Source: Dehalococcoidia bacterium (GTDB lineage Bacteria; Chloroflexota; Dehalococcoidia; UBA2979). Taken from it: a stretch of 64,000 bases of DNA. The translations under genes were made by a program, and so were the position numbers. The notes below the pieces were generated by a model. The model was not told the origin of the DNA. It ran no database searches and was given only the letters and a program-made list of their open reading frames with translations. Below, one piece after another: positions 1 to 64,000 of the stretch. Positions within the stretch are counted from its first letter, which is position 1. Each line of letters begins with the position of its first letter. Location of the stretch: contig OZ253555.1 of NCBI GenBank assembly GCA_965262725.1, forward strand, positions 1,536,001 to 1,600,000, read 5' to 3'.

Positions 1-549
1 GCCTCCGCGCAGACCCATGGTTCGCGCTTCTCTCAGCTCGGGGTCGAGACCGTCGAGCCGATCGTCTGTCGGGGTGTGCTCCTGGACATCGCGGCGGCGC
101 GTGGGGTGGACGTGCTCGCCCCCGGCGAGCCCATCACGGCCGGGGATCTTGCCGCCGCCGCCGAGCGGGCGGGGGTCGAGGTGGGGGCCGGAGATGCGGT
201 CCTCGTGCGCTCCGGCTGGGCACGCTACTGGGACGATCCTCCGCGCTACATCGGTCACGATTCGGGCGTGCCCGGCCCGGAGGAGGGCGCCGCGCGATGG
301 CTCGCCGATCGCGGCATCCTCGTCACCGCGCACGACTCCATGGCATACGAGCATCTGCCGCCCGGGTCCGGTCACCGCCTGCTTCCCGTCCACCGTATCC
401 TGCTCGTGGAGGCGGGCGTCTTCATCATCGAGAACGCGAACATGGAGGCGCTCGCCGCCGCGGGCGTGTGCGAGTTCCTCTTCTCCGTGAGCCCGCTTCC
501 CTTCGTCGGCGGGACGGGCTCCCCGGTCCGCCCCGTCGCCGTCGCCTAG
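1..549 (+). CDS. Cyclase / kynurenine formamidase-like protein (5'-partial)
   Basis: Frame is open from position 1. It has RGVLLD, VLVRSGW, PVHRILLVEAGVFIIEN and C-terminal GGTGSPVRPVA motifs typical of the cyclase family. Confidence 0.85.
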   Translation, partial: ASAQTHGSRFSQLGVETVEPIVCRGVLLDIAAARGVDVLAPGEPITAGDLAAAAERAGVEVGAGDAVLVRSGWARYWDDPPRYIGHDSGVPGPEEGAARWLADRGILVTAHDSMAYEHLPPGSGHRLLPVHRILLVEAGVFIIENANMEALAAAGVCEFLFSVSPLPFVGGTGSPVRPVAVA

Positions 550-593
550 CGTCGGCGACCGGCGCGCGCGCCCAGGCAGGGGGGAGGCGATGC

Positions 594-2009
594 ATGGCTA
601 AGCAGGGCGATGAGACGATCCTGCGCACGCTCTCCGAGTTCATGGTGGGGACGGCGCCGGAGACCCTGCCGGCGGACGTCGCCTCGAGCGCCCGGCAGCG
701 CGTCCTCGACGCGCTCGGGATCTGCCTGGCGGCCGACGCCCTGGGGCTGGGCGACGGGGCGTGGGAGATCGTCCGGGAGTGGGGCGGCCGCGGGGAGTCG
801 AGCGTCGTCGCTCGCGAGGGCCGCTTCCCGGCCCCGCAGGCGGCTCTGGTGAACGGGACGCTCGCGCACAGCCTCGACTTCGACGACACCCATCTCCCCT
901 CGGTTCTGCACCCGAGTGCCTCCGTCGTGCCGGCCGTCTTGGCACAGGCGGAGGCATCCGGCGCAAGCGGCGCGCAGGCGCTCGCGGCCGTGGCGTCGGG
1001 CCTCGAGGTCTGCGTGCGGCTGGGGATGGGTGGCTACCTCGAAGAGGAGGGGAACATCTTCTTCGAGAAGGGGTGGCACGCAACATCGATCTGCGGCGCG
1101 ATCGCGTCGGCCGCAGCGGGCGCCCGCCTGCTCGGCCTCGACGCAGCCGGTATCGGCCACGCGATGGGTATCGCCTCGAGCATGGCGGGCGGTCTCATCG
1201 AGTCCAACCGCGCCGGCGGCACCGTCAAGCGTCTGCACTGCGGGTGGGCGGCACACTCTGGCCTCACGGCCGCGCGGCTCGCCCAGCACGGCTACACCGG
1301 CCCCCCCACCGTTTTCGAGGGCCGCTTCGGCTTCTACAACGCCTATTGCGACGGTCGCTACGACAAGGAGGCGATCCTCGGCGGACTCGGCGAACGCTGG
1401 GAGGTTCCCGGGATCTTCTTCAAGCCCTACCCGGCGAATCACTACACGCATGCGGGAATCGACGCGGCACTCACCATCCGCGCGAGGCATGGCGTGGACG
1501 CGGACCGAATTGCGCGGATACGCCTCGGAGGAGCGACGTCCGCACTCCGCACGATCGGTGAGCCCCGCGAGGAGAAGCTGCACCCGCAGTCCGGGTACCA
1601 CGCGCAGTTCAGTGGGCCGTTCACGGTCGCGGCCGCATTGCTAGGGGGCGGCGGTCTGGGGCTCTCCTTCGAGGACTTCACCGACGAGCGCGCCGCCGAT
1701 CCCCGCGTGCTCGCGCTCGCCGCGAAGGTGGAGACCTACGCCGATCCGGAGTGTGATCGCATCTTCCCGATGCAGTTCCCCGCCGTGCTGAGCGTGGAGA
1801 TGGATGACGGGACCGTCTTCGAGGAGCGCGTGCTCGTGAACCGCGGCGGCCCCGGTAATCCCCTCACCGACGGCGAGCTGCGGACGAAGTTCCGGATCAA
1901 CGCGGAGCGAGCACTCCCGGCGGGGCGCGTGCAGGAACTCGCCGCGGCCTGTGACGCGCTCGCGGATGCACCGGGCGTCGCGGGGCTGCTCGACCTGACG
2001 CGGTCTTAG
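594..2009 (+). CDS. MmgE/PrpD family protein
   Basis: AALVNGTLAHSLDFDDTH, LHPSASVVPA, GWHATS and FKPYPANHYTH motifs. ATG at 594 follows GGAGG. Confidence 0.9.
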   Translation: MAKQGDETILRTLSEFMVGTAPETLPADVASSARQRVLDALGICLAADALGLGDGAWEIVREWGGRGESSVVAREGRFPAPQAALVNGTLAHSLDFDDTHLPSVLHPSASVVPAVLAQAEASGASGAQALAAVASGLEVCVRLGMGGYLEEEGNIFFEKGWHATSICGAIASAAAGARLLGLDAAGIGHAMGIASSMAGGLIESNRAGGTVKRLHCGWAAHSGLTAARLAQHGYTGPPTVFEGRFGFYNAYCDGRYDKEAILGGLGERWEVPGIFFKPYPANHYTHAGIDAALTIRARHGVDADRIARIRLGGATSALRTIGEPREEKLHPQSGYHAQFSGPFTVAAALLGGGGLGLSFEDFTDERAADPRVLALAAKVETYADPECDRIFPMQFPAVLSVEMDDGTVFEERVLVNRGGPGNPLTDGELRTKFRINAERALPAGRVQELAAACDALADAPGVAGLLDLTRS

Positions 2010-2083
2010 CGGGGGTCCTCGGCGCAACTTCTAGCGAACATGGACGGTTCGATGCCCCCGGGTCCCCGGGGAGCCTGGCGCTG

Positions 2084-2353
2084 CTAGACTCCGGGCGGGT
2101 AGGGAGGTTGCCGCTGGGCTTCCTCCCACGCCTCATCGCTGAGCCCGGGCTGCCCGGTGCGGCCCTCTCGAGGTAGGTGCGCGTCGCTCGCGGGGCTGCG
2201 CGATGCGGGCACCGCGCTCAGAACGACGGCGATCGCGCCGAGCAGGAGGAAGCAGACGATCCCCGCGACGCCCCAGGGCTCGGGGATCGCCCAAAGTGAG
2301 AGCCCGATGGCGAGCGCCAAGACGGCGGTGACGTTGCGGATGCGCGTGCGCAT
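2084..2353 (-). CDS. Small hypothetical membrane protein (2 TM)
   Basis: 89-aa ORF with two hydrophobic segments, filling the gap between neighbouring genes. Confidence 0.55.
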   Translation of the reverse strand: MRTRIRNVTAVLALAIGLSLWAIPEPWGVAGIVCFLLLGAIAVVLSAVPASRSPASDAHLPREGRTGQPGLSDEAWEEAQRQPPYPPGV

Positions 2354-2418
2354 GGGTCAGTCTCCGCGTCGAGCGTAGCAGCACGCGGTGTTGCCGTGGC
2401 GCCAGGATGATGAGGAGG

Positions 2419-2817
2419 ATGCGGGTGCGCAAGCTGAGCCGTGACGAACTAGTCTCACTTGTCGTCGGCGACTACTTCGGTAAGACCGACGTGCGGCGGC
2501 TCGACGAGGTGCTGGAGACGATGCAACCCGACGTGACGTTTACGATCCCCACCCACGACATTCACCACGCCGGACGCGACACTGGTATCCGCACGATGTT
2601 CGAGCGGCTCTTCCAAGAGCACGCCGCCGTGTGGCACGGGGATTTCCACCATGTCGTCGATGTCGACGAGCAGTGGATATCAAGCCAGTTCACCGTCCGG
2701 AACACCGAGCACGACGGCTCGGTGACGGAGAAGCACAACTGCAATTTCTTTGAGGTCGTCGACGGGAAGTTCAGCCGCGTCTGGGTCTACATGCAGGGAG
2801 AGAACACGCTCAACTGA
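2419..2817 (+). CDS. NTF2/SnoaL-like fold protein
   Basis: About 130 aa with pattern DYF..TD...LDEVL...PDVTF and C-terminal CNFFEVVDGKFSRVWVY. GAGGAGG lies before the ATG. Alternative start at 2407. Confidence 0.75.
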   Translation: MRVRKLSRDELVSLVVGDYFGKTDVRRLDEVLETMQPDVTFTIPTHDIHHAGRDTGIRTMFERLFQEHAAVWHGDFHHVVDVDEQWISSQFTVRNTEHDGSVTEKHNCNFFEVVDGKFSRVWVYMQGENTLN

Positions 2818-3027
2818 CTCGGCACTCGGGCTGGGATCAGGGGCGGAGGCCCGTCCCATCGGCGTGTGCACCGGACACGGCGAGGGGGACGCACGCGAGG
2901 ACCGGTCCCTGAGGATGTCCCCTGCACTACCGCGCTCCGTGCGGGGGCATCGCTTCTGGCTCCTACCCTGCAGCGGGCCGATCGCTATCTCCGCGCCCGC
3001 TCTCGGCGTACGCTCGTCCGGCACTCG

Positions 3028-3104
3028 GGGCGATTAGCTCAGCTGGCGAGAGCATCCGGTTTACACCCGGAAGGTCGGAGGTTCGAGTCCTTCATCGCCC
3101 ACCA
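3028..3104 (+). tRNA. tRNA-Val(TAC)
   Basis: Acceptor GGGCGAT/ATCGCCC, anticodon arm TCCGG-TTTACAC-CCGGA, GGTTCGAGTCC T-arm, encoded CCA. Confidence 0.97.
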
Positions 3105-3213
3105 TGACGTAGTGAACTGCGAACTCCGCCGCTGAAGGCGACCTCAGCGTTGTCCAGAGCGCCGTTCTCAACAAGGACATGTGTTAGACCATGCCCGACC
3201 GAGGAAACACAGC

Positions 3214-3369
3214 ATGCGCGCAAATCGGGCGATCGGTTTGGGCATCGCTCTCGGAGCTGGAGCAGGCGTAGGCATCGGCGCGGCACTCGGCAACATCGGC
3301 GTCGGTGTGGCAGTAGGAGTTGCCGTGGGCGTAGCGCTCAGCGCAAGTTGGGGCCGACATCGTCGCTAG
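3214..3369 (+). CDS. Small glycine-zipper membrane peptide
   Basis: MRANRAIGLGIALGAGAGVGIGAALGNIGVGVAVGVAVGVAL has GxxxG repeats. GAGG RBS lies upstream of the ATG. Confidence 0.65.
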   Translation: MRANRAIGLGIALGAGAGVGIGAALGNIGVGVAVGVAVGVALSASWGRHRR

Positions 3370-3650
3370 GGTCGGTGCTAGCATTCCCTGGTCCAAGGCA
3401 CCCTCACTGAATCCTCATAGCAGAACCTCCCACCAAAAAAGTTCGCAGTTCGGTACGCCCTGGCCCACCGACACGTACCGTACTCACAACTCGGCCCGAT
3501 AAGGCGACCTCCGCGGCGTCGGCGCCCCCGATGGGGCTGTCCTTCGGCGTTGGAATCGCGTAGTGCAGATGGCCACGCGGATCCGGCAGGCGGCCGCCCT
3601 GCCCGGGTGGCGCGGGTTCTGGCGAGCCGCGACGTGTAGGCCCGCAGCCA

Positions 3651-5243
3651 CTAGCGAGCAGCGCCTCCGCGCGGTTCCCCGCCCGCTGCTTTGTCGCCGG
3701 ATTCACCTTTCGCCCCCACGGGGAGGTGGCGCGCCGGCATGAACCTCCCGACGAGCACCGCGCCCGCGAGGGCGACTCCCGCTCCCGCGAGCACGGCGAC
3801 GCCGAGCGCGTCGGTGAACGCGATCTGCGCCGCGTCCTCGAGCTCGCGGGCGGCCTCGGCGGGCAACATCGACGCCACCCTGATTGCGGCTCCCACCGAG
3901 TCGCTCGCGGGCTCGGCGGCCTGCGGCGGCAGGCCGGCGACGGCCGCGTCCATGCGACCGGCGTAGGCGGTGTTGATGACGGAGCCGACGACGGCGACGC
4001 CGAAGGCTCCCGCCACCTGGCGCGTCACGTCGTTCATCGCCGAGGCGATGCCGGCGTTGGCCTCGGGGACCGCTCCCATCACCGAGTCGGTGGAGGGCGC
4101 CATGACGTTGCCCATGCCGAAGGCGAGCAGGAAGAAGGTCAGGCCGACGATTGCGTAGGGCGTGTCCGGCTGCCAGAGGCTGATGCTCACGAGGACTCCG
4201 GTCACGACGACAAGGCCCATGGCCACCACCCTGTTGGTGCCCAGCCTTCCGACCAAACGGTCGCTCATGCCCGCACCGACCGCGACGCCCAGCGCTACCG
4301 GAACCATCCTCAGGCCCGCCTCGAGCGGCGTGTAGTTCTGGACGAACTGCAGGTACTGCGTCATCCCGAAGATCATCCCGAAGAGGGCGAAGAACCCGAC
4401 CGCGATCGCCCCCGCCCCCGCCGAGAAGCGCAGGTTCCTGAAGAACGCGAGGTTGAGCATCGGGTGGTCGGTGCGGAACTCCCAGTAGAGGAACGCCGCG
4501 ACGAGAACCACGCCGCTCGCAAGGCCCCCGACGATCAGGACGTCCGTCCAGCCCCTAGCCGGGGCCTCGATGATCGAGTAGACGAGCGTCGTCACGGCTG
4601 CGATTGAGAGCCCGGCGCCGGGGAGGTCCAGCGACGGCGCATGCGGGTCCTTGCTCTCCGGGACGAGGAGGAGTCCGGCCACGAGGGCGACCGCGACAAT
4701 CGGGATGTTGACGAAGAACACGGACCCCCACCAGAAGTGCTCCAGCAGGAAGCCGCCGGTGAGCGGGCCGAGTCCGACGCCCAGCCCGGAGATCGCCGCC
4801 CAGACGCTGATCGCCCGGCCGCGCTCCTCCCTGGGGAAGACGTCGGTGAGGATCGAGAGGGTGGACGGCATGATCAGCGCGCCGCCGATGCCCAGCAGGG
4901 CGCGGGCCGCGATGAGCTGCGCGCTCGACTGCGAGTAGGCCGCGAGGAAGCTCGACACCCCGAAGGCGACGAGCCCCACCTGCAGCGCGCGCTTGCGGCC
5001 GAAGCGATCGCCGAGCGACCCCATCGTCAGTAGCAGTCCGGCGAAGACGAGGATGTAGGCGTCGACCATCCACTGCAGGGCGGTGGCGCTCGCATCGAAC
5101 TCCCGCTGAAGCGTCGGGAGCGCGACATTGAGGATCGTGTTGTCGAGCCCGATGATCAGAAGGCTCATCGAGAGGATGCCGAGGGTCCACCAGCGCCTGC
5201 CGTACGCAGTCGACCGAGCCGAGTCTGAGTTCGCCTCCGTCAC
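3651..5243 (-). CDS. MFS drug:H+ antiporter, DHA2 (EmrB/QacA-like, 14 TM)
   Basis: LDNTILNVALP, GSLGDRFGRKR, GPLTGG and WGSVFFVNIP motifs. Confidence 0.92.
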   Translation of the reverse strand: MTEANSDSARSTAYGRRWWTLGILSMSLLIIGLDNTILNVALPTLQREFDASATALQWMVDAYILVFAGLLLTMGSLGDRFGRKRALQVGLVAFGVSSFLAAYSQSSAQLIAARALLGIGGALIMPSTLSILTDVFPREERGRAISVWAAISGLGVGLGPLTGGFLLEHFWWGSVFFVNIPIVAVALVAGLLLVPESKDPHAPSLDLPGAGLSIAAVTTLVYSIIEAPARGWTDVLIVGGLASGVVLVAAFLYWEFRTDHPMLNLAFFRNLRFSAGAGAIAVGFFALFGMIFGMTQYLQFVQNYTPLEAGLRMVPVALGVAVGAGMSDRLVGRLGTNRVVAMGLVVVTGVLVSISLWQPDTPYAIVGLTFFLLAFGMGNVMAPSTDSVMGAVPEANAGIASAMNDVTRQVAGAFGVAVVGSVINTAYAGRMDAAVAGLPPQAAEPASDSVGAAIRVASMLPAEAARELEDAAQIAFTDALGVAVLAGAGVALAGAVLVGRFMPARHLPVGAKGESGDKAAGGEPRGGAAR

Positions 5244-5387
5244 ACGTCGCTCCTTCTCATCGCCGCGAGCGTACGGAGGGCGACCCGGCGACGCCTACCC
5301 AGGTGAGGCGCAGGTGATGCCGCCCGCAGCGGGCGCCCGCCTGCCGACGGTCGTTCTGCGCACGAACGTGGCGCGGTTCCCCGCAAG

Positions 5388-6029
5388 TCAGCCGGCGTCG
5401 GACGATCCGCCCGTGTAGAACGCCGTCGTCCGCATCGCCGCCGCCAGCGCCGCGTCGGGCTCGGTCCCGGCCGCGATCGCCGCTCGCGCCCACGCCTCGC
5501 TGCTTCCCACGATGAAGGCCTTGCCGTCGGGTGATGCGCCAAACGCGGCTTCGTCCAGTCTCGGCTCGTTCGGCCGCTTGAGATGGACCGCGAGTCCCAG
5601 CAGCGCCAGCTCCCACCCGACGCCGACCGCGCCCGGCCCGTATTCCCCCCAGTGGTCCGAGAGGTGCTGCGCGTGCGCGAGGGTCAGCCGCATGCGGCCA
5701 TCGCCCTCGTCGGAGAGGCGGACCTCCACCCAGCTGACGTTCTCCCCGAACTCCCAGGTGAGCGCGAAGCGTGACCCTCGTTCGCACTCCGTAATCACGC
5801 CGCTCGCGTTGCCTTCCAGTCGATAGCGCCCGCCGGCTTCGAGCTCACCGCTGATCGGCAGGAACCAGCGCTCGATGCGTTCGCTCCGAGTCAAGGCATC
5901 CCACAGAGCCTGCAGCGTCGTCGTGTAGCTCCGAGAGAACGTCACGGTGCGAGCGGACTCGCCGTCGCGCTCTCGCGTCGACACGGCGCGCTTGACGGCG
6001 TTGAGGTGACTCTCGATACCGGCGTGCAT
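5388..6029 (-). CDS. SRPBCC/AHSA1-like (START fold) protein
   Basis: LWDALT..ERI.RWFLPISGEL..GGRY.LEGNA.G and GPGAVGVGW motifs. Confidence 0.8.
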   Translation of the reverse strand: MHAGIESHLNAVKRAVSTRERDGESARTVTFSRSYTTTLQALWDALTRSERIERWFLPISGELEAGGRYRLEGNASGVITECERGSRFALTWEFGENVSWVEVRLSDEGDGRMRLTLAHAQHLSDHWGEYGPGAVGVGWELALLGLAVHLKRPNEPRLDEAAFGASPDGKAFIVGSSEAWARAAIAAGTEPDAALAAAMRTTAFYTGGSSDAG

Positions 6030-6084
6030 GGTTCTCCCTCGCGCGCAGCCGCCCGGCCGGCGAGAGCGTCCGCGGCTCGCCCGC

Positions 6085-7519
6085 CTAGGCGCCGGTGCGC
6101 TCCGCCCGCTCCGCGATCGCGCGCGGCAGGCGCGCGAAGATGCGGCGATGGACGGGCCAGAGCGCGTACCAGTAGAGCAGCCCGGGTGCGCCCGCGGGGT
6201 GGAAGTGCGCTTGAAGCACGACGCTCGATCCCCGGTCGCAGGGCTCGACGGCGAGCTCGAGGATCGCCGAACCCGGGAGCCTCATCTCGGCGAACAGCGT
6301 CAGCCGGCGCTCCGGCTCGACGGCCGCCACGCGCCAGAAGTCGAGCGGGTCGCCGGCTCTCAACTCGCTCGGATGACGCCGCCCCCGCCGCATCCCGGCG
6401 CCTCCCACCAGTCGGTCGAGCAGGCCGCGCAGTCGCCACAATGCGTTCGTGTAGTACCAGCCCTGCTCTCCACCGATCGCGGTGATCTCGGCCCACGCCG
6501 CAGCCGGCGGCGCGGCGCAGCGAGCTTCGTAGCGGGCAGACTTGCCATAATAGGAGACGTCGTGCCGCTGCTGGCGGAAGCCGAAAGCGCCCTCGGTCCA
6601 GCGGACCGGCAGCGCGGCCTTCGCCTCAGCGTCGAGCGCGGCGCGCACCGCCTGCTCGTAGCTGGCCTGAGGCCACGGGAGTAGCTCGCGCAGCTCGTCC
6701 GGGCGCTCGGAGACGAGGTCGTGTTTCAACCCGTCGATGAGCGGCCTCGCCACTCGCGCCGGGACGGAGGTGACGAGGTCCAGCCACCACGAGGAGAGCC
6801 GCGGGCTCAGCACGGGCACCGGGACGATCCGGAGCGGCCTCCTGACCACCCGCGCGAACTGCCGCAGCAGCTCCTCGTAGGTCAGCGTCTGCGGCCCCAC
6901 GGCGTCGTAGGTCTTCCCCGCCGTCTCCTCTAGTTCGGGTAGCCGAACTAGGATCTCGAGCAGGTCGTCGAGCGCGATGGGCTGGCTGCGCGAGTGCACC
7001 CAGCGGGGCGTGACCATCAGCGGCAGGTGGTAGACGAGGTCGCGGATCACCTTCGAAGGCGGCGGAGCCGGGGCCGACGACGATACCGGCACGGATCTCG
7101 GTGACGGGCACGGGGCCCGCGCGCAGCCGCTCCCCCGTCTCGCGGCGCGACCTGAGGTGCGGCGACCCGTCCCGTACCGGCTGAAGGCCGCCGAGGTAGA
7201 TGATGCGCCGAACGCCCGCTCGTTCAGCGGCCGTACGGAAGTACTCCGCGGCCTCGCGATCGCGTGTGGCGAAGTCCGGCCCGGCCGCCATCGAGTGGAC
7301 GAGGTACCAGGCGATCTCGACGCCGTCGAGCGTGCGCGTCAGCGAGCCCGCGTCGAGTGCGTCCGCCTCTGTGATCTCGACGCCGTCCCAGCCGCGCGCC
7401 TCGAGCGCGTCGCGGCGGCGCGATGCGGCGCGTACGCGGTAGCCGCGCGCCACCAGCCGCGGCACGAGGTGCGTGCCGATGTACCCGCTCGCGCCGAGGA
7501 CGAGGACCGACCGCGCCAC
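6085..7519 (-). pseudogene. YbjT-like NAD(P)-binding SDR / DUF2867 protein, split by a 1-bp frameshift near 7051-7053
   Basis: The N-half (GASGYIG Rossmann motif ... GPGSAAFE) and C-half (VIRDLV...SQPIA...GGEQGWYY..LWRLRG..D) are in different frames. The junction reads TTC GAA G GTG ATC, one extra base. This may be an assembly error. Confidence 0.8.
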
Positions 7520-7568
7520 GGTGCCCCCTTCATGCTCGCCACTGCGCGCGCCGCGTCGCGGCGCGGCC

Positions 7569-8528
7569 TCAGCGCAGGGGCAGGTCGAGGACGGTCGCGA
7601 GGCCACGGCGGGTGTTCGGGATCACGCGGGCGGCCCGCAGCACGGCCGCCGCCGTGGCGTCGTCGCCGAAGACCCCGCCCTCGAACCGCAGCTTGAGCGG
7701 CGGCGTGCCGTCCACGACGATCTCGTCGAATTCCTCATCGACCGCTGCGTTCGCCTCGAAGTGCAGGCGGATGACGCGGCCGTCGGAGGTCGAGCCCGCG
7801 AGCGTCTCCAGCGTGCCCGTGACCAGCCCCTGCCCCTCGGCGTGGCAGGGGATCATCTCGTGCTGCCAGTCGCCGAGCGTCCAGCCCAGCGCGGTGGCCA
7901 GCAGCCACGCCGACTCCACGAGCCCGACATGGCCGAAGCCGCCCGCGTTGCGCTTCTCGCCCCACTGCCCCGGCGTCAGGCCCATCCCCACCTTCTGCTG
8001 GAACGGGACCCGTCGCCTCGACGGATCCTGCACGCGGCGCACTGAGACCGACGTGATGCTGTGGGAGATCGAGGCCAGCGAGGCGGGGAGCGCATCCATC
8101 AGGAATCCCGGATTGACGCCCGTCGCAACGACTGTGCGCTCCGCTCGTCGAGCCAGCAGATCGAGAGTGGCCGCGATCTCCGGGTGGCGCGCCTGGGCGA
8201 ACGTCAACTCCTCACAGGTTGAGACGACGTGCAGCTCCTGCCGCAATGCCTCTTCAATCTGCGGGGAGACCCGGTCGAGGTGGGAGCCGGTGCAGTGGAT
8301 GAGGATGCCGCCGTCCGATCGCGAATCGGCCCGAGCCGCGGCCAGAGATGGGTGGACCGTGATCTCCGGCGCGCCGTCTACGAAGTCCGCGAGCGGCCGT
8401 CCGGCCATCTCCGGATTGATCTCGACCGCACCGACGACCTCGAGAAGGGGGTCCTTGAGGGCGGCCTCGGCGATGAGCGCCCCGATGGGCCCCAAGCCCT
8501 GCACGATGACGGGCAGCGGCGCGTTCAT
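7569..8528 (-). CDS. NAD(P)-dependent dehydrogenase, DapB-like / 2,4-diaminopentanoate dehydrogenase family
   Basis: GLGPIG Rossmann motif, VVSTCEEL, TGVNPGFLMD, QQKVG.G, GHVGL.ES and GD.ATAA. Confidence 0.8.
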   Translation of the reverse strand: MNAPLPVIVQGLGPIGALIAEAALKDPLLEVVGAVEINPEMAGRPLADFVDGAPEITVHPSLAAARADSRSDGGILIHCTGSHLDRVSPQIEEALRQELHVVSTCEELTFAQARHPEIAATLDLLARRAERTVVATGVNPGFLMDALPASLASISHSITSVSVRRVQDPSRRRVPFQQKVGMGLTPGQWGEKRNAGGFGHVGLVESAWLLATALGWTLGDWQHEMIPCHAEGQGLVTGTLETLAGSTSDGRVIRLHFEANAAVDEEFDEIVVDGTPPLKLRFEGGVFGDDATAAAVLRAARVIPNTRRGLATVLDLPLR

Positions 8529-8766
8529 GTCGATCCTCCGGCATCTGGTGGGACTCTGGAGGTAGTTTCGGCGCTCTCAGCCGAAGGTGCCAACGGGCCC
8601 GGTGCGGCCTCGTTCGCTCACCCCGATCGCAGAGCCGGGTCCCTCGCGGCTCCTGGTTCCGGCGGGCCGGATCTGCTGTCCTCCCTGTGGAGCGGACCAT
8701 CGACGCTCCCGGTTCGGAGCATCGCCGCAGGAGCGGCCCGCCGCGCCGGATCGACCGGTCGCGGCA

Positions 8767-9816
8767 TCAGTTCCCGGGCGCCGGCGAGGAGTCCTCGAGC
8801 AGGGTCGCCCGCACGAGGAGCCGATTCTCGTACCCATCCCGTTGTTCGTCGAAGACTCCCCCGCAGGTGATCAGGATCAGGGCCGATCCCTCCCCGCCGG
8901 TCAGGACCTCGGTGAGAGTGAGGTCGGGGTCCACGCTCGCCGACCACTGCACCGCGTACACAAGCGGGTCCCCCGCCGTCCCACGGTGGAGCTCGATGCG
9001 GTCCCCTTCCCGCAGTACACCGAGCGACGCGAAGACGGCCAGCGAGCCCTCCCAGTCGAAGTGGCCGCCGAGGAGTGCCTGACCGGGATCGCCCGGGAGA
9101 GCCGTGATCTCGTACCACCCGACCGTTGCGCCGTCCTCCGGCACGTCCAGCTCGCCGCTCGCGGTGACTCCGAGGTCGACGATTGGCGCGGTCAGCCAGA
9201 TCTTCGGGATGCGCAGCTCCATCCCGCTGGCCGACCGTCTCTCGTCCGGGGCATCCGCGGGGGTGGCGGGGGCCTCGACGGTCGCCGGTTGCGACCCACC
9301 CGGCCTGCCGGAATCGACGGCAGCCGGCGCCTCCCGCACAGTCCGCACAGTCTCGATGTGGGCCTCGATGGCGACGGCAGTGTCCCGGGCGCGGACGGGC
9401 AAGGCCTCGATCACCACACCCGGCGCGTCCGAGCCCCCATCCACGGATGACCCGCCGGACACCTGACCCGCACGGGCGACGGGTGAGCCGTCACCGATCG
9501 CGATGACGAGAACCAGCACGATGCCCGCGACTGACGCTCGGGTCGCCGCGGTCGTTCGCGAGGGGGCGCGGCGACCCGCGGCACCTCTCGCCTCGTGACC
9601 GCCGCTCGGTGCCGCCAACCAGGCAGGCGGGGCTGTCGGCAGGGCGGTCCTGATGATCGCGACCGGAGCGGGAGGGGCGCGCACGCGCCCCCGGCGGTGC
9701 GGCGTCCCCCGTGCGAGACCGAGCAAGAAGCCGCAGGCAAGCCCGAAGCCGAGCTCGAGCAACCCCGCTGTCGCAATTGGCGGGCGCCCGCCGTCTGGTG
9801 GGGAGGGTGACGACAC
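8767..9816 (-). CDS. Class F sortase (start uncertain)
   Basis: LRIPKI...API..LG, VGWY....PG.PG.A.L.GH.D, L.LITCGG.FD and Y.NRL.V.A give the His/Cys/Arg triad in a class F context. Confidence 0.85.
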   Translation of the reverse strand: MSSPSPPDGGRPPIATAGLLELGFGLACGFLLGLARGTPHRRGRVRAPPAPVAIIRTALPTAPPAWLAAPSGGHEARGAAGRRAPSRTTAATRASVAGIVLVLVIAIGDGSPVARAGQVSGGSSVDGGSDAPGVVIEALPVRARDTAVAIEAHIETVRTVREAPAAVDSGRPGGSQPATVEAPATPADAPDERRSASGMELRIPKIWLTAPIVDLGVTASGELDVPEDGATVGWYEITALPGDPGQALLGGHFDWEGSLAVFASLGVLREGDRIELHRGTAGDPLVYAVQWSASVDPDLTLTEVLTGGEGSALILITCGGVFDEQRDGYENRLLVRATLLEDSSPAPGN

Positions 9817-9846
9817 CGGGTCCCCCTTAGGCGGTCCGGGGTCGCA

Positions 9847-11313
9847 TTACGGCCCCGTGTCCCCCGCACGATTGCGAACTCGCCGGCCGCTGAGAAGCGC
9901 TCCGACGATGAGGCTCTGGCCGAGACCGAGCAGGAGAAGGGCGCTCATGGGGTCGAAGAGGGTCTCCCCGGCTGGGCCGGCGAGACGGGCAGCCACGCTT
10001 CCGTCACCCAGTCGCGGCAGGCTCACGTCGTCGGGCGTTGTTGGTGTCTCGTCGTCCACGATCGCGACGCTCGCGCTGGCCGGCTCGCTGACGACCTCAT
10101 CGCCGAGATTGGCATCGGTCGATGCGCTCTCGGGGCGGACGGTGGCCGTCGCCACCGTCCGGGTCTCCTCGGTGGCCGCGAGCGCGGTGAAGTGCATGTC
10201 GATGGCGACGTCGCTCTCCGCCGGTGCGGAGCCGCAGGAGACCTCGGTCCCGACCGACTCGCACTGGGGGAGTGCGATCCCATTCCAGTCCGCGCCCGTG
10301 TACTCGAGGTGGCCGGGGTCGTAGCCCAGCCGCAGTTCGAGGGCACTCGTCTCCGGCACGGCGGTGAGCGTGACGGCGATGCGGAAAGTCACGCTCTCGT
10401 CCACGGTCGCGGTCGCGGGCGAGGTCCGGGTGTTGGTCACGCTCGCGGCCGGATCCTCGGCGGGCGTCGCCGGCGGGCGTGCGTCAAAGGCCGCGGGGCA
10501 GGTGAGGTCTCGATCGATCACCACGGTGAGCGACGCGCTCTGCTCCATCTCGCTGCAATCGCCGGACCACCTGGAGAATGTGGAATCGTCGTCCGGCAGC
10601 GCCATCAGGGTGGCCTCGTCTCCCTCCGCGTACTGACCCTCGCCCCGGGTCTCGCCGGAGCCCGTGTTCGCGGGATCGATCCCGAGCGTGACGGTGTACT
10701 CGATCTCCTCGGATTGCGTCTCTTGATCGCCCCCGCCGGGATCGCCGGTGGAGCCGGTCTCGCCCGGCGTGGATGGAGTGTTGGTCGTGGACGGGGTGTC
10801 TGGTGTGGACGGGGTGTTGGGCGTGCTTGTGCCGCAGCTCAGGGTCACGCTCAGGACCGCGTCGTTATGGTCCTCATCCCCGCCGGTCAGGAAGTCCTCA
10901 AAGGCGACGGTCCAGCCCGAGGCGGACGAGCCCGAGATTCGTGCGTGTGCAAAGCCATCGGGGCTATCAGACGCAGGTGCCGTCGTGAACGTGTGACCTG
11001 TGTTCTCCACGCGGATCCCGAGCACCAGTTCCCCCACCGGAAGGTCCAGCTGGATCGTCTTTTCGACGTCGAAGTTCGTGATGCCGAGTGAGATAGCGTG
11101 GTTCGCCGTGTCGACGCGGATGAACTCGTTCGTGTATGCGGCCTCGAAAGGCATCACCTCGAGGGTGACCCGGGTGCAGCCCTCCGTCAGCATGATGCGG
11201 GTGTCCGCGGCATGCGCCTGCGACACCATGAGCGACATCGTGAGCAGCACGAGGGATGCGGTTGCGACCGCCGCGTGCGCGCGCGGGATGCGGGTGTGCC
11301 TTCGACCGCGCAT
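9847..11313 (-). CDS. Secreted multidomain surface protein with LPxLG-type C-terminal sorting signal
   Basis: Signal peptide ending QAHA|A. FED...GGD.D.ND (DUF4114-like), a PST linker, an InlB-B-repeat-like segment (G.G.Y..G...T..A.P....F..WSGDC) and a DUF11-like segment follow. The C-terminus is LPRLG, a hydrophobic helix, then RRVRNR. Confidence 0.75.
10763..10826. repeat. Imperfect 18-bp coding tandem repeat (TPxTPS x3)
   Basis: Units such as GTGGACGGGGTGT recur. They translate to [20 protein letters not shown]. Confidence 0.7.
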
Positions 11314-11377
11314 CCGGTGCCCCCGTTGCACCGCGAACCTGGCCCGCGCCACCGCCCGAGGATGGCGGGGCAGTCGC

Positions 11378-11416
11378 TTATCCACAATTTATGCAAACAT
11401 GTTAGCGTTTTCCACA
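11378..11416 (+). promoter_or_regulatory. Cluster of DnaA-box-like motifs
   Basis: TTATCCACA (11378-86) and TTTTCCACA (11408-16) match TTWTNCACA. TTATGCAAA (11389-97) has one mismatch. They lie in an AT-rich patch. Confidence 0.5.
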
Positions 11417-11608
11417 CGTTATGGGCATCCGGACGGCCGTTTGGGGCTGAGACGGCCCTCGCGGGCGGTGGGGCATGGGCCGGCCCGGCCGGGGCATTCC
11501 ACGCTCATGGGTGGCTGCGGACGTGGGCCTGGAGCGCGGCGTCTCTACCTTGTGCGCTGGTACACTCAGTCCCGAGCCGGGTCGGTGTGCGTGAGCGCGA
11601 GGGGGAGC

Positions 11609-13264
<1,656 letters not shown>

Positions 13265-13277
13265 TGGTCCGGAACCG

Positions 13278-13787
13278 ATGACGCATTCGGCTGCCGCGGG
13301 GGGGATGCCGGGCACCAACTCGCTCGACGTGCTCCTCGAGGAGAACGCGCGCGCCCGCGCCGATCTGCTGACGGCCCTCGATGCGGTGCCGGCCTCGCGT
13401 CGCACCGAGCGCTGGTACGGGGAGTGGTCGTTGCGCGATATCGTGGCCCATCTCGCGGTGTGGCAGGAAGGCTGCGCCGTTGCACTCGAGGCGCTCGCGC
13501 ACGGAGAGCCGCCCCGCATCCCCGGGTTCGACGAGGCGGCGGGCGGCGAGGCCTTCAACGCCGCCCGTGCCGCGGAGCATCGGGACGACAGCTGGGAGCA
13601 GGTGATGCACCTGCTCCGCGGCGCGCGGCAGCGCCACGAGGCGGCTGTTCGTGCACTCGCCGGCGCGGTCGAGCCGGCGAGCTACGCGGAGGGCCGAACG
13701 GCCCACCGTCTGGCGGTGATGCCGGGCGGGCACGATCGCAGCCACGCCGGACCGATCCTGGAGTGGCGGCGGGAGCAGGGGCTGTGA
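13278..13787 (+). CDS. DinB-like four-helix-bundle protein
   Basis: GEWSLRDIVAHL..W and C-terminal HDRSH metal-binding pattern. Alternative start at 13305. Confidence 0.75.
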   Translation: MTHSAAAGGMPGTNSLDVLLEENARARADLLTALDAVPASRRTERWYGEWSLRDIVAHLAVWQEGCAVALEALAHGEPPRIPGFDEAAGGEAFNAARAAEHRDDSWEQVMHLLRGARQRHEAAVRALAGAVEPASYAEGRTAHRLAVMPGGHDRSHAGPILEWRREQGL

Positions 13788-13821
13788 ACGCGCCGGCGCT
13801 CCCGGCGCGCGGCGACGGCAG

Positions 13822-14661
13822 GTGATCGACCTCCTGCATCACGTCGGCGTCGTCGTGAACGACGCGGATGCCGCGCTCGCGTTCTATCGAGATATCGTCG
13901 GCCTCCCCGTCGTCGCCGACTCCGTCCTCGACGATCAGGGCGTGCGAGCCATCCTGCTCGCGGCCGGTGAGAACGAGCTGGAGATTCTCTCGCCGACCAG
14001 ACACGACACGGGCGTCGCACGCTTCTTGGAGAGCCGCGGGGAGACGCTGCACCATCTCTGCTTCCGCACCGACGACATCGCGGGCGAGATCGCTCGTCTC
14101 GATGCCGCCGGCGTCGAGCTCGTGGATCGCGAGCCGCGCGAGGGACTCGCCGGTCGCGTCGCGTTTCTCCACCCACGAGCGATGCGCGGCGTGCTGGTGG
14201 AGCTCGCTCAGCCGCCCCTGGGTGCCCATGAGCGTGAGGCGAAGGGCTTCGATCGAATCGCCGTGCGCACCCGGGACTTGGACGAGGCGGCCGCGTTGTG
14301 GCGAGATGTTCTTGGGCTCGAGGTCGCGCGGCGGGTCGAGGTGGAGGGTGCGGGAATCGTGATCGGGGAGATGCCGATCGGCCGCTGCCGTATCGATCTG
14401 ATCGCCCCGTCCCGACCCGACGCGCCGTTCGCAGCTGAGATCGAGCGTCTCGGGGAGGGCGCCCTGCCCGCGTTCGCGCTTGAGGTGGCGGATGTCGATC
14501 AGGAGCGCGCCCGTCTTCGTGCGGCGGGCGTGGTGACTGACGACACCGGCCCGGCCATGATGCCGGGCGTGCGAATCGCGACGATACCGGCGGAGCGGGC
14601 GTTCGGGGTCGCCGTCCAGCTCACGGCGTACGATCGCCCCGACGTGGGGACGGAGGCCTGA
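13822..14661 (+). CDS. mce: Methylmalonyl-CoA epimerase with a second VOC domain
   Basis: LHHVGVVV, ELEILSP, LHHLCF and AFLHP..M.GVLVEL, followed by a second glyoxalase-like repeat. Located in the MCM cluster. Confidence 0.8.
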   Translation: MIDLLHHVGVVVNDADAALAFYRDIVGLPVVADSVLDDQGVRAILLAAGENELEILSPTRHDTGVARFLESRGETLHHLCFRTDDIAGEIARLDAAGVELVDREPREGLAGRVAFLHPRAMRGVLVELAQPPLGAHEREAKGFDRIAVRTRDLDEAAALWRDVLGLEVARRVEVEGAGIVIGEMPIGRCRIDLIAPSRPDAPFAAEIERLGEGALPAFALEVADVDQERARLRAAGVVTDDTGPAMMPGVRIATIPAERAFGVAVQLTAYDRPDVGTEA

Positions 14662-15099
14662 ATGACGAAGGGAACGGAGCAGGAGCGGCGCATCCGCGTC
14701 TTGATCGCGAAGCCCGGTCTTGACGGTCACGACCGTGGCGCGAAGGTCGTGGCGGCCTCGCTACGCGATGCGGGCATGGAGGTCATCTACACCGGGATCC
14801 GCCAGACGCCGCGGATGATCGCGGAGGCTGCGCTGCAGGAAGACGTGGACGTGGTCGGACTCTCGATCCTCTCCGGGGCACACCTGGAGCTGTTCCCCCG
14901 CGTCGTCGAGGCGTTGCGCGAGTGCGGGATCGGGCCCGACGACGTCCTTCTCTTCTGCGGGGGCATCATCCCGCGGGCCGATTGGGGTACTGTGCAAGAG
15001 TTCGGCTTCCGCGGCGTCTTCGGTCCCGGCACGGACACGCGGGACATCGCCGCCTTCATACGTGAGCAGCTTCCGACGCTCCCGGCGCGCGCGCTCTAG
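14662..15099 (+). CDS. Methylmalonyl-CoA mutase cobalamin-binding subunit
   Basis: [13 protein letters not shown] (DxHxxG), GLSILSGAH and GGIIP. Confidence 0.95.
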
Positions 15100-15129
15100 C
15101 GGCGGCTGCGGGGTGGCGCGACGGCTCCT

Positions 15130-16122
15130 GTGACTTCTCGCTCGGCAACAGCGACGGCCGGTGAACTGGCCGACGGCATCGCGCGCTGCGACCGTCGCGC
15201 GCTGGCACGGGCCATCACGCACGTCGAGCGAGACGATCCGACGGGGCGCGCCGTGCTGGCAGCGCTCTATCCCCGCACGGGCCGGGCGCAGACCATCGGC
15301 ATGACGGGCTCCGCCGGCGTGGGGAAGTCCACACTGGTCGGTCGTGTGGCGGCGGAGCAGCGCCGGCGTGATCGCACGGTCGGCATCGTCGCCGTCGATC
15401 CATCCTCTCCGTTCTCGCACGGCGCGATCCTCGGCGACCGCATTCGCATGCAGGAACTGACTTCCGATCCCGGCGTCTTCCTGCGGTCGATGGCCACGCG
15501 CGGTCACCTGGGCGGACTCGCCGAGTCGGCATCGGGCGTCGTCGACGTGCTTGATGCGGCGGGCTACGACGTTGTGATGGTGGAGACGGTGGGCGCTGGG
15601 CAGGACGAGGTGGAGGTCGCCTCCGCCACGCAGACCACGGTGCTCGTGACGAGCCCCGCGGCAGGCGACGAGATCCAGTCGATGAAGGCCGGGCTCATGG
15701 AGGTTGCACAGCTGCTCGTCGTGAACAAGGCTGACCTCGCAGGTGCTGACACGGCCGTCCACCAGCTTCGCTCCCTCCTCGCGATCGCCACGCCGCGTGC
15801 CTGGGAGCCCCCGGTCCTGAAGGTGGTCGCGCGGTCGGGTGATGGCGTGGTGGAGTTGGTCGACCGCATCGACGAGCACCAGAGCCACGTGCGCGACTCC
15901 GAGCACGCGGAGGCGGAGCGCCGGGCGCTCGTGCAGGCGCAGTTGATGACGCTGGTCACCTCGGCGCTCTCGCATCGAGCGCTCGATGCGGCGCGACGCT
16001 CGGGCGTTCTCGATCGTCTCGTCGATGAGGTCGTGTCCCGCCGTCGCGATCCGCGGGCCGCGGCGGACGCGCTGCTTTCTCGCATCGCTCCCGCGGCCGC
16101 GGGCGACACGCCGAGTCACTAG
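15130..16122 (+). CDS. meaB: MCM-associated GTPase MeaB
   Basis: GSAGVGKST, AVDPSSPFSHGAILGDRIRM, ETVGAGQ and NKAD. Confidence 0.93.
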   Translation: MTSRSATATAGELADGIARCDRRALARAITHVERDDPTGRAVLAALYPRTGRAQTIGMTGSAGVGKSTLVGRVAAEQRRRDRTVGIVAVDPSSPFSHGAILGDRIRMQELTSDPGVFLRSMATRGHLGGLAESASGVVDVLDAAGYDVVMVETVGAGQDEVEVASATQTTVLVTSPAAGDEIQSMKAGLMEVAQLLVVNKADLAGADTAVHQLRSLLAIATPRAWEPPVLKVVARSGDGVVELVDRIDEHQSHVRDSEHAEAERRALVQAQLMTLVTSALSHRALDAARRSGVLDRLVDEVVSRRRDPRAAADALLSRIAPAAAGDTPSH

Positions 16123-16207
16123 GGCCCGGGCGCGCGCCTGCGGGGCACGGCCGCGGGCCGGCCCGCTGCGGGGGGCGTGGGTCGCGGATCGCCCGTAGAC
16201 TGGGCTC

Positions 16208-16930
16208 ATGCCTCAGCGCGTGCGCGTCGTCTTCCGCAAGGGCGGCGTGCTGCAGTGGATCTCCCACCTTGACACGATGCGCACGTGGGAGCGGACGCTG
16301 CGGCGCGCCGGCCTTCCGCTCGTGTATTCGCAGGGATTCTCGCCGCACGCGCGCATCGCCCTGGCGGCGCCGCTTCCGGTCGGCTTCGAGGGCGAGCGGG
16401 AGTTGATGGACATCTGGCTCGACCCTGCGCTCGATCCGGCGGTCGTTCGCGGAAGGCTGGAGCCGAAGCTTCCGCCCGGCCTCGACGTGGTCGAGGTCGA
16501 AGAGGTGGCGGAGCGTCTTCCCTCGCTGCAGTCGCTTCTGCGAGCGGCGCGCTACCGCATCATCTTCGCGGCAGCGGAAGTGGACGCGGCCGCCGTCGCG
16601 GGTCGGCTCGCCGACTTCATGGCGCTGAAGAGCCTCCCGTGGGAGGAGATACGCGGCGAGAAGACGCGCACTGTCGACGTGCGGGCGGGCGTGATCATGG
16701 CTGCGCTTCGCGCGGGGCCGTCGAGCGGCGATCAGTCCGCCGGGGACGGTGAGGTCGTACTTGAGCTGCGCATGTCGCTCGAGGAGGGCCGCGGCGTGCG
16801 CGCCCAATCCGTCATCGACGCCCTGGTCGTGGGTGCCGAGCCGCTCAGGATGATCCGCACGGAACTCGAGGTCGAGCGCCCGCGCATCGCGCTCGGCGCT
16901 TGGCGCGCGCGCGGGCGCTACGAGGAGTGA
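16208..16930 (+). CDS. DUF2344 / TIGR03936 radical-SAM-linked protein
   Basis: F.K.G..WISHLD..R..ER..RRA.LP..YSQGFSPH..I..A.PLPVG.E. Confidence 0.85.
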   Translation: MPQRVRVVFRKGGVLQWISHLDTMRTWERTLRRAGLPLVYSQGFSPHARIALAAPLPVGFEGERELMDIWLDPALDPAVVRGRLEPKLPPGLDVVEVEEVAERLPSLQSLLRAARYRIIFAAAEVDAAAVAGRLADFMALKSLPWEEIRGEKTRTVDVRAGVIMAALRAGPSSGDQSAGDGEVVLELRMSLEEGRGVRAQSVIDALVVGAEPLRMIRTELEVERPRIALGAWRARGRYEE

Positions 16931-16991
16931 GTCCCCGGCCTCACCCCCGAAACGCCGCTAGGCCCCTCGGTCTCGCAACCGTGGAGGTCCC

Positions 16992-17651
16992 GTGACCGGT
17001 GCCCCGGTCGCGCCGGCCCGAACGCTGCTCGTCCTGCTGCGTCACGGCGAGACCGATCGGAACGTGGACGGGCGCTCGCAGGGCCGCGACGACGAGCCGC
17101 TCAACGATCACGGGCGCGAGCAGGCAGGGGAGGCGGCACGGGCCATCGCACCGCTTGCGCCGGCCGCCGTCTACAGCTCGGACGCCTCCAGGGCGCGCGA
17201 CACCGCCGCGGCCGTCGCCGCCGTCCGCGGCCTGGACGTGCGCGTCGATCCGCGCCTCGCCGAGCTTGACCACGGCGAGCTCGACGGGTTGACGGGAGCC
17301 GAATTGCGCGAGCAGTACCCCGACTTGCTGGAGGCGTGGCGGGGGCCCGGTGGCCCGTCGCTCGTCCTCCCCGGCGGCGAGTCGATGGATGAGGCGCAGG
17401 CGCGCATGGTGGCTGCAGTCACGGAGATCGGCGATCGTCACCGGGCAGAGTGCGTCGTCGTCGTCTCCCACAATCTCGCGCTGCGCGGGCTAGCGTGCGA
17501 GGCGCTGGGTGCGCCGCTCACCGCCGCGCGACGACTCCGGATCGACCTCTGCTCGCTCACCATCGTCGAGCTACTCGTGGGGCAGCCGTGGGCGGTGGTC
17601 GCGCTCAACCGGACGTGCCATCTCGGGCGTCGGGCGGGTGTCCATCGCTAG
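16992..17651 (+). CDS. Histidine phosphatase family protein
   Basis: LLRHGET, YSSD..RA.DTA, L.ELD.G, PGGES and VVSH. Confidence 0.9.
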   Translation: MTGAPVAPARTLLVLLRHGETDRNVDGRSQGRDDEPLNDHGREQAGEAARAIAPLAPAAVYSSDASRARDTAAAVAAVRGLDVRVDPRLAELDHGELDGLTGAELREQYPDLLEAWRGPGGPSLVLPGGESMDEAQARMVAAVTEIGDRHRAECVVVVSHNLALRGLACEALGAPLTAARRLRIDLCSLTIVELLVGQPWAVVALNRTCHLGRRAGVHR

Positions 17652-17715
17652 CACGCGTTGAGCGAGCCCGGGGGACTCTGTTACGTTGCTGGCGGCGGCG
17701 GGGTGGGGAGATGCT

Positions 17716-18072
17716 ATGCCCTTGCCGCTCCCCCGCGTGCGCTTCGGTCCCACGCACATGGTGCTGGCCGTGGCGATGCTCCTGGTTTCGCTCTTCGCCT
17801 ACGCCGCCGTTCAGACCGCTGCCCGTAGCCACGGCCTCGCCGAGGAGCGGTACCGGATCGAGCTCGAGCTGTGGGACCTCCGCCGGCAGCACGCGGAACT
17901 GGAGGGATTGGCCGAGTACCTGCGCTCCGACGAGTATGTAGAGGGTGTCGCGCGCCAGCAGCTCGGCCTCGCCCGGGAGGGAGAGCTCTCGGTGCTCATC
18001 GACGCCCCCGACGCGGAGGACGGGGGGCGCGAGCCCGGCGAGCGCTGGTGGGAGGAGCAGTTCGGGCGGTAG
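17716..18072 (+). CDS. Septum formation initiator (FtsB/DivIC family)
   Basis: N-terminal TM, coiled coil, then YVE.VAR.QLGL.REGE. Confidence 0.8.
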   Translation: MPLPLPRVRFGPTHMVLAVAMLLVSLFAYAAVQTAARSHGLAEERYRIELELWDLRRQHAELEGLAEYLRSDEYVEGVARQQLGLAREGELSVLIDAPDAEDGGREPGERWWEEQFGR

Positions 18073-18250
18073 AGATCTAACCGGAAGTGGCCCTTCCGTG
18101 TCGGGGCGCCGATTCCCTGCCGCGGAGTACCCGACCCCCGCTCGGGGCGCCGCTCCGGGCAGCGCGGGCGTCATGCCGCCTCATGAGCCCACGTGCCCGA
18201 AATCGCCGGCGCACCGCCGCGGGGCATGTCGGCGCGGTACAGTTCCGACC

Positions 18251-19279
18251 GTGAGCGCTGACTCCCTCCCTCGAAGCCGCGTGACCGGAGTGTTCGAGCG
18301 CCGCGTGAAGCGCGATCTCGGGCAGCTGGTGCCGCCCGCTGCGCCCGTGGTCGTCGCGTGTTCTGGCGGCCCGGACTCGACCGCAGCGCTGGTCGCGGTC
18401 GCGCGCGGTGGCTGGCCTGTGTGCGCGGCTCACATCGATCACGGTCTTCGCTCCTCGGAAGAGGCGGAGGGTGACCGGGCCATGGTCGAGCGGCTCGGTG
18501 CCCTGTTGGGCGTGCCCGTCCTCACCGGCACCGCCAGAGGCGCGGAGCTCCGTACCTCCGAGGAGCGAGCTCGGGAGGCGCGCTACCGCTGGCTCGCCGG
18601 CGCCTGCGCCGAGGCCGGCGCCATCCACTGCGTCACCGGTCACACGCTAGACGATCAGGCCGAGACGGTGCTGCTTCGATTGGCGCGCGGGAGCGGGCTC
18701 GGGGGTGCCGCAGGGATGGCCGGACGTGCCGCGTGGCCGCTACGAGAGGCCGGGTGCGGTGCTCATCTCTCCCTGGTGCGCCCGCTGCTCGGTCTGAGCC
18801 GCGCCGATGTCGAGCGCTACCTGCGCGCCCTCGGTCTCGAAGCACGCCAGGATCCGACCAACGAGCAGGTGCACTACGCCCGGAACCGTGTACGGCTGCG
18901 CGTTCTGCCCGAGATGGAACGCGTCCACGCGGGTGCGGCGCAGTCGCTCGCGCACTTCGCCGGGCTCGCGCGGCGCGATGACGAGGCGCTGGAAAGCGTC
19001 GCGGCGACCGAGTTCGCTCGGATCGCCACGTGCAGCCCGGGCGTGGTCGCACTGGGACGGCGCGCCCTGTCGGCGCTGCCTCCGGCGGTCGGGGCTCGCG
19101 TTCTGAGGAGAGCGGCGGGCGAGCTCGGACTTGCTACGAACGCGAGCCAGCTGGACGCGCTTGCTCGTGCTGCGCGTCGGCGGGGGTCGAGGGTCGACCT
19201 GGCGGGCGGCCGCGGGCGATCGGACGACACGATGCTCATTATCGAGCGCTTGACGCGCGCTTCGGGCGGCTGCGCTTGA
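18251..19279 (+). CDS. tilS: tRNA(Ile)-lysidine synthetase
   Basis: VACSGGPDS PP-loop, H.DHGLR, AREARY, GHTLDDQAETVL, RPLL and DPTN...YARNR.R. Confidence 0.92.
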   Translation: MSADSLPRSRVTGVFERRVKRDLGQLVPPAAPVVVACSGGPDSTAALVAVARGGWPVCAAHIDHGLRSSEEAEGDRAMVERLGALLGVPVLTGTARGAELRTSEERAREARYRWLAGACAEAGAIHCVTGHTLDDQAETVLLRLARGSGLGGAAGMAGRAAWPLREAGCGAHLSLVRPLLGLSRADVERYLRALGLEARQDPTNEQVHYARNRVRLRVLPEMERVHAGAAQSLAHFAGLARRDDEALESVAATEFARIATCSPGVVALGRRALSALPPAVGARVLRRAAGELGLATNASQLDALARAARRRGSRVDLAGGRGRSDDTMLIIERLTRASGGCA

Positions 19280-19330
19280 GACATGACGGTCGCGACGGCA
19301 GCGTCGCGGGCACGCGGGGACCGCCGAGCC

Positions 19331-19359
19331 TTGACCAGTGTCCCCGACGCCGATACCAT
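19331..19359 (+). promoter_or_regulatory. Sigma70-type rRNA operon promoter
   Basis: TTGACC-N17-TACCAT about 210 bp upstream of the 16S gene. Confidence 0.65.
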
Positions 19360-19565
19360 CTCCCTTCGCATCGTCAAGCCGGTCCCCATGGGGCCGTGGC
19401 GCGTACATTTACATCTGGATAGCGAGCAGAATCTGAAGCAGGGTCTCCGTTGACCCGCTCGGCTTCGCTTCAAACGTCGGCATCCGGCCATCGGTCGGAG
19501 GCTGGCGTGTGGGCGAGCAGGGCGGTAATCAGCACTGTATGACCGCCTTCTTCGAGGCGGTTTCT

Positions 19566-21052
<1,487 letters not shown>

Positions 21053-21285
21053 AGGGAGTCACGCCGGAACCGAAGGGGCGCACGGTGTACGTGCCCTTAC
21101 CGGCCATCTCCTGTCGACCGGACGTCCATCCACGTGTCTCGCCCGGGTTTCCGGGCGAGGCGGGGACCACCCATTCCCGGGTGGGCGTTCGATACTCATG
21201 GGTCCCGCCCCCCTGCGCGGGGATTCTGCTCGCTATCCAGCTGTTGATGTGCGCCCGGGTAGTGGCATGCCTGCGCACGGGCAAG

Positions 21286-21362
21286 GGGCCATTAGCTCAG
21301 CTGGTTAGAGCGCAGTCCTGATAAGACTGAGGTCCCTGGTTCGAGTCCAGGATGGCCCACCA
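21286..21362 (+). tRNA. tRNA-Ile(GAT)
   Basis: GGGCCAT/ATGGCCC acceptor, anticodon loop CTGATAA, CCA end. Confidence 0.97.
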
Positions 21363-21389
21363 GCCACACCGCCTCGCGCGTGTGGAGTC

Positions 21390-21465
21390 GGGGCCGTAGC
21401 TCAGCTGGTAGAGCGCCGCCTTTGCAAGGCGGATGTCGGGGGTTCGAGTCCCCCCGGCTCCACCA
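21390..21465 (+). tRNA. tRNA-Ala(TGC)
   Basis: GGGGCCG/CGGCTCC acceptor with G3:U70, loop TTTGCAA, CCA end. Confidence 0.97.
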
Positions 21466-21690
21466 TCGCGAGCTACGAGGGCACTACCCACCCTTCATCG
21501 CTGAGTGCGCCGCGTCCTAGCTGGATGCGGCGGGCGTCTGGAGGCCGTCCCTCCGATCCAGCACATTCACAACCGAATACTGCGCAAAGCAGACGAACAT
21601 CGAGAAAGTTCCGGGCACGCGTCCGGGCCCGCTCGTGCCACCGGGAATCGCCCCGGGGCCGGCGGGGATCGAGGCGTGTGCGTGACGAAG

Positions 21691-24633
<2,943 letters not shown>

Positions 24634-24809
24634 CTTCGCCACGCACCGGCGCGATCCCCCCGGGGATGCGCGCCCGGACTCTCTCGGAGTTCGTCGCTCG
24701 CGCAGTATTTGTTGCTGGAGAATCCACGCGCACGGCGCCGCTTGGTGCGGTGCTACACTCACTGGCGTGGACGAGGGCCAGCCGGCCGCCGGCCGGTTGG
24801 CCAGGGCGT

Positions 24810-24884
<75 letters not shown>

Positions 24885-24892
24885 GCCTCTTC

Positions 24893-24922
24893 ACGGGGGC
24901 GGGACACAGGTCCCGCCCCCGT
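24893..24922 (+). terminator. Hairpin after tRNA-fMet (putative terminator)
   Basis: ACGGGGGCGGGAC-ACAG-GTCCCGCCCCCGT is a perfect 13-bp stem with a weak U-tail. Confidence 0.6.
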
Positions 24923-25001
24923 TGTGCGTCTACGGGTGGCGGGGCGCACATGCGGCCCCTGGCCGCTTGCCGGTATGGCCGCCGCCGCGAGATACTGTCA
25001 G

Positions 25002-25120
25002 TCTTGGTGGTTAGAGCGCGACGGCCCCACCCGTTCCCATCCCGAACACGGAAGTGAAACGTCGTAGCGCTGACGATACTCCCCGGGCGACCGGGCGCGG
25101 AAAATAGGCCACCGCCAGGA
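25002..25120 (+). rRNA. rrf: 5S rRNA
   Basis: TCTTGGTGG...CCACCCGTTCCCATCCCGAACACGGAAGTGAA...CCGCCAGGA. Confidence 0.95.
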
Positions 25121-25319
25121 CTACGCAGTCACACCGCTCTCCGCGGCGCACCGGACGCCGCGGAGACGGTCCAGATGTCTCTGGAACCGCCCCCCGCTGG
25201 CCGCTTCTCGCCTAGGTGCGGCAGCGGGCGCGTGCTATCATTACCCCTCGTGCGTGGAAGGCTGTACGTCCCTCGGGTCACGGCCTACCGCATGAATATC
25301 GACCCAGGAGGCCCGCTCT

Positions 25320-26849
25320 GTGACGAATGCTCCGACACCGCCCGACATCAGCGAATCCGGCCAGCAACCGTCTGGCGGGGTCGACCCCCAGGCATCGGTC
25401 ACGACCGGGTCGCAGGATGGGGGCGATGCACGCGCCCAAGACCTGTCTCCCGATCCCTGGGGCGCCGACAGCGCGATGCCGGACGAAATGGATATGGCGG
25501 CCCTGCTCGACAGCACCACTGTCGGACAGCCGCGTCAGCTCAAGCGGGGTGACGTGCTCGAGGGTGTCGTCATGAGCGTCGAGCGTGACGGCCTGCTCGT
25601 CGATATCGGCTTTAAGTCCGAGGGCATCGTCCCCACCGGTGAGATGCACTCACTCGGCTCCGAGCCACTCTCCAAGATCACCGCCGGAGACAAGGTGCAC
25701 GTCTTCGTCGTGCAGCCGGAGACCTCCGACGGGCAGGTCGGTCTCTCTGTCGATCGGGCGCGTGGCGAGCAGGGATGGATGGTCCTGCAGGACCGCTTCG
25801 AGAGCGGGGAGATCTTCGACGCCGAGATCACCGGATACAACAAGGGCGGCCTGCTCGCCAACGTCGAGGGCGTGAACGCGTTCATCCCGATGTCGCAGGT
25901 CGTCGGCGCGAAGCCGGGCAGCGATAGCACCAACCCGCTCTCGGCTCAGGTGGGCCGAGCGATGCGACTCAAGGTCATCGAGATCAACAGACGTCGCAAC
26001 CGCGTGATCCTCTCGGAGCGTGCGGCGATGCAGGAGTGGCGCGCCGAGCAGAAGGACCGGCTACTTGAGGAGTTGACCGAGGGAGAGATCCGGACGGGAA
26101 CCGTCACCTCCATTCGCAACTTCGGCGTCTTCGTGGACCTCGGAGGGGCGGACGGGCTCGTTCACCTCTCCGAGCTCTCGTGGGACCGCAACGCCTCCCC
26201 CGAGGACCTCTTCAAAGTCAACGACCCGGTCTCCGTCTACGTGATGAAGGTGGATCAGGAGAGCAAGAAGATCGCGCTCTCCATCCGCCGCGCCTCACCG
26301 GAGCAGTGGGAGGAGCTCATCACGCGCTATGCCGTGGGCGATGTGGTCCCCGGCGTCGTGACGAAGATCGTGCCGTTCGGCGCCTTCACCCGTCTGCCCG
26401 GCCCCGTGGAGGGCCTTGTGCACGTATCGGAGGTCGTCGACAGGCGGATCGCCCGCCCCGATGAGGTCCTCAGCGAGGGAGACGTCGTACCGGTGAAGAT
26501 CGTGCGCATCGAGCATGACCGGCACCGTCTCGGCCTCTCCCTGCGCGAGTCCCGCCGCGAGGCGGAGCTACGTGGGTGGGTGTTCGATGACGACGGCCGC
26601 GTCGTGGGAATCGGCGCGGACGGGTCCGAGGAGTTCCCGCAGGAGTCCGCGACCGCCACGGAGCGGCTCGCGCCGCTCCGGCAGGGACTCCAGGAGCGTC
26701 GCGCGCAGCGTGAGGAGCAGGCCCCCGCGAGCGCGGCAGCGGCCGAGCGCGGTGGGCCGGCCACCGACGAGGGCCCCGTCCTGACCGCGATGCAGGCCGC
26801 GATGCGACTGGCGCAGGAACAGCTCGAAGCGGAGAGCGAGGAGCCCTAG
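25320..26849 (+). CDS. rpsA: 30S ribosomal protein S1 (four S1 domains)
   Basis: VDIGFKSEG, NKGGL, FG.FVDLGG.DGLVHLSELSW and FGAF..L...VEGLVH.SE. AGGAGG RBS. Confidence 0.93.
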   Translation: MTNAPTPPDISESGQQPSGGVDPQASVTTGSQDGGDARAQDLSPDPWGADSAMPDEMDMAALLDSTTVGQPRQLKRGDVLEGVVMSVERDGLLVDIGFKSEGIVPTGEMHSLGSEPLSKITAGDKVHVFVVQPETSDGQVGLSVDRARGEQGWMVLQDRFESGEIFDAEITGYNKGGLLANVEGVNAFIPMSQVVGAKPGSDSTNPLSAQVGRAMRLKVIEINRRRNRVILSERAAMQEWRAEQKDRLLEELTEGEIRTGTVTSIRNFGVFVDLGGADGLVHLSELSWDRNASPEDLFKVNDPVSVYVMKVDQESKKIALSIRRASPEQWEELITRYAVGDVVPGVVTKIVPFGAFTRLPGPVEGLVHVSEVVDRRIARPDEVLSEGDVVPVKIVRIEHDRHRLGLSLRESRREAELRGWVFDDDGRVVGIGADGSEEFPQESATATERLAPLRQGLQERRAQREEQAPASAAAAERGGPATDEGPVLTAMQAAMRLAQEQLEAESEEP

Positions 26850-27074
26850 GCCTCCCCGGCCCGCCGCCCTCGCCCGATTCCCTCGCAGGGGACCCGTAGC
26901 TACCGCCGGAAGAGGGCGCCCCTCCTGCGTTCGTGCCCCCGGCGGATGTGCCGTCGAGCGGGCGGGCGCCACGACCCAGCCGTGCGGCCGAGGCGGCCCG
27001 GGCGTCCCGTCCCGTCTCGATCGTGCCGAATGCGCCGTGGTAGCCTGAATTGTGAGAACGGACGGAGTCACCTG

Positions 27075-29591
27075 ATGGCCGACCGGTTCGACAAGTTCAC
27101 CGAGCGCGCGCGGCGCGTCCTGACGCTGGCTCAGGAGGAGGCCCAGCGCTTCAACCACAACTACATCGGCACCGAGCACCTGCTGCTGGGTCTCGTCCGC
27201 GAGGGCGACGGCGTCGCTGCGAAGGTGCTGTCCAACCTGGGTGTCGACCTCAACAAGGTGCGCTCGGCGGTCGAGTTCATCATCGGGCGGGGCGACCGCA
27301 GCGGAACGGGCGAGATCGGCCTCACGCCGCGTGCGAAGAAGGTCATCGAGCTGGCCGTCGACGAGGCCCGCCGTCTGAACCACTCCTACATCGGAACGGA
27401 GCATCTCTTGCTGGGCCTCGTCCGCGAGGGCGAGGGAGTCGCGGCCGGCGTGCTCGAGAGCCTCGGCGTGAACCTCGAGAGGGTGCGCGGCGAGACCACA
27501 CGGATCCTCGCACAGACGCAGCCTCAGCAGTCCCGCGCGGCGGTCGGCCAGCGCCAGGCACGCACGCCGACACTGGACCAGCTCGGCGTCGACCTCACGG
27601 CGGCCGCGCGCTCGGGTCAGCTCGATCCGGTCGTCGGTCGCGAGACCGAGATCGAGCGTGTCATCCAAATCCTCTCTCGGCGCACCAAGAACAACCCGGT
27701 GCTGATCGGCGAGCCGGGTGTCGGCAAGACGTCGGTGGCGGAGGGGCTGGCCCACCTCATCGTGGCGGGGGATGTCCCGGACACGTTGCTGAACAGGCGG
27801 ATGCTCACGCTCGACATCGGGCTCTTGGTCGCGGGCACGAAGTACCGCGGGGAGTTCGAGGAGCGCCTGAAGAAGGTCATCGAGGAGATCAAGAGCGCGC
27901 AGAACTGCATCGTCTTCATCGACGAGCTCCACATGCTCGTGGGCGCCGGCGCGGCCGAGGGCGCCGTCGATGCGGCCAACATCCTGAAGCCTGCGCTGGC
28001 GAGGGGTGAGATCCAGGCGATCGGCGCGACCACGCTCGACGAGTACCGCAAGCACATTGAGCGGGACGCGGCGCTCGAGCGGCGCTTCCAGCCCGTACGC
28101 GTCGACGAGCCGACGACCGAGGAGACGATCGACATCCTGAAGGGCGTGCGTGGCGCCTACGAGGAGCACCACAAGCTCTCGATCTCCGACGAGGCGATTC
28201 ACGCCGCGGCAGAGCTTTCCTCGCGCTACGTCTCCGATCGCTTCCTCCCGGACAAGGCGATCGACCTGATGGACGAGGCGTCGGCGCGGGTGCGCATCCG
28301 CCGCTACTCAACACCCCCCCCCGTGAGGGAGGCGACGAGGGGCCTCGAGGCGATCCGCCGCGAGAAGGACCAGTCGATCGCCAACCAGCAGTACGAGTAC
28401 GCCGCCGAGCTCCGTGAGCGCGAGGTGCAGCTGCAGGCGAAGCTCGAGGAGCTTGAGCGCGAGGTCCAGGACGAGCGCGACCAGGACGAGGCGATCGTCA
28501 GCGAGGAGGACATCCGCGATGTCGTCTCGATGTGGACGGGTATACCCCTCTCGCGTCTCGCCTCGGAGGAGTCCGCCCGGTTGCTCGAGATGGACCAGTA
28601 CCTGCGCGACCGCGTAGTCGGGCAGGGTGAGGCGGTCACCGCCGTCGCCAGGGCCGTGCGCCGCGCGCGAGCGGGTCTCAAGGACCCGAAGCGGCCGATC
28701 GGCGTCTTCCTCTTCCTCGGACCGACCGGCGTGGGCAAGACCTACCTGGCGGAGACGCTCGGCGAGTTCATGTTCGGCTCGCGCGACAACATCGTGCGGC
28801 TCGATATGTCCGAGTTCATGGAGAAGCACAACGTCTCGCGGTTGGTCGGCTCACCACCCGGATATGTGGGATACGACGACGGCGGGCAGCTCACCGACCT
28901 GGTGAGGCGCCGCTCCTACTGCCTGATACTGCTCGATGAGGTCGAGAAGGCGCATCCGGACGTCTTCAACATGCTGCTGCAGATCTTCGACGACGGGCAC
29001 CTCTCGGATGCGAAGGGTCGCAAGGTCGACTTCCGCAACACGATCCTCATCATGACCTCGAACGTCGGGTCGGACATGATCCGCAAGAACACGCGGGTCG
29101 GCTTCGAGACGGCGCAGGACGAGGTGAAGACGGCCGAGGGGCAGTACGACCGGATGAAGGACCGCGTGATGGAGGAGGTCAAGCGCGTCTTCCGCCCGGA
29201 GTTCCTGAACCGCATCGACCAGAGCGTGGTGTTCCACCCCCTGCTCAAGGACCATATCCGGGAGATCGTGGACCTCGAGCTGGCCGACCTGCGCACCAAC
29301 CTGCGGGAGAAGGAGATGCAGCTCATCACGACGGAGGCGCTGCTGGATCACCTCGGCGAGAAGGGTTTCGACCCGGTGTTCGGGGCGCGGCCGCTGCGTC
29401 GGGTGATCCAGGACCAGGTGGAGGATCGCCTCTCCGACGCGTTGATCGAGGGCAGCTACGATCCGGGAGACACGATCCGTGCCGATTACCAGGACAGCGA
29501 GGTGATCTTCGAGCGCATGCCGCGCGAGGAGGCCACCGAGCAGGCCCCGGAGACGCCGCCCGAGGAGCAGGAAGCCGTCCTCGCTCCGTAG
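27075..29591 (+). CDS. clpC: ATP-dependent Clp protease ATPase ClpC
   Basis: [13 protein letters not shown]-domain repeats, GEPGVGKT, a short UVR-type M-domain (QYEYAAELR) and GPTGVGKT. Confidence 0.96.
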
Positions 29592-29650
29592 CGCGCTCGC
29601 CGAGCCATGCCGGGTGTCCGGGGTGTGTGCGCGGTCGTCGCGCCGTCGCC

Positions 29651-30754
29651 CTAACGTCGCCAGCGCTCAGCGGTCCACTGCTCCCGGGAACTCGGCGGCT
29701 CTCGCGCCGCCACGCTCGCTATCAAGCCAGCGGCGAGCGCCAGCGCGACGAGCGCCGACCCCCCCTGCGAGACGAAGGGGAGGGGGATTCCGGTCGCCGG
29801 CAGCAGCCGCAGGTTGACGGCGACATGGACGGTCGCCTGCGCGAAGATCACGGCCGTGAGCCCTGCCGCGAGCACTCTCCCGAGCCGGTCCGGCGCGCGA
29901 GCGGCGGCCACGATCCCCCGGTATGCGATCGTCACGAGCAGGGCCAGCACGCCCGCCGCACCCAACAGGCCCAGCTGTTCGCCGACGAGGGCGAAGACGA
30001 AATCCGACGAGCGCGCGGGCACGAAGGCGAGTGCGGATTCGGTCAGGGGCAGCAGGCCGCGCCCGGTGAGCCCGCCGGAGCCCAGAGCCAGCTCCACCTG
30101 GCTCAGCGTGAAGCCGCTCCCCAGCGGGTCGCGATCGGGATCGACAAAGGTCGCGATGCGCTCGCGCTGGTAGTCGGGCACGGCCAGGGCGAACATGACC
30201 GGCGCCACGGCGAGCGTCGTGACCGCGACGCCGGCGAGCGTCCGCCAGGCTGCGCCCCAGGTGACGACGATCGCGACCCAGACGGCGAGGAGCACGAGAG
30301 CGGTCCCGGCGTCGGGCTGCAGCGCGACGAGCGCGAACGGCGGCCCCACCAGTGCCAGCGAGACGAGGAGCGGACGAGGCGACGGCGGCCGCGCCGCCGC
30401 GAACGCGGCGAGGGCGGCGACGAGCGCGACCTTCGCGAACTCGGATGGCTGCACCGTCGACCCGCCGACCCCGAGCCAGCGCTGCGACCCGAACTCGGTC
30501 TGGCCGATGGCGAGCACCGCTCCGAGCGCGCCGAGGGCGAGCACGTAGGCGACGACGGGCAGAGGCGGTGCGCAGAGCTGCCGGTAGTCGAGGCGGGCCA
30601 GGGTGAGGAGCGCCGCGAGCGCAGCGGCTGCGAAGATCGCCTGGCGCGCGCCGCTGTCGCTGCTGACGGCCGCCATGAGCACGCCGAGAGAGAGCAGCCC
30701 CGCCACCGCGCCGGTCAGCCAGCCGTCCAACCGCCAGCCGAGCCAGGCGATCAC
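29651..30754 (-). CDS. rodA: SEDS family rod-shape protein RodA
   Basis: G.QRW, QPSEFAK, QPDAGTA, YQRERI..F, DFVF...GEQ.G and TGIPLPF.S.GGS. The GTG overlaps the mrdA stop. Confidence 0.9.
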   Translation of the reverse strand: MIAWLGWRLDGWLTGAVAGLLSLGVLMAAVSSDSGARQAIFAAAALAALLTLARLDYRQLCAPPLPVVAYVLALGALGAVLAIGQTEFGSQRWLGVGGSTVQPSEFAKVALVAALAAFAAARPPSPRPLLVSLALVGPPFALVALQPDAGTALVLLAVWVAIVVTWGAAWRTLAGVAVTTLAVAPVMFALAVPDYQRERIATFVDPDRDPLGSGFTLSQVELALGSGGLTGRGLLPLTESALAFVPARSSDFVFALVGEQLGLLGAAGVLALLVTIAYRGIVAAARAPDRLGRVLAAGLTAVIFAQATVHVAVNLRLLPATGIPLPFVSQGGSALVALALAAGLIASVAAREPPSSREQWTAERWRR

Positions 30755-32682
30755 TGCGTGGTCGCCGGGGACGACTGCACTCGCCGGTCGGAGTCCGCGT
30801 AAGCCTCCAGGATCTCCCGGGCCACCGGTGCGGCGTTCCGTGAGCCGATTCCGTGCTCCAGGTAAACGACGATGGCGATCTCGGGCCTCTCGTACGGCGC
30901 CCACCCGAGATACCAGGCGTGGGTGTCGTGGGTCCCGTCCGCGTGGGCGATGCCGAACTCGGCGGTGCCGGTCTTGCCGACAATCGTCATCCCCTCAGGC
31001 TCTCCGTCGACCGCCGTGCCGCCCGGGTCGGCCGCGACTCTCAGCGCGTTTGCCACGACCGCGATCTCTTTGGCGCCGGCCGGAAGCCGCGAGGCGACGG
31101 TGGGGGGGAGCGCGCGCACGCCGTCATCGCCGCGGGTTGCTCCGACGACTCGCGGCACGAGCACGTCGCCCCCGTTCGCGAGCGCCGCGGCGGCGACCGC
31201 CATCTGCAGCGGTGTGACCGAGAGATAGCCCTGGCCGATCCCGAGCGTGTAGGTGTCTCCGAGGAACCAGGGTTCGCCGGTCGCTTCGCGCTTCCACGCA
31301 GGATCGGGGACGAGCCCCGACGCCTCCCCGGGCAGGTCGATGCCCGTCGGGCTCCCGAGGCCGAACGCGCGCGCGTAGCTCGCCACGCGCTCCACGCCCA
31401 GGCCCTCGAAGATCTGCTTGCCGTCCTCCGCGTAGCCGCCGGCGAGGTAGTAGTAGTAGACGTCGGACGACCGCGCGAGCCCCCGGGTAAAGTCGAGTGA
31501 GCCGTGGATGGTCCAGTCCCCGAAGACGTAGGTGATCTCGGGGCTAAACTCGTCCTGCACCGTGATCGAGCCCGTGCTGACGATGCGGGTCTCGGGCGTG
31601 GCGACCTCCTCGATGAGCGCCGCGACCCCGACGATCGGCTTGAAGATCGAACCCGGAGCGTTCACCTCCGCGAGCGTGCGGTCGACGAGCGGCCGCCTGG
31701 GGTCCTCGAGCAACATCGCGAACGCCTCGGCGTCGATTCCTCCCCCGGAAAAGACGCCGGCGTCGACGGTGGGGAGCGAGACGAGCGCCAGCAGGTCGCC
31801 ATTCCGCACGTCGAGGACGACGGCGGCTCCCACCGGCAGTGGCTCCGCGCGATCCGGGGGGTCGTCCGGCCGGGGTTCCGGCAACGCCACGCCGACGGCC
31901 CGCGCGAGCGCGTCGGCGGTCGCGCGCTGGAGCTCGGGGTCGATTGTCAGTACGAGGTCGACGCCGGGCGCCGAGAGCTGCTCGGCAAGGACCTCCAGGA
32001 CGCGCCCGGCGGGGGTCGCGGATACGAGCCGCCTGCCGGCTTCGCCGCGCAGAGCCTCCTCGTGCTCAAGTTCGACGCCCGAGAGCCCGACGCGGGCATC
32101 CAGCCGATAGCCTGCATCGAGGTACCAGTCGACTTCCTCCAGCGGGAGGGGCCCGACGTGGCCGAGGATACGCCCGTACAGGTCGCCGCCGCCGTAGACG
32201 CGAACCGTACGGGTCTGAATGGCGACGCCGGGGACGGCGGCGAGCGCGGCGCGCAGCCGAATCGCCTCCATCTCGCCGATGCCGCGGCGGATCGTGAGCG
32301 GGGCGAACGCATCGGGCGCCTCCCGACCGCGAGCGAGCAGGACCTCCAGCTCGGCGTAGGGGATCCCGAACTCACGCTCGATCGCGCGCAGCACGCCGAT
32401 CTCGACGGCGGGAGCGTCCGGAATATCGCCGGGAATCAGGACCAGCACGAGATCCGGAACATTGCGCACCAGCGTGTTGCCGTCGCGGTCGAGGATCAGC
32501 CCGCGGGGTGCGTCCACGCGCTCGATGCGGAGTACGCGACCGTCGATCTGCGCGCCGAGCGGCTCCTCCTCGACCAGCTGCATGCGGGCGAGCTGGAAAA
32601 GGAGCACGGTGATCACCATCAGTCCGATGATCGCGAGCAGCAGAAGACGGCCGAACGGGGGGAGGTCGGCGCGCTCGTTCAT
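30751..32682 (-). CDS. mrdA: Penicillin-binding protein 2
   Basis: APRG.I.DR, PGSIFK (SxxK), SSD (SxD), KTGTAE and HAWY. Confidence 0.92.
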   Translation of the reverse strand: MNERADLPPFGRLLLLAIIGLMVITVLLFQLARMQLVEEEPLGAQIDGRVLRIERVDAPRGLILDRDGNTLVRNVPDLVLVLIPGDIPDAPAVEIGVLRAIEREFGIPYAELEVLLARGREAPDAFAPLTIRRGIGEMEAIRLRAALAAVPGVAIQTRTVRVYGGGDLYGRILGHVGPLPLEEVDWYLDAGYRLDARVGLSGVELEHEEALRGEAGRRLVSATPAGRVLEVLAEQLSAPGVDLVLTIDPELQRATADALARAVGVALPEPRPDDPPDRAEPLPVGAAVVLDVRNGDLLALVSLPTVDAGVFSGGGIDAEAFAMLLEDPRRPLVDRTLAEVNAPGSIFKPIVGVAALIEEVATPETRIVSTGSITVQDEFSPEITYVFGDWTIHGSLDFTRGLARSSDVYYYYLAGGYAEDGKQIFEGLGVERVASYARAFGLGSPTGIDLPGEASGLVPDPAWKREATGEPWFLGDTYTLGIGQGYLSVTPLQMAVAAAALANGGDVLVPRVVGATRGDDGVRALPPTVASRLPAGAKEIAVVANALRVAADPGGTAVDGEPEGMTIVGKTGTAEFGIAHADGTHDTHAWYLGWAPYERPEIAIVVYLEHGIGSRNAAPVAREILEAYADSDRRVQSSPATTQ

Positions 32683-32686
32683 CGGC

Positions 32687-33295
32687 CTAGATGAAGAGCC
32701 CGCGACGCTCGCGCCGCAGCGGTCGCAGCAGCGGCGCGAGCACGGCGGCGAGCCCCGCGCTCCACACGGTGGTGGCCGCGATGCTCCTCAGGAGCTCCGG
32801 GAACAGCGCGACGTCTCCCGCGGCGAGCGTGAGCAGGGCCACGTAGGCGGCGGACCCGACTGCGGCGGAGACCGCGCCGAGCGCCGCGACGGTGAGGAGA
32901 GACACTCGTCCGTCGCGCAGGCCGTCGAGTTCGCCCCCCGGCCGGCTGCCGGGTGCCCGGCCGAGGCCGGCGCGCAGGGTGACCGCGGCGACGATCGTCG
33001 GAAGCAGCGCGAGCAGGAACCAGCCGACCCGCTCGCTTGACACCGCACCGAGCGCGGCGGCGGCGGCGACGGCGGCGGGAACGGTCTCGACGGGGTCGCG
33101 CGCCGATCCCCACGCGGCCACCAGCACGACCGGGAGCAGCGGGCTCGCGACCGCGAGCGGGCCGGCCGGGAACAGCGCGGCGATGAGGGAGATCTGCAGC
33201 ACGACGCACATGACGGCGACAGCCGCCGCGGCGATCGCCGCGGGGATGCTCGGGTCCGGCGCGACCCGCTCGCGATCGTTCAAGGTGGTGCTCAC
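32687..33295 (-). CDS. mreD: MreD-like membrane protein
   Basis: Multi-TM protein positioned between mreC and mrdA. The sequence is divergent. Confidence 0.6.
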   Translation of the reverse strand: MSTTLNDRERVAPDPSIPAAIAAAAVAVMCVVLQISLIAALFPAGPLAVASPLLPVVLVAAWGSARDPVETVPAAVAAAAALGAVSSERVGWFLLALLPTIVAAVTLRAGLGRAPGSRPGGELDGLRDGRVSLLTVAALGAVSAAVGSAAYVALLTLAAGDVALFPELLRSIAATTVWSAGLAAVLAPLLRPLRRERRGLFI

Positions 33296-34167
33296 GGCGC
33301 CGCCTCCGTGGTCGACGCTTGGGCGACCGGCTCCGTCAGGATCAGGAGTTGTTCCAGCCGGTTGTAGTCGATGAGTGCTTCCACCTCGATGGTGGCGAAG
33401 AGATCGTGCGGCTTCGTGTGGATGGCGGCGATACGGCCCGCGAGCAGCCCGGCCGGGAGCCGCCCGCCGAGCGCCGACGTGATCACGGCATCTCCCACGG
33501 CGACGGGTGCTCCCGGCGGGACGAACTCGAGGCGGAGTCCGTCCGCCGTGCCGGTGAGAGCCGCGGGCGTCCGCGAGCCCTGCACGACGCTTGTCACCGC
33601 CGAGCGGATGTCGATCAGCAGCCGTACGCGTGCGCTGCGCTCCTCGACGCCGGCGATGATGCCGACGAGCGTGGCCGCCGGGCCGAGCACGGGCTGCCCG
33701 GTGTACACGCCGTGTGCTCGCCCGCGATCGATCAGCAACTCCGCTCTCGTGGGGGATGGATCTCTTGCCAGCACCGAGGCGCTCACGACGTTCGGCGCCG
33801 CGTCTGCCGTCCCCGAGGCGGCGGCGCCTTGCGAGATCAGCCCCGCCGCCTCGACCGCCGTGAGCAGTTCCTCGACCTGGACGGTGGCGGCGCGCTCCTC
33901 GCGCAGAGCGGCGACCTCGGATGAGAGCCGCGCTAGCTCGCCCTTGAGCCGGACGTTCTCGGTGGCGAGCGCCCGCAGCTCCCCGGCGGAGAGCACGAAC
34001 TCCGCGACGGGGCGCACGGCAGCGTCGACCGTGCTGGCGACGCCGCCGAGCAGCGACCCGGCCCGCGCCTCTAGCCTCCCGGCGGCGGCGAGCGTCGAAG
34101 CGGCGAGCAGCAGCAGGGCGAGCAGAAGCGTCGCCGAGATCCAGGCCGCGCCTCGCGTCCCAGCCAC
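33292..34167 (-). CDS. mreC: Rod shape-determining protein MreC
   Basis: TM, coiled coil (EN.RL), IDRG...GV..G.PV and GD.VITS.LGG..P.GL..G.I. Confidence 0.88.
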   Translation of the reverse strand: MAGTRGAAWISATLLLALLLLAASTLAAAGRLEARAGSLLGGVASTVDAAVRPVAEFVLSAGELRALATENVRLKGELARLSSEVAALREERAATVQVEELLTAVEAAGLISQGAAASGTADAAPNVVSASVLARDPSPTRAELLIDRGRAHGVYTGQPVLGPAATLVGIIAGVEERSARVRLLIDIRSAVTSVVQGSRTPAALTGTADGLRLEFVPPGAPVAVGDAVITSALGGRLPAGLLAGRIAAIHTKPHDLFATIEVEALIDYNRLEQLLILTEPVAQASTTEAAP

Positions 34168-34245
34168 GTGCTCGTCTCCCCGGCCCTACGATAGCAGCCA
34201 GCGGCTGGGACCGATCCGCGACAGCGGCGAGAGTGGTTCACCGAG

Positions 34246-35306
34246 CTATCGTGGCGGCCGCCTGGTGGCGACCCCGGCCTGCACCTTCTCCAGCGTCGAC
34301 GCCTCGAGGAGCGCCTCGGCACTGCCCCGTACCACAGCACGCAGCGGGTCCTCTGCCACGTAGACGGGGAAGCGGGTCTCCGCGGCGATGCGGCGGTCGA
34401 GGCCCCTCAGCATCGATCCACCCCCGGCGAGCGCGATGCCGTGCATCATGAGGTCTGCGACCAGTTCGGGCGGGGTGACCTCGATGGTGGCGCGCACCGT
34501 GTTCACGAGCTCGTTCGTCACCGGCGAGAGCGCGTCGCGTAGCTCGACCGTTGAGATCTCGACCGCCTTCGGGAGTCCAGTCGCCAAATCGCGCCCCCGC
34601 AGCTCGACCGTCCCCTCCTCCTCGAGGGGGTAGGCGGATCCGGCCTCGATCTTCGCCGTCTCCGCGCTGCGCTCGCCGACCAGCATGTTGTGCACCTGGC
34701 GGGCGTAGGAGGTGATCGCCTGGTCCATGGCGTCGCCCGCCGCGCGTACCGAGCGCGAGACGATGATGCCGCCGAGCGCAATCACGGCGACCTCCGTGGT
34801 CCCTCCTCCGACGTCGACGATCATCGAGCCCGTCGGGCTCATCACCGGCAGCCCCGAGCCGATGGCCGCCGCCATCGGCTCCTCGATCAGGTAGGCGGAT
34901 CGCGCCCGGCCGCCAAAGCGGCGTCGTGCACGGCTCGCTTTTCGACCTCGGTCGCTCCCGAGGGGATACCGATCACGACCCGTGGCTTGGGGATGCCGAT
35001 GCCGAGACGGTCGTTCACCGAGCGGATAAAGTAATGGAGCATGCGCTCGGTGACGGCGAAATCCGAGATGACGCCGTCGCGAAGCGGCCGCACCGCCACG
35101 ATCGTCGCTGGCGTGCGCCCCACCATCCGCTTCGCCTCGTTCCCGATGGCGAGAATGCGCCTCGACCGGCGGTCAATCGCGACGACCGAGGGCTCGTCGA
35201 TGACGATCCCGCGCCCGCGCACGCTCACCAGCGTATTCGCGGTACCGAGGTCGATCCCGACGTCACGCGAGAACATCCCGAGGAAGCTGGATAGCAGGTT
35301 TATCAC
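34246..35306 (-). CDS. mreB: Rod shape-determining protein MreB, apparent 1-bp frameshift near 34905
   Basis: IDLGTANT, EPSVVA, RPLRDGVI and VDVGGGTTE. Adding one G to the GGG run restores AGARSAYLIEEPMAAAIG. Confidence 0.9.
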
Positions 35307-35427
35307 GGTGGCACCGATGGCCTAAAAATGCGCGCTGAGGCGGCTCCCAAGCACAGCGAGTATAGGGCCGCCCCGGCGGCCCCGTAAAACGGTCGCCGGG
35401 AGGCCCAGGCGACCCGCCGGCCGCTGG

Positions 35428-38365
<2,938 letters not shown>

Positions 38366-38375
38366 AGAGAGGGCC

Positions 38376-39101
38376 ATGGAAGTCATACCGGCTATCGACA
38401 TCCGGGACGGGAAGTGCGTGCGTCTCTACCAGGGCGACTACGCGCAGGAGACGGTGTTCTCCGAAGACCCGGTGGGCATGGCGGTCCGCTGGGCCGGGCT
38501 GGGCGCGCGGTGGATCCACATCGTCGACCTCGACGGTGCGCGCGGCGGGCGGCAGGCGAACGCGGCGATCGTGGCGCGCATCGTGAACGGCGTGCCGGCT
38601 GCCGTGCAGACCGGAGGGGGCATCCGCGACTTGAATGCGGTGCGCGCGACGCTCGCCGCCGGTGTGAACCGGGTGGTGCTCGGAACCGCGGCGGTGAAGG
38701 CGCCAGCGCTGGTGCGCGACGCGGTGGCGGTCGCCTCGTCTCAACTCGTCGTCTCCGTCGACGCGCGCGACGGGATCGTCCAACTCGAGGGCTGGACCGA
38801 ATCTTCCGACCGCGACGCTCTCTCGCTCATCCGGCAGCTCGCCGATCTCGGCGTGCAGCGCATCGTCTACACGGACATCCAACGCGACGGCACCACGCAG
38901 GGCCCGAATTTTGAGATGTACGAGCACATCGCCTCCGAGAGCTCGGTCGCCGTGATCGCTGCTGGCGGCATCAGCTCTGTGGAGGACGTGCGCCGGCTCG
39001 CCGACTGCGGGGTGGAGGCGGCGATCATCGGGCGCGTGCTCTACACCGGCCAGGTGCGGCTCGCCGACGCGATGTCCGCCGCCGCCGCGCCGGCCGGGTA
39101 G
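38376..39101 (+). CDS. hisA: ProFAR isomerase
   Basis: IPAIDI.DGKCVRL.QG, H.VDLDGA, GGGIR and TDI.RDG. Confidence 0.95.
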   Translation: MEVIPAIDIRDGKCVRLYQGDYAQETVFSEDPVGMAVRWAGLGARWIHIVDLDGARGGRQANAAIVARIVNGVPAAVQTGGGIRDLNAVRATLAAGVNRVVLGTAAVKAPALVRDAVAVASSQLVVSVDARDGIVQLEGWTESSDRDALSLIRQLADLGVQRIVYTDIQRDGTTQGPNFEMYEHIASESSVAVIAAGGISSVEDVRRLADCGVEAAIIGRVLYTGQVRLADAMSAAAAPAG

Positions 39102-39113
39102 GGTGCCGGGGCC

Positions 39114-39935
39114 GTGCTGACCAAGCGGATCATCCCCTGTTTCGACGTGGACGCGGGACGCGTCGTGAAGGGCGTGTCCTTTGTCGACATCCGCGACGCC
39201 GGCGACCCGGTGGAGCTCGCTCGCGCCTACGACGAGGACGGCGCCGACGAGCTCGTCTTCCTGGACATTACCGCCTCGCACGAGGGTCGCGAGAGCACCT
39301 ATCAGATGATCGCGGAGACGGCCGATCAGGTCTTCATACCGCTGACTGTCGGGGGTGGGGTGCGCACACCCGGCGACATGCGCCGCATGCTCGAGCACGG
39401 CGCCGACAAGGTCGGCGTGAACACGGCGGCGGTGGAGCGTCCCGAGCTGATTGAGGAGGGCGCTCGTCGCTTTGGCTCGCAGTGCATCGTGGTCTCGATC
39501 GACGCCAAGCGGATCCCGTCCCCCGGTGGTCCGCCGCGCTGGCGGGTCTACACCCACGGCGGGCGGCGCGAGACGGAGCGCGATGCGATCGAGTGGGCCC
39601 GCGAGGCCACGGAGCGCGGCTCCGGCGAGCTCCTGGTCACGTCGATGGACAGCGATGGGCACCAGGAGGGCTACGATCTCGAGCTGCTCCGGCAGGTCGC
39701 CGGGGCCGTCGAGGTCCCGGTGATCGCCTCGGGAGGGGCGGGAGAGCCGGAGCACCTCTACCGCGCGCTGACGGAGGGTCGTGCGGACGCGGTCCTCGCG
39801 GCCTCGATCTTTCACTTCGGGCACTACGACATCGCTACGCTGAAGCGCTTCCTCGCCGATCGCGGCGTGGCAGTGCGTCCAATCGGCGAGGATCTCGCCG
39901 CGACGGCGACGGAGGTCCCCGATGCCCGACCCTGA
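39114..39935 (+). CDS. hisF: Imidazole glycerol phosphate synthase, cyclase subunit
   Basis: [27 protein letters not shown] and PVIASGGAG. Confidence 0.96.
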
Positions 39936-40305
39936 CGAGCTGCGCTACGACGGGCAGGGACTGATCCCGGCGATCCTCCAGGACGCGGCGTCGGGTGAGG
40001 TGCTGATGCTCGGCTACATGAACCGAGAGACGGTGCGCCGCACGCTCGAGATCGGGCAGGCTGTCTTCTGGTCGCGTAGCCGGCAGGAGGTCTGGCACAA
40101 GGGCGCCACCTCCGGTGACTACGTGCGCGTGCTCTCGGTCGCCACCGACTGCGATGCCGACGCGCTGGTGCTCCAGGTGGAGCCCCTCGGGGGCGCGGTC
40201 TGCCACACCGGCGCCCGCTCCTGCTTCATCGAGGCGGGTGCCGGGGGCGACCCGCGGCCGGTGGTGCTCGGCGGCCCCGTGTCCCCGGCCGACGATCCGG
40301 AGTGA
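39922..40305 (+). CDS. hisI: Phosphoribosyl-AMP cyclohydrolase
   Basis: GLIPAI.QD, SRSR...W.KG.TSG, DCD.D and CHTG..SCF. Confidence 0.95.
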
Positions 40306-40402
40306 TCGACGAGGCCGCTGAGCCAGTCCGGAGGCGTTCTCGCAACACGCCGGCCGTGCGGCCAGATCGCGGGCCATCGTCGAGCCGGGATCGCTCCCCG
40401 GT

Positions 40403-41362
40403 CTACGGACCCGCGGCGGTTTCCACGCCCGCCTCTTCGGCGCGCGCACGCTCGAGTGCGGCCACCGCGACCTGGATCTGCTCGTCGTCCGGCGCGCGCG
40501 TCGTCAGGCGCTGGAGCGCGAGATTCCCCCAGAACGCCCACCGTACGAGGGGCGCCTGCGGCTGCGCCCCGGCGAAGCGAATCGCCTCGTAGGCGATCGC
40601 GGCGACGATCGGGATCAGCGCGACGCGCGATGCCAGCCACCAGGGGAGGGGCGGCGCACCGAGCGGAAGGAAGATCAGGCCCGCGACGACCGCCACGGCG
40701 AGCATGAACGAGGTCCCGCAGCGGGGATGCTCGCGCGGCTCGCGCCGGATTGCGGGGACCGTGAGATCGCGCCCGTGCTCGAGCGCCGCGATCGCCATGT
40801 GCTCGGCGGCGTGGTACTCGAAGAGCCTGCGCACGTCCGCCGCACGTCCGATCGCCCACACGTACCCGACGACGATCGCCACGCGCAGCAGCGCCTCGGC
40901 CGCGACGGCGAGCCACGGCGCTGGAAGCCGCGTGGCGAGCCACGCGGTCATCACGACCGGGAGCAGGAACACAATGATGGTAGCGACGAGCAGCGGGGCG
41001 AGCGCGCTCGCCCAGGCGCGCGCCCCGATCCGACCGAGGTCGTCCTCGTCGCGGAGGCTCCCGTCGGCGATAGCGCTCGACCAGGAGAGGGCGCGCGCGC
41101 CGAGCGCGATCGTCTCCCCCAGCGCCAGCATCCCGCGGAGCATGGGGACCCGCCGCTGGGGCCCGGTGAGAAGGCCCCCGAGGCGTCGGGCGTGGACGGC
41201 GATGCTCCCGTCGGGGCGGCGTACGGCCACCGCCATCGCGTGGGGGCCGCGGATCATCACGCCCTCGATCACTGCCTGCCCGCCGTAGGAGATCGGCGGG
41301 GTCGGGGCGCCCGGGCCCGGAGCGCGGATCACGCGGTCGCGGGGGGCGTCCGCGCGCGGCAC
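40403..41362 (-). CDS. DUF1385 (YqhQ-like) membrane protein (start uncertain)
   Basis: GGQAVIEGVM.RG, F.YH.AEH, HPRCGTSF and LQRLTT..P. Confidence 0.88.
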   Translation of the reverse strand: MPRADAPRDRVIRAPGPGAPTPPISYGGQAVIEGVMIRGPHAMAVAVRRPDGSIAVHARRLGGLLTGPQRRVPMLRGMLALGETIALGARALSWSSAIADGSLRDEDDLGRIGARAWASALAPLLVATIIVFLLPVVMTAWLATRLPAPWLAVAAEALLRVAIVVGYVWAIGRAADVRRLFEYHAAEHMAIAALEHGRDLTVPAIRREPREHPRCGTSFMLAVAVVAGLIFLPLGAPPLPWWLASRVALIPIVAAIAYEAIRFAGAQPQAPLVRWAFWGNLALQRLTTRAPDDEQIQVAVAALERARAEEAGVETAAGP

Positions 41363-41372
41363 CGCGCCGACG

Positions 41373-41636
41373 CTAGGGACCCTGGCCCTCGCTCGCCGGC
41401 AGGCCGTCGCCGTCCGCGCCGGGCTGCGCCGCTTCCGACGCGCGCGCGTAGCGGCGCCGGAAGCGCTCGACGCGGCCCGCCGTGTCGACGATGCGCTGCT
41501 CACCCGTGAAGTACGGGTGGCAGGCCGAGCAGACGTCCACGTGGATCTGCGACTTGGTTGATCGCGTGTCCCAGCTGTTCCCGCAGGCGCAGGTGATGGT
41601 CGTCTCGACGTAGTCGGGGTGTATCGTCGCCTTCAT
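41373..41636 (-). CDS. rpmE: 50S ribosomal protein L31 (Zn-binding type)
   Basis: MK..IHP.Y, C.CG, CS.CHP.FTG and GRVERF. Confidence 0.95.
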
Positions 41637-41682
41637 GGCGCTCCTGTCCCGTGCGGGGCCGCGCGAGCCCTGTCGCGGCCTT

Positions 41683-41946
41683 CTACTCCCCGGCGGGGAG
41701 AATCGACACCTGCTTGCGCCGGCCCTTCGCGTACGGCGCGAACTTGACGGCGCCATCGACGCGTGCCCAGAGCGTGTGGTCACGGCCCACGCCGACGTTG
41801 GTACCGGCATGGATGCGGGTCCCGCGCTGCCTGACGAGAATCGACCCGGCCGTGACCACCTGGCCGTCGTAGCGCTTCACGCCGAGGCGCTGGGCGTTGG
41901 AATCACGACCGTTGCGGCTGGATCCACCGGACTTCTTGTGAGCCAT
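41683..41946 (-). CDS. rpmA: 50S ribosomal protein L27
   Basis: [21 protein letters not shown]. Confidence 0.97.
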
Positions 41947-41980
41947 TCCCGCCGTCTCCCTCTCAGCCGCCCGCGGCTCG

Positions 41981-42310
41981 CTACTCGCCCGGGATGATCG
42001 CGGTGACCGAGATCCTCGTGCGGTACTGCCGGTGGCCGCGCCGCGTGCGCTGCCTCGTCTTGTTCTTGTACTTCAGCATATGCTGACGGCGCCCGCGGTC
42101 CTGCATCTCGACGCGAGCGGTGACAGTCGCGCCCGGGACGAGCGGATCGCCGACAGCGATCTCCTCGTCTCCCTCCGTCTCGCGCCCGATAAGCAGCACG
42201 TCGCTCAGGGTCACCTCGTCGCCGATCTCGGCGTCGAGGCGCTCGATATCGATGCGGTCGCCCTCGCGCACGCGGTACTGCTTGCCGCCCGTGCGGACGA
42301 TCGCGAACAT
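41981..42310 (-). CDS. rplU: 50S ribosomal protein L21
   Basis: [14 protein letters not shown] and GHRQ. Confidence 0.96.
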
Positions 42311-42434
42311 AGGACCCCCTGCGATGCGTGGTGCGATCCGAGTCTAGGCAGGGCCTGAGGCGCGGTCAATCGAGCACCACGGTGGTGGGGGCGGCCCGAC
42401 CGGATCGAGCCGCGCACGGGTAACGAGGCGCCTT

Positions 42435-43163
42435 CTGGATACTGTATTCGATGTCCTCACCGCGCCACTCGATGCGCTCAACTGGCTCACCGATCAGATC
42501 TTCCTGTTCCTGCACGGCCTCTTCGAGCGCTTCGGCACGCCGATCGTCTTCCTCGCCGCGCTCGCCGAGGCGACCGTCGGCGTGGGGCTCGTCTTCCCGG
42601 GCGTGGTACTGCTCTTTCTCGGGGGCGCCTTCGCCGGCAGCGACGGTCCGACGCTCGCGCTGGTGCTGGCCTTCGGCATCGCCGGCACGGTGCTCGGCGA
42701 CGTGCTCTCCTACGTCCTCGGGCGCTACGGGATCGGGCGGCTCGCCTCCGCCCGCCTCGCCCCCGTCATCCGCCTCGGCGAGGTGGTGATGTCAGGGCGC
42801 ACGCGCTGGCTCATCCCGTTCTATCACCTCCACAGCGCGACGCGGGCAGTGGGCCCCTTCGGCTCGGGCGTGATCCGGTTGCCGTGGCACTTCTGGCTGC
42901 CTCTGGACGTCGCGGGCGCGGTGATCGCGAACTCCGTCTGGATCGGGTCCGGCGCGTTGCTCGGGCGTGCGGTTCTCACCGACGACGGCCGGCTCGAGCA
43001 GCATCCCGTGCTGCGCATTGGCCTGCTGGTCGTTGCGGTGACGTGGCTACTGCTGATGCGGCGCGTCGTCGGCCGGAAGGTCCACGAGCTCCGTGCGAGC
43101 CAGCCCCTGCGATCGGGCGAGAGCGATGCCATCCCCCTGGACGCGGGGGACCGGCAATCATGA
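42435..43163 (+). CDS. DedA family membrane protein (probable CTG start)
   Basis: F.AAL.E...GVGLVFPG, G.VLGD.LSY.LGR and P..SG...LPW..W. The frame stays open upstream of the tracked GTG at 42582. Confidence 0.8.
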   Translation: MDTVFDVLTAPLDALNWLTDQIFLFLHGLFERFGTPIVFLAALAEATVGVGLVFPGVVLLFLGGAFAGSDGPTLALVLAFGIAGTVLGDVLSYVLGRYGIGRLASARLAPVIRLGEVVMSGRTRWLIPFYHLHSATRAVGPFGSGVIRLPWHFWLPLDVAGAVIANSVWIGSGALLGRAVLTDDGRLEQHPVLRIGLLVVAVTWLLLMRRVVGRKVHELRASQPLRSGESDAIPLDAGDRQS

Positions 43164-43542
43164 CCGGGGCGCGGACGGACCGCAGGTAACGGCATCACGC
43201 CGCCAGGCGACCGCGACGGTCATCGGGGCGGATTCGCAGCGGCGCCTGGCATTGCGGTCCTGCGCGCGGGCCGGCGCTGTCGGCACGGCCTCGAGCACGA
43301 CGACGCCGAGGACCAGAGCGCCGGCCCCCACAGCCGATCCGCGATCGTCCCGATGACCTGCTGGGCAGGACGCCGAACGAGCGCGTCTCGCGGGTCAGGG
43401 TGCGGGCGATGTCGGCCGCGTGGCGCCATGGTCGCCGGAAGGGAGCTCGTCGTCGCGATCTCGGTGTGGCGGCACGCCACGCCGGATGGCGTGGCTGGTG
43501 GACGACGGCCCCAGGGCCTGCGCGCGGCTGCGGGAACGACGG

Positions 43543-45531
43543 CTAGTCGGCGGCAGGCGGCGCGGCGGCGCTCGATTGGCCCCATGCGAGCCCGGGCCGG
43601 CCCTGGGGACGCTCCGGACCGTCGGCCGGAGAGCCGTCTGCGCCGGCCGTGCTGCCCCGCGGGGAGTCGCGCCCCGGGGGCGCCTCGTCGGCCGGGGGAA
43701 CGTCCCGGTTCTCGGCCGGGCCGAGCAGCCGCGTCAGCGTGTCGCCCTCGATCGTCTCTTCCTCGACGAGGGCCGCGGCGAGCTCATCGAGCTTGTCGCG
43801 GTGCGCGCGCAGCACGTCGTGGCAGCGCTCGCGGGCGCGCTCCACGATGCGGCTCACCTCGTCGTCGATCTCCTCGGCAGTGCGCTCGGAGTAGTCGCGC
43901 TGCTCGGCGATGTCGCGGCCGAGGAAGATCATGGAGTCGCGCCGGCCGAAGGTGCGCGGCCCGAGGCGCTCGCTCATTCCCCACTGCGTCACCATCTCGC
44001 GGGCGATATGCGTCACCTTGCCGATGTCGTCGTGCGCGCCGGTGGTGGGGTGTCCGAAGACGATTTCCTCGGCCGCGTGCCCGCCCAGCGCCTGCGCCAT
44101 CATCGCGTCGTAGTAGCGGCGGTCGTGCAGCCGCCGGTCGTCCTTGGGGATGGAACGGGTGAAGCCGCCGGCCATCCCGCGCGCCACGATCGTGACCTTG
44201 TAGACGGGGTCGGCCTCCGGCATGAAGTGGGCGGCCACCGTGTGCCCCGCCTCGTGGTAGGCGATGATCTGCTTCTCCTCCGGCGTGATCACGCGTGACT
44301 TGCGCTCGGGGCCGGCGATCACGCGGTCGACCGCCTCGTTCATCTCGTCCATGCCCAAACGCTTCTTGTTGCGCCGGGCCGCGAGGATCGCTGCCTCATT
44401 CACGAGGTTCGCGAGGTCGGCGCCGGAGAAGCCCGGCGTCTGCTTTGCGACGACATCGAGCGAGACCACCGACTCCAGGGGCTTTCCGCGCACGTGCACA
44501 TCGAGCACCGCACGCCGTCCTCGGACGTCCGGCAGGTCCAGCGTGACCTGCCGGTCGAACCGGCCCGGGCGCAAGAGCGCCGGGTCGAGGATGTCGGGGC
44601 GGTTCGTCGCAGCGACGACGATGACGTTGGCGTTGGAGTCGAAGCCGTCCATCTCGACGAGGATCTGGTTTAGCGTCTGCTCGCGCTCGTCGTGCGATCC
44701 GCCGAGACCCGCGCCCCGCTGACGGCCGACGGCGTCGATCTCGTCAACGAAGACAATCGCTGGCGCGTTGCGCTTCGCCTGCTCGAAGAGGTCGCGCACC
44801 CGGCTGGCGCCGACGCCGACGAACATCTCGACGAACTCGGAGCCCGAGATCGAGAAGAAGGGGACGCCGGCCTCGCCGGCGACCGCCCGCGCCAGGAGCG
44901 TCTTCCCGGTGCCGGGCGCGCCGACGAGCAGCACGCCGTGCGGGATGCGGGCCCCGAGCGCGGCGAACTTCTCCGGGTACTTGAGGAATTCGACGATTTC
45001 GGCGAGTTCGATCTTCGCCTCCTCCTGCCCGGCGACGTCGAGGAATGTCACCGTGGAGCTCTCGCTGGAGAAGACCCGCGCCTTGCTCTTGCCGAAGGAC
45101 ATGGCCTGCGAGTTCGAGCCCTGCGCCTGGCGCATCATGAAGATGAGGATGGCGCCGAAGATGATCAGCGGGAGGAAGTTGAAGAGCAGCCCGAAGACGT
45201 TACCGAACTGGCCCGGGCCATTGACAGTGACCTCGACGGCGCCCTCGCCGGCGCCGACGGGGATGCCGTTGTCCCGGAGCAACTCCTCGATCGAGCTGGA
45301 GTTCTCCTTGCGCGAGCGGACCGGCTCCTGCTCGCTGCGGAGCTCGACGAGCAGGCTGTCACCGGTGACCTCGATGCGCTCGACGTTGCCGGCCTGGGCC
45401 TGGCCGATCACCTCCGAGAGGGCGACCTCTCGCGAGCCGCTCTCCGGGCGGAAGAGCATCACCACGGCGAGCACGATCGCGACGAGGATGAGCAGGTAGA
45501 TGAAGGAGTTGCGGACCCAGCGTGAACTCAT
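43543..45531 (-). CDS. ftsH: ATP-dependent zinc metalloprotease FtsH
   Basis: Two TM segments, [21 protein letters not shown] and HEAGH. Confidence 0.97.
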
Positions 45532-45736
45532 GAGATCCCCGGAGTCCCCTCCGCCGTGGCCCGCTGGTCTGACGTCCGCCCGCGCCGATGGGGCATCGCC
45601 GAGCCCAGCCGGGGCGCCCGCGAATGCCCCATCGTATCCAGTCTAGCATCCGCGTCGCGGCGGCCGCCCCACTCACGGCGCGCCCGGAAGTGTGGCATCG
45701 CCTCGGCGCTCCGAGCGGCTCGGCGCCGCAAGCTGG

Positions 45737-45943
45737 CTACTCCTCGTCGTCCTCGTCGTCCTGGTCCACGTAGAGTCTTCCGTCCCACGCCCAGTCCTCC
45801 ACCGAGTACTCGCTGAAGAGCACGTGCGTCTGCTCCGGCCGCGTGTGCGCGATGTTGCAGACGGCGTCGGTGATCACGCGCACGAGCTCGCGCTTCTGCG
45901 CGAGCGTGCGACCCGGCAGCATCTCGATGCGGACGATCGGCAT
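45737..45943 (-). CDS. 4-oxalocrotonate tautomerase family protein
   Basis: MPIVRIEML.GRT..QKRELV..IT with Pro-1. GGAGG RBS. Confidence 0.88.
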   Translation of the reverse strand: MPIVRIEMLPGRTLAQKRELVRVITDAVCNIAHTRPEQTHVLFSEYSVEDWAWDGRLYVDQDDEDDEE

Positions 45944-46047
45944 CACGTCACCTCCCTCGTCCCGACGCCGCGATCGTGCGTCCCCGCGCCGGGGTGTGCA
46001 ACAACTGCTCGATTGCCTGAGCGGATTCGCTTCGCATAGGATGCCGC

Positions 46048-46737
46048 ATGGTGCCCGCCGCGCCGTCCGCCGCCGCCGAGAGGGCGCCCCGCCGGTCGCT
46101 TCCGACCCTGCGGGTCGAGCGGGCACTCCGCCGCGAGGGGTACACCCGCGTCGCCGGCGTCGACGAGGTCGGGCGGGGGCCGCTCGCCGGGCCGGTCGTG
46201 GCCGCCGCCGTCGTGCTGCCGGAGCGCCCCGCGCGGTGGCTCTCGGAGCTCCGAGACTCGAAGCTGCTCTCCCCGCGGCAACGCGAGCGTCTCGCCGAGC
46301 TGGTTCGCAGCCACTGCGAGTGGGGGATCGGCACCGTCTCCGCGCAGGTCATCGACCAGATCGGGATCGGGCCGGCCACGCGGCTGGCGATGCGGCGCGC
46401 CGTGCTCGCGCTCCCACGGGATCCCGACGCCCTGATCGTGGACGGTCGCGAGCGGTTGGAGCACGGGGCGAGGCAGCAGCCCATGGTGGGGGCGGATGCG
46501 CGCTGCCGCTCGGTCGCGGCGGCCAGCATCATCGCGAAGGTCGCCCGCGACGCGATGATGGTCGAGCTCGACGCGCGGCTTCCCGGATACGGCTTCGCGC
46601 GCCACGTCGGCTACGCCACCGCAGAGCACCGCGAGAGGCTGGACCGCCTCGGCTACAGCACGGCGCACCGCCTGACCTTCGAGCCGGTGCGGCGCACGCT
46701 GGCCGCGCGGGCCGGGGGCGGCGCGGCGCAGCGTTGA
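46048..46737 (+). CDS. rnhB: Ribonuclease HII
   Basis: AGVDEVGRGPLAGPV, DSK.L, VDG and SVAAASIIAKV.RD. Confidence 0.95.
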   Translation: MVPAAPSAAAERAPRRSLPTLRVERALRREGYTRVAGVDEVGRGPLAGPVVAAAVVLPERPARWLSELRDSKLLSPRQRERLAELVRSHCEWGIGTVSAQVIDQIGIGPATRLAMRRAVLALPRDPDALIVDGRERLEHGARQQPMVGADARCRSVAAASIIAKVARDAMMVELDARLPGYGFARHVGYATAEHRERLDRLGYSTAHRLTFEPVRRTLAARAGGGAAQR

Positions 46738-46848
46738 CGGCTGCCGCCCCGGCCCGGCGGTCCCGGGGACCGCGCCCTCCCGCCGGGCGACGCCGCTCGC
46801 TACACTGACCGCGACCGACCGCGATGATGCTCACGAGGTCAACCGGCG

Positions 46849-47079
46849 ATGCCGCTCTATCCCTACCACTGCCGCTCGTGCGGCGAGACGACGGAAATCT
46901 TCGCGCGCACACTCCGCGAGGACCTCGCCCCGAAGCTCCTCTGCTCGCACTGCGGCTCGCGCGACATCGAGCGTCGCCTGACGCCGCCGCGCCTGCCGGC
47001 GGACGCGGGGGCGGTTCTCGAGATGCTGCGCCGCCGCGGGGAGGCGGATGGTCTCGGGCGCTCCCGCCAGGACGGGTAG
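46849..47079 (+). CDS. FmdB-family zinc-ribbon protein
   Basis: MPLY.Y.C..CG ... C..CGS. Confidence 0.75.
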   Translation: MPLYPYHCRSCGETTEIFARTLREDLAPKLLCSHCGSRDIERRLTPPRLPADAGAVLEMLRRRGEADGLGRSRQDG

Positions 47080-47082
47080 CGC

Positions 47083-47406
47083 GTGCCGCTCTTCGAGTAT
47101 CACTGCGCCGCCTGCTCCCGCCCGACGGAACTCTTGGTGCGATCGGGGGAGGCGCCGGAGCACCCGGCGTGCGGGCACTGCGGATCGCGGCGGACCAGCC
47201 GCCAGCTCTCGCGCTTCCGGCGCGGCCGGACCGATGCCGATGTCGCCGCCGAGTCGAGCGGCGCGGGGGTCGACGATCCGCGGATGCTCGGCCGGTGGGT
47301 CGAGCGCCGCTTCGAGCAGTACGGGATGGAGATCCCCGACGGGGCGCGCGAGGTGATCGATGCGGCGCGCGAGGGGGAGCTCCCCGGCCCGCTCGAGGAT
47401 CTCTGA
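47083..47406 (+). CDS. FmdB-family zinc-ribbon protein
   Basis: MPLFEY.C..C ... C..CGS ... DDPR...RW. Confidence 0.8.
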   Translation: MPLFEYHCAACSRPTELLVRSGEAPEHPACGHCGSRRTSRQLSRFRRGRTDADVAAESSGAGVDDPRMLGRWVERRFEQYGMEIPDGAREVIDAAREGELPGPLEDL

Positions 47407-47552
47407 CGCCCCGGAGGCGGTTCCGTACGCGCCGCGGCGAACCCCCCGCCGGTTCCGCCGGATGCACACACGGACCTCCGTCTCCGCCGTGGCCCGTAAA
47501 GCGGGCCCGCGCCTAGTATTTCGGCGTCCGGCGGTGGGATAACGCGGAGGAA

Positions 47553-49667
47553 TTGATGGAAGTCCTGTACCTGGCGTTGGCGGCGGGGATCCTCGCCCTC
47601 TTGTTCGGCGTCCTCGTCACACGGCAGATCGTCGCCGAGGATGAGGGCGACGAGACGATGCAGGGCATCGCGAGCGCGATCCAGGCGGGCGCCGCCGCCT
47701 TCCTGAAGCGCGAGTACACGTTCCTCTCGGTGTTCGTCGTGGCGGTCGCCGTCGTGATCGCGCTCTTCGTCGACGTCGACGTGACCGGAAAGTACGACGA
47801 CCTTGGTCTCGGAGAGGGCGGCCGCGCGGCCGACTTCCCGCGGACCACGCTCGCCTACCTGCTCGGAGCCGTCACGTCGGCGTCGGCGGGCTACATCGGG
47901 ATGTGGGTTGCCGTTCGCGCCAACGTGCGGACGACCGCCAAGGCCCGCACCGGGCTCAATCCGGCGCTCCGCGTCGCCTTCTCGTCGGGGACGGTCATGG
48001 GCATGACCGTGGTTGGCCTGAGCCTTACGGCGATCACCGCGCTCTACCTCGGGTTCGAGTCGGTGGAGCCGCTCACCGGCTTTGCCTTCGGCGCCTCCTC
48101 CATCGCGCTCTTCGCGCGCGTGGGGGGCGGCATCTTTACGAAGGCCGCCGACGTCGGCGCCGACCTCGTGGGGAAGGTCGAGGCGGGCATCCCCGAGGAC
48201 GACCCGCGCAACCCCGCGTCGATCGCGGACAACGTCGGCGACAACGTCGGCGACGTTGCGGGGATGGGCGCCGACCTCTTCGAGTCCTACTCCGGCTCGA
48301 TCGTCGCGACGATGACGCTGGCCGCGGTCGCCGTGATCGGATCCGGGAGCGTGGGGGCGAACCCGGTCTTCGACGGCGCCGCGCTCGGGATCCTGACCGC
48401 GGGTGGCGGGTTGCTCTTCGACTCGGAGCCGCTCGTGCTGCCGCTTCTGGTGATGGCGATCGGGATCGCCTCCTCGATCCTTGGCACGTTCCTGGTGCGG
48501 ACCGGCGAGCAGGCGAGCATGGGGCGCCTCCTGTGGGCTCTGCGGGCCGGCATCTTCGGCGCGGGCGGGCTGGTCCTGATCGGGACCGCGATCGCCGTCG
48601 TGGCTCTCGGCCTCTCGTTCGACCTCTTCTGGGCGGTGCTCGTCGGCCTGGTGGCGGGGCAGGTGATCGGCACGGCGACCGAGTACTTCACGGCCTACGA
48701 GTACGGGCCGACGCGGAAACTCGCGGCGCAGGCGGAGACGGGCCCGGCGACGATCATCATCGGCGGACTCTCCGTCGGCATGCTCTCGACCGTGATCCCG
48801 CTCCTCGCGATCGTCGCGGCGATCTGGGTCACCTTCGACCTGGCGGGCCTCTACGGCATCGCGCTCGCCGCCGTCGGGATGCTCTCGACGCTCGGCATCA
48901 CGCTCGCCTCGGATGCCTACGGTCCGGTCGCCGACAACGCCGGGGGAATCGCCGAACAGGCGCGCCTGGCACCGGAGGTCCGGGAGCGCACGGATGCGCT
49001 CGACTCCCTGGGCAACACAACGGCGGCGACGGGGAAGGGCTTCGCCATCGGCTCGGCGGTCCTGACCGCGCTCGCGCTGATGGTGACCTACTCGCAGATC
49101 ACCGGCCTCTCAAGCTTCGACCTGCTCGTGGTCGAGGTGCTCCTCGGCTTCCTGATCGGCTCGCTGATGCCCTTCGTCTTCAGCGCGCTGACGATGGGCG
49201 CCGTGGGGCGCGCCGCGATGGCGATGGTGAACGAAGTCCGGCGCCAGTTCCGTGAGCACCCCGGCATCATGGACGGGAGCGAGTCGCCCGACCCGGAGCG
49301 CGCCGTTGCGATCGCCACCGACGGCGCAATCCGAGAGATGGTGCTTCCCGGCACCATCGCCGTGGTCGTGCCGGTGGTGGTCGGCATCTTCATCGGTCCG
49401 GACGCCCTCGGGGGGCTGCTCGTCGGCTCGATCGGGTCGGGCGCGCTGCTGGCCCTGATGATGGCGAACGCGGGCGGCGCATGGGACAACGCGAAGAAGT
49501 ACATCGAGGCCGGTCACCTCGGCGGCAAGGGCTCGGAGGCGCACAAGGCCGCCGTTGTCGGCGATACCGTGGGCGACCCGTTCAAGGACACGTCGGGTCC
49601 CGCCCTGAACATCCTGCTCAAGCTGATGGCGATCGTCGCCGTCGTCTTCGGCCCGCTCTTCCTCTGA
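47553..49667 (+). CDS. hppA: Membrane-bound ion-translocating pyrophosphatase (K+-dependent type)
   Basis: [28 protein letters not shown] and [16 protein letters not shown] (Ala rather than Lys) marks the K+-dependent subfamily, which includes Na+-PPases. Confidence 0.95.
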
Positions 49668-49740
49668 GTGGGGGCGCACCCGGGGTGCCCCTCAGGCGGG
49701 GATCGCTTCGGCTAGACGCCCTCCCCTGCCGGCGGGCCGT

Positions 49741-50379
49741 CTAGCCCCGCCCCAGGCCCGCGAAGGGGTTCGAGCGCTTCTCGTCGCCGATCGTGGTGGC
49801 GGGGCCGTGGCCCGGATAGACGACGGTGTCCTCGGGCAGCGCGAAGAGGTGCTCGCGGATCGCGCCGATGAGCTGCTCGTGGCTCCCGCCCTCGAAGTCC
49901 GTGCGCCCGACCGAGCCCTGGAACAGCACGTCCCCGGTGAAGACGGCCCCCGGGCCGCTCACGCAGATGCTGCCGGGCGTGTGACCCGGCGTGTGCAGGG
50001 CACCCAGCGTCACCGACCCGATCTCGATCGTGTCGCCGTGTTCGAGGTAGCGGTCCGGGGCGCGGGGGACGGTGACGGCGTGGCCGTACCACTCGCTCAC
50101 GTTCGCGGCGTTCACCGCGATCCGCGGGTAGTCCTCCGCGTGCATCAGGAACTGCGCGCCGGGGGACCCCTCTAGCAGCTCGTGGACGGCCCCGGAGTGG
50201 TCGACGTGGAAGTGGGTGGCGAGCACGCCGACCACGAGCAGCTCGCGCTTGGCCAGCTCCTGGAGGACGGTCGGCCCCTGATCGCCCGGGTCGATGACGA
50301 GCACCTCGCGGCTCTCCTCATCGCCGACGACGTAGCAGTTAGCCTGGAGCTGCCCGACGACGAAGCCCTGGAGCAGCAC
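49741..50379 (-). CDS. MBL-fold metallo-hydrolase (glyoxalase II-like)
   Basis: THFHVDH, TPGHTPG, FTGD.LF..SVGRTD and YPGHG. Confidence 0.92.
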   Translation of the reverse strand: MLLQGFVVGQLQANCYVVGDEESREVLVIDPGDQGPTVLQELAKRELLVVGVLATHFHVDHSGAVHELLEGSPGAQFLMHAEDYPRIAVNAANVSEWYGHAVTVPRAPDRYLEHGDTIEIGSVTLGALHTPGHTPGSICVSGPGAVFTGDVLFQGSVGRTDFEGGSHEQLIGAIREHLFALPEDTVVYPGHGPATTIGDEKRSNPFAGLGRG

Positions 50380-50522
50380 GCGAGCCTCCCGTCCCCCGGC
50401 ACGCCAGCCTGCCACGGCGCCGCGCGTGGTGCACGCTCGTCGGCTCCCGGGCGGCCGTCACGGGCGCAGGACAGCAGCGGTGGGGGCCGATGCTCTCCGC
50501 CGCGATGCGCCGGTGGTGGGAG

Positions 50523-50669
50523 TCAGCTGCTCCCCGGTGCGTCGCCGGGGGCGCGGGCGGCGTCGAGCTCGTCGCGGGCGGAGAGGATGACCGCCGCCGC
50601 GGTGCCGGCTGCGGTCCCGAGCAGCAGTGCGAGGAGCAGACGCACCTCGATGGCCCCCGTCTCAGGCAC
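50523..50669 (-). CDS. Tiny single-TM hypothetical protein
   Basis: RLLLALLLGTAAGTAAAVIL, which resembles the neighbouring small ORF. Confidence 0.35.
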   Translation of the reverse strand: MPETGAIEVRLLLALLLGTAAGTAAAVILSARDELDAARAPGDAPGSS

Positions 50670-50724
50670 GCCCCGCCGCCGCCAAGATGGTACCAGTCCC
50701 CGCCCGCGTCCGCGCCCCCGGTTC

Positions 50725-50946
50725 TCAGGGGGTGTGCTGTCGGGCGGGGTCCTCGACTCGTGGTGACTGTTCCCGGCGGACCGCGCGCGTCGGCGCGCCC
50801 GCCTCTGGCGGCGAGCGGGTGACCGACCACTTGATGCGACCGTTGGCACTGAAGCCGACCGTGAGACGGTCGGCCCGGGTGGCGAGGGCGATGGCGACGG
50901 CGGTGCCCACCGCCGCACCGAGTAGCAGAGCCGGGAGGCATCGCAT
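50725..50946 (-). CDS. Small single-TM hypothetical protein
   Basis: MRCLPALLLGAAVGTAVAIALAT. Confidence 0.4.
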   Translation of the reverse strand: MRCLPALLLGAAVGTAVAIALATRADRLTVGFSANGRIKWSVTRSPPEAGAPTRAVRREQSPRVEDPARQHTP

Positions 50947-51147
50947 CGCGTGATCGCTCTCTCTGCGGGCGCCGGGGAGCGCCCTCGCGATCGTAGCAGC
51001 CCGGAGACGGCTGGGAGCACGCGCCGGGCGCGATCGCTCCTTGAGGGCGCCCGGCGCCGATGCTAGGCTCAGACGCACCGAGGCCCGACCCGCGCCCCTC
51101 CGTGGCGGGGGCGCATCCGGCGGAGGCCGAGTGACCGACGCTTCGAC

Positions 51148-52518
51148 GTGGCCCCCAGCGTGAAGGCCGATCTGGACATCCTCACCTCGCTCGCGAAGCG
51201 GCGCGGCTTCGCCTATCCCTCGGCGGAGATCTACGGCGGCTTCCAATCCACCTGGGACTACGGCCCGCTGGGCGTCGAGATGAAGCGTCAGATCCGGGAA
51301 CTCTGGTGGCGCTGGATGGTGCAGTCCCGCGATGATGTCGTCGGCATCGAGGCGGCGGTGATCACCAACCCCGCCGTGTGGCGCGCGTCCGGCCACGTCG
51401 ACCACTTCACGGATCCGCTGGTCGACTGCCTCGAGTGTCGCGCCCGCACGCGCGCCGACCACATCGAGGACGGCGCGTGCCCCTCCTGCGGCGCGGTGGG
51501 GCGCTTCACGGAGGAGCGGAGCTTCAACTTGCTCTTCCGCACCTACGTGGGGCCGGTGGAGGAGGCGTCGTCCATCGCCTACCTGCGCCCGGAGACGGCG
51601 CAGGGGATGTTCGTCAACTTCGACAACGTGCTGACGTCCACCCGGCGCCGGCTGCCGCTGGGGATCGCGCAGATCGGCCGGTCCTACCGCAACGAGATCA
51701 CGCCGGGACAGTTCATCTTCCGTACGCGCGAGTTCGAGCAGATGGAGATGGAGTTCTTCTGCGATCCCTCGGAGTCACTCGGGTGGCACCAGTACTGGAA
51801 AGAGGAGCGGCTGCGCTGGTACCGGGAGGCGCTCGGCGTGCCCGGCGAGTGCCTCCGCCTCCGCGACCACGAGTCCGCGGAGCTGGCGCACTACTCCGAG
51901 GCGACGGCGGATGTCGAGTTCCTCTTCCCGTGGGGATGGGGTGAGCTCGAGGGGATCGCGCACCGCGGCGACTACGATCTTCGCGCGCACGCCGACGCCT
52001 CCGGCAGGCAGTTGAGCTACTTCGACCCCGAGCGCGAGGCTCACGTCGTGCCCCACGTCGTCGAGCCCGCCGTCGGCGTCGACCGCATCCTCATCGCCCT
52101 GCTCTTCGCTGCCTACGACGAGGAGATGGACGACCGCGGGGAGAGGCGCGTCCTGCTGCGCCTCACGCCGGACGTGGCCCCGGTCGAGGTGGCGGTGCTG
52201 CCGCTCTCCCGCAACGAGCGGCTCGTCCCGACCGCACGGGCGGTGTGGGAGAGGCTCCGGCCGCACTTCCGCACGCAGTACGACGACGCGCAGTCGATCG
52301 GGCGGCGCTACCGAAGACAGGACGAGATCGGCACCCCGCAGTGCGTCACCGTCGACTTCGATTCCCTCGACGACGACGCCGTTACCATCCGCGACCGCGA
52401 CACGATGCAGCAGATCCGCGTGCCCGTCGCTGGCCTCGTCGCGGCCCTCCGCGAGCGCATCGAGGCATCGCGGCCACGTCCGGGGCAGCCGCCCAAGCCG
52501 CCCGCTCGGGAACGGTGA
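51148..52518 (+). CDS. glyQS: Glycine--tRNA ligase (homodimeric alpha2 type)
   Basis: KRRGF....EIYGG, YLRPETAQG, RNEITP..FIFR.REFEQ.E and IGRRYRRQDEIGTP. Confidence 0.96.
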   Translation: MAPSVKADLDILTSLAKRRGFAYPSAEIYGGFQSTWDYGPLGVEMKRQIRELWWRWMVQSRDDVVGIEAAVITNPAVWRASGHVDHFTDPLVDCLECRARTRADHIEDGACPSCGAVGRFTEERSFNLLFRTYVGPVEEASSIAYLRPETAQGMFVNFDNVLTSTRRRLPLGIAQIGRSYRNEITPGQFIFRTREFEQMEMEFFCDPSESLGWHQYWKEERLRWYREALGVPGECLRLRDHESAELAHYSEATADVEFLFPWGWGELEGIAHRGDYDLRAHADASGRQLSYFDPEREAHVVPHVVEPAVGVDRILIALLFAAYDEEMDDRGERRVLLRLTPDVAPVEVAVLPLSRNERLVPTARAVWERLRPHFRTQYDDAQSIGRRYRRQDEIGTPQCVTVDFDSLDDDAVTIRDRDTMQQIRVPVAGLVAALRERIEASRPRPGQPPKPPARER

Positions 52519-53369
52519 GGGGCGGCGAGGTGCGGACGGTCGCTCCCTGGCTCCCGCGAGGCGGGCGGCGCCCGTTCCGGCTGCTGCACACCTCGGACGT
52601 GCACCTGGGGGCGTACGACCGCGGCAGCGGCCGCGATTCTGCCGTGCACCGCCTCGCCGTGGAGGCGAACCTGCGCGCGGTGATCGACGTCGGGCTCAGG
52701 GAGCGGGCCGACCTGGTCGTGATCGCGGGCGACTTCTTCGACAACGCCCGCGTGAACGAGGAGACGCTTCGGTTCGCGGCCGAACAGATCGCGCGCGCCG
52801 ACGTTCCGGTGGTGATCGGCCCGGGCAACCACGACCACGTGGGGGACAATTCCGTCTACGACCGGCTCGACCTCACGGCGATCGCCCAGAACCTCGTCAT
52901 CCAGCGCTTCGAGGAGGGCGAGACCACCGCGATCGAGGAGCTCGACGTCGAGGTCTGGGGCCGGGCGCACACCGAGCGCAGCTCCGACTTCCTCCCGCTC
53001 GCCGACCCGCCGCCGCGCGGCGACGCGGGGTGGCAGATCGCGGTCGGGCACGGGCACTTCATCCACCCCCGAGCGGTGCTGCGCCACTCCTTCCACATCC
53101 TCGACGAGGAGCTCGCCGAGTCCCGGCGCGACTACGTGGCGCTCGGGCACTGGGAGCAGCTCACGCGCGTCGCGGCGGGTCTGCACACGACGGCGGCCTA
53201 CTCCGGCGCCCCGCAGAGCCTGGCGGTGGGCTCCGGCCTCGGCGGCCGCGTGCTGCTGGTCGACTTCGCGGCGGAGGGAGACGTTCGCCTCACGGCGCAC
53301 TCCATCGAGGGCGCGGAGCCGCTCCGCCACGACGACATCCCACTGCTCGCCGGCGCTTCCAACCGCTAG
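52515..53369 (+). CDS. Metallophosphoesterase (SbcD/Mre11-like)
   Basis: HTSDVHLG, AGD.FD, GNHD, HG, YVALGH and YSG.P. Confidence 0.88.
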   Translation: MRGGEVRTVAPWLPRGGRRPFRLLHTSDVHLGAYDRGSGRDSAVHRLAVEANLRAVIDVGLRERADLVVIAGDFFDNARVNEETLRFAAEQIARADVPVVIGPGNHDHVGDNSVYDRLDLTAIAQNLVIQRFEEGETTAIEELDVEVWGRAHTERSSDFLPLADPPPRGDAGWQIAVGHGHFIHPRAVLRHSFHILDEELAESRRDYVALGHWEQLTRVAAGLHTTAAYSGAPQSLAVGSGLGGRVLLVDFAAEGDVRLTAHSIEGAEPLRHDDIPLLAGASNR

Positions 53370-55279
53370 GAGCCTGGTGTTTTTGTGGGGCGGTGGGTGC
53401 CTTCTGGAGGCGGGGCATCGTTGCGAGCAGTCACGGAATGCGATCATGTTGGTGATCAGTTCTGTTCGCAGCGAAAGTCTCGCTCATGACACAGGGAGAG
53501 ACCTCCAGGCAGCCCCTTACCTTCTTCAAGAGCACCGCCTACCTCGCTGAGAGGGTCCCCGGGAACTCCATCTGGACCCTCCTTGCCCGCCACGGCGAGC
53601 GCCTCTTCCCCGACGAGATGTTCGCCGACCTCTTCTCCGCTCGCGGCCGCGGGAGCGTTCCGCCACGGGTCGTCGCCACGGTCATGGTGCTGCAGCGTCT
53701 CCACGGCCTGTCCGACCGCGAGGCGGTGGCTGCCTTCGAGTGGGACGCCCGCTGGAAGTTCGCCTGCGGCGGACTCGACTACGACGCGCCGGGCTTCGTG
53801 CACACGGTCCTGGTCTCGATGCGGGCTCGCCTCGCCCGCTCCGAGCGCCCCCGGCGCATCTTCGAGGCCACGCTCGCGGTGGCGCGCGAGGCGAAGCTGC
53901 TCTCTGCTCAGCGTGTGCTGGACTCCACGCCGCTCTACGACGCCGTCGCCACGCAGGACACGGTGACGTTGCTCCGCTCGTCGCTCCGCGGGCTGCTGCG
54001 GGAGGCGGAGAGCCTCGATGCGCCCGGACTCGGGGCCGAGCTGCGGGCGGTGCTGGAGCGCGATGACGACTACCGGGCCGCTGGGAAGCCTCCGTGCGAC
54101 TGGGAGGACCGCGAGGCCGCGCGGGCGCTCATCGACGAGCTGGCGGCCGATGTATCGCGCTGCCTGCGGGTGCTGGAGGGCCGGGAGCTCGACGGGCACG
54201 TCGAGCGGGCGGGCGAGCTCTGTGCGGCCGTGGTGGGGCAGGACCTCGAGCAGGACGACGGCGGGCGCTTCGTGATTGCGCGGCGGGTAGCGAGGGACCG
54301 CATCATCTCGACCGTGGACACCGACGCCCGCCACGGACGCAAGAGCTCCGCGCACGGCTTCGACGGCTACAAGGGCCATCTGGCGGTCGACCCGGAGTCG
54401 GAGCTCATCACCCACACGACGGTGACCGCGGGCAACGTGGCGGACGGGGAGGTTGCGGAGGAGTTGATCACGGACCTGCTGGAGGACGCAGGGGCACACG
54501 ACTTAGCCGCCGACGCGGCTGCGGAGGCGAGCACCGGGACACCGACGGTCTACGGCGATTCGGCCTACGGCTCGGGCGCGTTCCAGGAGGTGCTGGAGCA
54601 GCACGGGGTCGAGTCCCGCTGCCGCACTCAGAGAGCGACCGCGCCGCATCAGCACTTCAGCAAGGAGCGATTCACCATCGACCTGGAGAGGGGCACCGTG
54701 ACCTGCCCCGCGGAGGTGACGGTGCCGATTCGCCGCGCCTCCGACGGCTCGGGAACCGCCTGCTTCCGGGGCGCCTGCAGCCCCTGTCCGCTTCGCGCGC
54801 AGTGCACCACATCGCGCGGGGGACGCACCGTCGCGGTGGGCGTCCACGAGGCCAGTCTCGCGGCCGCCCGGGCACGCCAGGAGACTCCCGGGTGGCTATC
54901 CGGCTACCGCGCGGTCCGCTCGCGAGTCGAACGCAAGGTGGCGCATACGACCCGTCGCAGACACGGGGGCCGCGTCGCCCGTGTCCGGGGCCGTCTCAAG
55001 GTCGACGCCGACCACAATCTGCTCGCCGCCTCCGTCAACCTGGCGCGGTTGGCGGTCCTGGGCCTGCATCACACACCAACCCGGTGGGCGGTCACAGCGC
55101 CCTCGTAGGGGAGACGGAGGCGGGGGCGACTGCGGGAGAGCCTGCGTCCGGGGGTCCCCGGGTCGATGCCGGCCCCGCTCACTCCCCAGCGGCGCAACTC
55201 CCGACCCGCGCCCACCCGACGCTACACTTCCCTCTCACACCGACTGCGGCCGCCGTGACTCGAGTTTGGCACCAGCGTC
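53370..55279 (+). mobile_element. IS1182-family insertion sequence
   Basis: Imperfect terminal IRs GAGCCTGGTG / CACCAGCGTC (8/10), flanked by CTAG direct repeats at 53366-69 and 55280-83. Confidence 0.85.
53486..55108 (+). CDS. IS1182-family transposase
   Basis: DUF772-like N-terminus (GR.S.PP...LQ...GLSDREA), LDST, D.DARHG.K, GYK.H, D..YG, Cys cluster CP...C..CPLR..C and R..VE. Confidence 0.9.
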   Translation: MTQGETSRQPLTFFKSTAYLAERVPGNSIWTLLARHGERLFPDEMFADLFSARGRGSVPPRVVATVMVLQRLHGLSDREAVAAFEWDARWKFACGGLDYDAPGFVHTVLVSMRARLARSERPRRIFEATLAVAREAKLLSAQRVLDSTPLYDAVATQDTVTLLRSSLRGLLREAESLDAPGLGAELRAVLERDDDYRAAGKPPCDWEDREAARALIDELAADVSRCLRVLEGRELDGHVERAGELCAAVVGQDLEQDDGGRFVIARRVARDRIISTVDTDARHGRKSSAHGFDGYKGHLAVDPESELITHTTVTAGNVADGEVAEELITDLLEDAGAHDLAADAAAEASTGTPTVYGDSAYGSGAFQEVLEQHGVESRCRTQRATAPHQHFSKERFTIDLERGTVTCPAEVTVPIRRASDGSGTACFRGACSPCPLRAQCTTSRGGRTVAVGVHEASLAAARARQETPGWLSGYRAVRSRVERKVAHTTRRRHGGRVARVRGRLKVDADHNLLAASVNLARLAVLGLHHTPTRWAVTAPS

Positions 55280-55610
55280 CTAGTGTCCTGAATTGGAAAT
55301 GCGATTGAGATATCCGGTGAGGTTGGTGTGTCCCGAAGTCGAAGGGCGGGTGACGTGATGACGTAACCGGTCTGGAGACATGCTCGTCGTTGCCAGCCGG
55401 TGCGAGTCCGGCACGGGTAACTGTCAGGAGGCCCGTTAGCAGGTCGGCGGCGCGGACGGGAAACGGTCCACGTCGAAGCCCGACGTCAAGAGCCCTATCA
55501 GGGGGAGCAACCAAGCGGTCCGCAGCATCAAGCGAAGCCTGCCTGGGAATGATGCTTACATCTGGCCCCACTTTGATCCTCTGATCTGGCCCCACCCCCG
55601 GGGACCGGGA

Positions 55611-56393
55611 TCAGGTCGTTGGGGCACCTCCTCTCGGGGAGGTCGAGGCCCGGAGCCGGTAGGACTCGGTGCCGGTCTCGATGATATGGGCACGGTAGGT
55701 GAGGCGGTCAACGACGGCCGCGGCGAGACGAGGGTCGGTGAAGATGCGGCCCCACTCGGAGAACGGGGAGTTGGAGGCGACGGCGACCGATGCCCGTTCC
55801 TCGCGCTCGGTCAGGATCTGGAACAGCATTTCGGCACCGCGCGGGTCGAGGTGGACGTACCCGAACTCATCCAGGCAGAGCAGGTCGAGGCGGCCGTAGC
55901 GGGCGACGAGGCGTGAGAGCGCGCGATCATCCGACGCTTCGGCCAGTTCATTCACCAGGGCGGCCGTGGTCATGTACCGCACGCGCAGCCCCAGGTGGCA
56001 GGCGGCCATGCCGAGGCCGATGAGCAGGTGTGACTTCCCGGTGCCGCTGTCACCGAGCAGGACGACGGGCTCGCCCCTTTCGACCCAGTCGCAGCGCTCC
56101 AGCGTGGCGAGCGCCGGCGCGTCGACTGTCGGCGCCGCCTCGAGGTCGAAGTCGGCGAGGTACTTGAAACGCGGGAACCGCGCCTCGACGATACGGCGCT
56201 GACGGCGCCGCTCCTCACGGTCATCGCGTTCGGCTCCCAGCACTTCGGCGAGATAGCCCAGATGGGTGATCCGGTCTCGGACCGCGGCTTCGGCGAGCGG
56301 GAGCGCCTGCTTCCTGACGGTGGGGAGACGGAGCTCGCGGCAGATCGCCTCGATTGTCAGCTCCGCGGCCTGGTCGGTGAGGGGTGCTGTCAT
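55611..56393 (-). CDS. istB: IS21 helper ATPase IstB
   Basis: LRLP, ARFP, GDSGTGKSHL, LDEFGY, SN.PFSEW and DRL. Confidence 0.95.
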   Translation of the reverse strand: MTAPLTDQAAELTIEAICRELRLPTVRKQALPLAEAAVRDRITHLGYLAEVLGAERDDREERRRQRRIVEARFPRFKYLADFDLEAAPTVDAPALATLERCDWVERGEPVVLLGDSGTGKSHLLIGLGMAACHLGLRVRYMTTAALVNELAEASDDRALSRLVARYGRLDLLCLDEFGYVHLDPRGAEMLFQILTEREERASVAVASNSPFSEWGRIFTDPRLAAAVVDRLTYRAHIIETGTESYRLRASTSPRGGAPTT

Positions 56394-56409
56394 CGGGTGC
56401 CTCCTGTGG

Positions 56410-58044
56410 TCAGCGTGCCGTCGACACCGCAGCGGTGACGGCGGTTGTGGTGGTGTGCGACGCGTTCTCGGCAGACCGCGGAGCGCGGGAGCGCCCGCCC
56501 GGCGACGTGCCGGGCCATCGGGAATCACCCGAGAGCAGCGCATCGTAGCCATCGAGGAGCGGGGCAGGTCGGTCGTAGCGCTCCAGGTGCGGTCTCTCGA
56601 CGGCGGCGTCTGGTGGCCTGCGGTCGGCGAGACGGCGCGCCTCGATGGCGACCAGTTCGGGGTTCACCGACTGGATCCTGTTGACCGTCCCGAGCGCGGC
56701 GTGCACCGCCGTGAAGGGAAGATGGCGATGCAGGAGCAGGACCTCGATGTACGCCTGCGTGCCCGCGCGGTCGCCGAGCTTGCGGCGGGCGCGGTCCCAG
56801 AAGCGCTGATGCTCGGCTGTGACGTGTCCCTTCGCACGCGCCTGCTGGAGCGCCACCGAGCCCGGGACCGCCCCGGGCTTGCGCGCGAGCACCTCCAGAT
56901 AGTGGTCGAGCAGCAGGACCTCTGCTCCGGTGCGGGCGCTGCGCTCGTGGTGGGCGACTTCACGCCCCTCGGCCCACACGGTCAGGCTGTTCCCGGACAG
57001 CCGCACGTCCAGCTTCCGGCCTGCATAGGCCGCCGGGACCGAGTAGCGGGAGCTACGCACGGCGATGCGCGCCTTGCGGTCGACCTTCGCGCGCAGCGGG
57101 ATTGACGGGTCGAAGCGCTCCGCCGGAAGCGGACGCAGCGAGGCCTTCTCGTTCTCTCCCATCTCGCCGACGGTGGCGAGGCGGCTCTCGATGTGCCGGG
57201 CGTCGTCGGTGCGGTCCGCCTCCCGCACTCGTTCGTTCAGCTCGCCGAGGGTCGCCACCTTCGGGACCGGCACGAAGTGCCGCCGGCGGAAGCGGCCGAC
57301 CTCGCCCTCCACACCGCCCTTCTCGTGCGCGCCCTCGATGCCGGGCTCACAGAAGAAGCTGTCGAAGCCGTAATGCGAGCGGAGCGCGATGAAGCGCTCG
57401 GTCTGCAGGCGCTCGCGTCCCTGCAGCACGGTGGTGACGGCCGCCGTCAGATTGTCGTAGCGGATGCGCCGCGGCACTCCGCCGAGCCGCTCGAAGGCGA
57501 CCACGTGCCCCTCGAGCAGAGACTCCTGGCCCTCGCCGACGAAGCAGACGTGCGCCGCCCGCCCCGAATGCGAGAGCCGCATCACGAACATCGCCAGCCG
57601 GGTCTCGACGCCCTCCAGCCACACCGTCACCGTGCCGAAGTCGACCTCCGCCTCCTCGCCGGGAGGATGGACCTGCGGGATCGTCACAACCGCGCGCCCG
57701 CCCTGGATCTCGCGACGCAGGCGCGCGACGCAGGCGCGGACCGTGGGCTCGGCCACCGTCGCCCCGTGTTCGTCGACGAGGCGCTCCCAGATGCGCCGGG
57801 CCGTGTGCCGCTGCTTGCGCGGCGCGCTGAGGTCGTCCACGAGCCAGCCCCGGATGACCGAGACGTACGGCCCGAGCTTCGGGGCCACGCGGGTCGCCTG
57901 CTTGCGTTCCGGGGGTATCGCCGACCCAAGAGCCTGCCGCACCGTGCGCCGGTGCACGCCATGCCGGCGTCCCAGCTCATGGATCGACAGCTCCTCCTCC
58001 CTCGCCATCCGTCGGATAGACTCGAACAGCTCCACTCTCGACAC
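56410..58044 (-). CDS. istA: IS21 transposase IstA
   Basis: HTH (HRRTVR.AL), PRKQRHTA.RI, EVDFG, YDN, KG.VEG.V and YSVP. Confidence 0.95.
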   Translation of the reverse strand: MSRVELFESIRRMAREEELSIHELGRRHGVHRRTVRQALGSAIPPERKQATRVAPKLGPYVSVIRGWLVDDLSAPRKQRHTARRIWERLVDEHGATVAEPTVRACVARLRREIQGGRAVVTIPQVHPPGEEAEVDFGTVTVWLEGVETRLAMFVMRLSHSGRAAHVCFVGEGQESLLEGHVVAFERLGGVPRRIRYDNLTAAVTTVLQGRERLQTERFIALRSHYGFDSFFCEPGIEGAHEKGGVEGEVGRFRRRHFVPVPKVATLGELNERVREADRTDDARHIESRLATVGEMGENEKASLRPLPAERFDPSIPLRAKVDRKARIAVRSSRYSVPAAYAGRKLDVRLSGNSLTVWAEGREVAHHERSARTGAEVLLLDHYLEVLARKPGAVPGSVALQQARAKGHVTAEHQRFWDRARRKLGDRAGTQAYIEVLLLHRHLPFTAVHAALGTVNRIQSVNPELVAIEARRLADRRPPDAAVERPHLERYDRPAPLLDGYDALLSGDSRWPGTSPGGRSRAPRSAENASHTTTTAVTAAVSTAR

Positions 58045-58530
58045 ACTCCTCTTCCCTCGCTCCGGGAGTCATGCAGTCACCCGAGCGTAGGTCCTGGATG
58101 GGTCGGGGGTGGGGCCAATTCAAAGGATCAAAACGGCTCCAGGTGGGGCCAATTCAGAGCATCATTCCCACCTGCCGCGTCGTTAACGGATAGTGGAGGA
58201 GCCGAGCCCGGCAATTCAGGGCGAAGGCCATGGACGAGGTGAAGATCCTGAATGCGCGTTGCGCTGCAGCCTCAAGGAACCTCCCGGCGTAAGGGGCGTG
58301 GAACGTTTGGAAGGTAGCGACGGGAACGGGAGAAGCCCTCCCCGGCCCGGCACCCTGCGAGATGGTGTCGGAGCGAGGTGCCCTATAACCGGTCAAAGCC
58401 GGGAAGTGGGCAGCTAGCCGGAAGGGTGACGGAGGGGGTCGTAGTACCGCTTGAGCCGGACGGACAACACAACCGCCGGTGATGGGAAGGACCCCTGCTT
58501 TGCTCACGCGTGGGGAGTAGGGATGAATCG

Positions 58531-60730
58531 GTGAGTGCCCAAGCGGCTAACTCCATCCAAGACAAGGTCCGAACACTACAACGCACGCTTTACCGGGCGG
58601 CCAAGGCCGACCCCAATAGACGCTTTCATGCGCTCTACGACAAGGTTTATCGCAGAGACATTCTGGAGCGCGCGTGGGAGCAGGTGCGTCGCAATCGCGG
58701 CGCAGCCGGTATCGACGGCGTCACGCTCGCCGAGGTCGAGCGCTACGGCGTGGAGCGCCTGCTGGATGAACTGGCCACGGAACTGAAGGAGGGAAGATAC
58801 CGGGTGCAGCCGAGCCGCCGGGTCTGGATACCCAAGCCCGGTCGGTCGGAAGAGCGCCCGCTCTCGATTCCTTCGGTCCGCGACCGCATCGTGCAGGCGT
58901 CGCTGAAGCTCGTGACGGAGCCGGTCTTCGAGGCCGACTTCCTGCCATGCAGCTTCGGCTTCCGCCCGAAGCGTTCGGCCCATGACGCCCTGCAGGTCCT
59001 CATTGACGAGGCGTGGCGGGGCAGGCGGTGGGTAGTGGAGACGGACATCGCCTCGTGTTTCGAGTCGATACCGCGTGCGTCCGGAAGTCGAAGGGGTGGT
59101 GACGTGATGACGTGACCGGTCCGGAGACATGCTCGTTGCTGCCAGCCGGTGAGAGTCCGGCACGGGTAACTGTCAGGAGGCCCGTTAGCAGGTCGGCGGC
59201 GTGGACGGGAAACGGTCTGCGTCGAAGCCCGACGTCAAGAGCCCTATGAGGGGGAGCAAACGTGCGGTCCGCAGCATGACGCGAAGTCTGCCGCGCCGTG
59301 AGACTCGCCTGTCTATTGACAGGACCAAGGAGGAGCCGAGCCCGGGTGGTCAGGGCGAAGGCCATGGACGAGGTGAAGATCCTGGAATGCAGCCTCAAGA
59401 AACCTCCCGGCGTATGGGACGTGGAACGTACGGAAGGTAGCGACGGGAACCGGAGAAGCCCTCCCCGGCCCGGCACCCTGTGAGAGGGCGTCGGAGCGAG
59501 GCGTCCTATAACCGGTCAGAGCCGGGAAGTGGACAGCCAGCCGGAAGGGTGGCGGAGGGGGTCGTAGTACCGCTGGAGCCGGACGGACAACATAACCGCC
59601 GGTGATGGGAAGGACCCCTACTTTGTCCGTGCATGTTGCTGGGGGTGTGGACTGGTGAGTGCCCCTCGGGGCTAGCAACCACTTGGTAGGGTTCGAGGCT
59701 CTCCGCACATGCTGTACCGGCTGGCCAAGGCACGACCCACGTTGTGGGGAGCGCTGCATGCCATCTGGTGAAGGGCATCGGTGAGCCGGATGAGGGAGAA
59801 CCTCACGTCCGGTTCGATGTGGCAGGGGCTGGAGACGGACGCTGCTATGGCCGTGGAGTTGGGCACCACCGGGAAACCGGCTTGGAACTGATGCGCCACC
59901 GCCTACGGCTCGCACCGCGCCAGCCCCTGACCCTACACGACCGTCTGATGACGGCCGTCGAGGAACGGATATGCGACCGCAATCTCCTGAAGCTGGTACG
60001 GGCGATGCTGCGTGCCGGTGTGATGGAGTCGGGGGTCGTGCAGCACAGCGCGACGGGTACGCCGCAGGGCGGGGTGATGTCCCCGCTGCTGGCCAATGTC
60101 TACCTGCACCGGTTGGACCGGGACTGGGAGGCGAAGGGTGATGGCGTGCTGGTGCGCTATGCGGATGACCTCGTGGTGCTCTGCCGGAGCCGGGAGGAAG
60201 CGGAGCGGGCGTTGGCCCTGCTGCGTGACCTGCTGGGTGAGCTCGGACTGGAGCTCAAGGCGGAGAAGACGCGCATCGTGCACCTGCGGGAGGGAGGCGA
60301 GGGGCTGGAGTTCCTCGGCTTCGAGCATCGCTGGGTACGTGCGAAGCGCAACAAGAATATCCAGTTCCTCGCACGCTGGCCCTCACGGCGAGCGATGCAG
60401 CGGGCGCGGGACCGCATCCGTGAAATCACGGCGCGGTTGCGTCTGCTGCTGAGTCCCCGGCAGGTCGTGGAGGAAGTCAATCGCTACCTCCGCGGCTGGA
60501 TGAGCTACTTCCGCTACGGCAACTCGGCGAGGGCGTTCGACGTCCTGCACTGGTTTGCCATGTGGAGACTCAAACTCTGGCTGGGGAAGCGGTTGCGTTG
60601 GCGGCGACGCCATCGCGGGCACCCGTTTCCCGTCGCCGACCGTCTGGGGCTCATCTCGCTAGCTGGACAGCGCGTCGTGGCACCACGGCCATATCGACCG
60701 TGGCGGGGCACCCCGCATGCCGCCCGGTGA
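58531..60730 (+). CDS. ltrA: Group II intron reverse transcriptase/maturase, join(58531..59074,59937..60730), 445 aa, no En domain
   Basis: GAAGIDG, IPKP...RPL.IP..RDRIVQ, SFGFRP, DI..CF..IPH across the junction, GTPQGG..SPLL.N.YL, YADD, FLGF and X-domain GW..YF. Confidence 0.92.
59075..59936 (+). ncRNA. Inner ORF-less group II intron (862 nt) inserted in the RT gene
   Basis: 5' GTGCG, colinear and highly similar to the outer intron RNA, domain V at 59783-815, 3' CCCTGACCCTAC. Removal gives ATA CCG C|AC GAC CGT (IPHDR) in frame. Confidence 0.93.
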
Positions 60731-61070
60731 AGGGCATCGGTGAGCCGGATGAGGGAAAACCTCACGTCCGGTTCGAGGCGGCAGGGGCTGGAGACGGACG
60801 ATGCTACGGCTGTGGAGATGGGCGCCACCGGGAAACCGGCCTGGCAATATGCGCCACCGCCTACGGCTCGCACCGCGCCAGCCCCTGACCCTACTCAAGG
60901 ATCTGGTCCGCGGACTTGTGCCAGATGAAGCGCCTCCGGTGCTCGTTTCCAGTTGCGACCCAAGCCTCCACTGAGCGGACCAGGCCTGCGAGGCTCGGTG
61001 CGATTGTTTTCAGCATTTGCAACTCGGGACACTAGGAGGCCTCCCGCGGTCGGCCGGCCCGGAAACCAGA

Positions 61071-61093
61071 ACGGGCGCCCCGAGGGCGCCCGT
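61071..61093 (-). terminator. Intrinsic terminator-like hairpin downstream of the ferredoxin
   Basis: ACGGGCGCCC-CGA-GGGCGCCCGT, followed by TCTGGTTT on the minus strand. Confidence 0.6.
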
Positions 61094-61117
61094 CAGGGAT
61101 GCGGCCCTGCGCCCGGG

Positions 61118-61393
61118 CTAGCCGGGGACCTTCGCGCGCGCGGTCTCGCGGTCCTGGAACCAGAGCACGTCGATCTCGGTGAAGATCGCCTGATCCTCCG
61201 GCACGTCGTCCTCGGCGTAGATCGCGGAGACGGGGCAGGCCGGCTCGCAGGCGCCGCAGTCAATGCACTCGTCGGGATCGATGTAGAGCTTGCGGTCGAC
61301 GCCCTCCTCGAAGTGGATGCAGTCGACCGGGCAGACGTCCACGCAGGACTGGTCGAGGACATCGATGCAGGGCTGCGTGATGACGTAGGTCAT
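61118..61393 (-). CDS. fdxA: Ferredoxin (FdxA-type, 7/8Fe)
   Basis: MTYVI..PC.D..D.SCV.VCPVDCI ... [25 protein letters not shown]. Confidence 0.93.
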
Positions 61394-61594
61394 GTGCTGG
61401 CGTGCTCCCTCCGCCTCCGGCTGCCTGTGGCCTTCGTCGTCGACCGCGGCGCCCGCCCGGCGCGCGGCCGGTCGACGCGTCGCGTCGAGTCTAGGCTCGC
61501 CTCCCGGTGGCGGCAAGGTGGCATCGCGGGTCGCGATCAAGCGGCGTCGAGGGGGTGGCGAGGCACCGCCGGGGATGCTTGTTCGGGCGCCTGA

Positions 61595-62083
61595 TCAGCG
61601 CCGCCACAGCCGCGACCATCGCCTCCGGAGCGGCCTCCGATCGGCCTCGGGCGCGGCGCCCTCAGGCGGCCCCGAGCCTCCCGCCCTCACGACCGCGTCG
61701 AGGCGGCGGCGCAGCATGACGCCGTGGCCCACTACGTCGAGCGCGGCGCTCGGCTCGCCGTCGATCTCCGGGAAGAAGCGCCGCAGCGCCTCAGCGAACC
61801 CCGGCACCATCGAGCGGCCGTCCGCCATCGCGAGCTGCTTCAGCTCGTTGATCGCGGCTCCCAGCGCCTCGCCAAGCAGGGGGAGGGCCTCGTCCGGCAC
61901 GTCGATCTCGACGATGGCGCGCTCGAGCTCGCCCTCGAGCAGCGCGCGCAGCGGCGCGATCGGCTCCGCGGCGCCTCGCCCGCCCGAGCGCGTCGCGAGC
62001 CCGCGACCGGGGCGGGCCTCGCCGTGGAGCAGGCCGAGGTAGAGGATCTGGGCGTCGCGCTGGCGGAGGCGCAGATGCGGCAC
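61595..62083 (-). CDS. Hypothetical protein
   Basis: 162-aa ORF with protein-like composition and a GGTGGGGG RBS-like sequence before the GTG. No family recognised. Confidence 0.6.
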   Translation of the reverse strand: MPHLRLRQRDAQILYLGLLHGEARPGRGLATRSGGRGAAEPIAPLRALLEGELERAIVEIDVPDEALPLLGEALGAAINELKQLAMADGRSMVPGFAEALRRFFPEIDGEPSAALDVVGHGVMLRRRLDAVVRAGGSGPPEGAAPEADRRPLRRRWSRLWRR

Positions 62084-62229
62084 CGGCCCCCCACCTTCCG
62101 CTGGCGCGCCGAGACACGGCGTCAGTGCTATTCTCTCGCAGTCGCCGCTCCGGCGCCTTGCTCGCCAGCGTAGCGGCCGGAGGCGGAGAGCGTGCCGGGG
62201 GCTGCCCGGCGGGAGCAGAGGAGACCGAG

Positions 62230-62739
62230 TTGACGAACGTAGAGCCCGACGCGACCTGGCTGGCGCTCGCCGAGCTTGACGACGCGCAGCGCCAGAAGGC
62301 GATGTCCGATCGTTTCCACACGCTCGAGGAGGCGCCCCAGGATAAGCGTCGGCGCGATATTGCCGCCATGGTCTCCGCCGAGGACGCGATGTCCGACGAG
62401 GCGATCTATCCGTTCGCTCTCAGCCAGCTCCGCGTCTGGGCTGAGCTCGCGCGCGAGGACCTGCCGAAGGCACAGGCGATCGCGAACAGCTACGAGGAGG
62501 TCTACGGCGATGGTGCCGGTACGGCCGCCTGGCGCCGCGCGACGATCGTGCAGACGATCGCGCGCCTCGATCTCACCGCCGCCGACATCGACGCGCTTTC
62601 GGACCTCGTGCCGTCCCTGATGCGCCAGATCCCGCGCGCGCGCACGACGATCCTCGAGCGTGGCGCCGACGAGGCCGAGGCGGTCCGTGTGCGCCGCGCC
62701 GCGGCGCCGCTCTGGAAGCGCATCATCGGGCGGACCTAG
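62230..62739 (+). CDS. Hypothetical helical protein
   Basis: GAGGAG RBS before TTG 62230, protein-like composition. No family recognised. Confidence 0.65.
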   Translation: MTNVEPDATWLALAELDDAQRQKAMSDRFHTLEEAPQDKRRRDIAAMVSAEDAMSDEAIYPFALSQLRVWAELAREDLPKAQAIANSYEEVYGDGAGTAAWRRATIVQTIARLDLTAADIDALSDLVPSLMRQIPRARTTILERGADEAEAVRVRRAAAPLWKRIIGRT

Positions 62740-62839
62740 GCTGCCGGGCCGGCGTCGCCGATCGTTCTCTCCGCCCCGCACCGCCGTGGCGGCGCACACG
62801 GGCTGATCCCGCGCCGGGGACCCACGGCCGCGTTCCGCT

Positions 62840-64000
62840 CTACTGCTTCGTCGCGCGGGTGCCCGAACCAGCCCGGCGCCCGCGCTGTCGCGCCGCCTCC
62901 GTGGGCGGTGCGCGGCGGCCGTTCCGCGGCGACCGCCCCGCGTCACGTGCGCCGCCCCCGTTCTCGCCCGTGGACTCCGCCCTCTCGGAGCGCCGTCGGC
63001 GCTCCGGCGGCTGCTCCGCCGTGCCGTCCCGGGCCAGCACCTCCGCCAGGAAGCGGCCGCTGGCCGACTCCGGGTGCGCCGCCAGCTGCTCTGGCGTGCC
63101 GGAGGCCACGACGCGCCCGCCGCTCTCGCCACCTCCGGGACCGAGGTCGACAATCCAGTCCGCGTTCTTGACGACGTCCATGTGGTGCTCGATCACGATG
63201 ACGGTGTTGCCGCCGTCCACGAGCGCCTGCAGGACCGCGAGCAGTGATTCCGTGTCCGAGAACGAGAGCCCCGTGGTCGGCTCGTCGAGAACGTAGACCG
63301 TGCGGCCCGTCGAGCGCCGCGAGAGCTCGGTGGCGAGCTTGATGCGTTGCGCCTCGCCGCCGGAGAGCGTGGTCGCCGGCTGGCCGAGACGGATATAGCC
63401 GAGTCCCACGGAGGCGAGCGTCTCGAGCTTGCGCCGCGGCCGTGGAAACGCCTCGAAGGTGGAGAGCGCCTCGGTGACGGTCATCTCCAGCACGTCGGCG
63501 ATGCTCTTCCCGCGGAAGTGGATCTCCAGCGCCTCCCGGTTGTAACGGCGGCCGCGGCAGACGTCACAGGGGACGGTCACGTCCGGGAGGAACTGCATCT
63601 CGATCTGGTTGTAGCCGTCGCCGGAACAGGCCTCGCAGCGGCCGCCCTTCACGTTGAAGGAGAAGCGCCCCGGCTTGTAGCCGCGCGCGCGCGCCTCCGG
63701 CACCTGCGCGAAGAGCTCGCGCACCAGCGTGAAGAGCCCGGTGTAGGTGGCCGGGTTGGAGCGCGGCGTTCGCCCGATGGGCGACTGGTCGATGACCACG
63801 ACCTTGTCGACGTGTTCCAGACCCTCAATGGCGTCGTGGGCGCCCGGCCGCTCGCGCGCGCCCTGCAACTGGTGCGCGAGAGCCTTCGCGACGATCTCGT
63901 TGACCAGCGTCGACTTTCCGGAGCCGGAGACGCCGGTGACGCCCACGAAGCAGCCGAGCGGAATCTCCACGTCGATGCGGCAGAGGTTGTGCTCGCGGGC
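62840..64000 (-). CDS. uvrA: Excinuclease ABC subunit A (C-terminal part, 5'-partial)
   Basis: [45 protein letters not shown] and LDEPTTGL. Confidence 0.97.

Follow-up and report, generated by a model that had tools for sequence, protein, structure and literature searches.

Nested group II introns with target-matched guide segments on a common ribozyme frame in a Dehalococcoidia genome

How do closely related group II introns of a single genome come to occupy different target sites, and which RT moves an intron that carries no ORF of its own? Both questions are raised by the stretch of 64,000 nt analyzed here (the window; contig OZ253555.1, positions 1,536,001 to 1,600,000 of the forward strand, assembly GCA_965262725.1), in which an RT-encoding outer intron (O) is interrupted by an ORF-less inner intron (I) as well as by an insertion sequence. 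Target choice by exon-binding sites (EBSs) is the basis of targetrons. The reading that we regard as highly probable combines nested mobile elements, guide-specific homing, an RT supplied in trans, and fork-primed insertion, and its elements are considered in turn below.

Anatomy of the nested locus

The outer group II intron O (55326-60894, plus strand) is IIB-like, present in 12 genome copies, and 2,074 nt long once its two passengers, the IS21 element and intron I, are removed. It starts with GTGTG, ends with CCCTAC, and was recovered in the Rfam search by RF02003 (55394-55530, 95.3 bits) and RF00029 (60740-60807, 41.5 bits). The latter match lies in the segment of domains V and VI (60740-60894, plus strand), the second of which is long (about 115 nt); the segment is homologous to the folded one of I, and its bulged A, 60888, is situated 7 nt from the 3' end. 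The first base of the 3' exon is T 60895. These ends are backed by 13 intron-free copies of the target elsewhere in the genome, among them an intact 189-nt copy that is 100% identical across the O junction over its whole length. The present O copy differs from a clean one (genome positions 1183435-1186370) solely by the IS21 element.

The target of O, 189 nt long, is MITE-like and derived from an IS630-type element; its left 47 nt form the 5' exon (55279-55325, plus strand, with IBS2 at 55311-16 and IBS1 at 55321-25) and its right 142 nt form the 3' exon (60895-61036, plus strand, with T 60895 as IBS3), where the minus strand corresponds to the transposase C-terminus. The IS630 affiliation follows from a full-length relative of the target with an ORF of 380 aa that matched DDE_3 (1.2e-23) and several HTH families in Pfam. 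In that transposase gene the O site falls, in antisense orientation, within the last 25 codons.

Domain I of this O copy is broken by a 2,627-bp element of the IS21 family (55544-58170, minus strand), with 13-nt terminal inverted repeats, a 6-bp target duplication (CCTGCC; 55538-43 and 58171-76), and two genes, namely, an IstB ATPase (55611-56552; IstB_IS21 at 1e-60) and a Mu-transposase-like gene (56410-58044). For the large ORF, Mu-transpos_C_2 was the sole Pfam match, and no IstA-specific model was among the hits; the family assignment is based on the combination of transposase, IstB, inverted repeats, and duplication.

The inner intron I (59075-59936, plus strand) is 862 nt long, matches RF02003 at 102.8 bits, and is found in 28 genome copies with 100% identity. 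It begins with GTGCG rather than GTGTG and finishes, like O, with ..CTAC. Its domain V was located by folding at about 59782-59816 (plus strand), the bulged A of domain VI is 59930 (7 nt from the end), and domains V and VI together fold with z = -4.6, although the gathering score of RF00029 was not reached on I in Rfam. Both introns accordingly share the domain consensus, 5' GUGYG, 3' AY, and the bulged A in domain VI of group II ribozymes. A domain-I piece of I folded alone was no better than shuffles (z = 0.32); the domain-I structure discussed below rests on the alignment fold together with exon covariation.

Intron I splits the RT gene of O. The first part (58510-59074, plus strand) comprises codons 1-188 plus 1 nt, with RVT_1 over residues 107-188, and its 3' end is the homing site of I; the second part (59937-60730, plus strand), beginning with A 59937 as the first 3'-exon base of I, holds the remainder of RVT_1, which includes YADD, as well as the maturase domain GIIM and the stop codon. 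Once 59075-59936 is removed, ..FESIPHDRLM.. is restored, and in silico splicing yields a protein of 452 aa that reads ..CFESIP/HDRLM.. across the junction, and in relatives the RT ORF runs unbroken across the I site. With I placed precisely inside O and the host ORF continuous after its removal, the arrangement is a twintron. One contig of run X8, whose run kind is not known, omits exactly the 862 nt of I (90% likeness, 30 nt on one side) and so agrees, as does the unbroken ORF of the relatives, with the ends of I given above; it may stem from a relative with an I-free allele and not from spliced RNA. Two contigs from RNA libraries, X19 (263 nt, identical) and X20 (179 nt), cover small parts, cross no junction, and may be due to DNA carry-over.

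The order of events would be that O homed into the antisense strand of the IS630-type element, that I, an ORF-less sister of 862 nt, then entered the RT gene of O at the conserved RT-motif codon block ..FESIP/HD.., and that the IS21 element broke domain I of the present O copy later.

Guide segments and their targets

A first-pass annotation of the locus had assigned three exon-binding segments to each intron, and all twelve segments were found exactly as it had read them, in position and in letters. In O, EBS2 (CGGATA, 58187-92) forms six Watson-Crick pairs with IBS2 (TATCCG, 55311-16, exon positions -15 to -10), EBS1 (CAATT, 58212-16), placed in an Id3-like hairpin loop, forms five pairs, two of them G-U, with IBS1 (GGTTG, 55321-25), and EBS3 (A 58292) pairs with T 60895. 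In I, EBS2 (GACTCG, 59302-07) faces CGAGTC (59061-66), EBS1 (GTGGT, 59346-50, with the core at 59346-49) faces ACCGC (59070-74), both IBSs lying in part 1 of the RT ORF, and EBS3 (T 59415) faces A 59937; all of these features are on the plus strand. The frame around EBS1, GAGCCCGG-5 nt-CAGGGCGAAGG, is identical in O and I as the annotation had noticed, and the ribozymes are 87 to 92% identical, with guide segments that differ and fit each intron's own target. A third intron of the genome, type T, uses the same alignment columns with ACCC/GGGT, GAGTCC/GGACTC at -14 to -9, and A:T. One ribozyme frame with different guide segments therefore gives O, I, and T their different homing sites.

The identification of these segments as exon-binding sites is borne out by two lines of evidence that agree with each other, fold position and exon covariation. 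The consensus fold of the alignment makes EBS1 the terminal loop of a hairpin and leaves EBS2 unpaired in the junction next to it; EBS3 occupies an internal loop of 3 nt that separates two helices. The covariation across the family, called for by the annotation as a check, was tested in 13 lineages, where EBS1 and IBS1 pair in 58 of 65 cells (noncognate mean, 1.97 of 5), a level reached by none of 100,000 permutations. Four further lineages pair in 4/5 positions each, which brings to 17 the lineages in which these five columns covary with the 5' exon. EBS3 and IBS3 form a Watson-Crick pair in 11 of 12 lineages (reached by 12 of 100,000 permutations) and, with the four additional lineages, in 15 of 16 with three pair types. 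The EBS2 hexamers were first chosen by eye, and reliance is therefore placed on an unsupervised longest-run test, whose observed value was reached by 25 of 20,000 permutations. The exon recognition is thus of the subgroup IIB type, with EBS1, EBS2, and a single EBS3-IBS3 pair. Among the weakly pairing relatives are L035 and L038 for EBS1 (3/5 each), L044 (1/6) and L042 (3/6) for EBS2, and L046 with a T:C mismatch at EBS3. L051 was excluded from the EBS1 test due to a 5' boundary that is ambiguous by 1 nt, L031, L041, L046, and L055 have no 5' exon, and L069 and L070 were counted once with L068, with which they have a common site. The covarying relatives come from other genomes and from actinobacterial plasmids; in the phylum sample, matches, mostly partial, were present in 17 of 401 genomes (G000 included).

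The notion that the guide segments of O and I occupy homologous positions has to be qualified for EBS2. The O segment is located in the same junction, but in different alignment columns, as O lacks 18 nt there; it sits in the junction strand that remains after this deletion relative to I and T, and its IBS2 has the register -15 to -10 instead of -14 to -9. It could be asked whether CGGATA/TATCCG is a chance match and O relies on EBS1 and EBS3 only, or on another EBS2. The 18 nt missing from O are those that hold EBS2 in I and T, the 12 O copies and 13 empty sites represent one homologous target of a single type and hence no independent site, and the short-loop relative L033 pairs only at -19 to -14 with two G-U pairs. 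We calculate a probability of about 0.02 for a perfect 6-mer match between a window of 18 nt and an exon window of 12 nt. However, the match and the EBS2 of I and T share one junction strand, in registers at most 1 nt apart, TATCCG is retained in 24 of 25 copies of the O target, and EBS2 pairing is general across the family, which makes a chance match quite unlikely. Target recognition would accordingly proceed by RNA-DNA pairing of three domain-I segments in O as in I, with about 4 to 5 bp between EBS1 and the end of the 5' exon, about 5 to 6 bp for EBS2 around -14 to -9, and 1 bp between EBS3 and +1.

Copies and target sites of the inner intron

The 28 copies of I comprise 15 in RT ORFs, 12 at ectopic positions, and 1 in tandem, and they occupy 13 distinct target sites. 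At these sites, all 52 cells at -4 to -1 pair with GUGG, a TCGAG motif recurs at -15 to -11, and +1 is A in 8/13 and G in 2/13. Stop-to-stop frames and GC3 at the 12 ectopic sites gave mixed sense and antisense calls.

The T at -15 bears on the protein. It is present in 10 of the 13 I sites and also in the O and T targets, and it cannot be paired by the proposed EBS2. The suggestion of the first-pass annotation that the RT shows relaxed protein-side specificity is not borne out by this position, and a retargeting by RNA guide swap alone is at odds with a site logo in which it recurs. For RmInt1, T-15 is described in the available text of PMC4075523 as the most critical distal position and ascribed to the protein. 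A related determinant just upstream of IBS2 is the EBS2a-IBS2a pairing of IIB1/IIB2 introns, in the portion of Monachello et al. (2021, PMC8643678) at hand; C -14 or T -15 could be its counterpart here. By eye, the EcI5 rule for EBS2a applies to only 4 of 9 lineages, and about as many are accounted for by a sixth EBS2 pair.

From the 28 identical copies, the EBS-matched flanks, and the lack of an ORF, we infer that I is mobilized by an RT supplied in trans. Events at the DNA level, i.e., recombination, duplication, or an assembly artifact, would likewise account for 28 copies with 100% identity, to which assembly polishing could have contributed in part, and for the head-to-tail tandem pair of I with its poor IBS2 at the internal junction. 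They are a very improbable source of the whole set, given that the 12 ectopic copies are precise at their ends and sit between unrelated flanks that fit EBS1, EBS2, and EBS3, that all 12 are oriented according to the replichore, and that contigs of independent runs carry the flanks of two ectopic sites (loose ends at 59937 and 60894). Retromobility thus remains the favored origin of the I copies.

The reverse transcriptase and the strand bias

In Pfam, part 2 of the RT matched RVT_1 (2e-21) and GIIM (2.8e-14), and YADD is at residue 263 of the 452-aa protein. The Pfam search found no endonuclease family in it, and the ORF stops 38 residues past GIIM; the domain architecture is that of an endonuclease-less IEP (RT plus X/maturase, no D/En HNH domain), and the best solved relatives, 7uim and 6ar1, are En-less IIC RTs. 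Membership in bacterial class D (RmInt1-like) was considered on the basis of the C-terminal motif LX3AX3PXLF[V/A]HW, as given in the accessible part of PMC4615759, and rejected, since a regular-expression search of the 452 aa found neither the motif nor a looser core. A literature search on the Rfam family name for a class assignment retrieved nothing.

A group II RT usually binds domain IV of its own intron. The candidates for the RT that serves I are those of the O type and the T type, which are 72% identical over the 264-aa part past the intron site and 76 to 89% in pieces before it. In I, the beginnings of domain IV and of the ORF are O/T-like, and the 5' side of domain IV looks closer to T than to O. 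The I copies would therefore most likely be made by the very O- or T-type RT that I interrupts, which itself would be produced only once I has been spliced out; that one RT serves both introns, as first proposed, is plausible. All 15 O/T RT genes of the genome are interrupted mid-domain, at residue 188/189, and a third group II RT family of about 38% identity has uninterrupted matches, at least 12 in number, over residues 35-389. This family might serve I instead, or I might be self-splicing and the twintron spread as a unit with O, as expected from the presence of I at one and the same place in 12 of 12 O copies if O and I were copied as a whole. Both routes appear unlikely, the former because I resembles O and T where domain IV and the ORF begin and an RT usually binds its own domain IV, the latter because I has 12 ectopic copies and has entered RT genes of the O as well as the T type, from which it follows that I also moves alone. 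An O- or T-type RT acting in trans is hence retained as the probable agent.

With dnaA at 0.478 Mb and the maximum of the cumulative GC skew near 2.5 Mb, the terminus can be placed roughly, the skew being flat from 1.9 to 2.6 Mb. All 12 ectopic I copies are on the lagging-strand template (P = 0.0005), and O has the favorable orientation at 10 of 12 occupied sites versus 5 of 13 empty ones (Fisher P = 0.041), i.e., the lagging-strand bias of an endonuclease-less IEP is present. An RT without an endonuclease domain would insert its intron into the single-stranded lagging-strand template at replication forks, where the nascent strand would prime reverse transcription.

Comparison with known systems

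Thermosynechococcus provides a described case of natural EBS divergence together with ORF-less introns that reside in helper RT genes. According to the portion of Mohr, Ghanem and Lambowitz (2010, PMC2882425) available, the ORF-less introns of the T. elongatus TeI3/TeI4 families arose from an ORF-containing one via ORF deletion, the families differ in EBS1, EBS2, EBS3, and target, identical ORF-less copies are located at one conserved RT-ORF site of related introns as twintrons, and other copies reside in an IS element, with poorly matched sites taken as retrotranspositions. In contrast to the RT of 452 aa without En reported here, the TeI3/TeI4 IEPs include D and En domains and measure 561 aa. 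In T. elongatus the inner intron is flanked by two start codons, which permits RT synthesis in the unspliced state, and the ORF is uninterrupted in two introns, whereas I splits the RT domain in the present genome, where 15/15 O/T RT genes are occupied at residue 188/189 and the host phylum is another one.

RmInt1 and its Sinorhizobium relatives (bacterial class D) resemble the present introns, as far as described in the accessible parts of PMC4075523, PMC4615759, and PMC8914252, in an IEP without an endonuclease domain, the use of EBS1, EBS2, and EBS3 with IBS2 around -9 to -13, and a strong preference for T at -15, in lagging-strand-template insertion and a homing site in an IS of the IS630 kind, and in the diverged targets among related introns of one genome. 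They differ in the class D C-terminal motif, missing from the present RT, in the G at +4, which is not preferred here (3 of 13 I sites), and in that the same parts describe no ORF-less hyperparasite in the RmInt1 RT gene. No Sinorhizobium plasmid was among the 32 plasmid records with a nucleotide match. Nested introns of Methanosarcina acetivorans also show site-specific homing into other group II introns, which provide a perpetual homing site, but they are archaeal and nested up to five levels deep (Zimmerly and Semper 2015, PMC4424553, in the text available).

Implications

The established view of group II target choice is unchanged by the present locus, as EBS-guided retargeting is already a well-known principle, of which the locus is a clear natural example. 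Its particular value is that a target-site logo can be drawn from the genome alone, i.e., from 28 I copies, 13 sites, and two sister introns on the same frame, and that this logo separates positions that are always paired (-4 to -1) from those tolerant of wobble or shift (IBS2) and from a nonpaired but recurrent one (T at -15). With its 862-nt intron and a 452-aa RT without endonuclease, the system could be a candidate for a small RmInt1-like gene-targeting scaffold.

Only tentatively, I can be envisioned as an obligate hyperparasite with saturated helpers, which targets a codon block under protein constraint in the RT domain of two related intron lineages and fills all 15 such genes. Splicing of I would then gate the RT supply and with it the mobility of O, T, and I in a self-limiting circuit, while I would still spread to new sites on the lagging-strand template, and the T at -15, shared by the three targets, would be the one retained contact of a common protein. 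In any case, the mid-domain occupation of every helper RT gene raises the question of the activity of this parasite-of-parasite system.

Anatomy of the nested introns

The outer, RT-encoding group II intron spans positions 55326-60894 of the window, begins with GTGTG, ends with CCCTAC and is followed by a 3' exon starting at T 60895; its boundaries are fixed by the existence of uninterrupted target copies. Its RT gene harbors the inner, ORF-less sister intron of 862 nt (59075-59936), which begins with GTGCG, likewise ends with CCCTAC and has A 59937 as the first 3'-exon base. Both introns match the Rfam model of domains I-IV, RF02003 (outer, 55394-55530, 95.3 bits; inner, 59143-59279, 102.8 bits), and the domain V/VI model RF00029 matches at 60740-60807. 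Of the ORF, the inner intron has kept the beginning and a few dozen bases at the end, with no reading frame left; domains V and VI of this intron give a good fold (z = -4.6), with a bulged A located 7 nt from the 3' end. Domain VI is unusually long, with about 115 to 120 nt and an inner branched insert (60776-60894 and 59817-59936); among relatives its length ranges from about 55 to 125 nt.

In silico removal of the inner intron yields a 452-aa ORF that reads CFESIP/HDRLM across the junction, the predicted ligated RT mRNA joining GATACCGC to ACGACCG. The encoded protein comprises RVT_1, the YADD motif and the maturase domain GIIM; a Pfam domain search showed no endonuclease domain. Expression data were available as contigs only. 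One contig of run X8, whose kind is unknown, joins 59073/4 to 59936/7, a skip of exactly 862 nt, and hence shows the form free of the inner intron, be it DNA or RNA. A contig from the RNA library X19 contains an identical 263-nt piece of the inner intron; neither contig is proof of transcription or splicing.

The area around the outer intron is a mobile-element cluster. The sole difference from a clean copy elsewhere in the genome (genome positions 1183435-1186370) is a 2627-bp insertion at 55544-58170, which is flanked by a 6-bp duplication of its target (CCTGCC) and has terminal inverted repeats of 13 nt; its genes, for an IstB ATPase (1e-60) and a Mu-like transposase, identify it as an IS21-family element. 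Its IstB accounts for about 16 identical weak matches to a DnaA model genome-wide (37.1 bits), which suggests about 16 genome copies of this element, two of them within other intron copies. The target of the outer intron is the antisense strand of the last 25 codons of an IS630-type (DDE_3) transposase gene, also present as a 189-nt MITE-like derivative. This one repeated target is shared by all 12 copies of the outer intron, and 13 uninterrupted target copies exist in the genome, one of which is 100% identical over 189 nt. Directly 5' of the IS630-derived element lies an ORF for a 540-aa DDE transposase (53486-55108, plus strand; DDE_Tnp_1_6, DDE_Tnp_1, DUF772), and an rRNA operon with 16S, two tRNAs, 23S, one tRNA and 5S is found at 19566-25120.

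Covariation of guide segments and targets

The first-pass annotation had assigned guide segments (EBS1, EBS2 and EBS3) and their exon partners (IBS1 to IBS3) to both introns, and a script check of region 54900-61500 recovered all twelve segments at their positions and with their letters, as well as the identical frame GAGCCCGG-5 nt-CAGGGCGAAGG around EBS1. The alignment fold and the centroid fold of the inner intron agree on the placement of all three segments. EBS1 makes up the 9-nt loop of a hairpin that also has an internal loop; EBS2 is single-stranded, with a conserved stem immediately 5' and a small hairpin 3' of it; and EBS3 falls in an internal loop of 3 nt (UA-N) that has a helix on either side. 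The Id3 loop, EBS2 junction and coordination loop of IIB introns are expected to have just this layout. The outer intron and two relatives (L033 and L031) lack 18 nt of the EBS2 region, including the small hairpin, so that CGGATA of the outer intron is located in the same junction as GACTCG of the inner one yet in other alignment columns; its IBS2 lies at -15 to -10 instead of -14 to -9. A single-sequence fold of domain I of the inner intron was no better than shuffles (z = 0.32); the case rests on covariation.

Covariation was assessed with introns whose RTs are 61-91% identical (Dehalococcoidia and actinobacterial MAGs), with distant ribozymes from a 401-genome sample of the phylum and with six actinobacterial plasmid loci, the EBS columns being taken from the outer intron. 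Across 13 lineages, 58 of 65 cells pair between EBS1 and the last five exon bases, vs a non-cognate mean of 1.97 of 5, and none of 100000 permutations reached the observed value; four plasmid lineages score 4/5 each. The EBS3 column forms Watson-Crick pairs with the first 3'-exon base in 15/16 lineages (A:T, T:A and G:C), the lone miss being T:C in L046. For EBS2, hexamers chosen by eye paired in 52/66 cells, and an unsupervised longest-run test, added on account of that choice, was reached by 25 of 20000 permutations. Pairing is weak for EBS1 in L035 and L038 (3/5 each) and poor for EBS2 in L044 and L042. In locus L059 (genome G128), the same 9-nt string stands just before the 5' end of the intron and at the opening of the 3' exon; the 5' boundary as aligned may thus not be the real one, a possible reason for the poor EBS1 score. 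Overall, the initial observation stands confirmed, far above what chance would give.

Another kind of twintron was seen in a Dehalococcoidia MAG, in which a group II intron of another type (RF02005, about 163 bits) is inserted into O-like introns just 3' of the RT ORF, near domain V (L031, 4850-5074; L033, 7261-7485; L036, 4845-5069).

Genomic copies and site preference of the inner intron

The inner intron is present in 28 copies with 100% identity. Fifteen are inserted at one same codon block of RT genes, 12 in the outer intron and 3 in a third type, the T intron (3 copies, about 80% identical to the inner intron); 12 reside at unrelated, ectopic sites, and the remaining one stands second in a head-to-tail pair. 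The genome search revealed no RT gene of the O or T type that is free of the inner intron, every tblastn match breaking at residue 188/189. The T type has ACCC, GAGTCC and A in the columns of EBS1, EBS2 and EBS3, and its targets end in GGACTCGATCGGGT, followed by T.

At 13 distinct sites of the inner intron, positions -4 to -1 read C, Y, R, C, and all 52 cells are pairable with GUGG (59346-49); -5 pairs in 9/13. Positions -15 to -11 show T (10/13), C (8/13), G (10/13), A/G (12/13) and G (11/13), the IBS2 motif being offset by 1-2 nt at three sites, and +1 is A in 8/13 and G in 2/13. RNA-guided divergence of targets on one scaffold, as proposed initially, is upheld, but not the idea that one RT serves both introns, and the recurrent T at -15 speaks against the proposed relaxed protein-side specificity. 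The EBS2a-IBS2a pairing (Monachello et al. 2021, PMC8643678) could explain -14 or -15, but visual inspection of the present lineages favored neither answer.

Some copies lie in unusual surroundings. At genome positions 549500-551223, outside the window, two copies stand head to tail in one O RT gene (L012/L019), the 3' end of the first acting as the "5' exon" of the second; the preceding CTAC fits the C-Y-R-C pattern of IBS1, and an IBS2 match is absent. The ectopic copy at 1524130 occupies a nonhomologous place in the RT ORF of an unrelated, about 38% identical intron family, and at 733701-736486 a copy sits in a T intron and is itself split by an element encoding a 39%-identical RT.

Strand bias

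With dnaA at genome positions 477809-479134 and a cumulative GC skew minimum near 0.35 Mb and maximum near 2.5 Mb, all 12 ectopic copies entered the lagging-strand template (p = 0.0005). The favorable orientation was likewise observed for 10 of 12 target copies occupied by the outer intron vs 5 of 13 empty ones (Fisher p = 0.041). Insertion would take place into single-stranded DNA at replication forks, the substrate expected for an RT that lacks an endonuclease domain.

Comparison with known systems

In Thermosynechococcus, ORF-less introns arose by ORF deletion and six families are set by EBS1, 2 and 3; of seven ORF-less introns identical to one another, five occupy one RT-ORF site of related introns, and others lie in an IS (Mohr et al. 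2010, PMC2882425). The picture is nearly the same as that of the present introns, but the intron-encoded proteins have D and En domains. The inner intron there has a start codon on either side, and the RT can thus be produced without splicing, whereas here the inner intron splits the RT domain; moreover, two Thermosynechococcus RT genes are uninterrupted, whereas every O- and T-type RT gene is occupied. RmInt1 (PMC4075523, PMC4615759) resembles the present introns in several respects: it likewise has no endonuclease domain, its IBS2 lies at -9 to -13, T is strong at -15, insertion is biased to the lagging strand, and the target is an IS. It differs in its class D C-terminal motif, absent from the RT here, and in the G at +4, which is not favored here (3/13 sites).

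The principle of RNA-guided targeting is already established knowledge. What sets the present introns apart is how large and clean the natural data set is, that every helper RT gene is occupied midway through its RT domain, and that the strand bias is strict.

Follow-up and report, generated by a model that had tools for sequence, protein, structure and literature searches.

An IS630-family MITE carrying a group II twintron in a Dehalococcoidia bacterium

In this paper we describe a locus at which mobile elements are found one inside another, and we consider how it may have been assembled. The window is the whole stretch of 64,000 nucleotides that was analysed, and the positions in the following list are those of the window. 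Where other copies are mentioned further below, they are named by their positions in the genome.

53371..55279, plus strand: IS1182-family insertion sequence adjoining the MITE, with a transposase ORF at 53486-55108 (NCBIfam NF033551, 291.9 bits, cut-off 270)
55281..55282, no strand: left TA target-site duplication, inside C-TA-G (C-TA at 55280-55282)
55283..55325, no strand: left arm (43 bp) of the MITE, homologous to the 3' end of an IS630-family element and doubling as the 5' exon of intron A; left terminal inverted repeat at 55283-55302
55283..61016, minus strand: 55-codon remnant ORF of the MITE (61016-60895 joined to 55325-55283), a translation of the rejoined arms
55326..60894, plus strand: group II intron A, which starts GTGTG and ends CCCTAC, with Rfam matches
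55538..55543, no strand: 6-bp direct repeat CCTGCC, the target duplication of the IS21-family element, repeated at 58171-58176
55544..58170, minus strand: IS21-family element, 2627 bp, in domain 1 of intron A (NCBIfam NF033546, 239.7 bits, cut-off 160)
58044-56410 and 56552-55611, minus strand: istA and istB of the IS21-family element (Pfam IstB_IS21, E 1e-60)
58510..59074, plus strand: reverse-transcriptase/maturase ORF of intron A, first part, 188 codons (Pfam RVT_1 profile positions 1-83; TIGR04416 positions 2-137)
59075..59936, plus strand: group II intron B, 862 bp and without an ORF, which interrupts the reverse-transcriptase ORF of intron A; starts GTGCG and ends CCCTAC
59937..60730, plus strand: reverse-transcriptase/maturase ORF of intron A, second part (Pfam RVT_1 positions 84-204; GIIM)
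60895..61032, no strand: right arm (138 bp) of the MITE, doubling as the 3' exon of intron A; right terminal inverted repeat at 61013-61032
61033..61034, no strand: right TA target-site duplication (TA-G at 61033-61035)

When the two arms are rejoined (43 + 138 bp), they make an element of 181 bp with TA on both sides. The first-pass annotation had already noticed a hidden element split by the intron. It can indeed be rejoined, though the arms had been given as 42 and 137 bp (179 bp in total), with each junction position one base off. Inverted ends are present as described, and what had been called a 19-bp repeat now proves to be 17 matching positions between the outermost 20 bp of the two ends. 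A repeat search reports inverted arms of 28 nt that are 86% complementary, with the CTAG context included, and this likeness of the ends is far above chance. The 181 bp hold no transposase gene and only a 55-codon relic inside, with its ATG at 61016-61014 and its stop at 55282-55280, which is split by intron A at this locus. The peptide earlier proposed for this minus-strand ORF is exactly reproduced when the arms are joined at 55325/60895 in frame 0. Used alone, the 55-aa remnant peptide matched no NCBIfam family.

The origin of this relic can be seen from a resident IS of 1174 bp, which is present in six copies at at least 99.9% identity plus one at 96%. It encodes a 380-aa transposase with a Pfam DDE_3 match (E 8e-24), which passes the NCBIfam IS630 model NF033545 with 270.8 bits (cut-off 100). 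The remnant peptide corresponds to the C-terminus of this transposase, with 34 of 48 residues identical to residues 333-380 (71%, E 1e-22), and at the DNA level the MITE and the final 153 bp of the IS are 82% identical. In the right arm, about 108 bp resemble the 3' portion of the transposase gene; the remaining ~30 bp represent a 5' end of another kind, in which only the terminal 9-10 bases are common to the 5' end of the IS. Of 20 terminal positions, 14-15 agree between MITE and IS, as against only 13 between the two ends of the IS itself. The search for a full-length parent in the genome, suggested in the first-pass annotation, has therefore given a related IS630-family element and no direct parent, the closest resident IS being only 82% identical. 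For this reason we only infer that the resident transposase mobilises the MITE in trans. An exact scan for both MITE ends in one genome per species across 185,579 species gave no match.

A genome search with the rejoined element, which had also been proposed, recovered four uninterrupted copies, one copy interrupted by an IS of 2375 bp, which is flanked by an 8-bp duplication, and seven intron-filled copies, in addition to two chimeric left arms. Compared with the rejoined 185 bp (TA + 181 + TA), the uninterrupted copies in this genome are 100, 99.5, 96.2 and 95.7% identical. C-TA precedes every left end examined, those of the four empty copies and the IS-disrupted one included, and TA-G follows the right end in all four empty copies and in the seven filled MITEs. 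Together with the similarity of the remnant to the IS630-family transposase C-terminus, the empty copies and the TA duplication in CTAG bear out the earlier view of an IS630-derived MITE, and from its sequence we regard the 181-bp element as a non-autonomous deletion derivative of this family.

The IS1182-family element next to the MITE matches Pfam DDE_Tnp_1_6 and DUF772. Its limits are approximate, as they were read from its ends, the left one being CTAG|GAGCCTGGTG at ~53367. Its right end provided the CTAG where the MITE inserted. The right-end sequence is found in six copies in the genome, five of which have a MITE at the adjoining CTAG, in both orientations, and one of which is empty. The genome has a G+C content of 70.6%, and CTAG is five times rarer in it than expected. 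IS1182-type ends, IS630 elements, MITEs, the two introns and the IS21-family element are all found nested within 8 kb.

Could the 181-bp unit instead be a decayed IS630 stump, whose copies arose only by the same deletion in place or by segmental duplication, with no mobile MITE? Some copies do have common flanks, namely 2585218 with 1422619, and the window locus with 297762 on the left side. On the other hand, the sequence just beyond the TA differs, on one side or both, at nine or more MITE loci, and C-TA...TA-G is kept at every one of them. All copies also have one internal deletion junction in common, and neither the two orientations at the IS1182-type end nor the empty copy of this end would be expected of a stump. 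We therefore regard this explanation as extremely improbable.

The first-pass annotation treated the DNA between the arms as the cargo of a single intron. This has to be revised, since the 5569 bp consist of intron A, the IS21-family element and intron B, and intron A is 2074 bp long without its two insertions. The ribozyme of intron A matches Rfam RF02003 at 55394-55530 (95.3 bits, gathering score 49), and domain 5/6 matches RF00029 at 60740-60807 (41.5 bits, gathering score 40). TIGR04416 aligns to the two ORF parts over positions 2-137 and 139-352 with 172.4 and 217.5 bits, each half staying under the cut-off of 300 because intron B splits the gene. The protein domain search of intron A found nothing besides RVT_1 and GIIM, with no recognisable endonuclease domain. 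We predict that intron A is a mobile group II intron capable of splicing and retromobility. There are 12 copies of it in the genome, which are nearly alike (0-3 differences) and are hosted by seven MITEs, three full-length IS copies and two chimeras.

Intron B has Rfam matches of its own for D1-D4 (RF02003 at 59143-59279, 102.8 bits) and for D5 (RF00029 at 59781-59936 with 37.5 bits, which is under the gathering score of 40), and it shares 86-89% identity with the ribozyme ends of A. It is present in 28 copies, of which 12 lie at the identical site, one in each copy of intron A. Without B, the ORF of intron A is continuous over 452 codons (1359 nt), with no stop before its end; if B is kept, the reading frame closes after 201 aa. 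Neither a B-less junction nor an uninterrupted reverse-transcriptase gene of intron A was found in this genome. A and B form a twintron, one group II intron lying in another at precise boundaries, and we would predict that the inner intron is spliced before the outer one. The IS21-family element has inverted ends TGGGAATGATGC, which appear as two inverted repeats in the repeat search, and it is present 14 times at full length in this genome. In contigs of runs X1, X5 and X6, position 55537 is joined to 58171 across six shared letters. The copy of intron A at this locus is broken by the IS21-family insertion.

The site of intron A is constant. All 12 copies are inserted at the identical sequence ...CCGG[T/C]GAGGTTG|TCAAGG..., about 43 bp from the element tip, and all 12 are antisense to the IS630-family transposase frame, which agrees with the earlier proposal that the intron targets a conserved 3'-end site of this IS/MITE family. 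The strongest divergence between A and B is found at two short D1 segments. Those of A, CGGATA and CAACC, are complementary to exon positions -15..-10 and -5..-1, while the first of B, ACTCG, is complementary to CGAGT in the B targets, the EBS1 assignment for B being ambiguous. The 12 ectopic B copies lie in unrelated sequences which have in common only a short motif complementary to the D1 segment of the intron, a hallmark of reverse splicing. A paralogous pair with both flanks in common, the empty MITE at 2585218-2585401 and the filled MITE at 1422619-1426980, shows homing into a pre-existing MITE.

The orientation of the introns was counted with dnaA at 477809-479134 and with the GC-skew maximum near 2.51 Mb as the terminus; the local skew is noisy, and one A and one B copy near the terminus were set aside. 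Nine of 11 A copies and all 11 ectopic B copies are on the lagging-strand-template strand, the A copies at 1453961 and 3118904 being in the orientation disfavoured for lagging-strand homing. By orientation, filled targets divide 9/2 and empty targets 4/8 (Fisher p = 0.036), if copies are taken as independent, the present gene order is assumed and the terminus is placed from GC skew only. The orientations along the replication arms are those expected of an endonuclease-less intron. The two chimeric copies at 548384 and 2978475, with a MITE-type left arm and the full-length IS on the right, are not explained by simple homing.

Taken together, we think it very probable that the locus arose by successive nested insertions into mobile DNA, with the MITE as a landing pad for the intron. 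The anatomy, the copy numbers, the constant site, the empty and filled paralogues and the orientation bias are read directly from the sequence, while the order of events can be proposed as follows. The 181-bp MITE would have inserted, with duplication of TA, into the CTAG at the right end of the IS1182-family element. It keeps the last ~150 bp of the transposase-gene end, the homing site of intron A included, and thus serves as an extra landing pad by which the homing sites of this intron are multiplied. Intron A would then have retrohomed into the MITE site, on the antisense strand relative to the old transposase frame, most likely by reverse splicing into the lagging-strand template at the replication fork as for RmInt1. 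Intron B was probably already in intron A, or was gained once in the ancestor of A. As B lies inside the reverse-transcriptase gene, the protein would be made only once B is spliced out. The last event would be the entry of the IS21-family element into domain 1 of this A copy, by which its ribozyme was presumably disabled. Because both MITE ends and both TA repeats have been kept, cut-and-paste movement by the resident transposase in trans is formally possible, but our observations suggest that the whole unit moves in this way rarely, if ever.

This raises the question whether the filled element is an active composite, in which an IS630-family transposase acting in trans moves the MITE together with its intron cargo as one DNA unit. 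If so, the retroelement would gain a second route of spread that is independent of replication and orientation. The inverted ends and TA repeats are intact in all seven filled MITEs. In addition, the filled copies at 1183435-1186370 and 1453961-1451026 are 100% identical over 3121 bp and share a G-to-A change at position +5 of the 3' exon which is private to them, being absent from the four empty and the five other filled MITEs. These two units differ in the flanks on either side, and one of the pair has the orientation that is unfavourable to retrohoming. The two chimeric units (MITE-type left arm, intron and IS) likewise lie at two sites whose flanks differ on either side. The filled full-length IS keeps 366 of 380 aa, and since only the last 14 residues are lost, with the family profile ending at residue 347, it might stay autonomous. 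A kanamycin-marked IS630-family element has furthermore been described, in excerpts of PMC2170065, as transposing with purified transposase.

There are several reasons for caution. The orientation bias, with 9 of 11 filled targets in the retrohoming-favoured orientation and the empty targets mostly in the other, argues against frequent transposition of filled units, which is blind to orientation and would erase it. The change common to the two units is 5 bp away from the edge of the intron, and gene conversion between 3-kb identical repeats could have spread it. A variant MITE could also have moved while empty and then been filled twice, the intron copies are too similar (0-3 differences) for their descent to be traced, and intron-to-intron recombination is another way to generate the chimeras. 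We thus consider an active composite doubtful. The same guarded view applies to the idea that filled MITEs or filled IS630 copies have been moved as DNA by an IS630-family transposase, the twintron hitch-hiking to new CTAG sites and replicons; in that case the DNA route would account for the identical 3.1-kb filled MITEs and for the two chimeric filled units.

A further possibility is that the pattern comes mainly from homologous recombination or gene conversion among repeats, by which introns were copied as DNA from occupied alleles into empty ones. This genome is rich in near-identical repeats of 1-3 kb, and the MITE/IS chimeras and the repeated sharing of one flank by different elements point to active recombination or to repeated use of hot spots. 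However, the 12 ectopic B sites are unrelated except for the short motif complementary to the D1 segment, and a strand bias along the replication arms (B 11/11, A 9/11) is not what recombination would lead one to expect. As the main source of the pattern it is very unlikely.

Nested insertion with the MITE as landing pad remains our preferred reading, and it indicates that a site-specific retroelement can gain many more landing sites through a miniature derivative of a transposon, as 7 of the 12 intron copies are found in MITEs. The locus also illustrates how mobile DNA stacks into mobile DNA. Nested repeats of this kind probably promote rearrangement, and they are an annotation trap, because neither the MITE nor the relic ORF is called as a gene. 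If filled units did move as DNA, this would be a natural retroelement with a second mode of mobility taken from its host transposon, with a bearing on the spread of group II introns between replicons.

The arrangement is a variant of the known partnership of an intron with a transposon and no new kind of system. RmInt1 of Sinorhizobium meliloti likewise has its natural homing site in an IS630-family element, ISRm2011-2 (IS630-Tc1 family), and all 12 copies of intron A are in IS630-family DNA. The excerpts of PMC4238363, PMC8914252 and PMC1802570 describe the RmInt1 protein as lacking an endonuclease domain and the lagging-strand template as preferred; intron A is alike in having only RVT_1 and GIIM in its protein, and an orientation bias. 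The comparison with RmInt1 made in the first-pass annotation holds for the target family, but there are differences. RmInt1 is located in the transposase coding region, and its splicing is stated to be essential for transposase expression and IS mobility (PMC4238363, in part). Intron A in contrast is antisense in all 12 copies and lies 43 bp from the IS tip, with the last 14 codons lost, so that a sense orientation in which splicing restores the transposase is absent. The intron A protein appears distant: the best Sinorhizobium plasmid match to its C-terminal half covers 78% of that half at 29% identity, against 61% for a Streptomyces plasmid intron. Intron A further differs in being a twintron and in having mostly MITE derivatives as hosts.

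Like other MITEs derived from IS630/Tc1-mariner elements, the present one descends from the end of an IS630-family element, and it is small (181 bp), with inverted repeats, a TA duplication, no transposase and many copies. TA duplication and cut-and-paste transposition are documented for the IS630 family in the available part of PMC2170065. The difference to such MITEs in general is that this one holds the homing site of a group II intron, and that 7 of its 12 complete copies are occupied. Among the papers listed that deal with group II introns, MITEs and IS630 together, none has these terms in its title, and the excerpts of one of them describe no intron-in-MITE arrangement. Tenzen and Ohtsubo are said to have reported an IS630-associated composite transposon in 1991, with TA as target, preferentially in CTAG. 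In marked ISY100-kan mini-elements, foreign DNA between IS630-family ends was moved by the transposase into TA (PMC2170065, in part). These are laboratory or two-IS constructs, while here a retroelement is the cargo of a single MITE and movement of the unit is hypothetical.

For twintrons, the excerpts of PMC4424553, PMC2882425 and PMC4649490 describe introns that home site-specifically into other introns, as well as the mobilisation in trans of derivatives without an ORF. The nested introns of Methanosarcina acetivorans, the ORF-less and RT-encoding introns of Thermosynechococcus elongatus and the Trichodesmium twintron are, as far as these excerpts go, comparable cases of nesting. Intron B resembles the published examples as an ORF-less relative of A with 28 copies, and in the present twintron the inner intron interrupts the reverse-transcriptase ORF in all 12 outer copies.

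In this genome an IS630-derived MITE serves as the homing site for a group II intron. The first-pass annotation had described a MITE split by an intron in the window, and this observation is correct. In the window sequence, C-TA at 55280-55282 precedes a 43-bp left arm (55283-55325), and a 138-bp right arm (60895-61032) is followed by TA-G. The two-arm element stands, but its lengths do not: arms noted as 42 and 137 bp, rejoining to 179 bp, are 43 + 138 = 181 bp, because both junctions had been placed off by one base. The 55-codon minus-strand ORF was recovered exactly on the joined arms. The MITE ends are alike at 17 of their first 20 positions, and a repeat search gives inverted arms of 28 nt at 86%, with the CTAG context counted in.

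The cargo between the arms had been taken for a single intron. We find instead that these 5569 bp hold two group II introns and an insertion sequence:

55326-60894, + strand: intron A, the outer group II intron, which begins GTGTG and finishes CCCTAC
55544-58170 (2627 bp), - strand: IS21-family element with inverted ends and a 6-bp duplication, CCTGCC
59075-59936 (862 bp), + strand: intron B, delimited by direct repeats, 86-91% like the ribozyme ends of A

There are two Rfam matches to D1-D4 (55394-55530, 59143-59279) and two to domain 5/6 (59781-59936, 60740-60807), all on the + strand. Intron B has no ORF and is inserted in the reverse-transcriptase gene of A, between Pfam RVT_1 profile positions 83 and 84; with B removed the ORF runs to 452 codons, and with B retained it stops after 201 aa. 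The IS21-family element carries istA (NF033546, 239.7 bits) and istB (Pfam IstB_IS21, E 1e-60), and as it interrupts domain 1 of A, the window copy of A is dead as a ribozyme. Genome-wide, 6 of 14 full-length copies of this element lie within group II intron sequence (A, B and a third family), at differing positions, while these introns make up less than 2% of the genome by a rough estimate. This points to an IS that favours intron DNA or else to insertions that survive especially well in it.

The genome is one contig of 3.67 Mb with 70.6% G+C, of which the window covers 1536001-1600000, and it was searched with the rejoined 185 bp (TA + 181 + TA). This search returned four uninterrupted MITE copies at 100, 99.5, 96.2 and 95.7% identity. 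A fifth copy covers positions 1-161, its final 32 bp lying 2375 bp off across another IS with an 8-bp duplication. MITE arms adjoin intron ends on the right in 7 cases and on the left in 9, the window's counted in. The empty and intron-occupied copies that the annotation had proposed to look for thus exist, as 4 empty and 7 filled MITEs. C-TA precedes every left end examined, and TA-G follows the right end in 4/4 empty copies and in the 7 filled MITEs. The IS630 family is said, in the title of one paper, to prefer CTAG. A duplication of TA is among the features reported for the family in PMC2170065, and the C-TA...TA-G of the MITE copies is the signature reported for IS630.

In 5 of 6 genomic copies of the right end of the IS1182-family element (window 53371-55282), the MITE occupies the abutting CTAG, in either orientation; at the end at genome 2496926 this CTAG is unoccupied. 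Flanks common to other IS630 and MITE copies also resemble the termini of other repeated elements. CTAG occurs about five times less often than expected in the genome (2073 observed vs 9903 expected), and this scarcity may concentrate TA/CTAG-seeking elements at one another's ends.

Seven further matches, at 82% over MITE positions 1-153, led to a resident 1174-bp element (L001). The 380-aa transposase encoded there (genome 1528827-1529969) has hits to Pfam DDE_3 and to NF033545, "IS630 family transposase", at 270.8 bits (cut-off 100), and the relic ORF of the MITE is identical at 34/48 positions (E 1e-22) to the final 48 residues of this transposase. The proposed IS630 origin of the MITE is borne out by this peptide, by the copies and by the TA/CTAG signature. 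The last ~30 bp of the MITE resemble the 5' end of the IS at the terminal 9-10 bases only, and the resident IS is therefore a relative rather than the direct parent. Of the full-length parent that had been anticipated, we thus find this relative at 82% but no closer one in the genome, in 40 relatives or in the species scans. MITE and IS ends are alike at 14-15/20 positions, the two ends of the IS itself at only 13/20, which makes cross-mobilisation of the MITE by the resident transposase plausible from end likeness. Uninterrupted copies of the IS number six at 99.9% or more and one at 96%. Five of these seven (genome 187877, 740821, 1416429, 1630124, 3509241) share the same 40 bp at the transposase-3' side and have unlike sequence opposite, either because the IS has landed several times at the end of some other repeated element or because the two move together.

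The suggestion that the intron targets this IS/MITE family antisense to the transposase is supported. Intron A sits at one site in 12/12 copies (...CCGG[T/C]GAGGTTG|TCAAGG..., antisense to the transposase frame), its hosts being 7 MITEs, 3 full-length IS copies and 2 chimeras, MITE-type in the left arm and IS to the right of the intron. Both flanks are the same for an empty MITE at 2585218-2585401 and a filled MITE at 1422619-1426980, so in that pair the intron entered a pre-existing MITE. The largest differences between A and B fall in two short D1 segments, which in A are CGGATA, the complement of exon positions -15..-10, and CAACC, the complement of -5..-1. The first of them is ACTCG in B and complements the CGAGT common to B targets; EBS1 of B is ambiguous.

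The intron A protein has RVT_1 and GIIM domains only, and no endonuclease domain was found by domain search. We placed dnaA at 477809-479134, and cumulative GC skew begins to climb at about 0.48 Mb, peaks near 2.51 Mb and declines beyond it. With copies at 2.51-2.64 Mb omitted because the terminus position is imprecise, the intron lies on the lagging-strand template strand in 9/11 A copies and in 11/11 ectopic B copies (binomial p = 0.001). Potential A targets stand in the favoured and disfavoured orientations 9 and 2 times when filled and 4 and 8 times when empty (Fisher p = 0.036), statistics in which the copies are not independent, rearrangements may have altered orientations and local skew is noisy. 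Around the two disfavoured A copies no inversion is visible in local GC skew, which is too noisy there.

Intron B has 28 copies in the genome, distributed as follows:

12 at one site, one in each A copy
1 tandem second copy
3 at the homologous site of a third intron family
12 ectopic, at sites sharing TCGAG, ~5 further bases and C-Y-G-C at the junction

In one A copy (genome 549500-551223) the tandem pair is arranged head to tail and directly abutting, and another B copy is antisense at the start codon region of a full-length IS630 copy (genome 380620-382657). A B-less junction is absent from the genome, so that every reverse-transcriptase gene of intron A here is split by B. Contigs from two sequencing runs of other organisms (X6, X10) contain a joint 59073/59936 that skips exactly B, its shorter side measuring 30 and 29 letters; as our bridging criterion is 31 letters, they were not counted as evidence, and they give hints that a B-less form of A may exist elsewhere.

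The annotation further proposed that the filled MITE could move as one DNA unit, a composite vehicle. We infer such mobility rather than establish it, and consider it rather unlikely that a filled MITE has moved in this way even once. The ends and TA repeats are intact in all 7 filled MITEs, and carriage of a marker gene is described as possible for IS630-family ends in PMC2170065. Filled copies 1183435 and 1453961 agree throughout 3121 bp, a private change at 3'-exon +5 among them, and have different flanks on both sides; the latter copy stands in the orientation disfavoured for retrohoming. However, with a 3-kb identical repeat just 5 bp away, the +5 change could be passed on by gene conversion, and the orientation bias between filled and empty targets implies homing as the origin of most filled copies. 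Shared intron variants did not reveal descent, as the A copies, 12 in all, are too alike (0-3 differences from the reference copy in comparable parts). The two chimeras (genome 548384-552181 and 2978475-2975540) also speak for movement, as they are units at sites with differing flanks. Both join a MITE-type 43-bp left arm (100% identity with the MITE) to a full-length IS630 element, positions 1-1131, on the right, and the reciprocal form, IS left and MITE right, was not seen among the 12 A copies. They may have arisen by recombination between intron copies or by transposition of one chimera; co-conversion of the 5' exon was judged less likely than both, since the left arm is MITE-type over its whole 43 bp, the outermost bases included.

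Beyond this genome, the left (27 nt) and right (20 nt) MITE ends have no exact matches in one genome for each of 185,579 species, a search that diverged relatives would escape, and the MITE itself was not found among 40 relatives. Among the latter, IS630-type 3' ends occur at 81-86% in G004 and G008, and G034 has one 21-nt match at chance level. Introns related at 73-80% are found in G003 and G008 at other targets. The one in G003, a same-genus relative (locus L013, G003:C1 around 956907), is 80% identical to the 3' part of A with a different target, and by eye its 3' exon looks like a transposase gene. In each of twenty sequencing runs, from 9 studies, at least 60% of the words sampled from 55200-61100 are present, and these elements therefore occur in other samples, although most such words come from the introns and the IS21-family element and say little on the MITE. 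One X10 contig matches the unique right flank from 61032 on, and the remaining 645 letters of it have no counterpart in 55000-61031, as might be seen at an unoccupied site in a different organism. Run X5 has a joint 55325->60947 whose shorter side spans 34 letters; a diverged empty copy is its probable source.

The system is a variant of the partnership of RmInt1 and ISRm2011-2, combined with a twintron. RmInt1 lies within the transposase coding region of ISRm2011-2, and splicing is stated in PMC4238363 to be essential for mobility of that IS. In the filled IS described here, by contrast, A is antisense and the transposase keeps 366/380 aa, with the family profile ending at residue 347, so the IS loses hardly any coding sequence to the intron. 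Bacterial and archaeal cases of nested introns and of homing into intron sequence are on record (PMC4424553), and the lagging-strand-template bias of A and B is the behaviour described for RmInt1 in PMC8914252.

Follow-up and report, generated by a model that had tools for sequence, protein, structure and literature searches.

Organization of the locus

In the 64,000-nt stretch of DNA analysed here (the window), a reverse transcriptase (RT)/maturase gene carried by a group II intron is itself interrupted by an 862-nt element. The locus raises the questions of what this inner element is, how it came to lie within the RT gene, and whether the supply of RT is tied to its removal. We consider it probable that the arrangement is a twintron, formed by site-specific retrohoming of a retargeted deletion derivative and coupled to RT production. 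The structural and homing part of this explanation is very highly probable, and the part concerning the helper enzyme and the coupling is tentative, possible rather than probable.

The features of the locus are listed in Table 1. The outer intron (family A) is inserted in a 188-bp MITE that descends from an IS630-family element (transposase family DDE_3), and both the outer IBS2 (TATCCG) and the outer IBS1 (GGTTG) fall within the left part of this MITE. The outer intron matches the Rfam families group-II-D1D4-4 at 55394–55530 (95.3 bits) and, over its DV/DVI, Intron_gpII at 60740–60807 (41.5 bits), and the 5' part of its domain I shows 100% identity to 11 other A copies. Domain I is split immediately 5' of EBS2 by an IS21-family element, which contains IstB (IstB_IS21, 205.7 bits), an ORF in the IstA position with a match to the Mu-transposase C domain, and inverted repeats. 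The element is flanked by a 6-bp target duplication, CCTGCC (55538–55543 and 58171–58176), and exists in about 15 near-identical copies. Because it splits domain I, the outer intron of the window is dead as a ribozyme. An earlier note on this DNA had overlooked the IS21 element and had given 58531–60730 as the extent of the twintron; that interval is the RT gene only, and the outer intron really spans 55326–60894.

Table 1. Features of the twintron locus, in coordinates of the 64,000-nt window.
Feature	Position	Strand	Remarks
Outer intron 5' exon	55280..55325	+	Left end of 188-bp MITE, TIR CTAGTGTCC...
Outer group II intron (family A), 5' part of domain I	55326..55543	+	Starts with GTGTG
IS21-family insertion sequence, 2,627 bp	55544..58170	-	IstB 55611-56552, IstA 56410-58044
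Outer intron, remaining domains I-III and DIVa	58171..58530	+	Outer EBS2 CGGATA, EBS1 loop GGCAATTCA
RT/maturase gene exon 1	58531..59074	+	GTG start; RT motifs to ...DIASCFESIP and first His-codon base
Inner ORF-less group II intron, 862 nt	59075..59936	+	Rfam matches, GTGCG 5' end
RT/maturase gene exon 2	59937..60730	+	Last 2 His-codon bases, YADD, X/maturase domain, stop
Outer intron, DIV closing part, DV (~60742-60775), DVI	60731..60894	+	3' end CCCTAC
Outer intron 3' exon	60895..61035	+	Remaining MITE to right TIR (...GGACACTAG)

The interrupted RT/maturase gene

The unspliced RT frame (58510/58531 onward) is closed 13 codons inside the insert by a stop at 59113–59115, giving an ORF of 58510–59115, so the stop of unspliced RNA at 59115 reported previously is correct. 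In-silico splicing yields a stop-free frame of 445 aa from the GTG at 58531, in which ...DIASCFESIP of exon 1 is followed by HDRLM...YADD... of exon 2. The joined ORF is colinear with uninterrupted homologues, in agreement with the complete 445-aa RT with YADD that the earlier note had expected after splicing. The Pfam RVT_1 profile is interrupted between its positions 83 and 84 (the halves cover 1–83 and 84–204, and GIIM comes next), and NCBIfam TIGR04416 is interrupted at 137/139 of 353, with halves covering 2–137 and 139–352 that score 172.4 and 217.5 bits (sum 389.9; cut-off 300). The protein encoded within DIV has both an RT domain with YADD and an X/maturase domain, and the closest solved structures are those of the group II RTs 7uim and 6ar1. 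No HNH/En family was found in Pfam or NCBIfam scans for a C-terminal En domain, and about 40 aa follow GIIM up to the C terminus. RTs without En are a known subset of group II RTs, so the missing En domain does not exclude membership in the RT/maturases.

Uninterrupted RT homologues in two other genomes (G003 and G008; 87% and 86% aa identity) run across the junction as ...CFESIPHDRLM and ...CFESISHDRLM, respectively, and thus fix the boundaries of the inner intron independently. An in-frame 328-aa ORF at 59744–60730 was considered as a separate gene and rejected, as it is a read-through out of intron sequence. Within the genome itself, no RT of the A type or of the related B type crosses the junction: 15 HSPs end there and 15 begin there. 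Production of full-length A/B RT would consequently require prior splicing of the inner intron out of the RNA, and the lack of a read-through RT anywhere in the genome backs the earlier claim to this effect. The RT gene copies are too alike for selection on the interrupted genes since the invasion to be gauged. In the RNA-labelled runs X19 and X20, the only contigs of the locus (263 nt and 179 nt, 100% identical) lie within the inner intron, with the exons uncovered and no spliced junction seen. The RNA of these runs also gave DV-like pieces from other sequences.

Boundaries and structure of the inner intron

The junction was read from the sequence. The 5' exon ends with ...GATACCGC at 59074 and the 3' exon starts with ACGACCGT at 59937, so that the inner intron, running from GTGCG at 59075 to ...CCCTAC at 59936, cuts a His codon as C/AC. 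This direct reading confirmed the 862-nt length and the His-codon junction described before. The segment 59143–59279 matches the full group-II-D1D4-4 model (1–138) with 102.8 bits (gathering score 49). The segment 59781–59936 matches Intron_gpII (RF00029) with 37.5 bits; an insert of about 80 nt in DVI keeps this match under the gathering score of 40. EBS2 (GACTCG) is found at 59302–59307 and EBS1 (GTGGT) at 59346–59350, and the matching IBS2 (CGAGTC) and IBS1 (ACCGC) lie within the last 14 nt of RT exon 1. DIV contains a remnant of an ORF start (about 59625–59740) and is followed by DV (about 59782–59815), aligned to RF00029. DVI is a long hairpin, in which GGCAGGGGCUGG pairs with CCAGCCCCUG[A]CC and the bulged A is at 59930, 7 nt from the 3' end. 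Judged by these features, namely the 5' end with a DI–DIV core, DV/DVI with a bulged A, and EBS/IBS pairing, the inner element qualifies as a complete group II intron without an ORF. Its fold is conserved across nine relatives in the 5' region, where double-sided changes were observed in 28 of 146 pairs and 22 of 1,314 cells are non-standard, and likewise in the 3' region (9 of 64 pairs; 10 of 384 cells). The EBS1 and EBS2 loops are hypervariable among the nine relatives.

By comparing the inner and the outer intron, an identity of 86–90% was obtained, with the differences concentrated in EBS1 and EBS2, the loops by which each intron pairs with its own 5' exon. The ribozyme tree places the inner intron as the sister of family A (support 85/87), and the inner intron retains a segment homologous to the DIVa and start codon of family A. 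An origin by simple internal deletion from the outer copies now present was rejected, given this degree of identity, the other EBS loops and an extra hairpin. The inner element is very probably a deletion derivative that shares the ribozyme lineage of the outer intron, as its sister, and that has lost the RT ORF and kept DI–DVI together with the DIVa/start-codon region. Its exon-binding loops (EBS1 GUGGU, EBS2 GACUCG) have changed and pair with CGAGUC-N3-ACCGC, which encodes ...FESIP/H directly behind the RT's first catalytic Asp block, and the arrangement is very probably a genuine group II twintron that arose through site-specific retrohoming. Since RT function keeps this target DNA constant, every A/B RT gene would be a target. 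Moreover, the inner intron is sense-oriented within the DIV-encoded ORF, and the outer ribozyme core is therefore untouched.

Copies and target sites in the genome

The genome contains 28 inner intron 5' ends, 15 of them at the RT site, one belonging to a second copy in tandem, and 12 solo. The 862-nt intron occurs 24 times at 100% identity, a recurrence far beyond chance. The RT site is filled in 15/15 genes of the related families (12 A and 3 B), always at the same codon, and one A copy holds the inner intron twice, in tandem. At the RT site all 11 of the 11 EBS/IBS pairs are formed with the inner intron. Among the solo sites at least 10 pairs are formed in 8/12 (0.8% at random positions) and at least 9 in 11/12 (5.5% at random), and the +1 base is A in 7/12 (base frequency 0.147). 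These data uphold the proposed homing into a conserved RT motif, against which copies at sites without a matching IBS would have spoken. The 12 solo copies lie elsewhere, at sites that match EBS1/EBS2. Several solo copies lie on the sense strand in host genes, such as those for a cadherin-domain protein, an exonuclease and an ABC-2 permease; another is about 20 nt upstream of an NAD kinase start. Splicing of the copies within sense-strand host genes would keep gene function.

The outer intron without insert has 2,074 nt. There are six uninterrupted twintrons of 2,936 nt, each a complete intron within a complete intron; four are identical (100%) and the other two differ at one or two positions. 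Other copies are broken by IS21 and further insertions (A 6/12, B 3/3, inner 4/28), and in one three-level nest family C lies within the inner intron within family B. In total, about 57 group II intron copies of four kinds make up about 2.2% of the genome. An assembly artefact was rejected on the grounds of unique flanks, target-site logic and nested insertions. The homing sites of the outer intron are filled in 12/26 cases; 14 are vacant, and IBS1/IBS2 are the same as at occupied sites in 11 of the 13 vacant sites inspected.

The uniformity of the twintrons might also reflect composite mobility, that is, a single entry of the inner intron into a family-A copy followed by spread of the 2,936-nt twintron as a unit, so that the 12/12 occupancy in family A would be co-inheritance rather than repeated homing. 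We regard this as somewhat unlikely. It fits the near-identity of the six full twintrons and the higher occupancy of the RT site compared with the outer sites (15/15 vs 12/26, Fisher p = 0.0004, for copies that are not independent). Three variant positions were found in the outer copies and none in the inner copies in A, for which only about one is expected, a difference too small to tell composite from separate mobility. Group II introns are known to tolerate insertions in DIV. As the inner intron occupies the DIV ORF and leaves the outer core free, an unspliced composite could still reverse-splice, an option also discussed for the nests of Thermosynechococcus elongatus, which share with this genome the question of composite or separate mobility (PMC2882425). 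On the other hand, the A and B outer introns are only 75–82% identical and yet contain the identical inner intron, which argues for independent entry into A and B; at least the three B insertions were separate events. The tandem pair in one A copy calls for a further insertion event at a site already used, and the 12 solo copies show the inner intron moving alone.

Related introns in this and other genomes

A third intron family of the genome, C, has at least seven uninterrupted full copies, at least 99.4% identical, with a 494-aa RT. It belongs to Rfam class D1D4-6, whereas the inner and outer introns are of D1D4-4, and the RT of family C is 37–46% identical to that of family A. Two further genomes, G098 and G099, hold ORF-less introns that belong to the lineage of the inner intron (B clade), with two look-alike copies in G098; no A/B-type RT was found in either, the best match being 42–43% identical. 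Neither the RT-site twintron nor the 862-nt form was found in the 114 different genomes searched (40 relatives and 98 genomes of the order), many of which are fragmented, with repeats poorly assembled. When metagenomes were scanned, neither the 5' junction nor the segment with the inner EBS2 had any match. In the DNA-labelled run X7, two contigs have a joint that skips exactly 862 nt (shorter side 39 nt, 90% likeness), which we read as a putative empty-site DNA allele in a related population rather than splicing; the best DNA run for the locus, X1, has no joint skipping 862 nt. No report of a twintron or group II intron was found for Chloroflexi/Dehalococcoidia in the literature searched, nor anything under the Rfam subfamily name D1D4-4.

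Possible helper enzyme and coupling

The A-type RT would most likely be the maturase and reverse transcriptase of the inner intron, as suggested by the RNA kinship and the retained DIVa. RT supply and splicing of this satellite would then be coupled, provided that the inner intron indeed uses the same RT. It is unlikely that the inner intron is instead independent of the interrupted RT, either self-splicing or served by the family-C RT, with no coupling. Such independence would be in line with family C having the only uninterrupted group II RT genes of the genome and with the near-identity of its copies, which implies recent activity, as well as with the ORF-less relatives in G098 and G099 that have no A/B-type RT. 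However, family C is of the other ribozyme class and its RT is distant from that of A, while the inner intron groups with A as its sister and has an A-like DIVa. Group II RTs normally serve their own or close-kin introns. The shared RTs of T. elongatus likewise serve one intron lineage (PMC2882425).

If the coupling exists, the satellite could hold all helper genes hostage, as the RT needs satellite splicing and satellite splicing needs the RT, in a loop that throttles both elements. This stronger form is rather unlikely; it would mean a natural hyperparasitic intron regulating a retroelement family. An all-or-none loop of this kind would be self-sustaining and would explain 14 vacant outer sites next to a saturated RT site. 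These vacant sites are the sole hint toward a feedback that limits mobility. They would also fit a lost RT supply, in which case the inner intron would splice poorly in vivo, the A/B RT genes would all have been knocked out and the A, B and inner copies would be recent fossils. The breakage of copies by insertions points the same way, as do, weakly and at minimal cover, the RNA contigs without a spliced junction. We consider such a dead end improbable, because the tandem insertion indicates an active RNP after the site had already been filled, the inner ribozyme is without lesion in its 24 identical copies and conserved fold, and several solo copies are placed in the sense strand of host genes, with another near an NAD kinase start, where splicing would preserve function.

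Under the preferred reading of a retargeted satellite coupled to its RT, the target is a protein-constrained catalytic motif, which the helper cannot easily mutate away. With this target constrained, all helper genes filled and no start-codon bypass evident, whether helper supply is linked to satellite splicing can be tested directly, and the six uninterrupted 2,936-nt twintrons are material for such tests. Spliceosomal introns and non-LTR retroelements are presumed to descend from group II introns, and how these introns multiply in a genome, and how those without an ORF come to rely on a common enzyme, is relevant to that descent.

Comparison with known nested introns

This kind of arrangement is already known from T. 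elongatus and Methanosarcina acetivorans, and the concept is not new, as the earlier note had stated. The present case is a new member, from Dehalococcoidia, and is distinguished by the insertion within the catalytic RT domain, the full occupancy and the lack of an evident bypass. The closest match is provided by the F3-in-F1 twintrons of T. elongatus, in which TeI3a-e lie within TeI4a-e (Mohr, Ghanem & Lambowitz, 2010; PMC2882425), and the present genome would be a second, independent bacterial system akin to it. Both systems have ORF-less deletion derivatives of a resident lineage in identical copies, retargeted in their EBS to a single conserved position within the RT genes of ORF-containing kin, and in both an insertion sequence is the target of other family members; the intron share of the genome is about 1.3% in T. 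elongatus (PMC2882425) vs about 2.2% here. In T. elongatus the site lies between two close start codons, so that translation from the second ATG can yield RT even if the intron stays unspliced, and two introns retain continuous ORFs (PMC2882425). In contrast, the site described here is inside the catalytic RT domain (RVT_1 83/84), with 15/15 filled and a bypass not evident. Activity was shown experimentally in T. elongatus (PMC2882425), whereas in the present system it is predicted from sequence. The phylum also differs (Chloroflexota, class Dehalococcoidia), and the intron class may differ too.

In the archaeon M. acetivorans (Dai & Zimmerly, 2003, RNA 9:14, as described in the review PMC4424553), ORF-less and RT-encoding introns home site-specifically into related introns and ORFs and form multi-level nests, in which deletion by recombination balances insertion. 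The nests there reach up to five levels, compared with three here. In Trichodesmium erythraeum, a bacterial twintron also has ORF-less inner introns whose removal must precede correct expression, and sequential splicing was shown in vivo (Pfreundt and Hess, 2015; PMC4649490). That twintron interrupts a conserved host protein gene, the expression of which is the subject of that study, whereas here it is the outer intron's own RT that is interrupted. In the plastid of Porphyridium purpureum, the inner intron comes from the same mobile family, also occurs solo, and has entered two different outer introns at one shared DIV/IEP position (Perrineau et al., 2015; PMC4476101). This organellar case is the reverse of the present one in that the inner intron carries an intact IEP and the outer introns only remnants.

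Interruption of the Reverse Transcriptase Gene by the Inner Intron

The earlier note had placed an 862-nt insert within a His codon of a group II intron RT gene, and this observation was correct in each detail that could be checked. The RT frame opens at GTG 58510/58531 and carries RT motifs until ...VVETDIASCFESIP; the 5' exon (...TTCGAGTCGATACCGC) is followed by the insert (GTGCGTCCGG...862 nt...CCCTGACCCTAC) and the 3' exon (ACGACCGTCTG...), and the His codon is split as C/AC. When unspliced, the frame extends into the insert for 13 codons before reaching the stop codon 59113–59115, as had been claimed for position 59115. Downstream, it resumes as HDRLMTAVEE...VRYADDLVV... and ends at the stop codon 60728–60730. 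Pfam RVT_1 is interrupted between profile positions 83 and 84, with GIIM coming after, and NCBIfam TIGR04416 is interrupted at 137/139 of 353, its halves totaling 389.9 bits (cut-off 300). In-silico splicing yields the complete 445-aa RT/maturase with YADD that the note had proposed (start GTG 58531; RVT_1, GIIM, and TIGR04416). The closest solved structures are group II intron RTs (7uim, 6ar1, and 6me0), and no endonuclease domain was detected in the RT when looked for. Uninterrupted RT homologues occur in G003, a genome of the same genus (87% protein identity), and in G008, from another genus of the same family (86%). They span the junction as ...CFESIPHDRLM... and ...CFESISHDRLM..., with the junction DNA TTCGAGTCGATTCCGC/ACGACC and ...GATATCTC/ACGACC. 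Since these homologues run uninterrupted across the junction, the 862 nt are a clean insertion. A DNA-labelled run from a different study contains a form lacking exactly the 862 nt, which is an empty-site allele somewhere in the sample of that run and has no bearing on splicing.

Coordinates of the introns and accompanying elements (G000:C1, contig of the genome holding the window)
Feature	Location	Size	Remarks
Insert (inner intron)	window 59075–59936	862 nt	
Outer intron	window 55326 (GTGTG) to 60894 (CCCTAC)	2,074 nt without inserts	
IS21-family element in outer intron	window 55544–58170	2,627 bp	IstB 205.7 bits; IstA-position ORF; inverted repeats; 6-bp duplication CCTGCC
MITE host parts flanking the outer intron	window 55280–55325 and 60895–61035		25 other sites in G000
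DDE transposase	window 53486–55108	540 aa	DDE_Tnp_1_6 / DUF772
rRNA operon	window 19566–25120		
tRNA between 23S and 5S	window 24810–24881		
Family C full copy	G000:C1:1849771–1851700 (L040 772–2701)		6 other full copies
Family B copy with three-level nest (L029)	G000:C1:732400–737600		
Tandem inner introns (L030)	G000:C1:548200–552400		Rfam cores at 1369–1505 and 2231–2367
Solo inner introns described	G000:C1:537614, 1018206, 317969, 1853597, 1822597, 1302815, 1524130		

Structure and Target Recognition

Sequence features identify the inner element as a complete group II intron that lacks an ORF. It matches Rfam group-II-D1D4-4 at 59143–59279 (102.8 bits), and its DV/DVI match at 59781–59936 reaches 37.5 bits, slightly below the gathering score of 40, versus 41.5 for the outer copy. 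DVI folds into a long hairpin that contains ~80 nt of inserted sequence, and at its base GGCAGGGGCUGG is paired with CCAGCCCCUG(A)CC, in which the bulged A is 59930, seven nt from the 3' end. The inner intron was aligned with eight relatives, namely the RT-encoding families A (the outer intron) and B of this genome and the introns of the related genomes G003, G008 (two), G018, G098, and G099. For the 5' 550 nt, RNAalifold predicted a consensus of 146 pairs, 28 of them with double-sided changes (22 of 1,314 cells non-standard). For the last 200 nt (inner, A, B, G003, G099, and G098), the consensus comprised 64 pairs; 9 of these had changed on both sides, and 10 of 384 cells were non-standard. 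The stretch 59625–59740 is a remnant of DIVa with the first ~30 ORF codons, among them the conserved GGTGAGTGCCC start region; the remaining ORF has been deleted.

The inner and outer introns are 86–90% identical, and their differences are concentrated in two loops, which are hypervariable across the nine relatives within a conserved frame. The GCCC-N9-GGGC stem-loop of the inner intron carries GUGGU, which pairs with the final five bases of the exon (ACCGC); that of the outer intron carries CAAUU, which pairs with its own GGUUG. In the upstream loop, the inner GACUCG pairs with CGAGUC at −14 to −9, and the outer CGGAUA with its own UAUCCG. The EBS1/EBS2 deduced at the RT site were then scored on 12 solo sites, where inner introns lie elsewhere, with six IBS2 spacings permitted and 300,000 identically scored random positions as background. 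At least 10 of 11 pairs were formed at 8 of the 12 solo sites (0.8% of random positions) and at least 9 at 11 of them (random 5.5%), while the remaining site reached 8. Since the solo sites pair well above random, the outcome that the note had named as refuting its reading, inner introns at unrelated sites that lack a matching IBS, is not what is observed. The first 3'-exon base is A at 7/12 solo sites, against a frequency of 0.147 (binomial 0.0006). Sense-strand solo copies lie in genes for an RNase_T exonuclease, an ABC-2 permease, and a cadherin-domain protein, and one copy lies ~20 nt upstream of an NAD kinase start. Two antisense copies probably inactivate a phosphotriesterase-family gene and a HisKA/HAMP histidine-kinase gene.

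Occupancy, Inferred Splicing, and Possible Coupling to a Helper

The genome examined is one 3.67-Mb contig (70.6% G+C) with 28 inner intron 5' ends, of which 24 belong to complete copies, all 100% identical, and 4 to copies broken by other insertions; 12 copies lie outside the RT site. In all 12 family A copies, the inner intron occupies the same codon: six of these copies are 2,936-nt twintrons free of further inserts (4 identical, 2 with 1–2 differing positions), one has two tandem inner introns, and the other five, including the window copy, have further insertions. In each of the three family B copies (75–82% identical to A), the homologous codon holds the identical inner intron, and further insertions are present. 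When the spliced RT was searched against the whole genome by tblastn, 15 HSPs stopped at the junction, 15 began there, and no A/B-type HSP crossed it; the 15 crossing HSPs (≤40% identical) all belong to family C, the third group II intron family of the genome. The tandem copy (L030) comprises two complete inner introns head to tail, as expected if another insertion took place at the exon/intron junction, where IBS1/IBS2 are kept. This copy, together with the presence of an identical inner intron in the diverged A and B, proves that at least some of the insertions were separate events. The A twintrons may have spread as units or been invaded singly, and the variant positions (3 in the outers and 0 in the A-resident inners, where ~1 is expected; the numbers are small) leave this undecided.

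Since the insert closes the frame within the RT domain, it follows from the sequence that full-length A/B RT requires inner intron splicing, which bears out the proposed dependence of RT production on the satellite. We infer that the inner intron splices in vivo: its ribozyme shows no damage, the identity of the copies points to recent mobility, the tandem insertion implies activity after a site was already filled, and sense-strand copies lie in host genes, although the two antisense copies argue against it. The RNA-labelled runs yielded just two short stretches (100% identical) from within the inner intron, which do not cover the exons and are thus silent on splicing. A coupling of satellite and RT may limit mobility, the sole hint being vacant sites. 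The outer intron occupies 12 of its 26 homing sites, leaving 14 vacant, whereas the RT site is occupied in 15/15, the copies being non-independent. Of 13 vacant sites inspected, 11 have the same IBS1/IBS2 as occupied ones; alternatively, the new MITE copies may simply be younger.

Origin of the Satellite and Its Relatives

A maximum-likelihood phylogeny built from the 5' 550 nt places the inner intron and family A as sisters (support 85/87) in a clade with G003 and G008, so the satellite stems from the lineage that it now invades. Family B clusters with G018 and with 911-nt ORF-less introns present in G098 and G099; the latter represent an independent ORF loss. These introns (L019, L020, and L022) are 73% identical to the inner intron and keep an RT N-terminus remnant; G098 has two look-alike copies. 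The inner intron may use the A/B RT, given the RNA kinship and the retained DIVa. Against this helper speak the uninterrupted family C RTs of the genome and the ORF-less relatives in G098/G099, two genomes in which no A/B-type RT was found.

The family C intron (1,930 nt; Rfam D1D4-6) encodes a 494-aa RT 37–46% identical to that of A. At least 7 copies are uninterrupted (≥99.4% identical), a further 3 are disrupted close to the start of the ORF, and 2 have diverged; the main copies escaped the Pfam GIIM scan. One solo inner intron lies in sense in a family C RT gene. In the family B copy L029, a three-level nest was observed: the B RT gene contains the inner intron, whose DV loop (between nt 722 and 723) in turn harbors a family C intron with an intact 500-codon frame. 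A-type introns of G008 are likewise split at this DV position, in at least three places, with a C-type RT lying between the parts. Family C may thus home into domain V of this intron lineage.

Comparison With Known Systems

The twintron is real and well defined, and it clearly exemplifies a satellite intron that homes into the RT gene of its relatives. The arrangement itself is already known, and the present case adds a member. The closest case is T. elongatus, where five of seven identical ORF-less F3 introns occupy one site in the F1 RT ORF, other families home into an IS, and ORF-less introns that arose by one deletion are served by shared RTs (PMC2882425). However, that site is located between two start codons, so that RT can be produced from unspliced RNA, and the ORF stays continuous in two introns (PMC2882425), whereas here the insertion falls within the catalytic domain and every related RT is interrupted. 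In M. acetivorans, homing into related introns has built nests of several levels, according to a review (PMC4424553), and the Trichodesmium (PMC4649490) and Porphyridium (PMC4476101) twintrons are partly alike. No publication on group II introns or twintrons from Chloroflexi or Dehalococcoidia turned up in our literature search. The notable features here are complete occupancy, the catalytic-motif target, tandem insertion, and the three-level nest.

The Outer Intron and Its Surroundings

A second D1D4-4 core at 55394–55530 (repeats and Rfam) belongs to the outer intron, which is thus larger than the 58531–60730 first assigned to it. The IS21-family element divides its domain I immediately upstream of EBS2, so the outer ribozyme of the window copy is almost certainly dead; the RT gene and inner intron are the same as in intact copies. 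The host is a 188-bp MITE (TIR CTAGTGTCC) derived from an IS630-family element, and the intron inserts 46 nt in from the end of this element or MITE, antisense to the transposase. The class D intron RmInt1 likewise targets an IS630-family element. About 15 near-identical copies of the IS21-family element occur in the genome, about 14 of them at other places than this one. Introns account for ~2.2% of the genome, yet six of the copies lie at differing positions within A, B, or inner introns (binomial 5e-7), a bias that may reflect tolerated landing sites or target preference. The DDE transposase lies immediately upstream of the host MITE, and this stretch is a mobile-element pile-up. Elsewhere in the window, the rRNA operon has two tRNAs between 16S and 23S and another between 23S and 5S.
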